Source of the DNA: an uncultured Porphyromonadaceae bacterium
GTDB lineage: Bacteria; Bacteroidota; Bacteroidia; Bacteroidales; Muribaculaceae
Assembly (NCBI GenBank): GCA_900541835.1
Contig: UQLL01000001.1
Coordinates: forward strand, 43,915-107,914
Direction: 5' to 3'
Length of the DNA: 64,000 bases
Shown here: positions 1 through 64,000 of the stretch, in pieces
Layout: every line of letters starts with the position of its first letter
How positions within the stretch are numbered: position 1 is the first letter of the stretch
Position numbers and translations under genes: made by a program
The notes under the pieces: model-generated
What the model was told of the DNA's origin: nothing
Database searches by the model: none
The model's input: only the letters and a program-made list of their open reading frames with translations

Positions 1-2077
1 GCACACGGGCCTCCAGATAGGACTTGTCCCACATCGAGCGGCGGGTCCAGCGGGGCTCGTAGGTGTTGCGGATGTCGCCGGTAATCTGGCGCATGACCAT
101 GTCGGTGAACATTCGGGAGTTCATGCGCGGGGTGCCGTCGGCGTACGAGGCGCCCCCGTTGGTGTAGTAGATGCCGAGGGTGCCCACGAAGCTGTCGTCG
201 CCACGCTTGCCGGCGTCAGAATGGAGGGCGAAGCTGAGGTCGATGGGAATGTTGAGTCCCTCGCGCTTGGGGAGTACGCGACTGCCACCGGCCAGGTAGT
301 TGACCCAGTGGCCGCGGTCGGTGTAGTCGTCCTTGTAGTCGTTGGAGCCGTGAAAGGGGGAGTACACGGACTCGGGGAATCCGGCCCACTGTAGCCAGTA
401 GCGTGCTCCTTCCAGGTAGCGGGGCAGTCCGGAGATTGAGAAGCGGGGTGTGCGCCCAGGCTTGGCGGCAGGCTGCTGCGTGGTGGTCGGCTCCTGCTCG
501 TCGACGGAGCCTTCGTCTTCTTCCTCGGTGGCGGGCTGCTCGTCGGAGTTCTCGGCTATATGTGTGTCGGGAGTGGAGGGATCGTAGTAGATGTCGCTGC
601 GGCGCGGTGAACGCTCGATGTTGCCCATACCGCCGCCAATCTTGACGGCGTCGGCGGTGACGACAGTCCCGGCACCCTTGCTGGTCTGGTTGGTGAGCGC
701 CACGATCGGTTCCACCTCGCTCATTCCGGCCTTGAAGGGGAAAGTGCCGAGGTAGGTCCAGGTGCTGCCGCCCATCTTCTGGTTGACAGTGAACTCGCGC
801 GAACCACCGGAGTAGTTGACGGTATAGTGCGCGTCGGTGGTGGAGTTAGGCAACGTCTTATAGCTGACATAGACGGCGTATTCGCCATCCCTGGGAATGT
901 CGGCATACCAGGCGGCAACGGACGGCTTTCCCTTGCTGCCGACTGTGGGCACTTCCATGTAGGTGCCGTTGGTGAAGGGATTCTCGGTGTCGCGGAAGGC
1001 GGGAAGGTCGTAGATGAAGCCCTCGCCCTCGCCGACTTTCCATTTCTCCGCGCCGTTGGTGATGCGGAAATCGGACTGGGAGTAGACCTTTCCGCCGGGA
1101 TATGTGTCGTTGTCGACAATCACCTCGTTGCGGTTGATGTCGCGCTCGCGGGGAAGGAAGACGTTGGCGCCGGCGTTCTCGAGCATCGGCACCACGTAGG
1201 GCAGTATGTAGCTCATGGTATAGACGTCCTCGATGGTCTCGAAGAGGAATCCGCGCTGCCATAGCCAGCTTCCATGCTCATTGCGGAAGTACTTCCCGTG
1301 GCTGTGCCATAGTGCGATGTTGTCGTTGTTCATGCCCTTGGAGTAGGTGGTCCAGGGGTCGGTAGGACGCACGAACTCGGGGTTCTTCCTGGCGCTCTCG
1401 GGAAGCTTATCCACGCGGGAGATGTAGTAGCCAAGGTCGTGACGACCTACCTTCAGTGCTATTGAGTAGTTGCGCACAGAGTCGGGGAGAGAACGGCGCA
1501 CGGCTCCCTTCAGGTCGCCGATGAACTGCTGGTTGATAGGCAGGTAGGTGAAGTTTTCGTTCAGCCCGACTGTGGCTTCGCGCAGCCGGTCGTTGAGCTT
1601 GACGGAGTTGATGCGCAGTCCCCCGGGATTGTGCTCCGAGGGTATCCACCTGAGCACTGCGGCGTTGACGGCCACTGTCAGGGAATCGTTTTGGGCGGCC
1701 TCAGGAGCCTCTTTCGGCTTCGACACTTTCTTGGGTGCGGGAGCTGCCGCCTGCTGACGCGATGAGGCGCCCGACGAGCTGCGGCGCGACTTGCGGCTGG
1801 CGGACTCGTATTTCTTTTTTGATGTCTTCTCCTCCTTGGCGCCTTTCTTTGATTTCTTATTCTTAGACTTCTTCTTCGACTTCGAAGAGTTTGTCTCATC
1901 GGCACCCTTGGAGCCCTTCTTCTTCGACTTCTTCGACTTCGATGACTTTGAGCTTGTCTGCTCCGTCTTTGCCTTCGATTTCGAGGACGACTTGCGCGCC
2001 TCCGCCGGGTTCAGCGGAAGCATAAGAAAAAGTATCAGTAGGGCGGAGAGTATGAGGTATGGGTATCTTTTTCTCAT
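1..2077 (-). CDS. N-acetylmuramoyl-L-alanine amidase family protein (Amidase_3-like), partial: its 3' end runs off the window start. N-terminal signal peptide followed by a long Lys/Ser-rich low-complexity region
   Basis: Open frame on the minus strand from the ATG at 2075-2077 to position 1 with no stop. Translation begins MRKRYPYLILSALLILFLM (signal peptide), then a K/S-rich stretch, then motifs NIPIDLSFALHSDAG and GTLGIYYTNGG typical of MurNAc-L-Ala amidases. Not in the ORF track because it has no stop within the window. Confidence 0.75.
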   Translation of the reverse strand, partial: MRKRYPYLILSALLILFLMLPLNPAEARKSSSKSKAKTEQTSSKSSKSKKSKKKGSKGADETNSSKSKKKSKNKKSKKGAKEEKTSKKKYESASRKSRRSSSGASSRQQAAAPAPKKVSKPKEAPEAAQNDSLTVAVNAAVLRWIPSEHNPGGLRINSVKLNDRLREATVGLNENFTYLPINQQFIGDLKGAVRRSLPDSVRNYSIALKVGRHDLGYYISRVDKLPESARKNPEFVRPTDPWTTYSKGMNNDNIALWHSHGKYFRNEHGSWLWQRGFLFETIEDVYTMSYILPYVVPMLENAGANVFLPRERDINRNEVIVDNDTYPGGKVYSQSDFRITNGAEKWKVGEGEGFIYDLPAFRDTENPFTNGTYMEVPTVGSKGKPSVAAWYADIPRDGEYAVYVSYKTLPNSTTDAHYTVNYSGGSREFTVNQKMGGSTWTYLGTFPFKAGMSEVEPIVALTNQTSKGAGTVVTADAVKIGGGMGNIERSPRRSDIYYDPSTPDTHIAENSDEQPATEEEDEGSVDEQEPTTTQQPAAKPGRTPRFSISGLPRYLEGARYWLQWAGFPESVYSPFHGSNDYKDDYTDRGHWVNYLAGGSRVLPKREGLNIPIDLSFALHSDAGKRGDDSFVGTLGIYYTNGGASYADGTPRMNSRMFTDMVMRQITGDIRNTYEPRWTRRSMWDKSYLEARV

Positions 2078-2159
2078 CACATAGAATTGTATTGCACCCC
2101 GAAAGCGGGATGCAAGTCAGCACCTTTAAGAGACCTGCCATGGTACCTTAAAGGTAATG

Positions 2160-2167
2160 CAAAAGTA
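2160..2167 (-). promoter_or_regulatory. Candidate Bacteroidetes -7 box (TACTTTTG on the minus strand) for the amidase gene
   Basis: CAAAAGTA on the plus strand is TAnnTTTG on the minus strand, about 85 nt upstream of the ATG at 2077. Fits the recurring TAnnTTTGCA pattern seen at other promoters here. Confidence 0.35.
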
Positions 2168-2235
2168 CTAAAAAATTCTGTATCCGGCGTGTTAAATTAT
2201 ATTAATCAAAGTCGAATAGTCTGCATTTCAGGTAC

Positions 2236-2877
2236 TTATTGCAGGAACGGGTTATGCCGTTTTTCTGCTGCGATGGTGGTGGGATTGCCATGGCCAGGGT
2301 AAACTACCGTTTCGTCGGGCAAGGAGAGTAATTTCTCTTTCACCGCTTCGACGAGCTGCTGGTGATCTCCCCCCTCGAAGTCGGTGCGGCCGATGGAGCC
2401 CTGGAAGAGGGAGTCGCCGGAGATTACGAAATGGTCCTGCTCATCGTAGAGGGCGATGCCGCCGGGGCTGTGGCCCGGTACGTGCAGCACTGTCAGCCGT
2501 CCTTCCCCTATCTCGATGATGTCGCCGTCCTTGAGATAGGTTGAGATTTCGGCCTCGCGGGGCACGAAATCGAGCATGAAGATCTGGGCCTGCTGACGCA
2601 CTTTCCTGCCGAGCGGTTCGTCGTCGGGGTGGGCCGACAGCTTTACGCCGTATTCGCTGATGATAAAGCCATTGCCGCAGGCATGGTCCACGTGCATATG
2701 GGTGTTGATTAGGGCCACGACGGTGAGCTTCTCACGCTCCAGGAAGTGCTTCAGGGCCTCTTCCTCCTCGCGGGAGCTCATGCCAGGGTCGATGACCGCA
2801 GCCTTGCGTGTGGCATCGTCCCATACGACGTATGTGTTGATTCCGAAGAGTCGGAATATGAATCGTGCGATTTTCAT
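2236..2877 (-). CDS. MBL-fold metallo-hydrolase (hydroxyacylglutathione hydrolase-like)
   Basis: HMHVDHACG metal-binding motif and glyoxalase II-like fold. Start chosen at the internal Met MKIARFIF (cat at 2875-2877). Overlaps the rsmG stop by 4 nt. Confidence 0.85.
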   Translation of the reverse strand: MKIARFIFRLFGINTYVVWDDATRKAAVIDPGMSSREEEEALKHFLEREKLTVVALINTHMHVDHACGNGFIISEYGVKLSAHPDDEPLGRKVRQQAQIFMLDFVPREAEISTYLKDGDIIEIGEGRLTVLHVPGHSPGGIALYDEQDHFVISGDSLFQGSIGRTDFEGGDHQQLVEAVKEKLLSLPDETVVYPGHGNPTTIAAEKRHNPFLQ

Positions 2878-3497
2878 AGCGGTGTGTAGACAAGTTTCTT
2901 GGTTTCGAAGAATGCTTCGGAGAAATAGTCGGTCAGCGGCACCACCACCGACGGGCGGCGACACTCCTTGAGTTCCTTCTCCAGGTCGCCCCCCTTGAGT
3001 GTTATCAGTCCGTTGGGCACGGAGTTCAGTCGTTTGGTGCGGATATTGCGTCGTATGGCCTTGAGCAGGTCGGCCTGGGGCATGACGGCGCGGCTGACCA
3101 CGAAGTCAAAGCGCTCGTGGCATTCTCCGCTGTCGCCGTGCTGGAAGGTGACGTTCTCCAAACCAAGTTCTGCGGCGAAACTGCGGGCTGCCTCCACCTT
3201 CTTGCCGATGCGGTCGATAAGGTGGAAGTGCGTCTGCGGGAAGTATATCGCCAGCGGCAGGCCCGGAAGTCCTCCGCCGGTGCCGAGGTCCATCACCCGG
3301 CTACCCGGCGCGAAGCGAATGAACTTTGCTATGGAGAGCGAGTGCAGCAGGTGGGCTGTCTCGATGTTCTCCACGTCGCGACGGGAGATGAGATTCACCT
3401 TCTCGTTGTAGGCGTGCAGGCTCTCCTCCAGTCGTTCCAGCTGAAGCAGCTGACGCTCGTCGAGCTCCGGGAAGTATCTGACTATCAGTTCTTGCAT
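2874..3497 (-). CDS. rsmG: 16S rRNA (guanine527-N7)-methyltransferase RsmG
   Basis: 207 aa with the SAM-binding motif DLGTGGGLPGLPLAI. Typical GidB length and order. Confidence 0.9.
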   Translation of the reverse strand: MQELIVRYFPELDERQLLQLERLEESLHAYNEKVNLISRRDVENIETAHLLHSLSIAKFIRFAPGSRVMDLGTGGGLPGLPLAIYFPQTHFHLIDRIGKKVEAARSFAAELGLENVTFQHGDSGECHERFDFVVSRAVMPQADLLKAIRRNIRTKRLNSVPNGLITLKGGDLEKELKECRRPSVVVPLTDYFSEAFFETKKLVYTPL

Positions 3498-3513
3498 TCT
3501 CTTGACATAAACC

Positions 3514-4419
3514 CTAAACTATGCCTCGAAGTTCACTGATGTCGGCCACTCTGTGGCGAAGGCAGTAGTCCTGGAGGTAATCTACGATACGCGTGCCGGT
3601 GTCGGGGTGCACGAAGTTTGCGGTACCAACCTGCACGGCGGTGGCGCCGGCCATGATGAATTCCAGTGCGTCGGCGCCGGTCATGATGCCGCCCAGGCCG
3701 ATGACCGGAATCTTTACCGCCTTGGCCACCTGCCAGACCATCCGCACGGCAACGGGCTTGACTGCCGGACCGGAGAGTCCTCCGGTGACGGTGCTGAGCA
3801 CGGGGCGCTGACGCTCTACATCGACAGCCATGCCCAGCAGGGTGTTGATGAGCGAGACGCTGTCGGCTCCCTCTGCCTCCACTGCGCAGGCTATCGAAGC
3901 GATGTCGGTGACGTTGGGCGAGAGCTTCACGATCATCGTCCGGGGCCATGCCCGGCGGCAGGCCCGCGTCACTGCCGCAGCTCCATCGCAGGTGGTGCCG
4001 AAGGCCATGCCTCCCTGCCTGACGTTCGGACAGGAGATGTTTATCTCCACGGCAGGGATGCGCGGCAGGTCGGCCAGGCGACGGCACACCTCTGCATAGT
4101 CCTCCGGTCGGCTACCGCTCACGTTTACAACTATCCGGGTGTCGATGTGTTCGATGCGCGGATAGATGTTCTGCACGAAATAGTCCACGCCGCCGTTCTG
4201 CAGTCCAACGGCATTGAGCATTCCAGAGGGAGTCTCGGCCATGCGCGGATAGGGGTTTCCCTGTCGCGGCTCCAGGGTAGTGCCTTTGACGATGATGCCA
4301 CCCAGGCGGCTGAGGTCCATCAGAGGAGCATATTCCTGACCGTAGCCGAAGGTGCCGGAGGCCGTCATCACCGGGTTGCGAAGCTCTAAGGAGCCTATGT
4401 TTACTCTTAAATCGGCCAT
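3514..4419 (-). CDS. pyrD: Dihydroorotate dehydrogenase catalytic subunit (class 1B)
   Basis: MADLRVNIGSLELRNPVMTASGTFGYG with typical PyrD 1B motifs. The upstream part of the ORF is R/H-rich read-through, so the start is set at the Met at 4417-4419. Confidence 0.9.
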   Translation of the reverse strand: MADLRVNIGSLELRNPVMTASGTFGYGQEYAPLMDLSRLGGIIVKGTTLEPRQGNPYPRMAETPSGMLNAVGLQNGGVDYFVQNIYPRIEHIDTRIVVNVSGSRPEDYAEVCRRLADLPRIPAVEINISCPNVRQGGMAFGTTCDGAAAVTRACRRAWPRTMIVKLSPNVTDIASIACAVEAEGADSVSLINTLLGMAVDVERQRPVLSTVTGGLSGPAVKPVAVRMVWQVAKAVKIPVIGLGGIMTGADALEFIMAGATAVQVGTANFVHPDTGTRIVDYLQDYCLRHRVADISELRGIV

Positions 4420-5180
4420 GTCAGTTGGTTTATGTTGAAAACGGGTCCGTGGGTGCAGGTGCACAGGTTTCCTTCCGTGGTCTCCTCTACGCAGCAAAGG
4501 CAGGCGCCCAGACCGCAAGCCATCTTGTTCTCCAGGCTCACCTCGCAGTCGATTTCTCGGGCCTTGGCGGACTTGGCAACGGCGAGCATCATAGGCTTCG
4601 GACCGCAGCAGTATATCATGTCGTACTTCCCGGCGAAGAGCGGATGGTCGGTGACGAATCCCTTTGTGCCGACACTGCCGTCCTCGGTGCAGACGTGCAC
4701 CTTTCCGAACCGGCCGAACTCGTAGAGCATGGGCACGTCGGCCGCAGTGCGTCCACCAAGGATATATTCGGGCTTGCGACCTATCTCCCTGAGCTTGCGG
4801 CCAAGATAGAGCAACGGAGCGATTCCCACTCCGCCGCCCACGAGCAGCAGACGGGCATTCTCAGGCACCTCGATGGAGAAGCCGTGGCCCAGGGGCAGCA
4901 GCACCTCCAGCTCGTCGCCGGGGCGGCACTCCCCTATCGCACGGGAGCCGCGGCCGAGATCCTTGACGAGAATCCACAGCTGGCCTTCGCGCACGTCGCA
5001 CACGGAGATGGGGCGCCGCAGAAACACATCGGCACATTTAGGCGCAAGTATATTCACAAACTGGCCAGGCAGGATCTCCGGTACATCCGCCGGCAATGCC
5101 AGTTTCAGCAGGGTCAGCCCGGAACCCACAAGCTCCGAGTGATTCACCCGCAATTTCAAATCTTTATAGCTCATTGACAA
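4407..5180 (-). CDS. pyrK: Dihydroorotate dehydrogenase electron-transfer subunit PyrK
   Basis: FAD/NAD-binding ferredoxin-reductase-like fold with a C-terminal 2Fe-2S cysteine cluster (CGLGACLCC...C.C). Overlaps the pyrD start by 13 nt. Confidence 0.9.
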   Translation of the reverse strand: MSMSYKDLKLRVNHSELVGSGLTLLKLALPADVPEILPGQFVNILAPKCADVFLRRPISVCDVREGQLWILVKDLGRGSRAIGECRPGDELEVLLPLGHGFSIEVPENARLLLVGGGVGIAPLLYLGRKLREIGRKPEYILGGRTAADVPMLYEFGRFGKVHVCTEDGSVGTKGFVTDHPLFAGKYDMIYCCGPKPMMLAVAKSAKAREIDCEVSLENKMACGLGACLCCVEETTEGNLCTCTHGPVFNINQLTWPI

Positions 5181-5248
5181 GTTCTTTCAAGTCTTAAGTT
5201 CCTCTATCATTGCATTCCGGGGGCCGAAGAGGATTCTCGAGTTAGATG

Positions 5249-5285
5249 TTTCCTTTGCAATTGGCGCCCGCTTTAGCGCGGCGCA
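5249..5285 (+). promoter_or_regulatory. Conserved roughly 38-nt motif, copy A (TTTCCTTTGCAATTGGCGCCCGCTTTAGCGCGGCGCA), with GC-rich hairpin GCGCCCGC-TTTA-GCGCGGCGC
   Basis: Near-identical to copy B (34 of 37 nt) and related to copies C and D. Lies between the pyrK start and the merR 3' end, overlapping the last codons of merR. Confidence 0.5.
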
Positions 5286-5659
5286 TTACTTTCTTCGGGA
5301 ATGCCGAGCGCCTGTGCACGTACGGAGAGGCCCTTCATCAGCTCCTCCAGGGAGTTGCGCACCTTCTCCAGGCGCTCGATGGCCCGCAGGCGCCGACTTA
5401 CGTTCCCACGGTTCAATCGCATCTGCTCCTTAGCCGCCTCCAGCTTCAGCCCGCGGTCTCGCAGCAGATAGCTGATGGCCCGAAGCGTCTCGATGTCCTG
5501 CGGCGTGTAATATCGCAGGTTGGTGGCGCTCCGCCGCGGGTTCAGGCAGTCGAACTCCTTCTCCCAGAAACGGAGCGTGGACTGCTGGACGCCCAGCATC
5601 TCCGCCACATCTTTTATTTTATAGTATAATTTTCCTAACTGTGGTCTCTCTGCATCCAT
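5273..5659 (-). CDS. MerR-family transcriptional regulator
   Basis: N-terminal HTH YKIKDVAEMLGVQQSTLRFWE followed by a C-terminal coiled-coil. Confidence 0.85.
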   Translation of the reverse strand: MDAERPQLGKLYYKIKDVAEMLGVQQSTLRFWEKEFDCLNPRRSATNLRYYTPQDIETLRAISYLLRDRGLKLEAAKEQMRLNRGNVSRRLRAIERLEKVRNSLEELMKGLSVRAQALGIPEESNAPR

Positions 5660-5662
5660 AGT

Positions 5663-6631
5663 TCAGTCCATTACGTTTCCGGCATTGTCGGCGCGACGAA
5701 TCATGGCGTCGTACTGCTCCGGGGTTATGTCCATGAAATAGTAGTTGACGGGGTTCTGTGCCTCTCCCTTGAACCGCACTTCGTAGTGCAGGTGCAGCGA
5801 GGTGGACTTTCCTGTTGAGCCCATCTCCCCTATCTTGGTGCCGCGCGAAATGCGCTGCCCCTTCACCACCACGGCCCGGCGCAGGTGCGCGTAGACTGTG
5901 CGGTAGTTGTAGCCGTGGTCGATTTCCACGCAGTATCCCATGCCCCCCTGCCAGCCCGCCTCGGCCACGACGCCGTCAGCGGTGGCCGCAATCGGCTCCC
6001 CCTCGTTACCGGAGAAGTCGACGCCGGCGTGGAACTCGGTGGTGCCGTAGATCGGGTCCGTGCGGTATCCGAAGCCGGAGGATAGGTTGTAGTCCTTGAC
6101 GCTCACGGGCATCACGGCCGGGGTGTGGCGGAGCTTGTCACGCTGGGAGAGGGCCGCGTTCTTGAGCTCGTCGAAGCTGCGGCTCTGCACGTACAGCTCG
6201 CGGTCAAGCAGGTCCAGGCCGCGCGTCAGCTCGGTTATCAGCGAGGCGTCCGGCAGATTCTCCAGGGCACGGTAGCGCTCCTCGTTGTCGATGCCGGAGT
6301 AGCGCTCTGTCACCGACAGCGGCTCCATCTGCATCAGCACGCGGTAGTAGTTGTCGTCGCGCTGGCGGATTCCGTCCATCACCTTCAGCGACGCATCCAG
6401 GCGCCGCTGAAGAGTGTTGTACTGGCTGCGGAGCTGCGAGTTTTCCTTGCGCAGGTTGGCCTCGGAAGGAGGGGCCAGGACGAAGAACGAGAGGATGAAC
6501 AGCACCGCACCTATCGCCACCCCCACCAGCAGGTACAGTCCAAGAGAGACCAGGCGCCGCCCGAGCGTCGGGTAGATGCGCTCGTAGCTATCGGTCTCCG
6601 GGTTATACCTGTAGGTGATCTGTCTGCCCAT
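5663..6631 (-). CDS. M23-family peptidoglycan DD-metalloendopeptidase (membrane-anchored, coiled-coil)
   Basis: N-terminal TM helix, a coiled-coil, then a LytM domain with HAGVDF...HLHYEV motifs. Confidence 0.9.
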
Positions 6632-6637
6632 AATTCG

Positions 6638-6669
6638 TTTGCAAAGTTACAAATATTTCATTAATTTTG
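6638..6669 (+). promoter_or_regulatory. alaS promoter: -33 TTTG (6638-6641) and -7 TAATTTTG (6662-6669)
   Basis: Matches the Bacteroides sigma-A consensus TTTG-N19-21-TAnnTTTG with a 20-nt spacer. The ATG is at 6696. Confidence 0.5.
6642..6649 (-). promoter_or_regulatory. Divergent -7 box TAACTTTG for the M23 peptidase gene (minus strand)
   Basis: CAAAGTTA on the plus strand, about 10 nt upstream of the ATG at 6631 on the minus strand, implying a near-leaderless transcript. Confidence 0.4.
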
Positions 6670-6695
6670 CGGTGATTTTTGAGACTAACCGACTA

Positions 6696-9323
<2,628 letters not shown>

Positions 9324-9326
9324 GAG

Positions 9327-10184
9327 ATGGATTCCATAGTCGATTACCGCCGCAAGCCCGAGTGGCTCAAGATTCGTCTTCCCCGAGGCTTCAAGACAAG
9401 CCAAGTAGTGGGCTTGCTCAAAGACAAGGGGCTGCACACCATCTGTTCGTCGGGCATGTGTCCCAATCGTGCCGAGTGCTGGGGTGCCGGCACCGCCACC
9501 TTCATGATCTGTGGCAACATCTGCACACGCGGCTGCCGCTTCTGCAACGTCGCCACCGGCCGTCCCCTCCCCCTCGACGAGAAGGAGATTGACGACATCT
9601 GCGAGAGCGTCGCCCAGCTCGGACTCAAGCACGTCGTCCTCACCAGCGTCGACCGCGACGACCTCCCCGACCTCGGAGCTGGCCACTGGGTGCGCCTCAT
9701 CAACGCCCTCCACGAGCGCTGCCCCGGAGTGACCATGGAGACCCTCATCCCCGACTTCCAGGGCCGGGAGGAACTCCTCGACATGGTCGTCCAGGCAGGT
9801 CCCGACATCATCTCCCATAACCTTGAGACAGTGGAGCGCCTCACACCGCACGTGCGCTCACGCGCCACTTACCGCGGCTCCCTGAAAGTGCTCAAATACC
9901 TGGCCGACCACGGCGTCCGCACCAAGTCAGGCATCATGCTCGGCCTGGGCGAGACCGACGACGAAATCTGCCTGACCATGGACGACCTGCTCGAGGCCGG
10001 CTGCCGCATCATGACTATCGGCCAGTACCTCCAGCCCACCCGCGACCACTACCCCCTGCAGGCCTACGTCACCCCCGAGCAGTTCGCCGAATACGGCCGC
10101 ATCGGGCGTCTCAAGGGCTTCCGACACATCGAGTCCGCCCCATTTGTCCGCTCCAGCTATCACGCCGAAAAGCATCTCCACTAA
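9327..10184 (+). CDS. lipA: Lipoyl synthase
   Basis: Radical-SAM motif CTRGCRFC plus an N-terminal cysteine cluster, 285 aa. Confidence 0.95.
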   Translation: MDSIVDYRRKPEWLKIRLPRGFKTSQVVGLLKDKGLHTICSSGMCPNRAECWGAGTATFMICGNICTRGCRFCNVATGRPLPLDEKEIDDICESVAQLGLKHVVLTSVDRDDLPDLGAGHWVRLINALHERCPGVTMETLIPDFQGREELLDMVVQAGPDIISHNLETVERLTPHVRSRATYRGSLKVLKYLADHGVRTKSGIMLGLGETDDEICLTMDDLLEAGCRIMTIGQYLQPTRDHYPLQAYVTPEQFAEYGRIGRLKGFRHIESAPFVRSSYHAEKHLH

Positions 10185-10198
10185 TTGCCCGTAGTTTC

Positions 10199-10837
10199 AT
10201 GGTCGTAAAAGACTTAGGACGCGTCCCCTATCGCCAGGCGTGGGAGCTGCAACACAGGCTTGTAAAAGAGCTGCAGGATGGCCACGGCCAGGAGCAACTG
10301 CTGTTGGTGGAACACGATCCCGTCTTCACCCTCGGCTTCCACGGCAACGCCGCCAACATGCTCCTCGACGAGAGCGCCCTGGCCGCCAAAGGTATCGAGT
10401 GCATACGCATAGAGCGAGGAGGCGACATCACTTACCATGGCCCCGGCCAGCTTGTAGCCTACCCCATCCTCGACCTACGCGCCCACAATCTCGGCGTCAA
10501 GGCATACGTACACTTGCTGGAAGAGAGCGTCATCCGCCTCCTTGCCGAATACGTCATCCGGGCCGCACGCGATTCCTCCGCCCCTGGCGTGTGGATAGAC
10601 GTCGCCACCCTCCGCCAGCGCAAGATATGCGCCCTCGGCGTCAAAGTCAGCCATGCCGTCACCATGCACGGCCTGGCGCTCAACGTCAACACCGATCTCA
10701 CCCCGTTCAGCTACATCAACCCCTGCGGATTCGTCGACAGGGGTGTAACCACCATGGCCCTTGAACTCGGTCATACCCTTGACTTCGCCGAAGTAAAAGA
10801 CCGCTTCGCCGCCATCTTCCTCTCCCTGCTGAAATGA
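10199..10837 (+). CDS. lipB: Lipoyl(octanoyl) transferase
   Basis: 212 aa with LipB catalytic region RGGDITYHGPGQLVAYPILDL. Confidence 0.9.
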   Translation: MVVKDLGRVPYRQAWELQHRLVKELQDGHGQEQLLLVEHDPVFTLGFHGNAANMLLDESALAAKGIECIRIERGGDITYHGPGQLVAYPILDLRAHNLGVKAYVHLLEESVIRLLAEYVIRAARDSSAPGVWIDVATLRQRKICALGVKVSHAVTMHGLALNVNTDLTPFSYINPCGFVDRGVTTMALELGHTLDFAEVKDRFAAIFLSLLK

Positions 10838-10998
10838 ACAACGAGATTCTATACATCCTGCTACCGGACTTTGCCGGACACGAGATGGTATACCTGATGG
10901 AGGCCATATAGTTCAACAAACGGGGCTTCTGTAATATAGCCTGCGGCACAACTGAATTATCCGGGGCAAAGATGTTCTTTGCCGGTAATCACTTGATT

Positions 10999-11763
10999 AT
11001 GACGACTGCGGAAGATATACTCGGAACACTGGAATCTATGCGCGACGACGCACAGGCCCTCCAGCTAATGCGCTTTTTCAAGACCGGCAAGGGAAGCTAC
11101 GGCGAAGGAGACCGATTCCTCGGGCTGAAAGTGCCGCAGACTCGGCTCGTGGTGAAGGAAGCAAGGCTGGATGTGTCGCTGCCGGAGATCGAGAAGCTGC
11201 TCTACTCGGAATGGCACGAAGCCCGACTGGCTGGATTCCTACTGATTGAGCAGGAGATGAAAGAGTCCCTACCCAAACGCCAGGATTCGCCTGCCAGGTG
11301 CCGGGAGAAGGCGGAACGGAGGGATGAGATTGCGGCATTCTATCTCCGCCACGCAAGGCAGTCAAATAACTGGGACCTGGTGGACATTCCCTGCCGTGGA
11401 ATACTGGGCGAATGGCTGTTGCACCCTTCCGCTGACGGGACTTTGCCTGACCGCGGCATCCTCGACCGGCTGGCCGAGAGCGACAACCTCTGGGAGCAGC
11501 GCATCGGCATAGTCACTACCTGGCGCCTGATCAAGGAGAGACAGTTTGATGACACGCTGCGGCTTGCCGTCAAGCTGTTAGGCCACCCTCACGACCTCAT
11601 GCACAAGGCCGTGGGCTGGATGCTTCGCGAAGTCGGCAAGAGAGACATGGACGTGCTGACCGACTTTCTCGAAGCCCATTACGCCGAAATGCCGCGCACG
11701 GCCCTGCGCTACGCCATTGAGAAGATGCACGAACCCACTCGCCAGTCCTGGCTGAGACGATAG
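10999..11763 (+). CDS. DNA alkylation repair protein (AlkD-like HEAT-repeat glycosylase family)
   Basis: About 254 aa, all-helical, with an AlkD/AlkF-like HEAT-like repeat pattern. An alternative upstream start is at 10972. Confidence 0.7.
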   Translation: MTTAEDILGTLESMRDDAQALQLMRFFKTGKGSYGEGDRFLGLKVPQTRLVVKEARLDVSLPEIEKLLYSEWHEARLAGFLLIEQEMKESLPKRQDSPARCREKAERRDEIAAFYLRHARQSNNWDLVDIPCRGILGEWLLHPSADGTLPDRGILDRLAESDNLWEQRIGIVTTWRLIKERQFDDTLRLAVKLLGHPHDLMHKAVGWMLREVGKRDMDVLTDFLEAHYAEMPRTALRYAIEKMHEPTRQSWLRR

Positions 11764-11966
11764 AACAATCCAGCAGGAGCAGAATCGGGATATTGTCTAA
11801 ATTGGTGTCAATGTGAAAGTTCGTCACGCCATGCCGCAGTGTGTCCCTCTCGACTTCGTCGAGGCATCTTCCGGCTATGCCCCGACCATGTGTCTCCTGG
11901 CTGACTGCCATGCGGTCCACCACGACATATGACAAGGTCTTGCTTCGTGAACGGTCAGCGGCGCCC

Positions 11967-12887
11967 CTACCGCAGTGCATTGAAGATTATGGCTGATATG
12001 TCGGCTATAATGCTTTCGGTCTCGGCCATTGAGTATGGGGAATCAGCCACGAAAACGGCTATGGCGTAGCCTCTCTCGTCGGACAGACATATATACCCGG
12101 CATCGTTGACGCCGATGAGACGTCCACGGAAATCGCTGTCGCCTGTGCCTGTCTTGTGGCCTATCACCGCTTTAGTCCCGGCAAGCGGGGCACTGAGGCG
12201 CTCCTTGCCAGTGGTGCAGGTTCGCAGCATCGCAGCTATATATCTATGTGTGTCGGATCCATCTCTCGCCTCCCGACGGAAGAAGCTGTCGAAGAGTCGA
12301 GCCATCTCGAGCGGCGTGGTGTGGTTCAGATGACACAGTGAGATGTCGCGGTGCATCTCCTCCTCTGTTGACACTACCGAGATGTCGTTGCAGCCCATTG
12401 CCTTCATGAGACTGTCGGTGGCCTGCGGGCCTCCGATCAGGCGGAAGAGAACATCGCAGGCGTTGTTGTCGCTCTGTTGCAGGGTGTATGCAAGGAGTTC
12501 CGAAATGGGCAGGCGCAGATTCCGCACTCCATATTTTTCTCGTAGGGGGCTCCATGTGTCGGGCCTTATTTCGTCTGCTCGGATGGCGATGGTGTCACCA
12601 ATGGCGATGCTGTGCTTTTCACAGTAGTCTGCCACGGCCAGTGCCTGCGGGAACTTGTAGACGCTGAGCATGGGGAAAGATTCGCCTCCGTTGATAGCCA
12701 CAGCATCCACTCCGCCGGCAATAACGGCCACGCCTATCCGCGCCTCCTTTCCGGCAATGTATTCGTTAAGTGCCTCTTCCAGAGCGCTCCGGGCTGTGGC
12801 GAAGAGGCATCCAATCACCAGGAATACAGATACGGCTGCCGCACGCATGCTCATGCGTCGGCATCGAAGCGTAATATTTATGGGCAT
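11967..12887 (-). CDS. Class A beta-lactamase, CepA/CblA-like (Bacteroidales chromosomal cephalosporinase family)
   Basis: S-x-x-K (SVYKF), SDN (QQSDNNACD) and KTG (GHKTGTGD) motifs plus DTWSPLRE and IAVFV blocks, with a signal peptide. The start could instead be MSMRAAA at 12854. Confidence 0.85.
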   Translation of the reverse strand: MPINITLRCRRMSMRAAAVSVFLVIGCLFATARSALEEALNEYIAGKEARIGVAVIAGGVDAVAINGGESFPMLSVYKFPQALAVADYCEKHSIAIGDTIAIRADEIRPDTWSPLREKYGVRNLRLPISELLAYTLQQSDNNACDVLFRLIGGPQATDSLMKAMGCNDISVVSTEEEMHRDISLCHLNHTTPLEMARLFDSFFRREARDGSDTHRYIAAMLRTCTTGKERLSAPLAGTKAVIGHKTGTGDSDFRGRLIGVNDAGYICLSDERGYAIAVFVADSPYSMAETESIIADISAIIFNALR

Positions 12888-12894
12888 ATTCCTG

Positions 12895-14223
12895 TCAGCG
12901 GTTTCGATGCTTGGCGGAATTGGTATACCTGGCGTAAATCTCGGCCTCGCGGCGCTTGGCCTCGGCTATGTCGGCGGCGTTCTTGGGGTCGACGCCATAC
13001 TTGCGCAGGTCGGGAACCACTACGCGGGTACCGGGCTTGATGCGGTTGGGATGCCCCAGGATGGCCTTGTTCTCCTCGTAGATGTAGGGCCAGAAGTGCT
13101 GGTTGCCATAGTGCTGCCGTGCGATGGTGGTGAGGTAGCGGGTGGTGCTGACGGTGTCGTAGACTTTTTTAGTGTCGCTGGGCTGTGTGGGCGCCTGGTC
13201 GCTTGCGGGGACGGATGCACCTACAGTATCGGGGGTGGATGCGGGCTTTGCTGTGTCCGGTGCGATGGTGCGTACGGGTGTGTCGAGCACTTCTTTCTGA
13301 ACCATCTGAACTGTGTCTGCATCCTGAACGTACCGAGCTATGAAGCGCGGGGTATTAGGACATAGAAGCAGAAGCAACACGGCGATGATGCCAATCAGCA
13401 GCAGGGCGCAGAGGAAACCGATTACGAACCCGAAGCGGCGGTGATGGCGGGCATGCTTACGATGATGGAGGCGAATCTCGTCCTCCTGCTCTATCTCGCG
13501 AGCGATAGGCGCTTCTATAGGACCTTCCTCCTGGTCGAGGACCTGCTGTCCGACATCTATGGAGTCCTCGGGGAGTGGTTCGGGCTCGGGGACGCATTCC
13601 GTCTCCGAAGCGGATGTCTCCTCGGGTTCGGACACATCTGCTATATATGTGCCATCGTCGGCGGGGTGTTCGGGGTTTTCCTTGACGTCTACTGGGGCGG
13701 ATGCACCATGGTGTGTCCCGACATCTCCCGCGTTCTCCTTGACGAATGGGGCTAAGGGCGCCAAGGCAGGAGCTGTCACGACGGTATCTGTTACTCCGGG
13801 CCCTTCCTCGACAGTGGTCTCGGGCTCCGGCTCGTTGTCCTCACGGCCGCCGGGAACGTGCGTAACCACGGCATCGGCTTCGAGCATCTCGTCGGTGAGG
13901 TCGTCGCTGAGTTCCACGGCCTCAAAAGCGGCGAATGGCTCGTTGACGGCAGCCGCCAGCTCCTTAGAAGGGACGAAGGTGAGCTTGGTGTGTGCCGACA
14001 GGGTGATGACGCGACCAGTGTTAACGTCCACGCTCTTGCGCTCGCCCATGCGCTGGACCTTGAAGGTGCCCACACCTTTGAGGCGCACCTGTTCCCCCTC
14101 TGCAAGTGAACTTGCAATGCCGGCAAACAATGCCCGCAGGAAATCGTCGACGTCACGGCGTGGCAGGCCGGTGCGGTCCGCTATCAGCCTACAGGCCTCG
14201 GAGAAAGTGATCTTCTGCTCCAT
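12895..14223 (-). CDS. HU-domain / transmembrane / LysM-domain protein (Bacteroidetes-specific HU-like fusion)
   Basis: N-terminal HU/IHF-like DNA-binding fold (about 95 aa), an acidic P/E-rich linker, a His/Arg patch, one TM helix (FGFVIGFLCALLLIGIIAVLLLLL) and a C-terminal LysM-like domain (YDTVSTTRYLTTIARQHYGNQHFWPYIY). Confidence 0.8.
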   Translation of the reverse strand: MEQKITFSEACRLIADRTGLPRRDVDDFLRALFAGIASSLAEGEQVRLKGVGTFKVQRMGERKSVDVNTGRVITLSAHTKLTFVPSKELAAAVNEPFAAFEAVELSDDLTDEMLEADAVVTHVPGGREDNEPEPETTVEEGPGVTDTVVTAPALAPLAPFVKENAGDVGTHHGASAPVDVKENPEHPADDGTYIADVSEPEETSASETECVPEPEPLPEDSIDVGQQVLDQEEGPIEAPIAREIEQEDEIRLHHRKHARHHRRFGFVIGFLCALLLIGIIAVLLLLLCPNTPRFIARYVQDADTVQMVQKEVLDTPVRTIAPDTAKPASTPDTVGASVPASDQAPTQPSDTKKVYDTVSTTRYLTTIARQHYGNQHFWPYIYEENKAILGHPNRIKPGTRVVVPDLRKYGVDPKNAADIAEAKRREAEIYARYTNSAKHRNR

Positions 14224-14228
14224 GGCGC

Positions 14229-14501
14229 TTATTTCAGTTTCTGCTTGAGGATGGCCGACGGCTTGAAGCCGATTACTATCTTGGGAGGCAGAAGCATACG
14301 CCTGCCGGTGGCCGGATGCACGTTGACTCGCTCAAGTCTCTTGCGCGACTCGAAGACGCCGAAGCCGGGCACTGCCACGGAATCCAGCTCCGAGCCGCTC
14401 TCGCTGAGCAACCTGGAAAAGGCCTCGATAATCCGGCGCCCCTGAGCAGGCTCCAGCCGACTGGCCTCGCAGGCCTTTTCTATCAACGTCTTGGTATCCA
14501 T
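14229..14501 (-). CDS. HU-family DNA-binding protein
   Basis: 90 aa with the HU beta-arm motif PGFGVFESRKRLERVNVHPATGRRM. Only 5 nt upstream of the HU-LysM gene. Confidence 0.85.
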   Translation of the reverse strand: MDTKTLIEKACEASRLEPAQGRRIIEAFSRLLSESGSELDSVAVPGFGVFESRKRLERVNVHPATGRRMLLPPKIVIGFKPSAILKQKLK

Positions 14502-14508
14502 TGGACTG

Positions 14509-14516
14509 CAAAGTTA
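14509..14516 (-). promoter_or_regulatory. -7 box TAACTTTG for the HU operon (minus strand)
   Basis: CAAAGTTA on the plus strand, about 8 nt upstream of the HU ATG at 14501, implying a near-leaderless mRNA. Confidence 0.45.
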
Positions 14517-14609
14517 ACAATTATTTCCGACAACGGGGCAACTTCAGCGCCAAAAATATTTTTTCGGGAAAATGCCGGGGCGTGGAGGGGAAATGTCAAA
14601 TAGATTTCT

Positions 14610-14617
14610 TAACTTTG
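14610..14617 (+). promoter_or_regulatory. -7 box TAACTTTG for purL
   Basis: TAACTTTGCA lies 20 nt upstream of the ATG at 14638. Confidence 0.45.
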
Positions 14618-14637
14618 CAAATCTTTTCAACGACTGT

Positions 14638-17600
14638 ATGATAACGTATTTCAAGAAAGGGAACTCGCTGCTGATGGCCGTGCAGACGGCGCAGGCACTC
14701 ACCGACGCCGACAAGGAGCGTCTGCAATGGCTATTCTCCGGCGCCAAGCCGCTGAAGGTGCGCACCGTGCGCGGGCGCTACATCGGTCCGCGCCGGGAGA
14801 TGGTGTCCCCGTGGAGCACCAACGCCGTGGAGATGGCGCTCAACATCGGTGTGCCCGGCGTGAGCCGCATTGAGCAGTTCGTGGGAACATCTGACATTGA
14901 GCCGAACTACGACCCGATGCTCCAGGCCCTATACGAGAACCCCGACCAGAATGTCTTCACTCCCGGACGCAAGGCCGAGGAGATAGTGGAGATAACCGAC
15001 CTCCGCTCATATAACGCCCAGGAGGGCTTAGCCCTAAGCGACGAGGAGATAGTCTATCTCGAGGGGCTGGCAACGCGTCTGGGCCGCCCCCTGACGGACA
15101 GCGAGGTCTTCGGCTTCTCGCAGGTTAACTCCGAGCACTGTCGCCACAAGATTTTCAACGGTACGTTCATCATCGACGGCAAGGAAATGGACTCCAGCCT
15201 CTTCAAGATGATAAAGCAGACGTCGAAGGAGAACCCCAATGGCCTCGTGTCGGCCTATAAAGATAATGTGGCCTTCGTGGAGGGCCCGGAAGTGGAGCAG
15301 TTCTCTCCCGCCGACGCCTCCCGCGCCGACTTCTTCGAAGAAAGGAAGATAAAGACGGTGATTTCGCTCAAGGCCGAGACGCATAACTTCCCGACTACGG
15401 TGGAGCCGTTCAACGGCGCCGCCACAGGCACCGGCGGCGAGATTCGCGATCGCATGGGTGGAGGCAAGGCGTCGCTGCCCATCGCCGGCACGGCCGTATA
15501 CATGACCGGCTATCCCCGTCCCGAAGAGGCCCGCGAAGTGGAAAAAGGAGCCCCGGCACCCCGTCCCTGGCTCTACCAGACGCCCGAACAGATTCTGATA
15601 AAAGCATCCAACGGCGCCTCCGACTTCGGCAACAAGTTCGGCCAGCCGCTAATCTGCGGTTCCGTACTCACTTTTGAGCACTCGGAGCAGGACCGCCTGC
15701 TGGCCTACGACAAGGTCATCATGCTTGCAGGCGGCATCGGCAACGCCTCGGCCGACGACGCCCTGAAAGGCGAGCCGCAGGCCGACATGAGCGTGGTGGT
15801 GATGGGTGGCGACAACTACCGCATCGGCATGGGTGGCGGCGCCGTCTCCTCCGTAGCTACCGGCCAGTATGCCAACGCCATCGAGCTCAACGCCGTGCAG
15901 CGTGCCAACCCGGAGATGCAGAAGCGCGTCAGCAACGTGGTCCGCGCCCTGGCAGAGATGGAAGGCAACCCATGCGTCAGCATCCACGACCACGGCGCCG
16001 GCGGACACCTCAACGCCCTCTCCGAGCTGGTGGAGAACACCGGTGGCGAAATCGACGTCAACGCGCTGCCAATCGGCGACACCACCCTGTCGGCCAAGGA
16101 AATAATCGGCAACGAGAGCCAGGAACGCATGGGTCTCGTCCTGCGCACCGAGGACGTCGAAAAGGTACGTGCCATAGCGGAGCGCGAACAGGCCCCCTTC
16201 TACATAGTAGGACGCACCACCGGCGACAATCGGTTCGTATTCCGCCAGAAGGATGGCCGCAAGCCCATCGACCTGGCAATGGCCGATATGTTCGGCTCCT
16301 CCCCCAAGACAATAATCCGCGACGACGAGATACCCCGAGAATTCGCACCCGTGGAATATGACCCGGAGCGCATCGAGGAATACCTGCAGCGTGTGCTCCA
16401 GCTGGAGGCTGTGGCCTGCAAGGACTGGCTGACGAACAAGGTCGACCGTTCCGTGACGGGCCGCATAGCCCGTCAGCAGTGCGTAGGCGAGCTCCAGCTG
16501 CCTTTGAGCGACTGCGGCGTGGCCGCCCTCGACTATCATGGCCGCAGCGGCATCGCCACCTCCATCGGCCACGCTCCGCAGGCAGGGCTCATCTCTCCCG
16601 AGGCCGGCTCCGTGCTTTCCATAGCCGAGGCCCTGACCAACATCTGCGGCGCCCGGCTGAAGAAAGGACTGAAGTCCGTATCGCTGTCTGCCAACTGGAT
16701 GTGGCCCTGTCGTATCGAGGGCGAGGGGGCACGCCTCTACCGCGCCGTGAGTGCCTGCAGCGAGTTTGCCCGCGCCCTCGGCATCAACATCCCCACTGGC
16801 AAGGACTCCCTGAGCATGAGCCAGCAGTACCCGAATGGCCGCGTCGACGCCCCCGGCACTGTCATCATCTCCGCAGCCGGAGAGGTCAGCGACATCCATT
16901 GCGTCAACTCCCCGGTGCTCAAGAAGATACCCTCTCGCCTGATATACGTCGACTTCAGCGGCGACAAGATGCGCCTGGGCGGCTCTGCCTTTGCACAGAG
17001 CCTCAACCGTCTCGGCGACCAGGCCCCGACAGTGCGTGACCCCAAAGCTTTCGTAAAAGCCTTCGAGGCAGTGCAGGTGCTCACCGAGCGCGGCCTCATC
17101 CTGGCCCAGCACGATGTCTCCGCAGGCGGCCTAATCACCACTCTGCTGGAGATGACTTTCGCCAACGTCCATGGCGGCCTGAGCGTGAACCTCGACGACT
17201 TCGACGCTGACCTGGTGCACAGCCTCTTCGCCGAGAACCCTGCAGTGGTGCTCCAGGTGCGCGACCGCGACTACACGCTGGTGGAGGGCGAACTGAGCCG
17301 CAACGGCATACCGTATAAGGTGCTTGGCCGTCCGCAGTCCGTGCGCCGCCTGGTGGTAGAACAGGGCGACCGCAAGTTCAGCTTCGACATCGACGCCCTG
17401 CGTGACGTCTGGTACCGCTCCTCCTACCTGCTCGACCGCCGCCAGAGCGGCGAGCGCCAGGCCAAGCAGCGCTTCCTCAACTACCGCCGCCAGCCTGTCC
17501 GCTACGCCATCCCCTCCGACTTCTCCGGCCGTCTCGGCGAGCACGGCCTCAACGAATACCGTCCCGGCCGCAGCGGCGTCCGCGCAGCCATTATCCGCGA

Positions 17601-18330
17601 GAAGGGTATCAACGGCGACCGAGAAATGGCCTACAGCCTATACCTGGCAGGCTTCGACGTCAAGGACGTGCACATGACCGACCTGCGCAGCGGTCGCGAG
17701 GACCTCGGCGACATCGATATGCTCGTGTTCTGCGGCGGCTTCTCCAACAGCGACGTCCTCGGCTCGGCCAAGGGCTGGGCCGGCGCCTTCAAATATAACG
17801 ACAACGCCCGCAAGGCCCTCGAAGACTTCTACGCTCGTCCCGCCACCCTGTCGCTGGGCGTCTGCAACGGCTGCCAGCTCATGATGGAGCTGGGCCTGAT
17901 AGACCCTGCCGCCGGAGAAAAGCACCCGCGCATGGAGCACAACGACAGCCACAAGTTCGAGTCCGGCTTCGTGAGCGTCCGCATCCCAGAGAGCAACTCC
18001 GTGATGCTCGGTCCGCTTGCCGGCATGAAGCTCGGCATCTGGGTGGCCCACGGCGAGGGCAAGTTCCGCTTCCCCACGCAATGGCCCGACGACCAGATAG
18101 CCCTGCGCTACAACTACAAGTCGTATCCCGGCAACCCCAACGGCTCTCCCGGTGCCGTAGCCGGAATCGTAAGTGCCGACGGCCGTCACCTGGCCATGAT
18201 GCCCCACCTGGAGCGTGCCATCTTCCCCTGGCAGTGCGCCGAGTACCCCGATCGCCGGCGCGACGACCAGCTCACACCCTGGCTCACCGCCTTCGTCAAC
18301 GCCCGCCGCTGGATTGAGAAAAACCGCTGA
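14638..18330 (+). CDS. purL: Phosphoribosylformylglycinamidine synthase, single-chain large form
   Basis: 1230 aa containing PurS-like, FGAM synthetase and C-terminal glutaminase (GVCNGCQ) domains. Start set at MITYFKKGNSLL. Confidence 0.95.
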   Translation: MITYFKKGNSLLMAVQTAQALTDADKERLQWLFSGAKPLKVRTVRGRYIGPRREMVSPWSTNAVEMALNIGVPGVSRIEQFVGTSDIEPNYDPMLQALYENPDQNVFTPGRKAEEIVEITDLRSYNAQEGLALSDEEIVYLEGLATRLGRPLTDSEVFGFSQVNSEHCRHKIFNGTFIIDGKEMDSSLFKMIKQTSKENPNGLVSAYKDNVAFVEGPEVEQFSPADASRADFFEERKIKTVISLKAETHNFPTTVEPFNGAATGTGGEIRDRMGGGKASLPIAGTAVYMTGYPRPEEAREVEKGAPAPRPWLYQTPEQILIKASNGASDFGNKFGQPLICGSVLTFEHSEQDRLLAYDKVIMLAGGIGNASADDALKGEPQADMSVVVMGGDNYRIGMGGGAVSSVATGQYANAIELNAVQRANPEMQKRVSNVVRALAEMEGNPCVSIHDHGAGGHLNALSELVENTGGEIDVNALPIGDTTLSAKEIIGNESQERMGLVLRTEDVEKVRAIAEREQAPFYIVGRTTGDNRFVFRQKDGRKPIDLAMADMFGSSPKTIIRDDEIPREFAPVEYDPERIEEYLQRVLQLEAVACKDWLTNKVDRSVTGRIARQQCVGELQLPLSDCGVAALDYHGRSGIATSIGHAPQAGLISPEAGSVLSIAEALTNICGARLKKGLKSVSLSANWMWPCRIEGEGARLYRAVSACSEFARALGINIPTGKDSLSMSQQYPNGRVDAPGTVIISAAGEVSDIHCVNSPVLKKIPSRLIYVDFSGDKMRLGGSAFAQSLNRLGDQAPTVRDPKAFVKAFEAVQVLTERGLILAQHDVSAGGLITTLLEMTFANVHGGLSVNLDDFDADLVHSLFAENPAVVLQVRDRDYTLVEGELSRNGIPYKVLGRPQSVRRLVVEQGDRKFSFDIDALRDVWYRSSYLLDRRQSGERQAKQRFLNYRRQPVRYAIPSDFSGRLGEHGLNEYRPGRSGVRAAIIREKGINGDREMAYSLYLAGFDVKDVHMTDLRSGREDLGDIDMLVFCGGFSNSDVLGSAKGWAGAFKYNDNARKALEDFYARPATLSLGVCNGCQLMMELGLIDPAAGEKHPRMEHNDSHKFESGFVSVRIPESNSVMLGPLAGMKLGIWVAHGEGKFRFPTQWPDDQIALRYNYKSYPGNPNGSPGAVAGIVSADGRHLAMMPHLERAIFPWQCAEYPDRRRDDQLTPWLTAFVNARRWIEKNR

Positions 18331-18363
18331 CTTGTATGAGGGTGTTGCAAAATCCGGCGAATC

Positions 18364-18387
18364 GTAGGGATGCACCCTGGTGCATCC
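18364..18387. repeat. REP-like palindrome GTAGGGATGCACC-CTG-GTGCATCC
   Basis: Perfect inverted repeat with the family core sequence. Confidence 0.8.
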
Positions 18388-18410
18388 GCTCTGCTTTATT
18401 GATTGTCAGC

Positions 18411-18434
18411 GGCTGCACCAGGGTGCAGCCCTAC
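18411..18434. repeat. REP-like palindrome GGCTGCACC-AGG-GTGCAGCCCTAC
   Basis: Perfect inverted repeat, a variant of the family. Confidence 0.75.
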
Positions 18435-18483
18435 AATCTGACCGAAATTCTGAATTTTGACACACCCTCGTGAGAGTTGAGAA

Positions 18484-19464
18484 TTGAATACACACACAAA
18501 GCATTTTCCTTTGCGATTGACGCCCGCTTTAGCGCGGTGCACCTCTCGCTATCGCCTTAGGTGCCTGCTGGCTGTTGCCGTGGGGATGTTGCTCACCTCC
18601 TGCTTCACCGGCGTGGAGGGCACACGGCGCGTGGTGATGAGCAAGAACGATGTCGCCGCCACCCGGCCCGGCGCCGAGGAACAGCTAGTGGCAGGACTCA
18701 CTGGCACACCCCTCGCCCAGTGGCAACCGGGTCGCGAGTTCATAGTGCTCGACGACCGTGCGGCGCTGATGTTCGACCCTCACACCCTCCCCGCTGACCC
18801 TCTCAGCCTGCACCTGAGCGGCGACACCCTGCGCTACCAGGGCAACGACCGGCGTGTCACCCCCGGACTTGATACCCTCACCGTGCTCCGCTTCGCCGAC
18901 AGCGTCCGCACCTACTCCCTGCCCTTGCGGCAAAGCCGTATCACCAGCATGGAGATGCCCATGATGGCAGACGCAGCCATAGTCCACCGTCTCGACACCA
19001 TGCTCCGCGGCCGCACACTCTGGGTGCGCAACCCCATGTGGCACACCGCCGACTCGCTGACCGTGCAGGGTCTCAAATACTCGCCCGTGCGGGTGGAAAA
19101 GGTATTGCCCGGCGTGAACGTCTACCCTGTCCGCATATGCTTCCGCACCGATAGCCTCAGTGGCTGGCTTCCCGTTGCGCTTCCCGGCGCCGGACCGGCC
19201 TCCCGCAGCTTTGCCCAGCAGTTCTCGCTCACAGACCCTCGTTCCAACTATCCCGCCATCACCGACGAGGCGTGGAGACTCATCCAGCAGCAGCGCGTGG
19301 CCGAAGGCATGACTAAGGACGAGGCCAGGCTCTCACTCGGCGCCCCAAAGGACGTCTCGCAGGGACATAACTCGGCCCTCCTTTACGAGCTCTGGCAATA
19401 CCCCGACGGCTCGTACCTTATGTTCTGCGACGGCCTGCTCCAGCGCTTCAAGCTCGCCCGTTAG
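18484..19464 (+). CDS. Hypothetical lipoprotein
   Basis: Lipobox LLTSC after a hydrophobic stretch, with no recognisable domain. The N-terminal 40 codons overlap motif copy B (18504-18541), so the true start is uncertain. Confidence 0.6.
   Translation: MNTHTKHFPLRLTPALARCTSRYRLRCLLAVAVGMLLTSCFTGVEGTRRVVMSKNDVAATRPGAEEQLVAGLTGTPLAQWQPGREFIVLDDRAALMFDPHTLPADPLSLHLSGDTLRYQGNDRRVTPGLDTLTVLRFADSVRTYSLPLRQSRITSMEMPMMADAAIVHRLDTMLRGRTLWVRNPMWHTADSLTVQGLKYSPVRVEKVLPGVNVYPVRICFRTDSLSGWLPVALPGAGPASRSFAQQFSLTDPRSNYPAITDEAWRLIQQQRVAEGMTKDEARLSLGAPKDVSQGHNSALLYELWQYPDGSYLMFCDGLLQRFKLAR
18504..18541 (+). promoter_or_regulatory. Conserved roughly 38-nt motif, copy B (TTTTCCTTTGCGATTGACGCCCGCTTTAGCGCGGTGCA)
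   Basis: Identical to copy A at 34 of 37 positions. A G:C pair in the copy A hairpin stem is G:T (a G-U wobble) here. Confidence 0.5.
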
Positions 19465-19489
19465 CTGAGAGTTGAGACGACAACAAGCA

Positions 19490-19527
19490 TTTTCTTTTGC
19501 ATTTGGCGCACACTTCAGCGCCGCGCT
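19490..19527 (+). promoter_or_regulatory. Conserved motif, copy C (TTTTCTTTTGCATTTGGCGCACACTTCAGCGCCGCGCT), upstream of murB
   Basis: Same TTTGCAxTTGGCGC head followed by a GC hairpin. The murB ATG is 9 nt downstream. Confidence 0.45.
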
Positions 19528-19535
19528 TCCATACT

Positions 19536-21323
19536 ATGATAGAACAAGACAAAGACCTCGCCCCGCTCACCACCTTCGGCATTCCCGCCAAGGCCAGGTA
19601 TTTCGCACGCTACAACTCGACCGATGCGCTGCTCAAGCTCATGCGCTCCGAAATATTCCGCGACAACGAATGGCTGCACATCGGCTCCGGCAGCAACCTG
19701 CTCTTCCTCGGTGACTACCACGGCCTGGTGCTCCGTTCCGACATACTCGGCCGCGCCATGTACCAGAAGGACGCCGGCACTGCTTTCGCCATAGCCGGTG
19801 CCGGAGAGGACTGGAGCGACTTCGTGGACTGGTGCGTGGAGCAGGGCCTGGGCGGACTGGAGAACCTGGCCTGCATCCCTGGCACCGTTGGAGCCGCGCC
19901 CGTGCAGAACGTCGGGGCTTACGGCGTGGAGGCCGGACAGCTCATCCACAGCGTTGAGGTGATGGACGTACAGACTCATAAGGTGGAGCGCATCCTCGGC
20001 AACGAGTGTGGCTTCGGCTATCGCGACAGCCGCTTCAAGCACGAGTGGAAAGGCCGATACATAGTGCTGCGCGTGAGCTTCCGCCTGCGCCCCTCCACCG
20101 AGGCCCGGAACCTGGAATATGGTCCCTTGCGAGACTTGTGGGAGCGCCTCGGCCACACACCCTCCATTGCCGAGGTGCGCGACGAGATACGGAGTGTCCG
20201 CAGCGCCAAGCTCCCCGACCCCGAAGATATAGGCAGCGCCGGCTCCTTCTTCCGCAACCCCGTGGTCGATACCTATTACTTCAACGAGGTGGTAAGGCCA
20301 TTGGCGCCCGACATCGTCTCGTACCCCGTCGGCGACGGCTCGCGCACCAAGCTCGCTGCCGGATGGCTCATAGAGCATGCCGGACTCAAGGGCTCCACCG
20401 TGGGTGGAGCCGAAGTGTATCCCAAGCAGTGCCTGGTGATTGTCAACCGTGGCGGGGCCACATACCAGGACGTGGAGCAGCTGGCAGAGAAGGTGCAGCA
20501 CGAGGTGCGCCGCCGGTTCGCCGTCGAACTCAAGCCGGAGGTCAATTACATCAGCACCCGCATCGACGTGGAGATGCTCGGCACCGGCACCAGCAAGGGC
20601 GTCCCCGAGATTGGCTGCCTCTGTCCCGTCTGCTCGTCGGAGGACTCCAGGGACAAGCGACTGCGCTCCTCGGTGTGGGTACGCACGCACGGCCTTAGCA
20701 TCATCATCGATCCGTCGCCAGACTTCCGCCAGCAGGCCCTGCGTGCCGGCATCGACCATGTGGACGCGGTGCTGCTGACACACAGCCACTACGACCACGT
20801 GGGGGGCATCGACGACCTTCGGCCCTTCTGTGCCACCTCCGACATTCCAATATACGCACAGAAGGACGTGGCCGACGACCTGCACCGACGCCTCGACTAC
20901 TGCTTCCGCGACACCCTCTACCCGGGAGTTCCGCGACTGGTGCTGCATGAGATTTCGGCCGGTAAGCCTTTGGTCATTGACGGACTTCATATATTACCCC
21001 TGCGCGTGATGCACGGCAAGCTGCCCATCCTTGGCTTCCGCATAGGCGACTTCGCCTATGTCACGGACGCTTCCGAGCTGCCGCCGGAGACGACCGAGAA
21101 CCTGGAGGACCTGGACACGCTCATTCTCAACGCCCTGCGTCACCGCCCGCACTTCGCGCATTACAGTGTGGAACAGGCCCTTGACGTGATTGCCGGGCTG
21201 AAGCCCCGACAGGCATACCTGACGCACTTCTGCCACGAGATCGGTCTGTACGCCACCGAGGATGCCCGTCTGCCCGAGGGTGTGCATCTGGGATATGACG
21301 GCCTGCGCATCTCCGTACTATGA
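19536..21323 (+). CDS. murB: UDP-N-acetylenolpyruvoylglucosamine reductase MurB fused in-frame to a PhnP-like MBL-fold metallo-hydrolase
   Basis: The N-terminal 340 aa or so is MurB (FAD-binding, ...KPEVNYI end). The frame then continues into LGTGTSKGVPEIGCLCPVCSS...HSHYDHVGG, a PhnP/ElaC-like beta-lactamase-fold hydrolase. No stop or frameshift is visible at the junction. Confidence 0.8.
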   Translation: MIEQDKDLAPLTTFGIPAKARYFARYNSTDALLKLMRSEIFRDNEWLHIGSGSNLLFLGDYHGLVLRSDILGRAMYQKDAGTAFAIAGAGEDWSDFVDWCVEQGLGGLENLACIPGTVGAAPVQNVGAYGVEAGQLIHSVEVMDVQTHKVERILGNECGFGYRDSRFKHEWKGRYIVLRVSFRLRPSTEARNLEYGPLRDLWERLGHTPSIAEVRDEIRSVRSAKLPDPEDIGSAGSFFRNPVVDTYYFNEVVRPLAPDIVSYPVGDGSRTKLAAGWLIEHAGLKGSTVGGAEVYPKQCLVIVNRGGATYQDVEQLAEKVQHEVRRRFAVELKPEVNYISTRIDVEMLGTGTSKGVPEIGCLCPVCSSEDSRDKRLRSSVWVRTHGLSIIIDPSPDFRQQALRAGIDHVDAVLLTHSHYDHVGGIDDLRPFCATSDIPIYAQKDVADDLHRRLDYCFRDTLYPGVPRLVLHEISAGKPLVIDGLHILPLRVMHGKLPILGFRIGDFAYVTDASELPPETTENLEDLDTLILNALRHRPHFAHYSVEQALDVIAGLKPRQAYLTHFCHEIGLYATEDARLPEGVHLGYDGLRISVL

Positions 21324-21511
21324 AACGCTACCAGATAATACCATTGGTGATCGGCATCTATGCGCTCGTGATGGCGTATATCGGCCGGGAAACGTTCTAC
21401 AACCCGGCCACGCGGCTCACCTACCTGCTGAAGATAGGCGGGGAGGCGCTGGTGCTCGTAGCGCTGTATTTCTTTCTGAAGCGAAGGGACGGGCTGCGCA
21501 AGCGCAAATGA
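21320..21511 (+). CDS. Small membrane protein (63 aa, two predicted TM helices)
   Basis: ATGA start/stop overlap with the upstream gene. Hydrophobic profile IIPLVIGIYALVMAYIG ... ALVLVALYFFL with a basic C-terminus. Confidence 0.5.
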   Translation: MKRYQIIPLVIGIYALVMAYIGRETFYNPATRLTYLLKIGGEALVLVALYFFLKRRDGLRKRK

Positions 21512-21539
21512 GAGTCGTGCGCCGCGGAGCAGCGGGCGC

Positions 21540-21582
21540 AAATGAAAAAGAGAGCAAGCACCACCTGACGATAGGCGGTGCT
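21540..21582 (-). terminator. Candidate rho-independent terminator for bcp
   Basis: Minus-strand hairpin AGCACCGCC...GGTGGTGCT followed by TGCTCTCTTTTTCATTT. Confidence 0.45.
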
Positions 21583-21594
21583 TTCTCGGTTTGC

Positions 21595-21619
21595 GGACGC
21601 ACCGTGGCGCGTCCCTACA
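21595..21619. repeat. REP-like palindrome GGACGCACC-GTG-GCGCGTCCCTACA
   Basis: Family member in the intergenic gap between the small membrane protein gene and bcp. Confidence 0.75.
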
Positions 21620-21646
21620 TTTTGCGGGTAGGTGCCTCTCGGCTCT

Positions 21647-22126
21647 TCAGGCGGGGTTGACGGAGCCGCGACCCTCGAGCAGGGCGAAGAGCTGGGTGGA
21701 GGCGTTGCGGGTGTCGACCTTGCGGATAACGTCCGTCACGGTGCCGTCATGGTTGCAGACGAAGGTGGTGCGCACGATGCCCATGTACTCGCGGCCGGCC
21801 ATCTTCTTGAGCTGCCACACTCCGGCAGTCTCGCAGAGCTGGTGTCCGGTGTCGGCTACGAGCGGGAAGGGGATGTCGTTCTTGGCGATGAAGCGCTGGT
21901 GGCTCTTCTCGTCGCCGGCGCTGACGCCTATCACCTGGTAGCCCATGTCCAGGAACTGTTTGTAAGCTTCGGAGAGTGAGCGGGCCTCGAGGGTGCAGCC
22001 GGGAGTGGAGTCCTTGGGATAGAAGTAGACGATGAAGCGGAAGTTCTCGGGGTATGAGCTGAGTCGCACTTCGGATCCGTTCTGGTCGGTACCCAGCAGG
22101 TCGGGGAATCTGTCGTCGATATTCAT
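21647..22126 (-). CDS. bcp: Thioredoxin-dependent thiol peroxidase (peroxiredoxin Q/BCP)
   Basis: 159 aa with the peroxidatic Cys motif PKDSTPGCT. Confidence 0.9.
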   Translation of the reverse strand: MNIDDRFPDLLGTDQNGSEVRLSSYPENFRFIVYFYPKDSTPGCTLEARSLSEAYKQFLDMGYQVIGVSAGDEKSHQRFIAKNDIPFPLVADTGHQLCETAGVWQLKKMAGREYMGIVRTTFVCNHDGTVTDVIRKVDTRNASTQLFALLEGRGSVNPA

Positions 22127-22135
22127 AGCATTCTT

Positions 22136-23617
22136 TTATTTGAGAGTTGAAGGTTGAGAGTCGAGAATTGTCTCGGTCTCTGCCTTGACCTTGCGCGTCA
22201 GGAACATGACGAGGAAGGAGAGTGCGACGGCTACGCCTATGCCGATGGCGAGCCAGTAGTCGATGCCGACGCTAAACAGGGCCTGGGTGAGCAGGCCGAG
22301 TCCCTCGGGAGCGAAGAGTATGTAGCTTACGGTCACGACGGTCATGAACAGCGCAGGCACGAGCGATATGCCATAGAAGCGCTTGCGGGAGGCCAGCCAC
22401 ACGGTGATGGCCCACAGGGTGAAGACGCTCAGCGCCTGGTTACACCAGGCGAAGTAGCGCCAGAGCACGTCGTAGGGCAGCAGCATGATGATGAAGCAGA
22501 CGGCGAAGATGGGCAGCGACACGAGCACTCGGCTGATGACCTTCTTCTGCTTGATTCCGGAAAAGTCAGCGGCTATGAGTCGGGCGGAACGGAGTGCAGT
22601 ATCGCCGCTGGTGATGGGTGCGGCCACCACACCGAGGATGGCGAGAATGCCGCCGAAGGTGCCGAGCCAGGTGGTGCTGAGGTTGTTGACCAGCGTGGCG
22701 GGGGAACCGCCGTCGAGTGCCTCCTGTAGCTGCGTGTATCCGCCGGTGAAAGCCACGGCAGCGGCCGCCCATATCAGGGCTACTATGCCCTCGGTGATCA
22801 TGGCGCCGTAGAAGACGGGCCGGGCGTGCTTTTCGTTCTTGAGGCAACGGGCCATCATCGGGCTTTGCGTGGCGTGGAAGCCGCTGATGGCGCCGCAGGC
22901 TATCGACACGAACATCATCGGGAAGATGGGATTCGCCTCCGGGTCGGGCTTGTGGTTGGAGAACTGATGCCACAGCTCCGGCACCGTGTCGGAGTGTACG
23001 AACAGCATCGCCATGATTCCCACGGCCATGAAGAGCAGCGCGAAGCCGAACACGGGGTACAGCTTGCCGATGAGCTTGTCGATGGGCAGAAGCGTGGCAG
23101 CCATGTAGTAGACGAAGATGAGGACGATCCAGAAGAGGCGCGTCATGCTGTCGGGGGTTATCTTGGCCAACAGGTCGGCCGGGTTATAGACGAACACGGC
23201 TCCTACGAGTATCATCAGCAGCAGGGCGAAGATGCGCATGGTGAGCTTGACACCTCCACCGAGCTCGCGGCCCACGATCTCGGGCAGCGAGGCTCCGCCC
23301 ATGCGCAGCGACATCATGCCCGACATGAAGTCGTGGACGGCTCCGGCGAAGATGGTGCCGAAAACTATCCACAGGAACGCCGCAGGTCCGTACATGACGC
23401 CCATGATAGCGCCGAAGATGGGCCCCAGACCGGCAATGTTGAGAAACTGTATGAGGAAAATCTTCCAGGTGGGGAGCTCGACGTAGTCTACGCCGTCGGC
23501 CATGGTCTGGACGGGCGTATTGCGGGAGGGGTCTATGCCGACCACCTTGGCGGCAAACTTGCCGTAAACGAAATAGCCTGCTATGAGCAGTGCCAGGGAT
23601 ATGAGAAAAGTTATCAT
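22136..23617 (-). CDS. cstA: Carbon starvation protein A family transporter
   Basis: 493 aa polytopic membrane protein with CstA N-terminal conservation. Its last 9 codons and stop lie inside a TGAGAGTTGA-type repeat. Confidence 0.9.
   Translation of the reverse strand: MITFLISLALLIAGYFVYGKFAAKVVGIDPSRNTPVQTMADGVDYVELPTWKIFLIQFLNIAGLGPIFGAIMGVMYGPAAFLWIVFGTIFAGAVHDFMSGMMSLRMGGASLPEIVGRELGGGVKLTMRIFALLLMILVGAVFVYNPADLLAKITPDSMTRLFWIVLIFVYYMAATLLPIDKLIGKLYPVFGFALLFMAVGIMAMLFVHSDTVPELWHQFSNHKPDPEANPIFPMMFVSIACGAISGFHATQSPMMARCLKNEKHARPVFYGAMITEGIVALIWAAAAVAFTGGYTQLQEALDGGSPATLVNNLSTTWLGTFGGILAILGVVAAPITSGDTALRSARLIAADFSGIKQKKVISRVLVSLPIFAVCFIIMLLPYDVLWRYFAWCNQALSVFTLWAITVWLASRKRFYGISLVPALFMTVVTVSYILFAPEGLGLLTQALFSVGIDYWLAIGIGVAVALSFLVMFLTRKVKAETETILDSQPSTLK
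22138..22179. repeat. GAGAG-family repeat (TTTGAGAGTTGAAGGTTGAGAGTCGAGAATTGTCTCGGTCTC)
   Basis: Tandem TGAGAGT units plus an imperfect hairpin, overlapping the cstA 3' end. Confidence 0.6.
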
Positions 23618-23629
23618 TTTCGGTCAGTG

Positions 23630-23653
23630 GTAGGGACGCACCCTGGTGCGTCC
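23630..23653. repeat. REP-like palindrome GTAGGGACGCACC-CTG-GTGCGTCC
   Basis: Perfect 11-bp arms. First member of an inverted doublet. Confidence 0.85.
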
Positions 23654-23683
23654 GAAAGAGAGTCAGAGTTGTTGTCGGTGGTG

Positions 23684-23707
23684 GACGCGTTAGGGTGCGT
23701 CCCTACA
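23684..23707. repeat. REP-like element GGACGCGTTAGGGTGCGTCCCTACA (degenerate left arm)
   Basis: Second member of the doublet, 30 bp from the first. Resembles an E. coli BIME doublet. Confidence 0.7.
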
Positions 23708-23722
23708 TTGAGGTGAGGAGTC

Positions 23723-25027
23723 TTACTTATAGCCAAGGTTTTTAAGGAGTTTGTTGCGTCGGGAGAGGATACGTGCGCGGAGCAGGTCGACGTTGGTCTC
23801 GGCGTCGGTTATGGCCGTGCGCATGGCGGCGGAGCGGTCGCCGTGTCCGAAGGACTCGCGTAGCTCTGCCAGCGCTGCCTCGGCCTGCCGGAGATCCTCC
23901 TGCTTGGCCTCGTATTCGTCGATGGCGGTGCGTACGGAAGCGTCGGCGCTTTCGTAGACTTCGCCGAGAGTGCGGCCATCGGGAAGAATCTCGCCGTTAC
24001 AGTCTTTTGGCATGGTCGGGGAGAACTGACGGGCCTCGCTGACTCGGTCGAGCCAGACCTTACGGTCGAAGTCCTCGGGCCAGGTGGTGGCAATCTCGCT
24101 GATGCGTGCCCGGTCGGAGAGGTTGTCGTCATCGGTCGCCAGATTCTCTCGCATATCGTTGACCTTGAAGGTATAGACCACAGGCTGGCCGGTGCGCATG
24201 GTGACGAACCAGCCTATGCTGTCCACGGCGTCGACGACGTACAGCAGCTCGTCGGCGGGCGAGTTGACCGGCATACCGAGATTGGCGGGCTCGCGCCACG
24301 GCTCGGTGATGTCGTCGCGGATGGACATCATCACGTCGCGGCCTCCGAGGCTCGGGTATGCGTCGGTGGTATAATATAATGTCATGCCGTCTTCGAGCAG
24401 GAAAGGAGAGTAGGCCGGCGATGGAATATCGGTGACTGGGTGGACATCCCATGAGCCGTCTACCAGGCGCGTGGCTTCATAAAGCAGGTTGCGTCCCCGG
24501 GAACCGGGAGCCGACCAGAGGGCCGTGACACCGTCAGCACTCAGGAATACGAGGCCGTCCACCTCGTCCGGATTTTCGATAAACGTTGCCTCGCCGGGGA
24601 GCATGAGCTTGCCGACCGAAGCGGGCAACTGCACCGTCTGAGCTATCTTCTCCCACTCGATTCTCGGCTCTGACGTCGGCATGGCCACATTGTCGGCGTC
24701 ATCGTAATCAACCGCCACGGAGTCGTCAAAGACCTCCGGCGACATCTCCACTGCCAGGCTGTCAAAGATTGTCAAATTCTCGACAGCCTCCAGGGCCTGC
24801 CGCAGCCTGGGTATGGATCGGGCGGCGGATAGCGCCGCGGAATCCACGGGCAGCTTTGCCTTCTTGAGCGCCGCCTGGTAGGCGTTGAACTGAGAGGTGG
24901 CCCGGTCGAACCGATAGGCGTTGAGCGCCTCCTCGGCCTGCCTGAGCAGCTGGGCGGGAGTGTCGGCCAGGGCTACGGACAGCACCCCGGCCGAGATGAT
25001 GGATATGATGATGGCTAACCGCTTCAT
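23723..25027 (-). CDS. Hypothetical secreted protein (signal peptide, helical N-terminus, acidic regions)
   Basis: 434 aa with N-terminal MKRLAIIISIISAGVLSVALA and no recognisable catalytic motif. Confidence 0.6.
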   Translation of the reverse strand: MKRLAIIISIISAGVLSVALADTPAQLLRQAEEALNAYRFDRATSQFNAYQAALKKAKLPVDSAALSAARSIPRLRQALEAVENLTIFDSLAVEMSPEVFDDSVAVDYDDADNVAMPTSEPRIEWEKIAQTVQLPASVGKLMLPGEATFIENPDEVDGLVFLSADGVTALWSAPGSRGRNLLYEATRLVDGSWDVHPVTDIPSPAYSPFLLEDGMTLYYTTDAYPSLGGRDVMMSIRDDITEPWREPANLGMPVNSPADELLYVVDAVDSIGWFVTMRTGQPVVYTFKVNDMRENLATDDDNLSDRARISEIATTWPEDFDRKVWLDRVSEARQFSPTMPKDCNGEILPDGRTLGEVYESADASVRTAIDEYEAKQEDLRQAEAALAELRESFGHGDRSAAMRTAITDAETNVDLLRARILSRRNKLLKNLGYK

Positions 25028-25094
25028 TTCTGTTTAGTTTGCACAAAGGTAGGTAATTCCCGACAAGTACACAAACTTTAAAAAATTTTTTTAG

Positions 25095-25102
25095 TAACTT
25101 TG
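25095..25102 (+). promoter_or_regulatory. -7 box TAACTTTG for the large T9SS surface protein gene
   Basis: TAACTTTGCAC lies 46 nt upstream of the ATG at 25149. Confidence 0.4.
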
Positions 25103-25148
25103 CACTCGATAAGTACACCATCAATATCAATCAACCACAATCCAATTC

Positions 25149-28100
25149 ATGAAGAAATTCTTACTATTACCGGCTTTGGCCTTCTGCTCTTTGGCAGCGC
25201 AGGCGGCCGACCCGGCACTGAGTTTCGAGGGCGATGGGACCGCCGCGTCCCCCTATCTCATCAAGACTGCAGACGACGTCATGGCCCTGGCTACGGCCTG
25301 CAACGGCGCCACTTCCACCACCTCCGGCCACTATGCCGGCAAGTACTTCTCCCTGACGGCCGACATCGACATGGCCGGCAAGTCGGGCTTCTACGGCATC
25401 GCCACCGCCCCGGCCGACAAGGCCACCTCCACTGGCACCTATCACTTCGACGGCATCTTCGACGGCTGCGGCTATCGCATCAAGAACATGAAGATCAACG
25501 GAGTGGTGCGCAAGGACGACGGCTCCGTCAACATCTCCACCGGCGCCAACGGCTCGCGCCGCTATTGCGGCTTCTTCGGCGCCATCGGCACCGGCGGCAA
25601 GGTCTCCAATCTCGTCATCGACGCATCCTGCCGCATCGAGGCTTACAGCTACGTGGGCGGAGTGGTCGGCAACCTCGGCACCGACGCCTTCGTCGAGAAC
25701 TGCGCCAACTACGCCGAAGTCGTCACCTACGACGGCTACACCGGCGGCATCGTGGGCTGCCAGGTCACCTCCAGCACCAAGACCGGCGGCATCTCCAACT
25801 GCTTCAACGCAGGCTCCATACGCAGCTGCGGCAGCATTGTGGGAGGCATCGTGGGCCGCGCCAGCTACGGCGAACTCAAGAACTGCGCCAATGTCGGATC
25901 AGTGCTCGCCTATAACTTCGACCCCGTCAAGGCGGCCTTTTCCCAGACCAAAGTCGGCGGCATCGTGGGCGACAACCAGTATTCGCGCATGGCCGACTGC
26001 TTCAACGCAGGCGACGTCTACGCCATGAAGGAGCAGGCTGGCGGTATAGCCGGTTCCATATCCAGGAATTCCACCAAGGGCGGCATCTCCAACTGCCTCA
26101 ACGTGGGATACGTCTACGGCTCCCTCGGCTACAACTGCGGCTACATAGCAGGCGTCAACTACTCATCTTCGAGCGTAGTGACCGACCTCAGCAACTGCTA
26201 CTACGACGCCCAGATGCTCAACACGCTCTTCGGCGCCGCCGACATGACGTTCGGCGGCAACGCCACCATACAGCGCCTCAACACCTCCCGACTGACCAAC
26301 GGCCAGACACTGGCAGGTCTCGAGGGCTGGGTGTACAAGACTGGCAGCTATCCCGTGCCATCGGGCCTCAACTACCCCGAGTTGTTCACCGCAGCCGCCA
26401 CATACGTCAGCATCCCGGCAGGCCAGAACGCCGACCTGCTTACAGGCTCCGCCACCGCCTCCACCGGCACCACAGTGGGCCTGGAGCGTCCCACAGAACT
26501 CTTCACCGTAAGCGGAAGCACCGTCACGGCCCATCCCTCGGCCGGCAACGGCGTCGGCGTGCTCACACTCACCAACGGCGCATTTACCCGTCATCTGCTG
26601 CTCAGCACCTACACCATCCCCTTCTCCGGACAGGGCACCGAGGCGTCCCCCTATCTCATTAATAACAAGGAGGACCTTATCGGCCTGGCCAACCTCAGCA
26701 ACGGCATGCGTCTGCAATGGGCCGACAAGCACTTCCGCCTCACCTCCGACATCGACCTGGCAGGCGAGACCCGCTTCATGGGCATCGGCTGCTCCCCCGA
26801 CACCGTCAACAACTTCGCCCCCGGCTTCCGCCTCATCTTCCGCGGCAACTTCAACGGCGACAACCACAAGATCTCGAACTGGACCGCCGACTGGGTACGC
26901 TTCGACGCCGATTCCAACTACATCGACTGGCGCAAGGGCGGCTACTATTCGGGCGGCTTCTTCGGCACTTTGGGCAACGGCGCCGTGGTACGCAACCTCG
27001 TCATCGACCGTTCCTGCAAGTATCTCGGCTACATGTACGTCGGAGGCATCGCCATCCAGACACGCGGCGACGCCCGCATCGAGAACTGCCACGTCGGCGC
27101 AGAGATCATTGCCTACAACCGCTACACGGGCGGTATCATCAGCCAGGACAATCCCTCTACACCCGCAGGCGTAGAGGGAGGATCCGTACAGATCGCCAAC
27201 TGCACATTCACGGGCAAGATCCTTGCTAACTACGACTACACGGCAGGCATCATCGGCTACTCCTCCTCCGACAAGACCAGCATCACCTCGTGCGTCAACG
27301 CCGGCAGCATCGAGTGCCGCCGCTTCGACACCAAAGTGCTCGGCACCACCTCCACATCCCAGCTCAACCGCATCGCCGGCATAGCTGGTGCCATCCGCGG
27401 CCGCATAGAAGGCTGCGCCAGCTACGGACCAATCACCGTCTACCCCGGCTGGTCGTCGTCGGCCACCGCCGCCCGCAAGCTGCTCGGCTGCGGAGGCATC
27501 GCCGGACAGCTCAGCAATTACACCACTAACGCCAGCCTGCGTCATAACTTCACCTCCAGCCAGGTCTACCTCCCTGAAGCCTTCAGCGGCCAGGTACAGG
27601 CTGCCGCCATCGTCGGCGATTTCTGGGCTGCCGCCAAGGACCCCGTATTCGGCACCAGCTCCGCGAACTATGCCGACACCACCCTCTGCGCCACTAAGGG
27701 CCTCGTGTGCACATTCACCAACGCCCCCGACTCGGTAGAGCGCATAAAGGCCTTCCATGGCCTCGCCACCTCCGACTTCACCTCCGGCAACGCCATCGAC
27801 TCCCTGGCACAGCACTTCGCCTTCATCAACGGCTACTACCCCATGCCCAAGGCACTGGCCGAGAACGCCGACGTGCGCACCGCCGCCGCCACCTTCTTCA
27901 AGATCGGTCCCGCCCAGGGCGGCTACATAGGCCACCTGCGGCCCGACGCCGTCTGCCCATTCAACAACGTCATGCCCCTGACCGGCATCCTGGCCGTCGG
28001 CGAACTCTTCCGTATCGAAAACAATGGCCTCAGAGTGCGTGGCTGCAATGCCGGAGGCAACGACATCCTGACCCTGACCAACGGCTGGTACTCCACCTTA

Positions 28101-28292
28101 TATCCCATCCATAAGGAGGAAGGCGCCGGCATCGGCAGCCTCACCGACGACGCCACCGATCCCGTCATCGCCACCGAGTACTTCACCACCGATGGCCTGC
28201 GCGTGCTCCGTCCCGCCGCCGGCCAGACCGTGATCGCCATCTCCCGCACCCTCTCTGGCCGCACCGCCGTGGCCAAGCAGGTAGTGCGCTGA
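25149..28292 (+). CDS. Large secreted GLUG-motif repeat protein with a T9SS C-terminal sorting domain, built from two tandem homologous modules
   Basis: 1047 aa with a signal peptide. Repeated Y-x-GGIVG / GGIAG units. The two halves start with parallel blocks (GTAASPYLIKTADDVMALATACNG and GTEASPYLINNKEDLIGLANLSNG). C-terminal CTD-like tail ...EYFTTDGLRVLRPAAGQTVIAISRTLSGRTAVAKQVVR. Confidence 0.8.
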   Translation: MKKFLLLPALAFCSLAAQAADPALSFEGDGTAASPYLIKTADDVMALATACNGATSTTSGHYAGKYFSLTADIDMAGKSGFYGIATAPADKATSTGTYHFDGIFDGCGYRIKNMKINGVVRKDDGSVNISTGANGSRRYCGFFGAIGTGGKVSNLVIDASCRIEAYSYVGGVVGNLGTDAFVENCANYAEVVTYDGYTGGIVGCQVTSSTKTGGISNCFNAGSIRSCGSIVGGIVGRASYGELKNCANVGSVLAYNFDPVKAAFSQTKVGGIVGDNQYSRMADCFNAGDVYAMKEQAGGIAGSISRNSTKGGISNCLNVGYVYGSLGYNCGYIAGVNYSSSSVVTDLSNCYYDAQMLNTLFGAADMTFGGNATIQRLNTSRLTNGQTLAGLEGWVYKTGSYPVPSGLNYPELFTAAATYVSIPAGQNADLLTGSATASTGTTVGLERPTELFTVSGSTVTAHPSAGNGVGVLTLTNGAFTRHLLLSTYTIPFSGQGTEASPYLINNKEDLIGLANLSNGMRLQWADKHFRLTSDIDLAGETRFMGIGCSPDTVNNFAPGFRLIFRGNFNGDNHKISNWTADWVRFDADSNYIDWRKGGYYSGGFFGTLGNGAVVRNLVIDRSCKYLGYMYVGGIAIQTRGDARIENCHVGAEIIAYNRYTGGIISQDNPSTPAGVEGGSVQIANCTFTGKILANYDYTAGIIGYSSSDKTSITSCVNAGSIECRRFDTKVLGTTSTSQLNRIAGIAGAIRGRIEGCASYGPITVYPGWSSSATAARKLLGCGGIAGQLSNYTTNASLRHNFTSSQVYLPEAFSGQVQAAAIVGDFWAAAKDPVFGTSSANYADTTLCATKGLVCTFTNAPDSVERIKAFHGLATSDFTSGNAIDSLAQHFAFINGYYPMPKALAENADVRTAAATFFKIGPAQGGYIGHLRPDAVCPFNNVMPLTGILAVGELFRIENNGLRVRGCNAGGNDILTLTNGWYSTLYPIHKEEGAGIGSLTDDATDPVIATEYFTTDGLRVLRPAAGQTVIAISRTLSGRTAVAKQVVR

Positions 28293-28315
28293 ACGCGCCC
28301 CCCAATGCTGTGGCA

Positions 28316-28334
28316 ACGCACCCTGGCGCGTCCG
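28316..28334. repeat. REP-like element AACGCACCCTGGCGCGTCC (partial)
   Basis: Family core. Paired in inverted orientation with the copy at 28463-28487. Confidence 0.6.
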
Positions 28335-28462
28335 AGACCGACGCATGAGCCGCTCTGAAGCGGACACCAATAACAAACCAAATGCCTCGCCTGCCCTGAT
28401 AGTCGATACCGGGACAGGCGGGGTTTCTTATCAGTCCACTTTGGCCTTCTGCCGCCTATCAC

Positions 28463-28487
28463 GGACGCGCCAGGGTGCGTCCTTACA
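28463..28487. repeat. REP-like palindrome GGACGCGCC-AGG-GTGCGTCCTTACA
   Basis: Family member immediately upstream of the DEAD-box helicase promoter. Confidence 0.75.
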
Positions 28488-28520
28488 AGGCGATGCACCC
28501 AAAGTCTCAACTTTTTTTTG

Positions 28521-28528
28521 TAATTTTG
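28521..28528 (+). promoter_or_regulatory. -7 box TAATTTTG for the DEAD-box helicase gene
   Basis: TTTTTTTTGTAATTTTGCAGCC, with the ATG only 8 nt downstream of the box. The same 22-mer recurs at 51701-51722. Confidence 0.5.
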
Positions 28529-28535
28529 CAGCCTA

Positions 28536-29963
28536 ATGAGATTCAGCGATACAGAATTGAACGAATTCGTGCTGGAGGCTGTGGATACCATGGGCTTCGA
28601 CACGCTTACCCCCATACAGGAAGCCTCCATACCGCCACTGCTCGAAGGACGCGACCTCATCGGCGTGGCCCAGACCGGCACCGGCAAGACGGCCGCCTTC
28701 CTGCTCCCCGTGCTCAACGAGCTCAGCTACGGCGACTATCCACAGGAGCGCATCAACTGCCTTATCATGGCCCCTACCCGCGAGCTTGCCAAGCAGATTG
28801 ACGAACAGCTGCAGGGCTTCAGTTACTTCGTGCCCGTCAGCTCGTCGGCCGTATACGGCGGCAACGACGGCCCCGAGTTTGCCCGCCAGCGCCAGGGTCT
28901 CAAGATGGGTGCCGACATCATCGTAGCCACTCCCGGACGACTCATCTCCCACATCTCCATGGGATACGTCGACCTTAGCGAGGTCAGCTTCTTCATCCTC
29001 GACGAGGCGGACCGCATGCTCGACATGGGCTTCTACGACGACATCATGCAGATAGCCTCCTACCTGCCCCGCGACCGCCAGACCATCATGTTCTCGGCCA
29101 CCATGCCCGACAAGATCCAGCGCCTGGCAAAGTCCATCCTTAACGACCCGGTGCGCGTGGAGATAGCCGTCAGCAAGCCGGCCGAGAACATCCGCCAGGA
29201 GGTCGTATACCTCTACGAGACGCGAAAGCTTGATGCCGTCAAGGAGATATTCGCGGGCTACGAGGAGCCGGAACGCAGCATCATCTTCGCCTCCTCCAAG
29301 CTCAAGGTCAAGGAGCTGGCCCGCACCCTGCGTCAGAAGGGTTACAAGGTGGCCGAAATGCACTCCGACCTGGACCAGAGCCAACGCGACGAAGTGATGC
29401 ACAACTTCCGCAACGGCAGCGTGAAGCTGCTGGTGGCCACCGACATCGTGGCACGCGGCATCGACATCGACGACATAGCGCTGGTGATGAACTACGACGT
29501 GCCGCGCGAGGCCGAGGACTATGTGCACCGCATCGGCCGCACGGCCCGCGCCGGAGCCTCAGGCCGCGCCATCACCCTGGTCAACGACAAGGACCTCGGC
29601 GCCTTCCGCCGCATCGAGAAATTCCTGGAGAAGAAAGTGCCCGTGCTCGAACTGAGCTGCTCGGCCGATCTCAATGCAGGGACACACCATGGTGCGTCCG
29701 CCACCCGCTCCGACCGTTCCCGCGGCGACCGCCGGGGCCAGCGCCGCGGCAAAGAGCCAAACCGCAGAGGCCAGGAAACACCCCGTCGTAAAAGCACCAG
29801 GCGAAATAATGCCTCTGCCACCGCCGCGCCCCCGGCATCGCCCGATTCCGCATCTAAAGCAGCCAACCAGCCATCTACAGCCACTCCCGCCGTCGAAGTC
29901 CCTGCACAGCACAAGACCCGCCGGCGCCGACGCAAACCACAACCCAAGCCCACCCAGGAATGA
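28536..29963 (+). CDS. DEAD-box ATP-dependent RNA helicase with an Arg-rich C-terminal tail
   Basis: Q-motif, GTGKT, DEAD, SAT and HRIGRTAR motifs, then a basic low-complexity tail. A degenerate REP copy is in-frame at 29679-29699. Confidence 0.9.
29679..29699. repeat. Degenerate REP-like element GGGACACACC-ATG-GTGCGTCC inside the helicase coding sequence
   Basis: Encodes GTHHGAS in-frame within the disordered tail. Confidence 0.55.
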
Positions 29964-31747
29964 ACACCATACGCAATTTCTGCATCATCGCCCATATCGA
30001 CCACGGCAAGTCCACACTGGCCGACCGTCTGCTGGAGCGCACCAAGACCGTAGACGCCAAGGACATGGAGGCCCAGGTGCTCGACGACATGGACCTGGAG
30101 CGCGAACGCGGAATCACCATCAAGAGCCACGCCATCCAGATGCAATACCCCAAGGATGGCACTTCATATACTCTCAACCTCATCGACACTCCGGGACACG
30201 TCGACTTCTCCTACGAGGTTTCCCGCTCCATCGCCGCCTGCGAGGGCGCATTGCTCATCGTCGACGCCAGCCAGGGCATCCAGGCACAGACCATTTCCAA
30301 CCTCTACATGGCCATCGACAACGACCTGGAGATTATCCCCGTCATCAACAAGTGCGACCTGGAGAGTGCCAAGCCCGACGAGGTGGAGGACCAGATAGTG
30401 GACCTGCTCGGCTGCGACCGCTCCGACATCATCCGCGCCAGCGGCAAGACAGGCCAGGGAGTCGACGAAATCCTCAATGCCATCGTAGACCGCATTCCGG
30501 CTCCCCAAGGAGACCCCAAGGCTCCCCTGCAGGCTCTCATCTTCGATTCCGTCTTCAACCCCTTCCGCGGCATCATCGCCTATTTCAAGATTCTCAACGG
30601 CACCATCGCCAAGGACGATTTCGTGAAGTTCTTCTCCACCGGCAAGGAGTACCACGCCGACGAGGTGGGAGTGCTCAAGTTGCAGATGCAGCCGCGCAAG
30701 GAGCTGTCGGCAGGCAACGTCGGCTACATCATCTCCGGCATCAAGTCGAGCAAGGAGGTCAAAGTGGGCGACACCATCACGCACGTGCAGGAGCCTTGCA
30801 AGGAGGCCATCGCCGGCTTCGAGGAAGTCAAGCCCATGGTCTTCGCGGGCGTCTACCCCATCGACCCCGAGGACTTCGAGAACCTGCGCGCCAGCCTGGA
30901 GAAGCTCCAGCTCAACGACGCGTCGCTGACGTTCACCCCGGAGTCCTCGGCCGCCCTCGGCTTCGGCTTCCGCTGCGGATTCCTCGGCCTTCTCCACATG
31001 GAGATTGTGCAGGAACGGCTCGGCCGCGAGTTCAACATGGACGTCATCACCACCGTCCCCAACGTCAGCTACAACGTCTATACCAAGCGCGGCGAGAAGA
31101 TAGAGGTGCACAATCCCTCGGGCCTTCCCGACCCCGTCAGCATCGACCATATCGAGGAGCCCTACATCCGCGCCAGCATAATCACCCAGGCCGACTACAT
31201 CGGTCCCATCATGACCCTCTGCCTGGGCAAGCGCGGCGAGCTCATCAAACAGGACTACATCAGCGGCAACCGCCTGGAGCTAACTTTTGACATTCCCCTG
31301 GGCGAAATCGTAATCGACTTCTACGACAAGCTCAAGAGCATCAGCAAAGGCTATGCCTCGTTCGACTACCACATCCAGGACTTCCGCCCCTCCAACCTGA
31401 TAAAGCTCGACATCCTGCTCAACGGCGAGAGTGTGGACGCGCTCAGCACACTGACCCACGCCGACAATGCCGTGCGCTTCGGCCGCCGCATGTGCGAGAA
31501 GCTCAAGGAACTGATACCCCGCCAGCAGTTCGACATCGCCGTACAGGCCGCCATCGGCGCCAAGATCATAGCCCGTGAGACCATCAAGGCCGTGCGCAAG
31601 GACGTTACCGCCAAGTGCTACGGCGGCGACATCTCACGCAAGCGCAAGCTGCTTGAAAAGCAGAAGGAGGGAAAGAAACGCATGAAGCAGATCGGCCGCG
31701 TGGAAGTGCCCCAGAAGGCTTTCCTGGCCGTGCTCAAGCTCGACTGA
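29960..31747 (+). CDS. lepA: Elongation factor 4
   Basis: [11 protein letters not shown]-domain and the LepA-specific C-terminal domain. 595 aa. ATGA overlap with the helicase stop. Confidence 0.95.
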
Positions 31748-31770
31748 GCCGCACGCTGCTCAGAGTTGAT

Positions 31771-31818
31771 AGTTCAGAGTCGGATGATGCCCCGTTGTGC
31801 ATCATCCGACTCTGAACT
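31771..31818. repeat. 20-bp perfect-stem hairpin AGTTCAGAGTCGGATGATGC-cccgttgt-GCATCATCCGACTCTGAACT, preceded by TCAGAGT tandem units
   Basis: Lies between the convergent lepA and GT25 gene ends. No flanking T-tract. Confidence 0.6.
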
Positions 31819-32554
31819 ACCTGAGGTTATAGATAAGTTGGCGCCATGCAAGCTGCAAGCGCCACTTGAGAGGCTCCACGAAGCGGTCATAAGGATTGAT
31901 GGCTGACTGGAACTGTCCCGTGAAGCTGCCCTGTGTGGCTACTGTGGGGTGCATCCAGTAGTATCGTAGTTTCTCCTGCTCCAACAGGAGCCGATGAAAG
32001 AGGTCTATGGGACGGTCTATTCCACCACCCTCGGAATGTCTAAGTATTGACTCCGCTCCGGCCCGGTTGATGTAGTAGCAGGCGGCATAACGATCGCGAT
32101 CGCCCGGATATATGAGGATTCCGCGGCGTCGGCGGCTTCGCGGCACGAACCGCAGACGGGTGTTCTCCATCGACAGAAGCGCCGGTTCGTCTCCCAAGGC
32201 AAGTAGCTGCCCCACGGCCATCGGCATGAGCCTATCAAACCTGCGGCTGAATACCACGTCGTCCTCAAGCACCAGCGCTCCCGGCAGACCTCGTTCTACC
32301 ACGGCACGGCAGGCGAGCAGGTGCTTGTAGGCACACGACATAGCGGCATGGGTGAGGTGATTGTCTTCGGAGAACCATCGTGCCTTACATGCTTCGCTAA
32401 TGTCGTCATAGTCCCCGTCGAGGATGAACTCGAAATGCAGGCCATGCCGACTCATCAGTCTTTCAATGTGCACCCTGCGTTCCTCGTAACCCTTCCTGAC
32501 ATGCAATACGAAGACTTCGGGGATAGCCTCTAAACCTTTGGCGTTCACATTCAT
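31817..32554 (-). CDS. Glycosyltransferase family 25 (LPS/LOS biosynthesis)
   Basis: 245 aa with GT25-like N-terminal conservation (VFVLHVRKGYEERRVHIE...) and a DxD-like LEDDVVF motif. Confidence 0.7.
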   Translation of the reverse strand: MNVNAKGLEAIPEVFVLHVRKGYEERRVHIERLMSRHGLHFEFILDGDYDDISEACKARWFSEDNHLTHAAMSCAYKHLLACRAVVERGLPGALVLEDDVVFSRRFDRLMPMAVGQLLALGDEPALLSMENTRLRFVPRSRRRRGILIYPGDRDRYAACYYINRAGAESILRHSEGGGIDRPIDLFHRLLLEQEKLRYYWMHPTVATQGSFTGQFQSAINPYDRFVEPLKWRLQLAWRQLIYNLR

Positions 32555-33240
32555 ACAATATGGTTCTTGGGTTTTGTGGTATGGACAGCCTTGAGGTAGA
32601 GGGGGGTGGAATAGGCGACGTCAAGGAAGCGTTGCTCGCGGTAGGCCTTCTCGGCCAAGGCTATGAGATCGCTGGCTATCAGTGGCGATACTTTCAGATA
32701 TTCCGTGCCGGGACGTGTCAGCATCTCCTGGGCCTTGGCGGCGCCGGAGCCGAAGTAGAAAGCACGTTGGCCTTCGGGAAGGTTCTTGTAGCTGTCGGCG
32801 GAGAGGATGAGCGGCTGCGGCTCCATCACTGGGTTGAGTGCGAAATTGTAGGCGGCGGTGTAGACTTCCATGCGTCGGGCGTCGACCATTGGTATGAGCA
32901 GCTCGTCGCCCTGCCAGTCACGCGGCATGAACATGGCCTTGACAGCCAGCGCCTGTAGGCTGTCTACGCCAATCAGCGGAATGTCCAGGCCGAAGCAGAG
33001 ACCCTTGGCCTGCGAGAGGCCGATACGCAGACCGGTGTACGAGCCCGGGCCGAGACTGACGGCTACCGCATCCAGCTTGAGTTCGCGGCGATGCAGCTCG
33101 CCGAGGGCCTTTTCCACAAACGGGGCCAGCACTTCGCTGTGGCGCATCGGCTCCTCTTCCATTACCTGCCACATCAGGGCTCCTTCATGGCACAGTGCCA
33201 CGGAGCATATCTCGGCAGAAGTTTCTATCAGTAAAATCAT
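32551..33240 (-). CDS. tsaB: tRNA threonylcarbamoyladenosine biosynthesis protein TsaB
   Basis: YeaZ-type inactive Kae1 homolog with GPGSYTGLRIG motif, 229 aa. Confidence 0.9.
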   Translation of the reverse strand: MILLIETSAEICSVALCHEGALMWQVMEEEPMRHSEVLAPFVEKALGELHRRELKLDAVAVSLGPGSYTGLRIGLSQAKGLCFGLDIPLIGVDSLQALAVKAMFMPRDWQGDELLIPMVDARRMEVYTAAYNFALNPVMEPQPLILSADSYKNLPEGQRAFYFGSGAAKAQEMLTRPGTEYLKVSPLIASDLIALAEKAYREQRFLDVAYSTPLYLKAVHTTKPKNHIV

Positions 33241-33335
33241 AGTTGAGAGTTTAGAGTTGAGAGTTAAAGCTGAAAGCTGAGAGACTCCGGGTGCTCCGTA
33301 TCGTCGCTGAACTCTCGGCTCTCAACTGTTAGTTG
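33241..33335. repeat. GAGAG-family repeat cluster (AGTTGAGAGTTTAGAGTTGAGAGTTAAAGCTGAAAGCTGAGAG ... CTCTCGGCTCTCAACT)
   Basis: Tandem TGAGAGT units plus a distal inverted partner. Encodes the last 9 residues and stop of the FAD oxidoreductase gene and sits directly upstream of the tsaB ATG. Confidence 0.6.
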
Positions 33336-34856
33336 GTCGATGGCGTTGCGGCCGTCGATGGCGGCGGAGACGATGCCGCCGGCATATCCGGCACCCTCGC
33401 CGACCGGGTAAAGGTTCTTGATCTCTATGTGCTGGCCATCCTCGCCACGTGGTATGCGAACAGGGCTGGAGGTACGGCTCTCCAGTCCGACCACGGTGGC
33501 CTGGGGCGTGAGGAAGCCCTTGGCGCGTCGGCCGAAGATGCGGAAGCCCTCGCGCAGGCGGTCGGAGATCTGCGGCGGCAGCAGGAAGTGCACCGGCAGG
33601 CTCATCACTCCGCACGGGTATGAGGACGGCTCCACGGAGGTAGACACTCGGCCGTTGACGAAATCGGTCATGCGCTGTGCCGGGGCGCGTAGGCTCTTGC
33701 CTGCGGCCTGGTAAAAGTTGCGTTCCAGGCTCTCCTGCAGCTCGAGCATGCACAGCTCACCGGCAGATGCGAACTCGGGAAAATCCTCGGGATGCACCTC
33801 CACCACCATGCCGGAGTTAGCCCGGCTGCCGGAGCGTGCCGAGGCGGACATGCCATTGACGGCGTTCTGGTCGGGTCCGCTGGCAGAGGGCACTATCACT
33901 CCCCCGGGACACATGCAGAAGCTGTAGACTCCACGACCGCCGACCTGCGCGGTGAAGCTATACTCGGCAGCCGGGAGATAGTCTCCACGTCCCTTGGGGT
34001 TGTGATATTGTATGCGGTCGATTACTTCCTGGGGATGCTCCAGGCGGACGCCCATGGCCAGCCCCTTTGCCTCCAGTCTCACACCCTGGCTGTGCAGGGA
34101 GCGATAGACGTCGCGTGCTGAGTGGCCGGTAGCCAACACGACGGGTCCTCGGAACTCTCGTCCGTCCTCGAGGCGGACGCCCTCGGCGCGGTTATCGCCG
34201 ATGAGCAACTCGGTGACCTTGGATCCGAAATGCACTTCTCCTCCGGCACCCCTGATGGCCTCGCGTATGCTGCGTATGACGCCGGGCAGCTTGTCGCTGC
34301 CTATGTGAGGGTGGGCGTCGACGAGGATGTCGGACGACGCGCCAAACTGCACCAGCACCTGTAGGATCTCGCGCACGGGTCCGCGCTTCTTGCTTCGGGT
34401 ATATAGCTTGCCGTCGGAGTATGCACCGGCGCCTCCCTCGCCGAAGCAGTAGTTGGAATCAGAATCTACGATGCCCTTGCGGGAAATGTCGGCGATGTCC
34501 AGGCGGCGTGCGTCCACGTCCTTGCCCCGTTCCAGGAGGATAGGCTTGAATCCCTTCTCCACGGCCCTCAAAGCTGCGAACAGACCGGCCGGTCCGGCTC
34601 CCACAATAACCACTTGCCTCGCGTCGGCGGGTACAGTCTTGAGTTCTATGGGCCGGAAGAGTTCGGGCAGTGGCTCCCCTGCTGCGGCTTCCACGCGCAG
34701 GTTGACGACCACGCGGCGCTGGCGGGCGTCGATGCTTCGGCTGCGGATGCGCCAGGTGGTGGGCGCCGTGCCGATTGCTTTCTCTATTTCAGGACGCAGT
34801 AGGTCGGGAGTGGCAGCCGTCTTGGGGCTTACGCGCAGGTTTATGTCGTAGATCAT
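33264..34856 (-). CDS. FAD/NAD(P)-binding oxidoreductase (COG2509-like)
   Basis: Rossmann GxGxxG motif (VIVGAGPAGLFAAL), about 530 aa. Start set at MIYDINLRV. ATGA overlap with the U32 gene stop. Confidence 0.8.
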   Translation of the reverse strand: MIYDINLRVSPKTAATPDLLRPEIEKAIGTAPTTWRIRSRSIDARQRRVVVNLRVEAAAGEPLPELFRPIELKTVPADARQVVIVGAGPAGLFAALRAVEKGFKPILLERGKDVDARRLDIADISRKGIVDSDSNYCFGEGGAGAYSDGKLYTRSKKRGPVREILQVLVQFGASSDILVDAHPHIGSDKLPGVIRSIREAIRGAGGEVHFGSKVTELLIGDNRAEGVRLEDGREFRGPVVLATGHSARDVYRSLHSQGVRLEAKGLAMGVRLEHPQEVIDRIQYHNPKGRGDYLPAAEYSFTAQVGGRGVYSFCMCPGGVIVPSASGPDQNAVNGMSASARSGSRANSGMVVEVHPEDFPEFASAGELCMLELQESLERNFYQAAGKSLRAPAQRMTDFVNGRVSTSVEPSSYPCGVMSLPVHFLLPPQISDRLREGFRIFGRRAKGFLTPQATVVGLESRTSSPVRIPRGEDGQHIEIKNLYPVGEGAGYAGGIVSAAIDGRNAIDQLTVESREFSDDTEHPESLSFQL

Positions 34857-36631
34857 CTTGGTTTGTGTATTAGTTGCATCTCGCACTCGCGGCAGTTGAA
34901 GCGGAGCTCGAAGCGGTTGGACCCGGAGGCGATAGTGAGTGGCTGGCGTATATGCTTCCCTTCGGGAGTCCGGAGACACTGACCCTGTTCCCTCAGTATG
35001 CAGTGCCGACAGGTCATGGCCACCTTGCCTGAGAGCTGAGAGCCGGGGGGTGAGAGTTCCAGGGCAGGCTCGATTTCGGTGACACCGTGGGAGCGGTAGA
35101 AGTCCTCGGCAAGAGGGTTGGCGACATTGTCGGCGAAGGTCAGCACCGGGTATGGGAATCGGACTAACGTATTCTCTTTGTGGCGGAGGCCGAAAGGATA
35201 GGTGATGCGGTTGAGGCGATTGAGCCTGGCGATGAGCTGTCGGCGGAAGGCGGTCAGCGACGAGGGGGTGTAGGCGCGGTCGGCGGCCAGCAGGTCGGTG
35301 AAGGTGCGAAGCTCGTAGATGGTATTGCCGAGCTTGCCGAATATTTCGCGCAGCTTCCTGGCGTTCTTCACCCCCTCCACAGGCTCGGGCAGGGGGAGGG
35401 TAAGACGCAGTCCGCGCTCGTCGGTGGCAGTGGCGATGCCGTTCTCGAGGGTGATGTCGAGGGCAATGCGACGGACGGGATTGGAGTGGCTGACGGCATC
35501 GGTGAAGAGGCGGTCATAGGTGCGGCGAAGCTCTACGCCATGCGGAATCTTGCGGTTGCCGAGGGTGAGGATTCTGCGTCCTTCTATACTATTGACGCGC
35601 ATACCGGTGTATCCTTCTTTGGGGTCGAAGTAGGCTATGCCGTCGCCGGAATGGAGGTCGGAAACCTGCACCGGCTCGCCGAGCGATTTGGGGGTCAGAG
35701 GCGAGGTGAGGCCGGCGGGACGTCGCTCGTCGATGAAGTAATGCGTGAAGCCTCGGTTGAAGCTTTTGGATGGGTCGGGCACGAAGCCGGGGTCGGAGGT
35801 GCCGAAAGAACTGCGGACGTACGTCTCCGGCTCCTGGTCGATGATGCCATCAAGCAGATAGCGGTAGTGGCTGACGATGTTGCGTACGTAGTCGGCATCC
35901 TTGAGTCGTCCCTCGATCTTGAAAGAGGAGGCTCCGGCCCGGAGGAGCTGGGGCAGGCGGTCGGAGAGGTTGAGGTCATGGAGTGAGAGGAGGTGCCGGT
36001 CACGGCAGAGAACGTGTCCGTCGGCGTCGGTGAGGGTGTATGGAAGTCTGCACATCTGGGCGCAGGCTCCGCGGTTGGCGCTTCGGCCCATGCATAGCTG
36101 CGAGGCGTGGCAGCGGCCGGAGTAGCTGACGCACAGGGCACCATGGATGAACGTCTCTACGGGCACATCCACTGCCTCGGCTATCTCCTTTATCTGCGAC
36201 AGGGTGAGTTCGCGTGCGAGTACGAGCTGGCTGAAGCCGACATCCTGCAGGAAACGGGCCTTTTCGGGCGTGCGGATGTCGCATTGGGTGCTGGCATGGA
36301 GCTCTATGGGTGGCAGATCGAGGCGTAGCAGAGCCATGTCCTGGACTATCAGCGCGTCCACCCCGGCGCGGTAAAGGTCGGTGCAAAGGCGCTCGGCCTG
36401 TTTCAGCTCGTTGGGATAGAGTATGGTGTTGACGGTGGCGTATACGCGGGCGCGGTACTGGTGGGCGAAGTCCACGAGCCGACGGATATCATCGATGGAA
36501 TTGGCCGCCGACTGACGTGCGCCAAACGACTCCGGACCGATATAGACCGCATCAGCACCGTGGCTGACGGCCGCTATGCCGATGTCGGCGTTACGGGCAG
36601 GCGCAAGCAGTTCGATTTTCCGTGGAGTCAT
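34853..36631 (-). CDS. Peptidase U32 family protein
   Basis: Collagenase/U32-like (TIM-barrel) N-terminal domain with a C-terminal Cys cluster. Start set at MTPRKIELLAPA. Confidence 0.85.
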   Translation of the reverse strand: MTPRKIELLAPARNADIGIAAVSHGADAVYIGPESFGARQSAANSIDDIRRLVDFAHQYRARVYATVNTILYPNELKQAERLCTDLYRAGVDALIVQDMALLRLDLPPIELHASTQCDIRTPEKARFLQDVGFSQLVLARELTLSQIKEIAEAVDVPVETFIHGALCVSYSGRCHASQLCMGRSANRGACAQMCRLPYTLTDADGHVLCRDRHLLSLHDLNLSDRLPQLLRAGASSFKIEGRLKDADYVRNIVSHYRYLLDGIIDQEPETYVRSSFGTSDPGFVPDPSKSFNRGFTHYFIDERRPAGLTSPLTPKSLGEPVQVSDLHSGDGIAYFDPKEGYTGMRVNSIEGRRILTLGNRKIPHGVELRRTYDRLFTDAVSHSNPVRRIALDITLENGIATATDERGLRLTLPLPEPVEGVKNARKLREIFGKLGNTIYELRTFTDLLAADRAYTPSSLTAFRRQLIARLNRLNRITYPFGLRHKENTLVRFPYPVLTFADNVANPLAEDFYRSHGVTEIEPALELSPPGSQLSGKVAMTCRHCILREQGQCLRTPEGKHIRQPLTIASGSNRFELRFNCRECEMQLIHKPR

Positions 36632-36647
36632 AGCTTCAATCTGATAC

Positions 36648-36673
36648 GGACGCACGAGCCATGCGTCCCTACA
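36648..36673. repeat. REP-like element GGACGCAC-GAGCCAT-GCGTCCCTACA
   Basis: Fills the gap between the U32 start and the purF end. The CTA of CCCTAC is the purF stop codon (TAG on the minus strand). Confidence 0.7.
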
Positions 36674-38549
36674 CTCTGAGGTCCTTGTGGCCCTCGTAGA
36701 AATTGATGTAGGCGAGGTTGACGAGCCGGTTACCGCCGGGCGTGGGATAGTCGCCGGAGAAGTACCAGTCGCCGGTGTGGGCCGGGATGGCTCGGTGCAT
36801 GTCCTGGATGGTCTGGTAGACGATCCGCACTTCGGCGCGGGTGTCGTCGGGGGTGAGCATATCGGCTATCTTGTCGCTGATTTCCTGGTCGGTGAAGGGT
36901 GCGTAGATGGCCTTGACACAGTTTCGCTGTTCGGCAACTGGCTTCTTGACCTCCTCCAGGCACTGGCGGTATACCTGTTCAACAACGTGGTGCATGCCTC
37001 TCTGCTCGAGTAGGGCCATGGCGGCGCGGAAGGCGGCGAATTCGCCCAGGCGGCTCATGTCGATTCCGTAGCAGTCGGGGTAACGGACCTGCGGGGATGA
37101 GCTGACAACGACTATGCGGCGGGGGCGCAGGCGGTCGAGGATGCGGATGATGGATTGCTTCAGGGTTGTGCCGCGCACGATGCTGTCGTCGATGATCACG
37201 AGGTTGTCCTCTCCTGGTACTATGGAGCCATAGGTGATGTCGTAGACGTGTGCGGCGAGGTCGTTGCGCCGGTCGCCCTGGGCGATGAAGGTGCGCAGCT
37301 TGATGTCTTTCCAAGCCACCTTTTCCTTGCGGACCTGTCGGCGGAAGATGTGCTCCACGTCGGGTGTATAGGGGACTTCGCCGCTGGCGAGTCTGCGTGC
37401 TAGCTCCACCTTGGCCTCGGCGTTGCGGCGCTCGAACTCCTCGGTGAGTCCCATGTAGGCGACTTCGGCGGTGTTGGGAACGAAGGATATGACGGTGTGG
37501 CCCATGTCTCCGTCCACGGCTTTTTCCACGGCCGGGGCGAGGAGGGCGCCGAGGCGCTTGCGCTCCCGGTAAATGTCGGAGTCGTTGCCGCGGGAGAAGT
37601 ATATGCGCTCGAAGGAGCATTGGCGTGCGGGCTTGTCCTTCAGGATCTGCTCCTGGTGCCAGTCGCCCTTGTAGTCTACCACTATGGCTGCTCCCGGGGT
37701 TAGCTCGTGCACCTGGTCGACCTGGAGGTCGAAGGCGGTAAGTATGACGGGCCGTTCGCTGGCCACGACCACAATCTCGTCGTCGCAGTAGTAGAAGGCG
37801 GGGCGTATGCCGGTGGTGTCGCGCAGGGCCCACATTGAGCCGTTGCCGGCGATGCCGCAGATGACGTAGCCGCCGTCCCACTTTGGGGCGCAGCGATGCA
37901 GGATGTTGCGGACGTCGATGTCGCGGGCTATCTTGCGGCTGAGCTCCATGCCGCGCAGGCCGGCGGCGTGGTTGAGTTCGTAGACGCGTTCGTTCTCTCG
38001 GTCCAGGGCGTGTCCTATCTGCTCGAGAAGGATGAAGCCGTCGGCGTAATAGCGGGGATGCTGGCCCAGGTCGGTTATCTCCTTGAAGATCTCGTCGACG
38101 TTGGTGAGGTTGAAGTTGCCGCACAGGAGCATGTTGCGTGCCCGCCAGTTGTTGCGGCGCATGAATGGATGTACGTTGCTGATGCCCTTGCGGCCGGTGG
38201 TGCTGTAGCGCAGGTGGCCCATGTAGACTTCGCCTACGAAGGGGCACTCTTCCATGGGCTCTCCCTCTGCCAGGTGCTTGTCGATGTCGGCGTGTGCGTA
38301 GGCGAAGATCTGCGAGATGGCGTCGCTTCCCTCGCTGCGCTCGCGGAAGATGTATTCGGTGCCGGGGCGGGAGTGCATCTTGACGCAGCCTATTCCTGCG
38401 CCTTCCTGGCCGCGGTTGTGCTCTTTCTCCATCATGAGGTAGAGCTTGTCGAGGCCCCACAGTTCGGAACCGTATGTCTCCTTGTAGTAGGATAGGGGCT
38501 TGCGGAGGCGAAGCATCACCACTCCACATTCATGCTTTATTTCTTCCAT
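36669..38549 (-). CDS. purF: Amidophosphoribosyltransferase (long Bacteroidetes-type class II glutamine amidotransferase)
   Basis: N-terminal Cys nucleophile (MEEIKHECGVV), PRTase phosphoribosyl-binding motif VIIDDSIVRGTT, and a C-terminal extension. 626 aa. Confidence 0.9.
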   Translation of the reverse strand: MEEIKHECGVVMLRLRKPLSYYKETYGSELWGLDKLYLMMEKEHNRGQEGAGIGCVKMHSRPGTEYIFRERSEGSDAISQIFAYAHADIDKHLAEGEPMEECPFVGEVYMGHLRYSTTGRKGISNVHPFMRRNNWRARNMLLCGNFNLTNVDEIFKEITDLGQHPRYYADGFILLEQIGHALDRENERVYELNHAAGLRGMELSRKIARDIDVRNILHRCAPKWDGGYVICGIAGNGSMWALRDTTGIRPAFYYCDDEIVVVASERPVILTAFDLQVDQVHELTPGAAIVVDYKGDWHQEQILKDKPARQCSFERIYFSRGNDSDIYRERKRLGALLAPAVEKAVDGDMGHTVISFVPNTAEVAYMGLTEEFERRNAEAKVELARRLASGEVPYTPDVEHIFRRQVRKEKVAWKDIKLRTFIAQGDRRNDLAAHVYDITYGSIVPGEDNLVIIDDSIVRGTTLKQSIIRILDRLRPRRIVVVSSSPQVRYPDCYGIDMSRLGEFAAFRAAMALLEQRGMHHVVEQVYRQCLEEVKKPVAEQRNCVKAIYAPFTDQEISDKIADMLTPDDTRAEVRIVYQTIQDMHRAIPAHTGDWYFSGDYPTPGGNRLVNLAYINFYEGHKDLRV

Positions 38550-38632
38550 CGTGTTAGTTTAGGAACGCGACGAGCTGAAGCTCGTCGGCAATTGCTAAGG
38601 AAAATGCCACGGACGGCGCCTGGGATGCTGGG

Positions 38633-39085
38633 TCAGTGCTTGAAGAGGCGGTCGAGGGAGCGCTTGTCCTCACGTTCGCGGATGCTTTGACGCTTGTCGT
38701 AGGCTTTCTTGCCGCGTGCCACGCCGATGACGAGCTTGGCGAGCCCCTTGTCGGAGATGAACAGGCGCAGTGGTATGATGGTGAAGCCGGGGTCCTCGGC
38801 CACGCGGGCGAGCTTGCGCAGCTCCTTGCGGTTGAGCAGGAGCTTGCGGTCGCGACGGGAAGCGTGGTTGTTGTACGAGCCGTAGAAGTACTCGGCCACG
38901 TACATGCCCTTGACCCAGGCCTCGCCGTTGTCGATTACCACGTAGGTATCGGAGAGACCGGCCTTGCCGTCGCGGATGGACTTGATTTCCGTACCTGTGA
39001 GCACGATGCCGGCGGTGTAGGTGTCGCCGATCTCGTAGTCGAAGGTGGCGCGGCGGTTCTTTATGTTGACTTGCGAAGGTTTCAT
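38633..39085 (-). CDS. smpB: SsrA-binding protein
   Basis: 150 aa with canonical SmpB conservation. Confidence 0.95.
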
Positions 39086-39735
39086 GACTTAGAAACGATG
39101 TTGTCGGGCAGGAGGATTCCCATGAGCTGGAAGACGAGGAATGGCAGTGCCACTATCAGCAGCACCAGCGCCACCCAGGTTGAAATCCTGCGCTGCTCGG
39201 GGAGGTTGAAGATGCTCATGCCCTTGTAGGAGAGATATATGGTGTAGGCGGGAGTGAAGGCCAGGAGCACTTCGAGGAAGGGGAGGCACTCGTACAGGAA
39301 CAGGAACAGGCAGAGTGTGGAGAGCAAGGCGGCCACATAGCAGTGGCCGAAGGGCGTGTCCATCTTCTCGGCGCAGTCTCGACGCATGAGGAGACGCGAC
39401 AGGGGGAAGGTGAGGAAGTAGGCCACGAAGAAGGCCACGAACTTGCAGGTACCGTCGATGAGGCAGTGGCTGACGGTGGCGCCGAAGTAGAACTTGTCGG
39501 CGAAAGCTCCGAGGGCGCAGAGGGCGATCATGGGATAGAAGATGGCGCTCTCCATGTCGACGGCCTTCAGGCGCCCGTACTTCATGCGCTTGAATCCGTT
39601 CAGCGGTGTGGCCCACATCCGCAGCCAGCAGCTCCATGCCGAAGGGCCATGGGGCTTCTTTTCCCCGGAGGCATTCTCCTCCTGTTCGTCGTTGTAGACC
39701 AGGTCGTCGTCGGGTGTGGTATTTTCCTGTCTCAC
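39082..39735 (-). CDS. Hypothetical polytopic membrane protein (Yip1-like topology)
   Basis: Acidic N-terminus followed by 5 predicted TM helices. Confidence 0.55.
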
Positions 39736-40811
39736 CGGTTCTCGTACATCTGGCGGTAGTAGTCCTGGTAGGCGCCGCTGGTGACGTTGTCAATCCAAGG
39801 CTGGTTGTCAAGATACCAGCGGACGGTTCGGCGGAGGCCCTCCTCGAACTGGAGACTCGGTTCCCAGCCCAGCTCGTCTTTGAGCTTGGTGGCGTTGATG
39901 GCGTAGCGAAGGTCGTGGCCGGCGCGGTCGGTGACGTAGGTGATGAGCTGCTCGCTGTCGCCTTCGGGACGGCCCAGCTGGCGGTCGACCTCGCGGCAGA
40001 GGGCATGCACCAGGTCGATGTTGCTCCATTCGTTGAATCCTCCTATATTATAGGTGTCTCCATTCTTGCCTTTATGGAAGATGAGGTCAATGGCGGCAGC
40101 ATGGTCCTCGACGTAGAGCCAATCGCGCACGTTCAGACCTTTCCCATATACGGGCAGCGGCTTGTGATGCCGTATGTTGTTGATGAACAGAGGGATTAGC
40201 TTTTCGGGGAACTGATTCGGACCATAGTTGTTGGAGCAGTTGGTGACGACGGCGGGCAGGCCGTAGGTGTCGTGGTATGCGCGTACGAAATGGTCGCTGG
40301 AGGCCTTTGAGGCGCTGTAGGGCGAGTGGGGATCGTAGCGGGTGTCCTCGGTGAACATTCCCTTGCCCATCTCCAGGGCGCCGTAGACCTCGTCGGTGCT
40401 GACATGGTGGAATCGCTTGCCCTGGAACTTATCGGGTGTATCGGACCAGACGCGGCGGGCGGATTCGAGCAGGCTGAGGGTGCCCATGACGTTGGTGCGG
40501 GCGAAGGTGAAGGGGTCGCGGATGGAGCGGTCTACGTGGCTCTCGGCGGCGAGGTGGATGATGCCGTCGATGGAGTAGCGGCGCATCATCCCCTCCATGG
40601 CGGCCATGTTGGCCACGTCGGCGCGTTCGAAGCGGTAGTTGGCTGCGTCGGCGATGTCGGCAAGGTTCTCGAGGTTGCCGGCATAGGTGAGCTTGTCCAC
40701 GTTCACCACCAGGTAGTCGGGATAGCGGCGAACCAGTCGGCGCACCACGTGGCTGCCGATGAAGCCGGCGCCGCCGGTGACCATTATATGTCGTTTGAAA
40801 TGCTGTGTCAT
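39732..40811 (-). CDS. rfbB: dTDP-glucose 4,6-dehydratase
   Basis: GGAGFIGSH Rossmann motif and YSASK catalytic motif, 359 aa from MTQHFKRHIMVTGG. The ORF-track N-terminal extension is a Pro/Arg-rich read-through. Confidence 0.9.
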   Translation of the reverse strand: MTQHFKRHIMVTGGAGFIGSHVVRRLVRRYPDYLVVNVDKLTYAGNLENLADIADAANYRFERADVANMAAMEGMMRRYSIDGIIHLAAESHVDRSIRDPFTFARTNVMGTLSLLESARRVWSDTPDKFQGKRFHHVSTDEVYGALEMGKGMFTEDTRYDPHSPYSASKASSDHFVRAYHDTYGLPAVVTNCSNNYGPNQFPEKLIPLFINNIRHHKPLPVYGKGLNVRDWLYVEDHAAAIDLIFHKGKNGDTYNIGGFNEWSNIDLVHALCREVDRQLGRPEGDSEQLITYVTDRAGHDLRYAINATKLKDELGWEPSLQFEEGLRRTVRWYLDNQPWIDNVTSGAYQDYYRQMYENR

Positions 40812-42238
40812 TTTTTGTTTAGATTTTCCACGCAGACTTGCAGGGAGTCGCGCCAGTAGGGGATGTCGAGGGAGAAGTCGCGCTGGATCTTGTCCTTGCT
40901 GAGGACGGAGTATGCGGGTCGTGCTGCCGGAGTGGGATATTCGGCGGTGGTGCAGGGGCGGACGCGGCATGTGTCGCGGCCTCCGAGGCGCTGGATCTCG
41001 CGGGCGAAATCGTACCAGGTGGCGGTGCCGAGGTCGGAGTAGTGGTAGGTGGTGCTGCGGCCGGGGTCGGTTGCTATCCTGAGGATGGCGGCGGCGAGGT
41101 CTCCGGCGTAGGTGGGGGTGCCGGTCTGGTCGTTGACGACTTTCAGCTCCGGGCGCTCGGACATGAGCTTCAGCATGGTGTGCACGAAGTTGTTGCCATA
41201 CTCGGAATAGAGCCAGGAGGTGCGTATGATGGTGTAGCTGCATCCGGCAGCCTTGACCATCTCCTCGCCCTCGAGCTTTGTCATGCCGTAGACACCGATC
41301 GGCGACGTGGGCGTTGTCTCCTCGATAGGTGTGTTGAGGCTGGACTGCCCGAAGACGTAGTCGGTGCTGATGTGGATGAGGTGTGCGGCGTGTTTCTTGG
41401 CGGCGTTGGCGAGCAGCCCCGGCGCCTCGGAATTGAGTTTGCGGGCTGTTGCGATGTCGCTCTCGGCCTTGTCGACGGAGGTGTAGGCGGCGCAGTTGAT
41501 GACCACGTTCGGACGAAACTCGGCGAACACCTGGTTTATGCTGTCGGCAGAGGTGATGTCCATCTCGGCGACGTCGGTGAAGAGGAACTCGCGGGAGTCG
41601 TTCTCGGCCAGTCTGCGCAGGCTGAGACCAAGCTGTCCGTTAGCTCCGGCGACGAGGATGCGCTTGAGCGTGGAGGTCTCCTCCGCCGGCTTCTGAGCGG
41701 CCAGCCATTCTGCCAGGGTGGGGCGGCGACTGTCCTTGTCGGAAACGACTGCCTGCGACAGGTCGCGGTGCCAGTCGATGCCGAGCGCCGGATCGGCAAA
41801 GGAGATGCCGTCCTCAGCTTCCGGACGGTAGTAGTTGTCGCACTTATACTGGAACTTGGCGGCTGGACTGAGTACGGCGAATCCGTGTGCGAAGCCCCGG
41901 GGGATGAAAAGCTGCCGCTTGTTCTCGTCGGTAAGCTCCACGGCCACGTGCCTGCCGAACGTCGGAGAGCCGGGCCGCAGGTCCACGGCCACGTCGAGCA
42001 CACGCCCCTGGACCACGCGCACGAGCTTGGCCTGTGCGTGTTCGCCGCGCTGGAAGTGCATGCCACGCACTACGGGGCCCTCGGAGTAGCTCTCGTTGTC
42101 CTGCACGAAATGGACGTCGGCGACTTCGCGCCGGAACTCGCGTTCCTCGAAGCTCTCGAAGAAATACCCGCGGGAGTCGTGGAACACTCGCGGTTCTATT
42201 ATCTTTACACCCTTGATGGGGGTTTCGGTTACCTTCAT
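40808..42238 (-). CDS. rfbCD: Bifunctional dTDP-4-dehydrorhamnose 3,5-epimerase (RfbC) / dTDP-4-dehydrorhamnose reductase (RfbD) fusion
   Basis: N-terminal cupin RfbC (about 180 aa), a roughly 20-aa linker, then RfbD starting ...LKRILVAGANGQLG with no internal Met or stop. 476 aa. Confidence 0.85.
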   Translation of the reverse strand: MKVTETPIKGVKIIEPRVFHDSRGYFFESFEEREFRREVADVHFVQDNESYSEGPVVRGMHFQRGEHAQAKLVRVVQGRVLDVAVDLRPGSPTFGRHVAVELTDENKRQLFIPRGFAHGFAVLSPAAKFQYKCDNYYRPEAEDGISFADPALGIDWHRDLSQAVVSDKDSRRPTLAEWLAAQKPAEETSTLKRILVAGANGQLGLSLRRLAENDSREFLFTDVAEMDITSADSINQVFAEFRPNVVINCAAYTSVDKAESDIATARKLNSEAPGLLANAAKKHAAHLIHISTDYVFGQSSLNTPIEETTPTSPIGVYGMTKLEGEEMVKAAGCSYTIIRTSWLYSEYGNNFVHTMLKLMSERPELKVVNDQTGTPTYAGDLAAAILRIATDPGRSTTYHYSDLGTATWYDFAREIQRLGGRDTCRVRPCTTAEYPTPAARPAYSVLSKDKIQRDFSLDIPYWRDSLQVCVENLNKK

Positions 42239-42253
42239 AGTTCTGGTTGACCC

Positions 42254-43129
42254 TTAGTTGTCTTTTAAAACTCCAAGCAGGTACTTGCCATACTCGTTCT
42301 TGGCCATGAGGCTGGCCGATTCCATAAGCTTCTCGCGGGTTATCCAGCCCCGGCGGTATGCCATGGCCTCCAGGCAGGCTATCTTCAGGCCCTGGCGCTT
42401 CTCGAGCACCTCGACGTATATGGAGGCGTCGGCCAGGGAATCGTGCGTGCCGGTATCGAGCCAGGCGAATCCGCGCTCGAGCTTCTGCACCTTGAGATGC
42501 CCGCGCCGCAGGTACTCCTGGTTCACACTGGTGATCTCCAGCTCCCCGCGGGCCGACGGCCTGACCGCCGCTGCCACGTCCACCACGTCGTTGGGATAGA
42601 AATACAAGCCCGTCACGGCGTAGTTGCTCTTGGGATGCCCAGGCTTCTCCTCTATGCTCAGACAGCGCCCGGCGTCATCGAACTCGGCCACGCCGTATCG
42701 TTCGGGGTCGGCGACCCAGTATCCGAAGACGGTGGCCTCTCCCCTGCCGGCGGCCTCGCGGGCCTCGGTGAGCATGGGCTCGAAGCCGGTGCCGTGGAAG
42801 ATATTGTCGCCGAGCACCAGACAGGCGTCGTCGCCGCCGATGAACTCCCGGCCGATGATGAACGCCTGCGCCAGTCCGTCAGGGCTTGGCTGCACGGCAT
42901 AACTCATCCGGCAGCCGAAATGGCTGCCGTCGCCCAGGAGTCGCTTGAAATTCGGCAGATCCTCCGGGGTGGATATCAGCAGGATGTCGCGGATTCCGGC
43001 ATGCATGAGCGTGGCGAGCGGGTAATAGACCATCGGCTTATCGTACACCGGCAGGAGCTGCTTGCTCACCGCCCTGGTGATGGGATAGAGCCGCGTCCCG
43101 CTGCCGCCGGCCAAAATTATACCTTTCAT
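42254..43129 (-). CDS. rfbA: Glucose-1-phosphate thymidylyltransferase
   Basis: [11 protein letters not shown] motif, 291 aa. Confidence 0.95.
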
Positions 43130-43268
43130 ACCGCAAAGTTAGCACATTTTCCGCACCCGCGCAAACACGGAAAGGCTGAGGGCTGAGAGACCTTATGCGG
43201 ACCATGTGTCTCTGTACTCGCAGCTCTCGGCAAAATAAAAACGGTGAGTCTGCGTTATTAAGGCAGAT

Positions 43269-44318
43269 ATGAAGACTATCAGCATCAAGGGCCTGCTGCT
43301 TGCGGCCCTGTCGGCAATATTCACGATACATCCCTTCTCTGCCCAGGAACCGCTCTGGTTAGGTGGCGACATCAGTGGCGTTAGTGCCGACGAGGCTCGT
43401 GGACGCAGCTTCCTCGACGCCGACGGCCACGACGCCGACCCTTTCCGGCTCATGCGCGACTATGGCATGAACGCCATACGCCTACGAGTGTGGGTGAACC
43501 CCATAGACGGCTTCTGCTCACCCGGCGACGTAGTGCAGATGGCCCTGCGTGCCAAGGACTTGGGTATGCCGGTGATGATCGATTTCCACTATAGCGACTG
43601 GTGGGCCGATCCCGGCAAGCAGAACATCCCCGAGGAGTGGCGCGACATGGGAGTCGAGGAAATGGCACAGGCACTGGCCGAACATACCCGCAACACTTTG
43701 GACCTACTGAAATCCAACGACATAGACGTGCGCTGGGTGCAGGTCGGCAACGAGACCACCCACGGCTTCCTTTGGCCAATTGGCCGTTTCGAGGAGAACC
43801 CTGACAACTACGCCATGCTCACCCAGGCCGGCATAGACGCTGTCAAGGAAGTATATCCCGAGGCCCAGGCTATCATCCACCTCGACAACGGCTTCGACCA
43901 GGAACTCTACGACCGAGTGTTCGACTCACTGGCTGAGCGCGGCGTGAAGTGGGACATCATCGGCATGAGCCTCTATCCCTACTGGGCCATGGAAGGGAAA
44001 TTCCGACCCGACGAGGACTCCACGCTCAATGACTGCATCGAGAATATAAAGCACCTCAAGGAGAAGTACGGCACCGACATCATGATAACCGAGATAGGCG
44101 TGGACGCCAGGGAGCCGGAGGCAGGCTACAACTTTATGGTCAAGACCTTCGACAAGGTCATCGACGAGGTGCCGGACGCTTGCAAAGGTGTATTCTACTG
44201 GGCGCCGGAGATCAACGCCGACGCCGACTACCACCTCGGCGCCTTCAGCCACGACCGTCCCACAAAGATTATGGACGCGTTCAAGTATGCATCTCGGAAA
44301 GCCGCCGGAACCCGGTAG
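43269..44318 (+). CDS. Arabinogalactan endo-1,4-beta-galactosidase (GH53)
   Basis: Signal peptide plus a GH53 fold with catalytic-Glu contexts (NETT..., ITEIGVD). Confidence 0.8.
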   Translation: MKTISIKGLLLAALSAIFTIHPFSAQEPLWLGGDISGVSADEARGRSFLDADGHDADPFRLMRDYGMNAIRLRVWVNPIDGFCSPGDVVQMALRAKDLGMPVMIDFHYSDWWADPGKQNIPEEWRDMGVEEMAQALAEHTRNTLDLLKSNDIDVRWVQVGNETTHGFLWPIGRFEENPDNYAMLTQAGIDAVKEVYPEAQAIIHLDNGFDQELYDRVFDSLAERGVKWDIIGMSLYPYWAMEGKFRPDEDSTLNDCIENIKHLKEKYGTDIMITEIGVDAREPEAGYNFMVKTFDKVIDEVPDACKGVFYWAPEINADADYHLGAFSHDRPTKIMDAFKYASRKAAGTR

Positions 44319-44352
44319 CCGATGAGTCGGACAACCTCCGACAACGCGTTTC

Positions 44353-44377
44353 GGACGCACGGCCCGTGCGTCCCTAC
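44353..44377. repeat. REP-like palindrome GGACGCACGG-CCC-GTGCGTCCCTAC
   Basis: Between convergent gene ends. The CTA of CCCTAC is the stop of the minus-strand gene ending at 44374. Confidence 0.75.
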
Positions 44378-45606
44378 CTGAGCAGCGCCGACAGATAGTC
44401 GATGGAGTCGAGGATGTTGTCTATCAGTTCCAGCTCACGAGTGTCGTCGGTCTTCTCTTTGGCACGGCGGGCCATGTTGGCGGCGGGGGTCAGGTAGACG
44501 TCGATGAGGTCCTGCGACATCTGTCGGCGCTGCTTGCGGGTGCCTTTTATGAGCTCCTTCTTTGCCTGAGCCACACGGTAGAGAGTGTGTGCTCCGCGCA
44601 TCAGCATCTTAGCCGACATGTCGGGGTGTTCGGCGGCCAGCTTGTAATCTATGACGGCGGCGTCCATGCGACCCTCGCTCTCGTTGACCCATCCGCGCAG
44701 GCCGAGGGGGAGCCATTCGTCGGGGGCGAGCTGCACCTGGCGGTCGAGAATGCGGCGTATGGAGTCGGTCCGTCCGGCGGATATGTAGATCTGCGTCATG
44801 CGGTTCAGGAACTCCGGTTCCCGGATGCCATGCCGTCTATACCCGCGTGTGGAGATAGCCAGCAGGGAGTCGCGGGACTCGTCGCGCAGAGAAATCGAGT
44901 CGCGGGCGAACTTCTCCCATATCGCCATGCTGTACAGGTACATAGGTGCCGAGTCCTTGCCAAACTCCTCGGCGCGGTTGAAGGCCCTCAGGGCACGACG
45001 CGGCTCGTTGCCTCCGTAAGCACTTAGCCCGGCATAATAGTATATCTCACGCCGCAGGGTGTCGGGGAGCATTCTCTGTGCCCGAATCATCCTCGGATTG
45101 GTGGCCAGAGAGGCGGCTGCCATGAATCCGTCATATGCCTGGGGGTAGTAATTCTTGGCGGCGTAGCTGATGGCCCCGGCGCGGTAGAGATCATACGCCT
45201 TGCCGTCTAGAGCGGCCAGTATCTGGGCCGAATACTTCGGCTTCACGCGACCCTTGCGGTCGGGCAGCGAGTCGAGCGGGAGGGCCTTGAGCAGGTAGCG
45301 GTATCCGTCGAGCAGCTTGGCTGTCATGTCGGCATCCTTGACGCTGAGGTCCTTGGGGTTTATCTCGCGTTTGCGCACGTCGGCATCGTAGCTCCCCCAC
45401 TCTATCATGGCGGCCACGAACCAAGTACGAGCCTGGTCCTTAGTCTGGTTATGCGCCATAGCCTCCTTGATGAGCTTGCGCGACTCGGCCAGGCCGTCGG
45501 TCTTGCCCACCAGCTTCCAGGCCGCGTCAACGTTCTTCTTCTGCGCCGAAGCACCAATGCAGGCGAGAACAAGAACCAACAATATGGAGATTCTGATTCC
45601 TTTCAT
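44374..45606 (-). CDS. Hypothetical secreted all-helical (TPR-like) protein
   Basis: Signal peptide MKGIRISILLVLVLACIGASA. 410 aa with no recognisable catalytic motif. Confidence 0.6.
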   Translation of the reverse strand: MKGIRISILLVLVLACIGASAQKKNVDAAWKLVGKTDGLAESRKLIKEAMAHNQTKDQARTWFVAAMIEWGSYDADVRKREINPKDLSVKDADMTAKLLDGYRYLLKALPLDSLPDRKGRVKPKYSAQILAALDGKAYDLYRAGAISYAAKNYYPQAYDGFMAAASLATNPRMIRAQRMLPDTLRREIYYYAGLSAYGGNEPRRALRAFNRAEEFGKDSAPMYLYSMAIWEKFARDSISLRDESRDSLLAISTRGYRRHGIREPEFLNRMTQIYISAGRTDSIRRILDRQVQLAPDEWLPLGLRGWVNESEGRMDAAVIDYKLAAEHPDMSAKMLMRGAHTLYRVAQAKKELIKGTRKQRRQMSQDLIDVYLTPAANMARRAKEKTDDTRELELIDNILDSIDYLSALLR

Positions 45607-45616
45607 TTTTCGGCTG

Positions 45617-45624
45617 CAAAATTA
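45617..45624 (-). promoter_or_regulatory. -7 box TAATTTTG (TAATTTTGCAGCC) for the 44374-45606 gene
   Basis: On the minus strand, GTTGTAATTTTGCAGCCGAAAAATG places the box 10 nt before the ATG. Confidence 0.45.
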
Positions 45625-45666
45625 CAACATATTTTTCAATATTAAACGCTTGAACTCGTTACATTA

Positions 45667-48066
45667 ATGATGAAGAAGATTGCATTCGTACTGCTGCTGA
45701 CGGTCTGCACACTGTTGCCGGCCGTGGCGCAGAATGTCAAGATAAGCGGCAAGATCCTGGACCAGGAGGACAAGCCGATAGAGTTCGGCACGGTGCGCAT
45801 CGCCGGAACGGCCGTAGGCACCAACACCAACCTTGACGGCGCCTACACGCTCTCCATAGCCCCGCGCGACACTCTCGAGCTCATTTACTCCGCCATCGGC
45901 TACCGCACCGTCAAGCGTACTTTGATCGACGCCAAGGGAGAGCTGACAATAAATGTCAAAATGCTCCCTGAAGACCACATGCTCGACGAGGTGCAGGTGC
46001 AGGGCTACCGCCCCAACTCGCAGGGCATGCAGCACGTCGACGTGGACAACCTGCGCGTCTCTCCCGACGTTTCGGGCGGCTCCGTGGAGTCCGTCATCGG
46101 CACCATGGCCGGAGTGGTGCAGAACAACGAAATGTCGTCGCAGTACCAGGTGCGAGGCGGCTCCTTCGACGAGAACTCCGTGTACATCAACGGCATAGAG
46201 CTGTACCGCCCGCAGCTCATCAGCAACGGCCAGCAGGAGGGCCTGAGTGTCATCAACCCCGACATGGTGGGTGCCATCAACTTCTCCACCGGCGGCTTCT
46301 CGGCCCGCTATTCCGACAAGATGAGCTCCGTGCTCGACATCACCTACCGCGAGCCGCAGGCCTTCGAGGGCGCCGTCTCCGCATCCCTCATGGGCGGCTC
46401 TATAATGATAGGCCAGAACTCCGGTAAATTCTCGCAGATGCACGGTGCCCGCCTCAAGAAGAACAACTCTCTGCTCTCCAGCCTCGACAGCAAGGGGGAA
46501 TACGACCCCACATTCTTCGACTACCAGCTCAACATGACTTACAAGCCGAGCGAGAAAATCTCCGTCAACCTGCTTGGCAACATCAATCTCAACCACTACA
46601 ACTTCAAGCCTCACGACCGCGAGACCTCCTTCGGCATCGCCGACGACGTCAAGAAGTTCAAGGTCTACTTCGATGGCGAAGAGAAGGACCGCTTCGAGAC
46701 ATACCTCGGAGCCCTGAGCGTGACCTGGCGCCCGTCGCAGGCTTTCACCCTCCAGACCGGCGGCGGCGCCTTCCTCACCAATGAGCTGGTGAGCTACGAC
46801 ATCTCCGGCGAATACTGGCTCGACCAGGCCGGCACCTCCGGCAACGGCGGGGTGGGCGGCGAGCAGGGCGTGGGCAAGTACATGGAGCATTCCCGCAACC
46901 GCCTCCGCGCCAGCGTGCTCCAGTTCTGGACCAACGCCCGCACACAGATCGGCCGACAGAACCTCAGCATCGGACTCCAGTACCAGCACGAGACCTTCCG
47001 CGACCGCTCCCGCGAATGGGAATGGCGCGACTCGGCCGGTTACTCACTGCCCACCGCGCCCCCAGGCGTGCACCTGCTCTACAACCTCTCCTCCCGCCAG
47101 GACGTCGTCACCAACCGCATCGCCTTCTTCGCCCAGGACACCTACTACCTCAACACCGACGCCGCCTTCCTGACCTTCAACGCCGGAGTGCGCGTCTCAT
47201 ACTGGGATTTTAACAAAGAGACCTTGATATCCCCACGGTTCAACTTCTCCCTCAGCCCCGCAGCCCACGACCGCTGGACCTTCCGCGCCGCCTTCGGATG
47301 GTATTACCAGTCGCCCTTCTTCAAGGAATACCGCCAGGCCGTGCAGGATGACCTCGGCAACGGCTCCGTAGTCCTCAACCGCGACATAAAATCTCCACGC
47401 TCCATACAGGTGATACTGGGTACCGACTACACCTTCCGCGCCCTGGACCGACCTTTCAAGCTCACCGCCGAGGCTTACTACAAGAACATCGCCCGCATGA
47501 TCAGCTACGAGTACGACAACCTCAAGGTCAACTACTCAGGAGCCAACGATTCCAAGGGCTACATCATGGGCCTGGACCTGCGCTTCTTCGGGCAGTTCGT
47601 CGAGGGGAGCGACTCGTGGGTCTCCTTCTCGCTGATGAAGACCCAACAGGACTTGGCGGGCAAGAAGATGCCCATGCCCAGCGACCACCGCTACTCCGTG
47701 GCCATCTTCTTCACCGATTACTTCCCCAAGTTCCCCAAGCTCAAGTTCGCCCTGCGCGGCATCTTCTCCGACGGCCTGACGATGGTACCGCCCCGGCAGA
47801 CCCGCGACAAGGTATGGTTCCGCGCCCCCGCCTACAAGCGCGTCGACATCGGCCTGAGCTACCAGATCGTCGGTAGCCCTAAAGGGGAGGAACCCCGCCG
47901 CGGATGGCTCAAGGACCTCACCATCGGCCTCGACCTGTTCAACCTCTTCGACATCTCCAACGTCAGCTCCTACTATTGGATCACGGACGTCAACAACATC
48001 CAGTACGCCGTTCCCAACTACCTGACTCGCCGCCAGCTCAACGTCCGCCTGAGCATGCAGTTCTGA
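45667..48066 (+). CDS. TonB-dependent receptor with an N-terminal carboxypeptidase-regulatory-like domain (no SusD partner)
   Basis: Signal peptide, CarbopepD_reg-like and plug domains, a 22-strand barrel, and a terminal ...NVRLSMQF ending in the conserved Phe. 799 aa. Confidence 0.9.
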   Translation: MMKKIAFVLLLTVCTLLPAVAQNVKISGKILDQEDKPIEFGTVRIAGTAVGTNTNLDGAYTLSIAPRDTLELIYSAIGYRTVKRTLIDAKGELTINVKMLPEDHMLDEVQVQGYRPNSQGMQHVDVDNLRVSPDVSGGSVESVIGTMAGVVQNNEMSSQYQVRGGSFDENSVYINGIELYRPQLISNGQQEGLSVINPDMVGAINFSTGGFSARYSDKMSSVLDITYREPQAFEGAVSASLMGGSIMIGQNSGKFSQMHGARLKKNNSLLSSLDSKGEYDPTFFDYQLNMTYKPSEKISVNLLGNINLNHYNFKPHDRETSFGIADDVKKFKVYFDGEEKDRFETYLGALSVTWRPSQAFTLQTGGGAFLTNELVSYDISGEYWLDQAGTSGNGGVGGEQGVGKYMEHSRNRLRASVLQFWTNARTQIGRQNLSIGLQYQHETFRDRSREWEWRDSAGYSLPTAPPGVHLLYNLSSRQDVVTNRIAFFAQDTYYLNTDAAFLTFNAGVRVSYWDFNKETLISPRFNFSLSPAAHDRWTFRAAFGWYYQSPFFKEYRQAVQDDLGNGSVVLNRDIKSPRSIQVILGTDYTFRALDRPFKLTAEAYYKNIARMISYEYDNLKVNYSGANDSKGYIMGLDLRFFGQFVEGSDSWVSFSLMKTQQDLAGKKMPMPSDHRYSVAIFFTDYFPKFPKLKFALRGIFSDGLTMVPPRQTRDKVWFRAPAYKRVDIGLSYQIVGSPKGEEPRRGWLKDLTIGLDLFNLFDISNVSSYYWITDVNNIQYAVPNYLTRRQLNVRLSMQF

Positions 48067-48145
48067 GGGTTGTAGGAGTTATAGAGAAAATTATTACTGT
48101 CCGGGGGAACTTAAAATAGTGTTACCCGGGCACCAATGAGAGAAA

Positions 48146-48190
48146 ACAGGAGTATAGGAAAGCAAATCCTATAACTCCTGTTTTCAATCT
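48146..48190. terminator. Bidirectional rho-independent terminator (ACAGGAGTATAGGA-aagcaaa-TCCTATAACTCCTGT with flanking T-tracts)
   Basis: A roughly 15-bp stem followed by TTTTC on the plus strand and by TTTTCTCTC on the minus strand. Lies between the convergent TonB receptor and FadL genes. Confidence 0.7.
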
Positions 48191-48210
48191 TCTTCCTAAT
48201 CCTCCTAAAA

Positions 48211-49590
48211 CTAAAACGCGTATCTTATTCCGATGCTCGGAGTGAAGGCGTGCACGTGGTAGTCGGCGCGGAAGGTCTGCTCGGCGGGCAGGCCGAGCAC
48301 AGGCATACTGGCTGCCAGCAGGTCGGGGTAAGTGCAGGAGGCATCCTTGCGCCCCAGCCCCGCCACGTACATGAACGAGACGTCGATGCCAAGGCGGGGC
48401 AGCGGACGGAACGTCAGTCCGGCACTTGGGCCCAGGCGCGTCATTCCCGGCGTCTCGGGGTTGAAGTGCTCCTTGTTGACAGGAGTTAGGTCCACCATCA
48501 TGCCGGCGCGCAGGTCCAGTCGAGGCGTCAGCGCATACTCACCGCCCAGACGGAAGGCCCACGCATTGCAATAGCGCTTCGGCAACTTCTGGTCGTAGGC
48601 CGACAGCTTGTCGCTGAGGAAGTCGATGTGCAATTCCTTGTACGTCTTCCAGCCCGTCAGTTGGGCGTCGAAGGCCAGGGTGAGCTTATCGACGGGCCGG
48701 TATGAGGCGCCGAGCGTGAGCACGTATGGAGAGGGCATGGAAGCCTTGAAATTGGCGGCGTTGATGATGCCAAGATCTTTCTCCAGCACAGCACGGGCTA
48801 TCTCGTTGGCGTAGCTGACTGTGGCGTCGCCGCTGCGCACCTTCATCTGCATCTTGGAGCGGAATGAGGCACCGACGCTCAGGCGGCTCGTGAGATCGTA
48901 CATCGCGCCTACGTTGAAGCCTACACTGAGGTCTGATTTGCCCTTGAGATTGACCGAGGCGGGCGATATATCGTCGAAACGGTACTCTGGGTCGATGCCC
49001 ATCTGCTGACTAATGCCTGTGGCGGCCATCATGCCCAGGGCACGGTCCATGGTGGAGCTGCTCACCAGGCCCTTGCTGAGGTCCACGGAGCCCCAGGAGA
49101 GCATAAGTCCGGCACCGATACTCAGCTTTGGAGTTATGCGCCACGCCACCGTAGGCTGCAGGTCGTAAATCTTCAGATTGACCTTCTGGCTGAGTACCGA
49201 GCCGGGCCAGTCGCGTGTCCAGTTGATTGAACTGCCGTAGGGAGTGTAGAAGCTGACTCCCACCTGGAGGTTATCGTAGACGCGGAAAGCGGCGTTGAAG
49301 GCCATCGGCGTGGAGATGCTGTTGTGGGTGCGGTAGGTGGCGCCGGACACGTCGGCCGAGACCTGGGAGGCGACAGCGGTGAAGGTGCCCGTCAGGTCGA
49401 GGGCCTTGGAGGAAAAGCCGAGTCCGGCAGGGTTGAAGATCATGCTCTCGGCGCCGAGCTTGAGTGCGACACCCGTATGACCCATGCCAAGCTGACGTGC
49501 ACTGAGGGTGTTGACCTGGTAGCCTTCGGCGGCGGCCGTCAGCGCTCCGAGCAGGCACCCCGCCGCCAGCAGAAGTAGTTCTTTTATCAT
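48211..49590 (-). CDS. Outer-membrane transport protein, OmpP1/FadL/TodX family
   Basis: Signal peptide, beta-barrel periodicity, and a C-terminal ...IGIRYAF ending in the conserved Phe. 459 aa. Confidence 0.85.
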   Translation of the reverse strand: MIKELLLLAAGCLLGALTAAAEGYQVNTLSARQLGMGHTGVALKLGAESMIFNPAGLGFSSKALDLTGTFTAVASQVSADVSGATYRTHNSISTPMAFNAAFRVYDNLQVGVSFYTPYGSSINWTRDWPGSVLSQKVNLKIYDLQPTVAWRITPKLSIGAGLMLSWGSVDLSKGLVSSSTMDRALGMMAATGISQQMGIDPEYRFDDISPASVNLKGKSDLSVGFNVGAMYDLTSRLSVGASFRSKMQMKVRSGDATVSYANEIARAVLEKDLGIINAANFKASMPSPYVLTLGASYRPVDKLTLAFDAQLTGWKTYKELHIDFLSDKLSAYDQKLPKRYCNAWAFRLGGEYALTPRLDLRAGMMVDLTPVNKEHFNPETPGMTRLGPSAGLTFRPLPRLGIDVSFMYVAGLGRKDASCTYPDLLAASMPVLGLPAEQTFRADYHVHAFTPSIGIRYAF

Positions 49591-49608
49591 TGTATCCGAA
49601 TAGTTTTA

Positions 49609-49658
49609 AGCCTCTGAGGCAGTTATTACAACAACCTCAGAGGCTGATTCTTTATTTG
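49609..49658. terminator. Hairpin AGCCTCTGAGG-(15 nt)-CCTCAGAGGCT followed by GATTCTTTATTTG
   Basis: 11-bp perfect stem between the pfp 3' end and the fadL-like start. Possible terminator for pfp or attenuator upstream of fadL. Confidence 0.4.
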
Positions 49659-49781
49659 CTATTACACGAGTCGGTATCATAAAGTATGCAGATGCCAGGC
49701 GCAGGGTTCCGAGGGTGAGGGAGCGTACTTTAACCCGAATGGTTCCTGCAACGCCGCATATGCGTGCTTTATGGCGCCCAC

Positions 49782-64000: not shown

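What the first reader, a model, noticed from the sequence alone, without database searches (positions are those of the whole stretch)
18338..18469. About 130-bp MITE-like element with imperfect terminal inverted repeats, present twice in opposite orientation (18338-18469 and 60927-61053)
The two loci align over their whole length when one is reverse-complemented (GGGTGTGTCAAAATTCARAATTTCGGTCAGATYGTAGGG...AATCAATAAAG...GATTCGCCGGATTTTGCAACA). The two ends are inverted repeats of each other (GAGGGTGTKKCAAAATYC...). Copy 1 carries two intact REP palindromes; in copy 2 they have decayed. This looks like a non-autonomous transposable element that packages the REP hairpins, which would explain how the palindrome family spreads.
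Basis: seen in the sequence. Interest (0 to 1): 0.7.

Follow-up and report, generated by a model that had tools for sequence, protein, structure and literature searches.

The report
Capped REP-doublet mobile hairpin element
The two ~130-bp repeats are real copies of a small non-coding mobile element of a gut Muribaculaceae bacterium: two inverted REP palindromes (a REPIN) between conserved end caps. One copy is still present or absent among strains of the species, which makes it a variant of a known kind of element.

Summary
Windows 18338-18469 (+) and 60927-61053 (-) are two copies of one ~130-nt element. Copy 1 is intact; the centre of copy 2 has decayed.

The element is an inverted doublet of GTAG-type REP palindromes (a REPIN) with long arms ending in 16-24-nt inverted caps (GAGGGTGTKKCAAAAT). 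It folds into a single long hairpin.

It belongs to a dispersed family. I found at least 12 further intergenic sites in the same species (Lepagella sp., Muribaculaceae) and in relatives. All copies share the same left/right asymmetries, so the whole composite is copied as a unit.

Copy 1 is polymorphic within the species. Many conspecific contigs carry a bare 20-nt REP hairpin at exactly that position, with identical flanks and no target-site duplication. More distant relatives have nothing there. Copy 2 is fixed in the 10 strains examined.

The lack of duplications, the GTAG feet and the precise hairpin-for-hairpin swaps point to a REP-associated tyrosine (Y1/HUH) transposase rather than a DDE transposase. 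I could not locate that gene.

The caps also occur alone or around other palindromes in other Bacteroidales and in phage-like contigs. Most REPs in the window lack caps, so the caps do not explain how REPs spread.

I rate it a new variant of a known kind, of moderate interest.

The parts
18338..18469 (+). Copy 1: intact 132-nt capped REPIN, lying between the purL stop (18330) and the downstream lipoprotein gene
   Evidence: It is 94-97% identical to copies at other loci. It is present in only some conspecific strains.
18338..18353 (+). Left cap, GAGGGTGTTGCAAAAT
   Evidence: The same 'TTGC' variant sits on the left side of all family members.
18354..18363 (+). Left linker, CCGGCGAATC
   Evidence: Conserved across family copies.
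18364..18389 (+). Left REP: GTAG foot, hairpin GGATGCACC-CT-GGTGCATCC, then GC
   Evidence: (D2, D9, I11).
18390..18408 (+). REPIN loop or spacer, TCTGCTTTATTGATTGTCA
   Evidence: The TTTATTGATT core is shared by all family copies, including copy 2.
18409..18434 (-). Right REP, inverted: GTAG foot plus hairpin GGCTGCACC-CT-GGTGCAGCC when read on the minus strand
   Evidence: (D4, I11).
18435..18469 (+). Right arm: linker AATCTGACCGAAATTC, then cap TGAATTTTGACACACCCTC
   Evidence: The last 24 nt are identical to the right arm in a Prevotellaceae MAG (L003).
60927..61053 (-). Copy 2: decayed 127-nt capped REPIN in the divergent intergenic region between sod (60283-60867, -) and a lipoprotein gene (61163-62923, +)
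   Evidence: It is fixed in 10 conspecific contigs, and variation is concentrated in its centre.
23630..23706 (.). Uncapped REP doublet of the same REP family (context: REPs spread without caps)
   Evidence: Fixed in 10 strains.
21591..21618 (.). Uncapped single REP (context)
28310..28486 (.). Two uncapped REPs about 150 nt apart (context)
51599..51674 (.). Uncapped REP doublet (context)
56235..56262 (.). Uncapped consensus REP, GTAGGGACGCACCCTGGTGCGTCC (context)
   Evidence: (I17).

Best explanation
**What it is.** The element is a non-coding, non-autonomous mobile element of the REPIN type.
- Two GTAG-footed REP hairpins lie in inverted orientation around a conserved ~19-nt loop.
- They are extended on both sides by linkers and by 16-24-nt inverted caps.
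- In single-stranded DNA the whole ~130 nt folds into one long hairpin.

**How it moves (inferred).**
- It is mobilised in trans by a REP-associated tyrosine transposase (RAYT; Y1 HUH enzyme) encoded elsewhere in the genome.
- Such enzymes cut and rejoin single-stranded DNA at the base of REP-like hairpins. They leave no target-site duplication.
- The composite is copied as a unit.
- New copies land in intergenic DNA immediately 3' of a GTAG-like foot. At least twice a copy has exactly replaced a resident REP hairpin.

**How it decays.**
- By collapse of the doublet into a single 'double-foot' REP.
- By point mutation, as in copy 2.

**Shown versus inferred.** The architecture, the family, copying as a unit, polymorphism with precise borders, and the absence of duplications are shown. 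The identity of the enzyme and the cut sites are inferred.
For: **1. Architecture**
- Inverted GTAG REPs, and a long hairpin at z = -8.1.
- The consensus fold of 12 copies is the same single hairpin, with 31 pairs.

**2. REP type**
- The REPs (GTAG+GGAC...GTCC, 8-9-bp stem, short loop) match those tabulated next to subclass 2.4 RAYT genes. Examples are GTAGGGACGCACTGCGTGCGTCC and the Cytophaga hutchinsonii REPs (PMC6006769 Table S1).
- That subclass is described as abundant in Bacteroidetes.

**3. Dispersed family**
- Nine metagenome loci match a pattern designed to exclude the two window loci. Further copies lie within those loci.
- All copies are intergenic.

**4. Copied as a unit**
- Every copy has the left cap TTGC against the right cap GTC.
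- Every copy has the same 8-nt arm indel and the same loop.
- Copies usually have the left REP GGATGCACC against the right REP GGCTGCACC.

**5. Recent mobility with precise borders**
- In conspecific contigs 99.3-100% identical over 14.5 kb, the only indel of 5 nt or more is at 18338/18469.
- There the 132-nt element alternates with the bare hairpin GGACGCACCACGGTGCGTCC. Four of 10 contigs carry the element; in another set, 3 of 17 places do.
- A second precise swap is seen in L026/L042: GATTGTAG|composite|GCTAATCAAT, where a canonical copy has GATTGTAG|REP hairpin|GCTGATAATCAAT.

**6. No target-site duplication, but a flank preference**
- No duplication at 12 sites.
- 14 of 24 ends are preceded by A[G/T], against a background of 0.10 (P about 1e-8).
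- The feet include GTAT, GTAG (twice), GCAG, GGAT and GAAT.

**7. Predicted decay path observed**
- An orthologous site holds a full copy in L032 and a 43-nt central deletion in L027, giving a double-foot REP.
- L025 has the same collapsed form.
- PMC6006769 describes this route.

**8. Mechanistic background**
- TnpA(REP) cleaves and rejoins REPs and needs the tetranucleotide 5' of the hairpin foot (PMC6006769).
Against: - **No RAYT gene was found.** None is in the window or in about 0.6 Mb of fetched related DNA. I could not search the whole genome.
- **The cleavage model does not follow the IS608 paradigm.** There, cleavage is not between the guide and the hairpin. The inferred cut positions (directly after the GTAG-like foot and directly after the hairpin) are therefore only a reading of the junctions.
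- **Independent insertions are not excluded.** Two separate insertions (one REP, one composite) into the same unobserved empty site would give the same two alleles at copy 1.
- **The caps are unexplained by REPIN biology.** They are more conserved across genera than the REP stems, and they occur alone.
- **Covariation support is thin.** Only 2 of 31 pairs show compensatory change.
- **End definitions are partly by eye.** Some element ends used for the flank statistic rest on fuzzy matching.
Confidence: 0.65

Rival explanations
1. It is a classical MITE: a deletion derivative of an insertion sequence. Its terminal inverted repeats (GAGGGTGTGTCAAAAT) would be bound by a DDE transposase, and the REPs would be passenger DNA.
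For: - The ends are 16-18-nt inverted repeats and the size is about 130 bp.
- The same ends enclose different interiors in other genomes. L003 has other REPs, L018/L024 have another palindrome, and L001 and L004-6 have nothing. This resembles a MITE family with variable cargo.
Against: - No target-site duplication at any of 12 sites, nor at the filled/alternative allele pair.
- Repeat units carrying the caps in other genomes are only about 39-59 nt. No long element or transposase ORF is bounded by them.
- Insertions precisely replace hairpins next to GTAG-like feet, which DDE transposition does not do.
Confidence: 0.08
2. The caps are an independent short hairpin, a terminator-like stem GAGGGTG/CACCCTC that travels with horizontally transferred DNA in Bacteroidales. 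A REPIN once landed in its loop. The composite and similar mosaics then spread or rearrange mainly by recombination at hairpins and repeats, not by a dedicated transposase.
For: - Cap-only hairpins followed by T-runs sit just after stop codons or at variable junctions (L042/L046; viral contigs L018-L022; L002-L005).
- Composites lie at borders of strain-variable DNA.
  - A 2.3-kb low-GC island is bracketed by two inverted copies, and it is absent from 6 strains.
  - The L029/L033 synteny break falls exactly at the element end.
Against: - There is no sequence homology at the borders of the copy 1 swap that could drive homologous recombination.
- All composites share derived asymmetries and are 90-97% identical at unrelated sites, which points to replicative spread.
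- Neither the composite nor the 37-mer was found in viral, plasmid or phage collections.
Confidence: 0.15
3. It is a selected functional element, such as a transcription terminator or attenuator, an mRNA-stabilising hairpin, a small RNA gene or an outward promoter. It would be maintained for regulating neighbouring genes, and the copies would exist because of that function.
For: - The hairpin is very stable.
- Copy 1 lies 8 nt after the purL stop, between genes that abut in relatives.
- The outer arms of copy 2 are conserved while its centre decays.
- Both window copies have the long right arm facing the downstream gene. That arm contains GAATTTTG, one mismatch from the Bacteroidetes -7 motif TAnnTTTG (my reading of the sequence; the motif is from my own knowledge).
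Against: - No Rfam family matches. Only generic hairpin (miRNA) models hit, below threshold.
- There is no T-run after either window copy.
- Copy 2 lies between divergent genes.
- Copies occur in both orientations and in all gene arrangements.
- Copy 1 is dispensable in most strains.
Confidence: 0.07
4. The similarity reflects a local segmental duplication confined to these two loci.
For: Only two copies are present in the 64-kb window.
Against: - There are at least 12 further sites with unrelated flanks.
- Similarity stops exactly at the element ends.
Confidence: 0.01

Closest known systems
REPINs (REP doublets forming hairpins) mobilised by RAYTs (Bertels & Rainey 2011, PMC3116915; E. coli BIMEs)
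   Same: - Two inverted GTAG REPs around a short spacer, folding into a long hairpin.
- Intergenic and multi-copy, with no target-site duplication.
- The doublet is copied as the unit.
- Decay to singlets.
   Different: - The arms extend 26-35 nt beyond the GTAG feet and end in conserved caps.
- The caps are shared with other Bacteroidales genera that have different REPs.
- The host is a gut Muribaculaceae rather than a proteobacterium.
- The cognate RAYT was not located.
REPs associated with subclass 2.4 TnpA(REP)/RAYT (Bertels group 4), including 'double-foot' REPs (Quentin et al. 2018, PMC6006769)
   Same: - REP form: GTAG plus a G/C-rich foot, an 8-9-bp stem and a 3-5-nt loop.
- Near-identical stems are listed there (GTAGGGACGCAC...GTGCGTCC).
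- Double-foot forms arise by central deletion of an inverted dimer, as seen in L025 and L027.
   Different: - That work lists REPs next to the transposase gene. Here the gene was not seen.
- The caps are not in its table.
Pseudomonas putida/fluorescens composite repeats made of degenerate GTAG-1 REPs joined to unrelated stem-loop sequences, flanking RAYT genes and present in hundreds of copies (Di Nocera et al. 2013, PMC3733652)
   Same: A REP is fused to an unrelated inverted-repeat module, and the fusion is amplified as a unit.
   Different: - The sequences and the phylum differ.
- Here the REPs inside are intact.
- Here the added module also exists alone in other genomes.
TIRYT/TIRtron terminal repeats (Di Nocera 2013; subclass 2.1 of Quentin 2018)
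   Same: Inverted repeats associated with Y1 transposases, forming moderately abundant repeat families.
   Different: - The defining motif GGGGWSAS is not present in GAGGGTGTGTCAAAAT.
- Those inverted repeats are unrelated to GTAG REPs.
Bacterial MITEs with long imperfect palindromes (Correia/NEMIS, ERIC, RUP)
   Same: - About 100-150 bp with terminal inverted repeats.
- Intergenic, transcribed into hairpins, and with variants carrying internal insertions or deletions.
   Different: - Those make target-site duplications (for example TA) and derive from DDE insertion sequences.
- This element makes none and contains GTAG REPs.
IS200/IS605 (IS608) single-strand 'peel and paste' transposition
   Same: - Hairpin-dependent recognition.
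- Insertion 3' of a specific tetranucleotide with no duplication.
- A preference for a 5' flanking tetranucleotide.
   Different: - This element has no transposase gene.
- The apparent cut lies directly at the hairpin base, next to a GTAG-like foot.

Membership tests
REPIN (REP doublet forming a hairpin) | [quoted passage not shown] | tested here: met
   - 30-nt arms, 90% complementary, 17 nt apart (I11).
- MFE -41.3 kcal/mol, z = -8.1.
- The consensus fold of 12 copies gives the same hairpin.
REPIN (REP doublet forming a hairpin) | REP units carry a conserved 5' GTAG tetranucleotide at the hairpin foot | tested here: met
   GTAG at 18364-18367, and CTAC at 18431-18434 on the plus strand. The REP family in the window has GTAG or GCAG feet.
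REPIN (REP doublet forming a hairpin) | Dispersed, multi-copy, extragenic | tested here: met
   At least 12 further intergenic sites. At least 8 sites are in the same species.
REPIN (REP doublet forming a hairpin) | Evidence of mobility without target-site duplication | tested here: met
   The copy 1 site alternates between the composite and a bare REP hairpin, with identical flanks. No duplication at 12 sites.
REPIN (REP doublet forming a hairpin) | A cognate RAYT (Y1 HUH transposase) gene in the same genome, usually flanked by the same REPs | not testable with these tools
   - None found in the window or the fetched loci (regex; HMM; Pfam).
Subclass 2.4 RAYT-type REP (Quentin 2018) | GT[AG]G foot, G/C pairs at the stem base, about 23-28 nt, and double-foot variants | tested here: met
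   - Window REP consensus GTAGGGACGCACCCTGGTGCGTCC against the tabulated GTAGGGACGCACTGCGTGCGTCC and similar entries.
- Double-foot copies in L025 and L027.
MITE (DDE-transposase-dependent) | Terminal inverted repeats on a non-coding element under 300 bp | tested here: met
MITE (DDE-transposase-dependent) | Target-site duplication flanking each copy | tested here: not met
   Flanks at 12 sites show no direct repeats. The allele pair at copy 1 has no duplicated base beyond an ambiguous G...C.
MITE (DDE-transposase-dependent) | A parent insertion sequence with the same inverted repeats that encodes the transposase | tested here: inconclusive
   - No long element is bounded by the caps in any fetched locus. 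Repeat units there are 39-59 nt.
- Whole genomes were not searched.
TIRYT/TIRtron terminal repeats | Inverted repeat carrying the GGGGWSAS motif and flanking a Y1 transposase gene | tested here: not met
   The cap is GAGGGTGTGTCAAAAT, which has no GGGGWSAS (direct reading; motif from PMC3733652).
Intrinsic transcription terminator | G+C-rich hairpin immediately followed by a T-run | tested here: not met
   - Copy 1 is followed by GTGAGAGTTG and copy 2 by CAAGTCGAGG.
- Cap-only hairpins elsewhere do have T-runs.
Any curated RNA family (Rfam 15) | A match at the gathering threshold | tested here: not met
   No hit in the window. Only sub-threshold generic hairpin (miRNA) models match at 18359-18439.

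The most novel reading that the evidence does not exclude
**The reading.** The element may move by hairpin swapping. A Y1-type enzyme would treat the whole capped composite as one giant footless REP hairpin and exchange it precisely for a resident hairpin lying 3' of a GTAG-like foot. The resident hairpin could be a REP or even a terminator.

**The caps.** On this reading the caps, which are conserved across Bacteroidales genera whose REP stems differ, define a previously undescribed substrate class.

**Possible cargo.** Two inverted composites can bracket foreign DNA and perhaps mobilise it. The example is the 2.3-kb low-GC island carrying a C10 peptidase gene, which is present or absent among strains.
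Probability: 0.2. Interest if true: 0.7.

Novelty: new variant of a known kind. Interest (0 to 1): 0.45.

Why it matters
- **Taxonomic reach.** REPIN/RAYT systems have been studied almost entirely in Proteobacteria. This is a well-resolved family in an abundant human-gut Muribaculaceae.
- **A natural before-and-after pair.** The bare REP and the 132-nt composite sit at the same nucleotide position. That fixes the borders of a recent event to within 1 nt, which is rare for REP-type elements. It makes the cut-site question directly testable with oligonucleotides and a recombinant transposase.
- **Strain-level genome change.** The element sits in promoter or operon junctions (purL-lipoprotein, upstream of sod) and at borders of strain-variable islands. 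It may therefore contribute to strain-level expression differences and genome rearrangement in gut Bacteroidales.
- **Assembly artefacts.** It breaks short-read assemblies: two contigs end inside it.

Tried and rejected
**Searches that led nowhere**
- **Known RNA family.** Rfam at gathering threshold found nothing. The E-value scan found only generic hairpin models.
- **Literature search for the cap sequence.** No paper holds it. A broad search for REP or MITE work in Bacteroidales returned nothing useful.
- **Finding the RAYT.**
  - Two regex scans and a local HMM, built from 120 flavobacterial RayT proteins, were run over all fetched DNA.
  - Pfam was run on poorly called window regions. It found SmpB, rhamnose-pathway genes and a beta-lactamase-family protein, but no Y1 transposase.
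  - A RayT query written from memory passed NCBIfam NF047646. It returned only Flavobacteriaceae proteins among the listed hits.
  - A RayT-profile scan of viral contigs found no relative.
- **Other collections.** The composite and the 37-nt cap palindrome are absent from viral contigs, plasmids and phages.

**Ideas rejected**
- **Independent REPIN insertions into pre-existing cap hairpins at each site.** All copies share the same derived left/right cap difference, arm indel and loop.
- **The bare-REP allele as a deletion derivative of the composite.** Its stem and loop differ from both internal REPs, and two separate deletions plus compensating substitutions would be needed.
- **TIRYT-type inverted repeats.** The defining motif is absent.
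- **The 17-mer viral scan as strong evidence.** It yields about as many hits as chance would by my rough estimate. Only those with a matching left arm (L018-L022, L024) are real hairpins. L017 and L023 are probably chance matches.

Full report
**1.

- Reading both loci and aligning one against the reverse complement of the other shows one element of about 130 nt at 18338-18469 (+) and 60927-61053 (-).
- The outer parts are nearly identical. The right 50 nt are 92% complementary and the left 20 nt GTTGCAAAATCCGGCGAATC are identical. The centre has diverged (I1/I2).
- The terminal motif with up to 3 mismatches occurs three times in the window, against 0.06 expected.
- Copy 1 contains two intact GTAG-footed REP palindromes in inverted orientation (18364-18387 and 18411-18434).
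- As single-stranded DNA, copy 1 folds into one long hairpin of -41.3 kcal/mol, z = -8.1.
- Copy 2 keeps the loop core TTTATTGATT, but its left REP is degenerate and its right REP has lost about 12 nt. It folds more weakly.
- The window holds about ten more REPs or REP pairs of the same family (consensus GTAGGGACGCACCCTGGTGCGTCC) that lack the terminal repeats.

**2. Host and setting**

- The window's exact superoxide dismutase is named by NCBI as from a Lepagella sp. MAG, family Muribaculaceae. The window is about 60% G+C.
- Copy 1 lies 8 nt after the purL stop and before a lipoprotein gene.
- Copy 2 lies between the divergently transcribed sod gene and a WG-repeat lipoprotein gene.
- No Rfam family matches.

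**3. It is a dispersed family copied as a unit**

- I scanned metagenome contigs with a pattern for the right arm whose last two positions exclude both window loci. It returned nine loci of 55-64% G+C.
- All nine have the same architecture. The order is cap GAGGGTGTTGCAAAAT, linker CCGGCGAATC, REP, loop CTCTACTTTATTGATTATCA, inverted REP, linker AATCTGACCGAAATTY, cap TGAATTTTGACACACCCTC.
- Comparing the fetched loci with one another revealed further copies. In total there are at least 12 sites besides the two in the window, and all are intergenic.
- Assembly GCA_902477565.1 holds both a window-type region (L069) and the gltD locus (L045). At least eight sites therefore belong to the window's own species.
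- Every copy shares the same derived asymmetries.
  - The left cap reads TTGC where the right cap reads GTC.
  - There is an 8-nt indel between the arms.
  - The loop is the same.
  - The left REP is usually GGATGCACC and the right REP GGCTGCACC.
- The composite, caps included, is therefore the replicating unit. This rejects the idea that REPINs entered pre-existing hairpins independently at each site.
- The consensus structure of 12 copies is the single long hairpin. The copies are too similar for much covariation: 2 of 31 pairs show compensatory change.

**4. Mobility is recent and its borders are exact**

- More distant relatives (60-70% protein identity) have purL and the lipoprotein gene abutting or overlapping, with no element.
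- Within the species, ten long contigs are 99.3-100% identical to the window over 14.5 kb. They differ structurally only at 18338/18469.
  - Four carry the 132-nt element.
  - Six carry a bare REP hairpin instead (alignment). Their sequence is ...CTGACTTGTAT|GGACGCACCACGGTGCGTCC|GTGAGAGTTG...
- In a second set, 14 places have the bare hairpin and 3 have the composite. Two of those three contigs end inside the element.
- There is no target-site duplication and no border homology.
- All other REPs in that stretch are fixed.
- Copy 2 is fixed in ten strains, and its variation is concentrated in the decayed centre.

**5. Further junctions point to hairpin-directed, foot-adjacent integration**

- In L026/L042 a full composite lies at GATTGTAG|composite|GCTAATCAAT. 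A canonical copy reads GATTGTAG|REP hairpin|GCTGATAATCAAT at that point. A resident copy's REP hairpin has been replaced exactly, and its GTAG foot and loop are left in place.
- L029 shows the same foot junction.
- Over 12 sites, 14 of 24 ends are preceded by A[G/T], against a background of 0.10 (P about 1e-8). Eleven of 12 elements have such a foot on at least one side. The feet are GTAT, GTAG, GCAG, GGAT and GAAT.
- Caveats: some ends were set by fuzzy matching, and a 2-nt extension of the inverted repeat could contribute to the signal.

**6. Decay**

- An orthologous site (flanks 98.5% identical) holds a full copy in L032. In L027 the same site holds a copy with a 43-nt central deletion between the TGCACC repeats of the two REPs, which gives a double-foot single REP.
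- L025 has the same collapsed form.
- Quentin et al. propose exactly this origin for double-foot REPs (PMC6006769).

**7. Mechanism**

- The REPs are of the type listed next to subclass 2.4 TnpA(REP)/RAYT genes. That subclass is described as abundant in Bacteroidetes.
- RAYTs cleave and rejoin REPs and need the tetranucleotide 5' of the hairpin foot.
- Together with the absence of duplications and the foot-adjacent, hairpin-exact junctions, the best explanation is mobilisation in trans by a RAYT-type Y1 HUH enzyme acting on single-stranded DNA.
- The enzyme itself is inferred. No Y1 gene is in the window or in any fetched locus, and I could not scan the whole genome.
- Two independent insertions into one unobserved empty site would also give the two alleles at copy 1.

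**8. The caps**

- A scan of species-representative genomes for the right cap found six loci in four other Bacteroidales MAGs of 38-53% G+C.
  - In four loci the two caps abut as a 37-nt perfect palindrome, GAGGGTGTGTCAAAATTTTGAATTTTGACACACCCTC.
  - In a Prevotellaceae MAG (L003) the same caps enclose a different REP pair.
  - L002 shares the REP and right arm of L003.
- Phage-like contigs carry shorter cap hairpins followed by T-runs, and one carries an unrelated palindrome between the caps. Some of those 17-mer hits are probably chance.
- These units are only about 39-59 nt and lie just downstream of genes.
- The caps are thus a module in their own right. They are terminator-like when alone, and more conserved across genera than the REP stems.
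- Why they are conserved is not explained. The nearest precedent is the Pseudomonas fusions of degenerate GTAG REPs with unrelated stem-loops, which were amplified to hundreds of copies (PMC3733652).
- The caps do not carry the TIRYT motif GGGGWSAS.

**9. Strain-variable DNA**

- At the gltD locus, six strains have a 137-nt intergenic region with a G+C-rich terminator hairpin.
- Other strains have the inner 28 nt of that hairpin replaced by about 2.7 kb. The order of that segment is:
  - a cap-type terminator;
  - a composite;
  - a 2.3-kb island of 31-48% G+C, encoding a C10 peptidase with an I69 inhibitor domain and a second lipoprotein;
  - a nested composite in the opposite orientation;
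  - a double-foot hairpin.
- L029 and L033 (99.3% identical) diverge exactly at the element's right end.
- Whether paired composites mobilise cargo or merely accumulate at island borders is open.

**10. Verdict**

- The element is a capped REPIN rather than a DDE-type MITE, and the caps are not what spreads REPs in general.
- It is a new variant of a known kind.
- Its main value is the natural allele pair, which pins the event borders to within 1 nt in an abundant gut commensal.

Noticed in passing
L026:1559-4225 (also L042:7425-10200); empty alleles at L037-L041 and L045:7401-7538: Two composites in inverted orientation bracket a 2.3-kb low-GC island (C10 peptidase with I69 inhibitor domain, plus a 243-aa lipoprotein). 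The island is present, partial or absent among conspecific strains. In the filled alleles it replaces the inner 28 nt of a terminator hairpin downstream of gltD.
   Followed up: partly
L001:6806-6842, L004:2783-2819, L005:125-161, L006:829-865, L003:2916-3089, L002:724-784: The caps occur in other Bacteroidales MAGs (38-53% GC). In some they form a stand-alone 37-nt perfect palindrome. In others they enclose a different, species-specific REP pair. The right 24 nt are identical to those in the window's element.
   Followed up: partly
L018/L024, L019-L022 (viral contigs): Short cap-type hairpins (GAGGGTG..TGAATTTTGACA..CACCC) followed by T-runs. L020-L022 share one flank and then diverge at the hairpin. 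L018/L024 carry an unrelated palindrome (CCACAGATTACAC...GTGTAATCTGTGG) between the caps. Several lie at contig ends.
   Followed up: partly
window 5249-5285, 18505-18541, 19491-19527: A 37-nt motif, TTTCCTTTGCRATTGRCGCCCGCTTTAGCGCGGYGCA, occurs three times at 81-100% identity. Each copy lies at or just upstream of a gene start, and one is directly downstream of copy 1. It could be a shared leader, promoter or signal-peptide-coding segment. It is unexplained.
   Followed up: no
window 13695-13722, 29676-29703, 56235-56262: Three REPs appear to lie inside long open reading frames. For example, one is in the C-terminal part of the 475-aa DEAD-box helicase gene as called in conspecific contigs. 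These may be intragenic REPs, as reported for other phyla.
   Followed up: no
window 28503-28533 and 51696-51726: A 31-nt repeat at 90% identity, AGTYTCRASTTTTTTTTGTAATTTTGCAGCC, contains a Bacteroidetes-type TAnnTTTG promoter motif. In both places it lies about 20 nt from a REP.
   Followed up: no
L043:7425-7500: At the gltD island border, one strain has another long palindrome, GAACTGCACCCCAAAAGTT...AACTTTTGGGGTGCAGTTC, in place of the left composite. This may be a second hairpin element family.
   Followed up: no

Follow-up and report, generated by a model that had tools for sequence, protein, structure and literature searches.

Two minus-strand genes in the window, the 64,000-nucleotide stretch of Muribaculaceae DNA analyzed here, end on the TAG that lies in the head of an ordinary GTAG-type REP: purF, at its junction with a peptidase U32 gene, and a 410-aa TPR-like gene, at its convergent junction with a GH53 galactanase gene. 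Most likely, the TAG in the head of the REP acts as a working stop, the encoded proteins are left unchanged, and the supply of a stop codon is a by-product. The head TAG is regarded as the working stop of both genes because the REP lies flush against each gene end. An earlier sequence-only reading of these sites had identified both elements as REPs, with which the GTAG head, the palindrome, the copy number, and the dimers agree, and it had traced the minus-strand TAG stops of purF and of the gene at 44374 to the CCCTAC tail of the element, as the sequence and the ORF ends confirm. Taken as a whole, that interpretation is partly supported: the REP supplies the stop, with neither remodeling of the ORFs nor a preference for stop codons seen.

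A GTAG-TYPE REP FAMILY IN THE WINDOW AND ACROSS BACTEROIDALES

The REP unit consists of an unpaired GTAG head, usually preceded by T, and a GC-rich palindrome with a 9-bp stem and a loop of 2–5 nt, and spans 25 nt at both gene ends (Table 1). Studies of E. coli REPs are said to place the GTAG within the REP that the transposase recognizes. Stems of the window copies measured 7–9 bp and loops 2–7 nt, and the core GGACGCA-N(3-12)-TGCGTCC occurred 4 times in the window, against 0.01 expected. When copies were scored at 20 fixed positions of GTAGGGACGCAC-loop-GTGCGTCC, the window held 11 distinct copies with at most three mismatches (0.05 expected) and 14 with at most four (about 1 expected). The head was exactly GTAG in nine of these 14, the other heads being GTCG, GCAG, GTAA, GTGG, and TAGG. 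Both orientations were present, as single units and as two inverted dimers (18364/18411 and 23630/23683) that fold as long hairpins of about -55 kcal/mol (z -7 to -8); the second dimer lies between a 434-aa gene and cstA. Most copies sit between unidirectional or convergent genes, and two of the 14 supply a gene's stop. The degenerate REP-like copy at 62940..62964 is located just downstream of the gene at 61163..62923. An Rfam scan of the whole 64-kb window returned no match at the gathering threshold, and a tRNA scan of the window was empty.

Table 1. Positions of REP copies, neighboring genes, and related repeats in the window (further loci where given).
Feature	Position	Strand	Remarks
REP, purF/U32 junction	36648..36672	-	1 mismatch to consensus; head 36669-36672
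Palindrome of the purF-junction REP	36648-36668	-	GGACGCATG-GCT-CGTGCGTCC
purF, amidophosphoribosyltransferase, 626 aa	36669..38549	-	GATase Pfam domains and ortholog names
Spacer between palindrome and U32 ATG, 16 nt	36632..36647	-	GTATCAGATTGAAGCT; matches no repeat consensus
Peptidase U32 gene, 592 aa	34853..36631	-	Pfam
REP, TPR-like/GH53 convergent junction	44353..44377	-	0 mismatches; head 44374-44377
Palindrome of the TPR-like/GH53 REP	44353-44373	-	GGACGCACG-GGC-CGTGCGTCC
TPR-like gene, 410 aa	44374..45606	-	ends ...ALLR-TAG; ORF listing, Pfam
GH53 galactanase gene, convergent	43269..44318	+	Pfam
Inverted REP dimer	18364..18434	18364-18387 +, 18411-18434 -	-54.9 kcal/mol, z -7.2; compensatory stem variants
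Single REP	21595..21618	-	28 nt downstream of AhpC stop, convergent gap
Inverted REP dimer	23630..23706	23630-23653 +, 23683-23706 -	-54.8 kcal/mol, z -8.1
Degenerate REP and REP	28310..28486	28310-28333 +, 28463-28486 -	upstream of DEAD-box helicase gene
REP inside HU-domain protein ORF 12895..14223	13699..13722	-	in frame VGTHHGAS
REP inside DEAD-box helicase ORF 28536..29963	29676..29699	+	in frame AGTHHGAS
REP inside dnaG ORF 55420..57570	56239..56262	-	exact consensus; in frame VGTHPGAS
REP over first ATG of ORF 51646..52731 (+)	51651..51674	-	
Degenerate REP-like copy	62940..62964	-	4 mismatches (about 1 such expected by chance)
MITE-like family copies	18339-18468, 60927-61050; L104:3973-4071; L051:1444-1617; L008; L109		

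Two further observations concern individual copies. The odd stem position in three imperfect REPs (36648-36668, 21595-21618, and 28463-28486) can pair as G-U in the transcript that includes the upstream gene, whereas the opposite strand has an A-C mismatch there, a hint of RNA-level selection; the odd stem pair of the copy at 23683-23706 is oriented opposite to these three. The copy at 51651-51674 overlaps the first ATG of a plus-strand ORF that would start M-A-D-A-P-W-C-G-P, and the true start of this ORF is probably downstream of that ATG.

Beyond the window, the palindrome without its head served as the query in one genome of each species, which avoided pre-selecting the head. The scan yielded more than 112 loci, nearly all from Bacteroidales (Prevotella, Bacteroides, Muribaculaceae, Duncaniella, Mediterranea, and Porphyromonadaceae), many of them with paired REP hits. 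GTAG on the 5' side or CTAC on the 3' side accompanied 119 of 143 palindromes (83%), and in 118 of those it was present on one side only. T preceded the head in 80% of copies, and G followed the stem in 81%; position 36673, which the sequence-only reading had included by giving the element as 36648-36673, is this conserved T, the unit proper being 25 nt long and ending at 36672. Because of its copy number, one-sided head, palindrome, and inverted dimers, the window element is a canonical GTAG-type REP. In other Bacteroidales, the 50–100 nt on each side of the REP were 80–97% identical between loci (L009, L013, L019, L033, L038, L062, L069, L075, L078, L085, and others); judging from these flanks, the repeated unit in those genomes exceeds the 24-nt REP and is REPIN/BIME-like.

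TWO GENES THAT END ON A REP HEAD

Read directly on the minus strand, the end of purF is CTC AGA GTG TAG, followed by GGACGCATGGCTCGTGCGTCC, GTATCAGATTGAAGCT, and the ATG of the U32 gene; the protein ends ...KDLRV, and its stop at 36669-36671 is the TAG of the REP head. The 37 nt between this stop and the U32 start had been described in the sequence-only reading as filled entirely by the element, which is not literally so, as the palindrome covers 21 of them, yet all of the 34–37 nt are extra relative to REP-less relatives. Ten codons past the TAG, directly before AGCT ATG, the 16-nt spacer has a TGA in frame with purF, which may be the ancestral purF stop. As RNA, the REP forms a 9-bp stem with one G-U pair that begins immediately after the UAG, and the 55-nt stretch that holds it folds at -20.3 kcal/mol overall.

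The synteny of purF and U32 is kept in relatives, which allowed the junction to be compared with and without the repeat. All 120 of the PurF homologs listed end within 0–2 residues of ...YEGxxxxR, and those that are 78–87% identical to the window protein end ...RV, as it does. Two pairs of loci carry REP-less junctions (L116/L120 and L118/L119), in which U32 starts 0–3 nt past a TAA or TGA stop of purF: L116, with a PurF 87% identical to that of the window, reads AGA GTT TAA ACT GTG, the GTG being the U32 start, and L118 (85%) reads AGA GTC TGA ATG, the ATG being the U32 start. The window instead reads AGA GTG TAG, then the palindrome, the 16 nt, and ATG, and therefore holds the REP plus 16 nt as additional DNA. 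A strain whose PurF is 99% identical (L114) reads AGA ATG TAG and carries one stem mutation; the REP occupies the purF/U32 junction in all strains examined, with the stem mutation in one lineage. Because the REP-less orthologs stop at the identical residue, the C-terminus of PurF appears to be ancestral, and a previously abutting stop/start junction appears to have gained about 34–37 nt. The only candidate for a target-site duplication at purF, read by eye, was the direct repeat TCAGAGTGTAG / TCAGATTGAAG, matching at 9 of 11 positions, which is within chance (about 0.05 by a rough estimate that allows for the choice of offset).

At the second site, the minus strand reads CTG CTC AGG TAG, then GGACGCACGGGCCGTGCGTCC and GAAACG, and the stop of the 410-aa gene (44374-44376) is again the TAG of the REP head. 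The convergent GH53 gene also stops on TAG, 55 nt from the stop of the 410-aa gene, and a 70-nt stretch with the REP folds at -30.2 kcal/mol overall and contains the 9-bp stem-loop. The 410-aa gene can be considered real because a called ortholog, 79% identical, exists at L120:171-1349; it ends LLK-TAG and lacks the REP. This locus, from the relative at 87% identity, reads CTG CTC AAA TAG, followed by an unrelated spacer with no REP, and its gap to GH53 measures 52 nt against 55 nt in the window. Because a REP-less TAG is already there and the spacers are of similar length yet unalignable, the 44374 site is, by this comparison, not a clean insertion. The two sites also differ in stop identity: the purF relatives have TAA or TGA where the window has TAG, whereas the relative of the 410-aa gene already has TAG. 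The sequence-only reading had proposed that the element inserted at 3' ends and lent its own sequence as the terminal codon, and it had suggested comparing C-termini with REP-less orthologs; taken to mean a remodeled ORF, the proposal is contradicted by that comparison for both genes, since the orthologs end at the same residue (PurF ...RV; LLK against LLR), the outcome which that reading had itself named as a refutation.

We then tallied stops at 122 distinct perfect headed 24-nt copies from many Bacteroidales genomes plus the window, using ORFs of at least 100 codons as a proxy for genes. No such ORF runs up to 103 of the 122 copies. The head TAG was the stop of a long ORF at 3 copies, against 7 copies reached by long ORFs in frame 1 and 11 reached in frame 3, and the stops of co-oriented long ORFs were spread over offsets of -150 to -6 nt, with the 3 at offset 0. 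A slight accumulation at offset 0 is to be expected, since any ORF arriving at the head in frame 2 is stopped there. By this proxy analysis of ORF lengths, no genome-wide preference of the REP for stop codons was seen, so that the preferential insertion at stop codons offered as an alternative in the sequence-only reading finds no support.

REPs INSIDE PROTEINS AND STRAIN POLYMORPHISM

Three window REPs lie inside ORFs (DnaG, HU-like, and DEAD-box), all in the head-sense orientation and in one frame, reading V/A-G-T-H-P/H-G-A-S. They are located in linkers or tails outside Pfam domains, the dnaG copy in a variable linker. Among 120 listed DnaG homologs, the VGTHPGAS motif was confined to the window species, and in the alignment of DnaG orthologs this linker was hypervariable, leaving the boundaries of the REP insertion undefinable. 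The same REP reading frame recurs in other genomes. On two contigs of Mediterranea massiliensis (L076:7114-7234 and L079:7099-7232), an inverted REP pair lies in an ORF of about 780 codons that reads ...VGTHHGAS... and, further on, ...DAPWCVP...; the MAG of an uncultured Bacteroides sp. (L046, near 3478-3502) has a single REP at the homologous place of a similar ORF.

Polymorphism among closely related strains was found at 18339-18468 of the window. Half of eleven strains (99.4% identical) carry there a 130-nt element with terminal inverted repeats enclosing the REP dimer, and the other half have, at the identical junction CTCAC^ATACAAG, only a 20-nt REP palindrome whose GTAT head comes from the flank (L121:8246-8263 and L202/L203/L205/L207/L210); L204 matches the window at 100% identity along 20 kb. 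The window derives from human-gut metagenomes, and one member of the 90% cluster that includes its AhpC protein bears the name Lepagella sp. The 130-nt element belongs to a second, MITE-like repeat family bounded by 16-bp terminal inverted repeats (GAGGGTGTGTCAAAAT...ATTTTGACACACCCTC), the interior of which varies and sometimes includes a REP, and this family is present in several Bacteroidales genomes (Table 1). The 24–25-nt REP unit itself was rejected as a MITE, having no terminal inverted repeats beyond its own stem. Other searches for empty sites were less informative: the surroundings of cstA in 80 metagenome loci were mostly REP-free and too diverged to align (upstream gene 24–31% identical), the DEAD-box and HU orthologs showed no synteny in these 80 loci, and a paired-flank BLAST among all loci recovered only filled sites. 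A different long perfect palindrome, TTCAGAGTCGGATGATGC...GCATCATCCGACTCTGAA, at 31774-31816 fills the convergent gap between the genes at 29960..31747 (+) and 31817..32554 (-), begins directly after the TAG stop of the latter, and looks like a bidirectional terminator or another repeat.

RAYT-LIKE GENES NEAR THE REPs

REP/RAYT systems and REPINs were reportedly treated by Bertels and Rainey in 2011. Regular expressions for RAYT motifs matched nothing in the first 112 loci, and no RAYT gene was seen within the 64-kb window or the strain loci of about 20 kb. When the E. coli RayT sequence was used as a phmmer query on every ORF of the REP loci, L047 proved to encode a 144-aa HUH protein, with a REP dimer 65 nt away. 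Three further RAYT-like genes were found: one in L213 with a REP cluster upstream and a dimer downstream, one in L215 with dimers of a sister REP on both sides, and one at L182:1-466 (-) with an in-frame REP right after the HUH motif (PNHLHIVIA-VGTRHGAS-A). The RAYT-like proteins show PNHVH, WQ, and a C-terminal Y-I motif, and reach E = 5.7e-4 (20.4 bits, cut-off 23) against Pfam Y1_Tnp; among NCBIfam models, REP_Tyr_transpos scores best (E = 5.4e-16, 58.8 bits, below the curated cut-off of 80). More than 2,400 proteins belong to this family, and JGI names one of them RayT; the source-named members are few and all from Bacteroidales (Muribaculaceae, Paramuribaculum, Bacteroides, and Paludibacteraceae). 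The peptide (V/A)GTH(P/H)GAS occurs in 8 of 120 listed RAYT-like homologs, mostly near the annotated N-terminus.

Judged by gene neighborhood, the REP family is putatively associated with RAYT-like HUH/Y1 transposases in related Bacteroidales. As in described REP/RAYT systems (Nunvar 2010, PMC2817692; Quentin 2018, PMC6006769), the HUH/Y1 transposase-like genes in L213, L215, and L047 have REPs of the same family next to them, as singles or dimers. RAYT subclass 2.4 is abundant in Bacteroidetes, has canonical REPs, and shows frequent REP insertions in the transposase gene (Quentin et al. 2018, PMC6006769), and the L047, L182, L213, and L215 genes appear to match it as described there; the REP inside the L182 gene in particular resembles this subclass, known from Bacteroidetes and Cyanobacteria. 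The present case departs from those systems in that no such gene was seen in the window or the strain loci, the NCBIfam score stays under its cut-off, and the protein is a putative transposase by sequence.

DISCUSSION

We propose that the stop codons arose as a consequence of where the REP can be tolerated. A sense-oriented REP with its head in frame 2 of an upstream ORF would necessarily end that ORF on its own TAG. The ancestral purF junction would have been abutting, as ..GTC TGA ATG.. or ..GTT TAA ACT GTG.., and the REP plus 16 nt would have been added to it; at so tight a junction, only insertions that spare both ORFs would survive, and an in-frame head TAG would spare them, whereas its absence would extend PurF by 11 residues, as far as the following in-frame TGA. 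The provision of a stop would then be a by-product of the head sequence and purifying selection, with no dedicated function. Effects of the hairpin are conceivable nonetheless: by analogy with E. coli REPs, a hairpin 0 nt past the stop may slow terminating ribosomes, and it may also protect the upstream mRNA from 3' exonucleases or uncouple the translation of purF and U32.

One alternative, which we consider unlikely, is that the mobile unit comprises only the hairpin of about 20 nt and inserts 3' of (T)GTA(G/T), so that the REP would simply have settled behind a stop codon inherited from the ancestor. Transposition would be RAYT-driven and IS200/IS605-like, G-TAG stops would be preferred docking sites, and REPs would home to gene ends without damaging them; if true, this would explain the flush overlap with the stop and the GTAT-headed strain allele. 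In its favor, the TAG stands at the same position in the REP-less ortholog of the 410-aa gene, the purF end GTG TAG gives the full TGTAG, and the bare 20-nt palindrome at CTCAC^ATACAAG has a GTAT head whose T and G belong to flank shared with the other allele. A rough estimate that a few percent of genomic GTAGs would be stops also fits the 2.5–10% of copies found at stops. Against it, the strain polymorphism comes from a single clean site, and the REP-less purF relatives have TAA or TGA rather than TAG. Moreover, the three intragenic window copies are 24 nt long including the head and keep the frame, which a 20-nt insert would break; insert length was tested on window copies only, the pattern for cross-species copies having been fixed at 24 nt. 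In E. coli, the GTAG is likewise taken as part of the REP that the transposase recognizes (PMC6006769).

A second alternative, to which we give a rather low probability, is that the stop-flush hairpin is a selected regulatory device, kept for ribosome stalling, 3' protection of the mRNA, or uncoupling of purF and U32. The purF copy is fixed in every strain examined, a single lineage having one mutated stem position, and where its stem is imperfect the mRNA-sense strand has a G-U pair, both of which would suit a functional RNA hairpin. E. coli offers a precedent: REPs located no more than 15 nt from a stop codon reportedly cause ribosome stalling and reduced expression of the upstream gene (Liang, Rudd & Deutscher 2015, as summarized in PMC12306157). 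The shared trait is a stable hairpin immediately 3' of the stop, here at distance 0; the present case differs in concerning another organism, in having the stop codon inside the repeat unit, and in being known from sequence. Against such a role, relatives at 85–87% identity manage with an abutting junction and no REP, the hairpin lies within 15 nt of a long-ORF stop in only about 12% of sampled copies, and a neutral insertion, too, would be expected to be fixed in a species cluster whose strains are 99.4% identical.

The remaining candidates fare worse. That the REP landed in the 3' ends of the genes and remodeled their C-termini through a new, earlier TAG is very improbable: the head TAG would indeed stop any ORF entering in frame 2, and several ORFs elsewhere run into REPs in other frames and terminate soon afterwards, but both window proteins end at the exact residue of their REP-less orthologs, which refutes a truncation of PurF and of the 410-aa protein. 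Native intrinsic terminators that resemble each other by coincidence, with no mobile repeat family, would account for GC-rich stem-loops downstream of genes but deserve hardly any credence, as a T/U run follows neither hairpin (GTATCAGATTGAAGCT and GAAACGCGTTGTCGG come next), the purF copy lies between two genes in operon-like arrangement, with the following start codon 16 nt away, and the identical 24-nt sequence occurs in both orientations, inside ORFs, and in many genera. The missing U-tract, the copy number, and the anatomy rule out a Rho-independent terminator, and copy number alone rules out chance hairpins.

A by-product stop from an ordinary GTAG-type REP is in line with what is known of such repeats. 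The phenomenon is known already because Di Nocera et al. (2013, PMC3733652) state that GTAG termini often provide the TAG stop of flanking ORFs; they also report REPs inside genes, many of them replication and repair genes. Stop supply by GTAG heads having been described, the Muribaculaceae family is a new member at most. It shares with the GTAG superfamily of Di Nocera, De Gregorio & Rocco (2013, PMC3733652), which includes Pseudomonas GTAG-1, E. coli GTAG-3, and Stenotrophomonas SMAG, the unpaired GTAG at one end, the short GC-rich stem-loop, and the occurrence as singles and inverted dimers, as well as the position mostly between unidirectional or convergent genes near 3' ends, the TAG stops from the head, and occasional copies inside ORFs. 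In that survey (PMC3733652), the repeats of Bacteroidetes were of the CGTC type only, and the GTAG type turned up in Proteobacteria, Cyanobacteria, Chloroflexi, and PVC, whereas the window family belongs to Bacteroidales; with its stem (GGACGCACC/GGTGCGTCC), it is likened by anatomy to the superfamily, for which the survey defines 24 families.

The in-frame copies recall the Rickettsia palindromic elements and intragenic REPs as they are cited in passages of PMC3733652, being likewise read in one frame as a small hydrophilic peptide. With 8 codons, the units inside window ORFs are far shorter than RPE-1, and the likeness concerns the sister copies, not the two that supply stops. Mycobacterial MIRUs, reportedly described by Supply et al. 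in 1997, are said to lie at operon junctions with ends that overlap the flanking stop and start codons. They resemble the purF copy as small repeats inserted between adjacent operon genes but, unlike the window REP, are tandem units of 46–101 bp with small ORFs, lacking a GTAG head and a single tight palindrome.

As a discovery, the head-as-stop arrangement carries little weight, being in the literature already and leaving the proteins here unchanged. The analysis does document that a GTAG-REP/RAYT family is abundant in Muribaculaceae of the human gut and in other Bacteroidales, within a phylum for which the 2013 survey listed only CGTC repeats, and it shows a REP splitting a translationally coupled stop/start junction with neither gene harmed. 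The in-frame REP peptides in core replication and RNA proteins are of use to annotators and for the comparison of proteins across strains.
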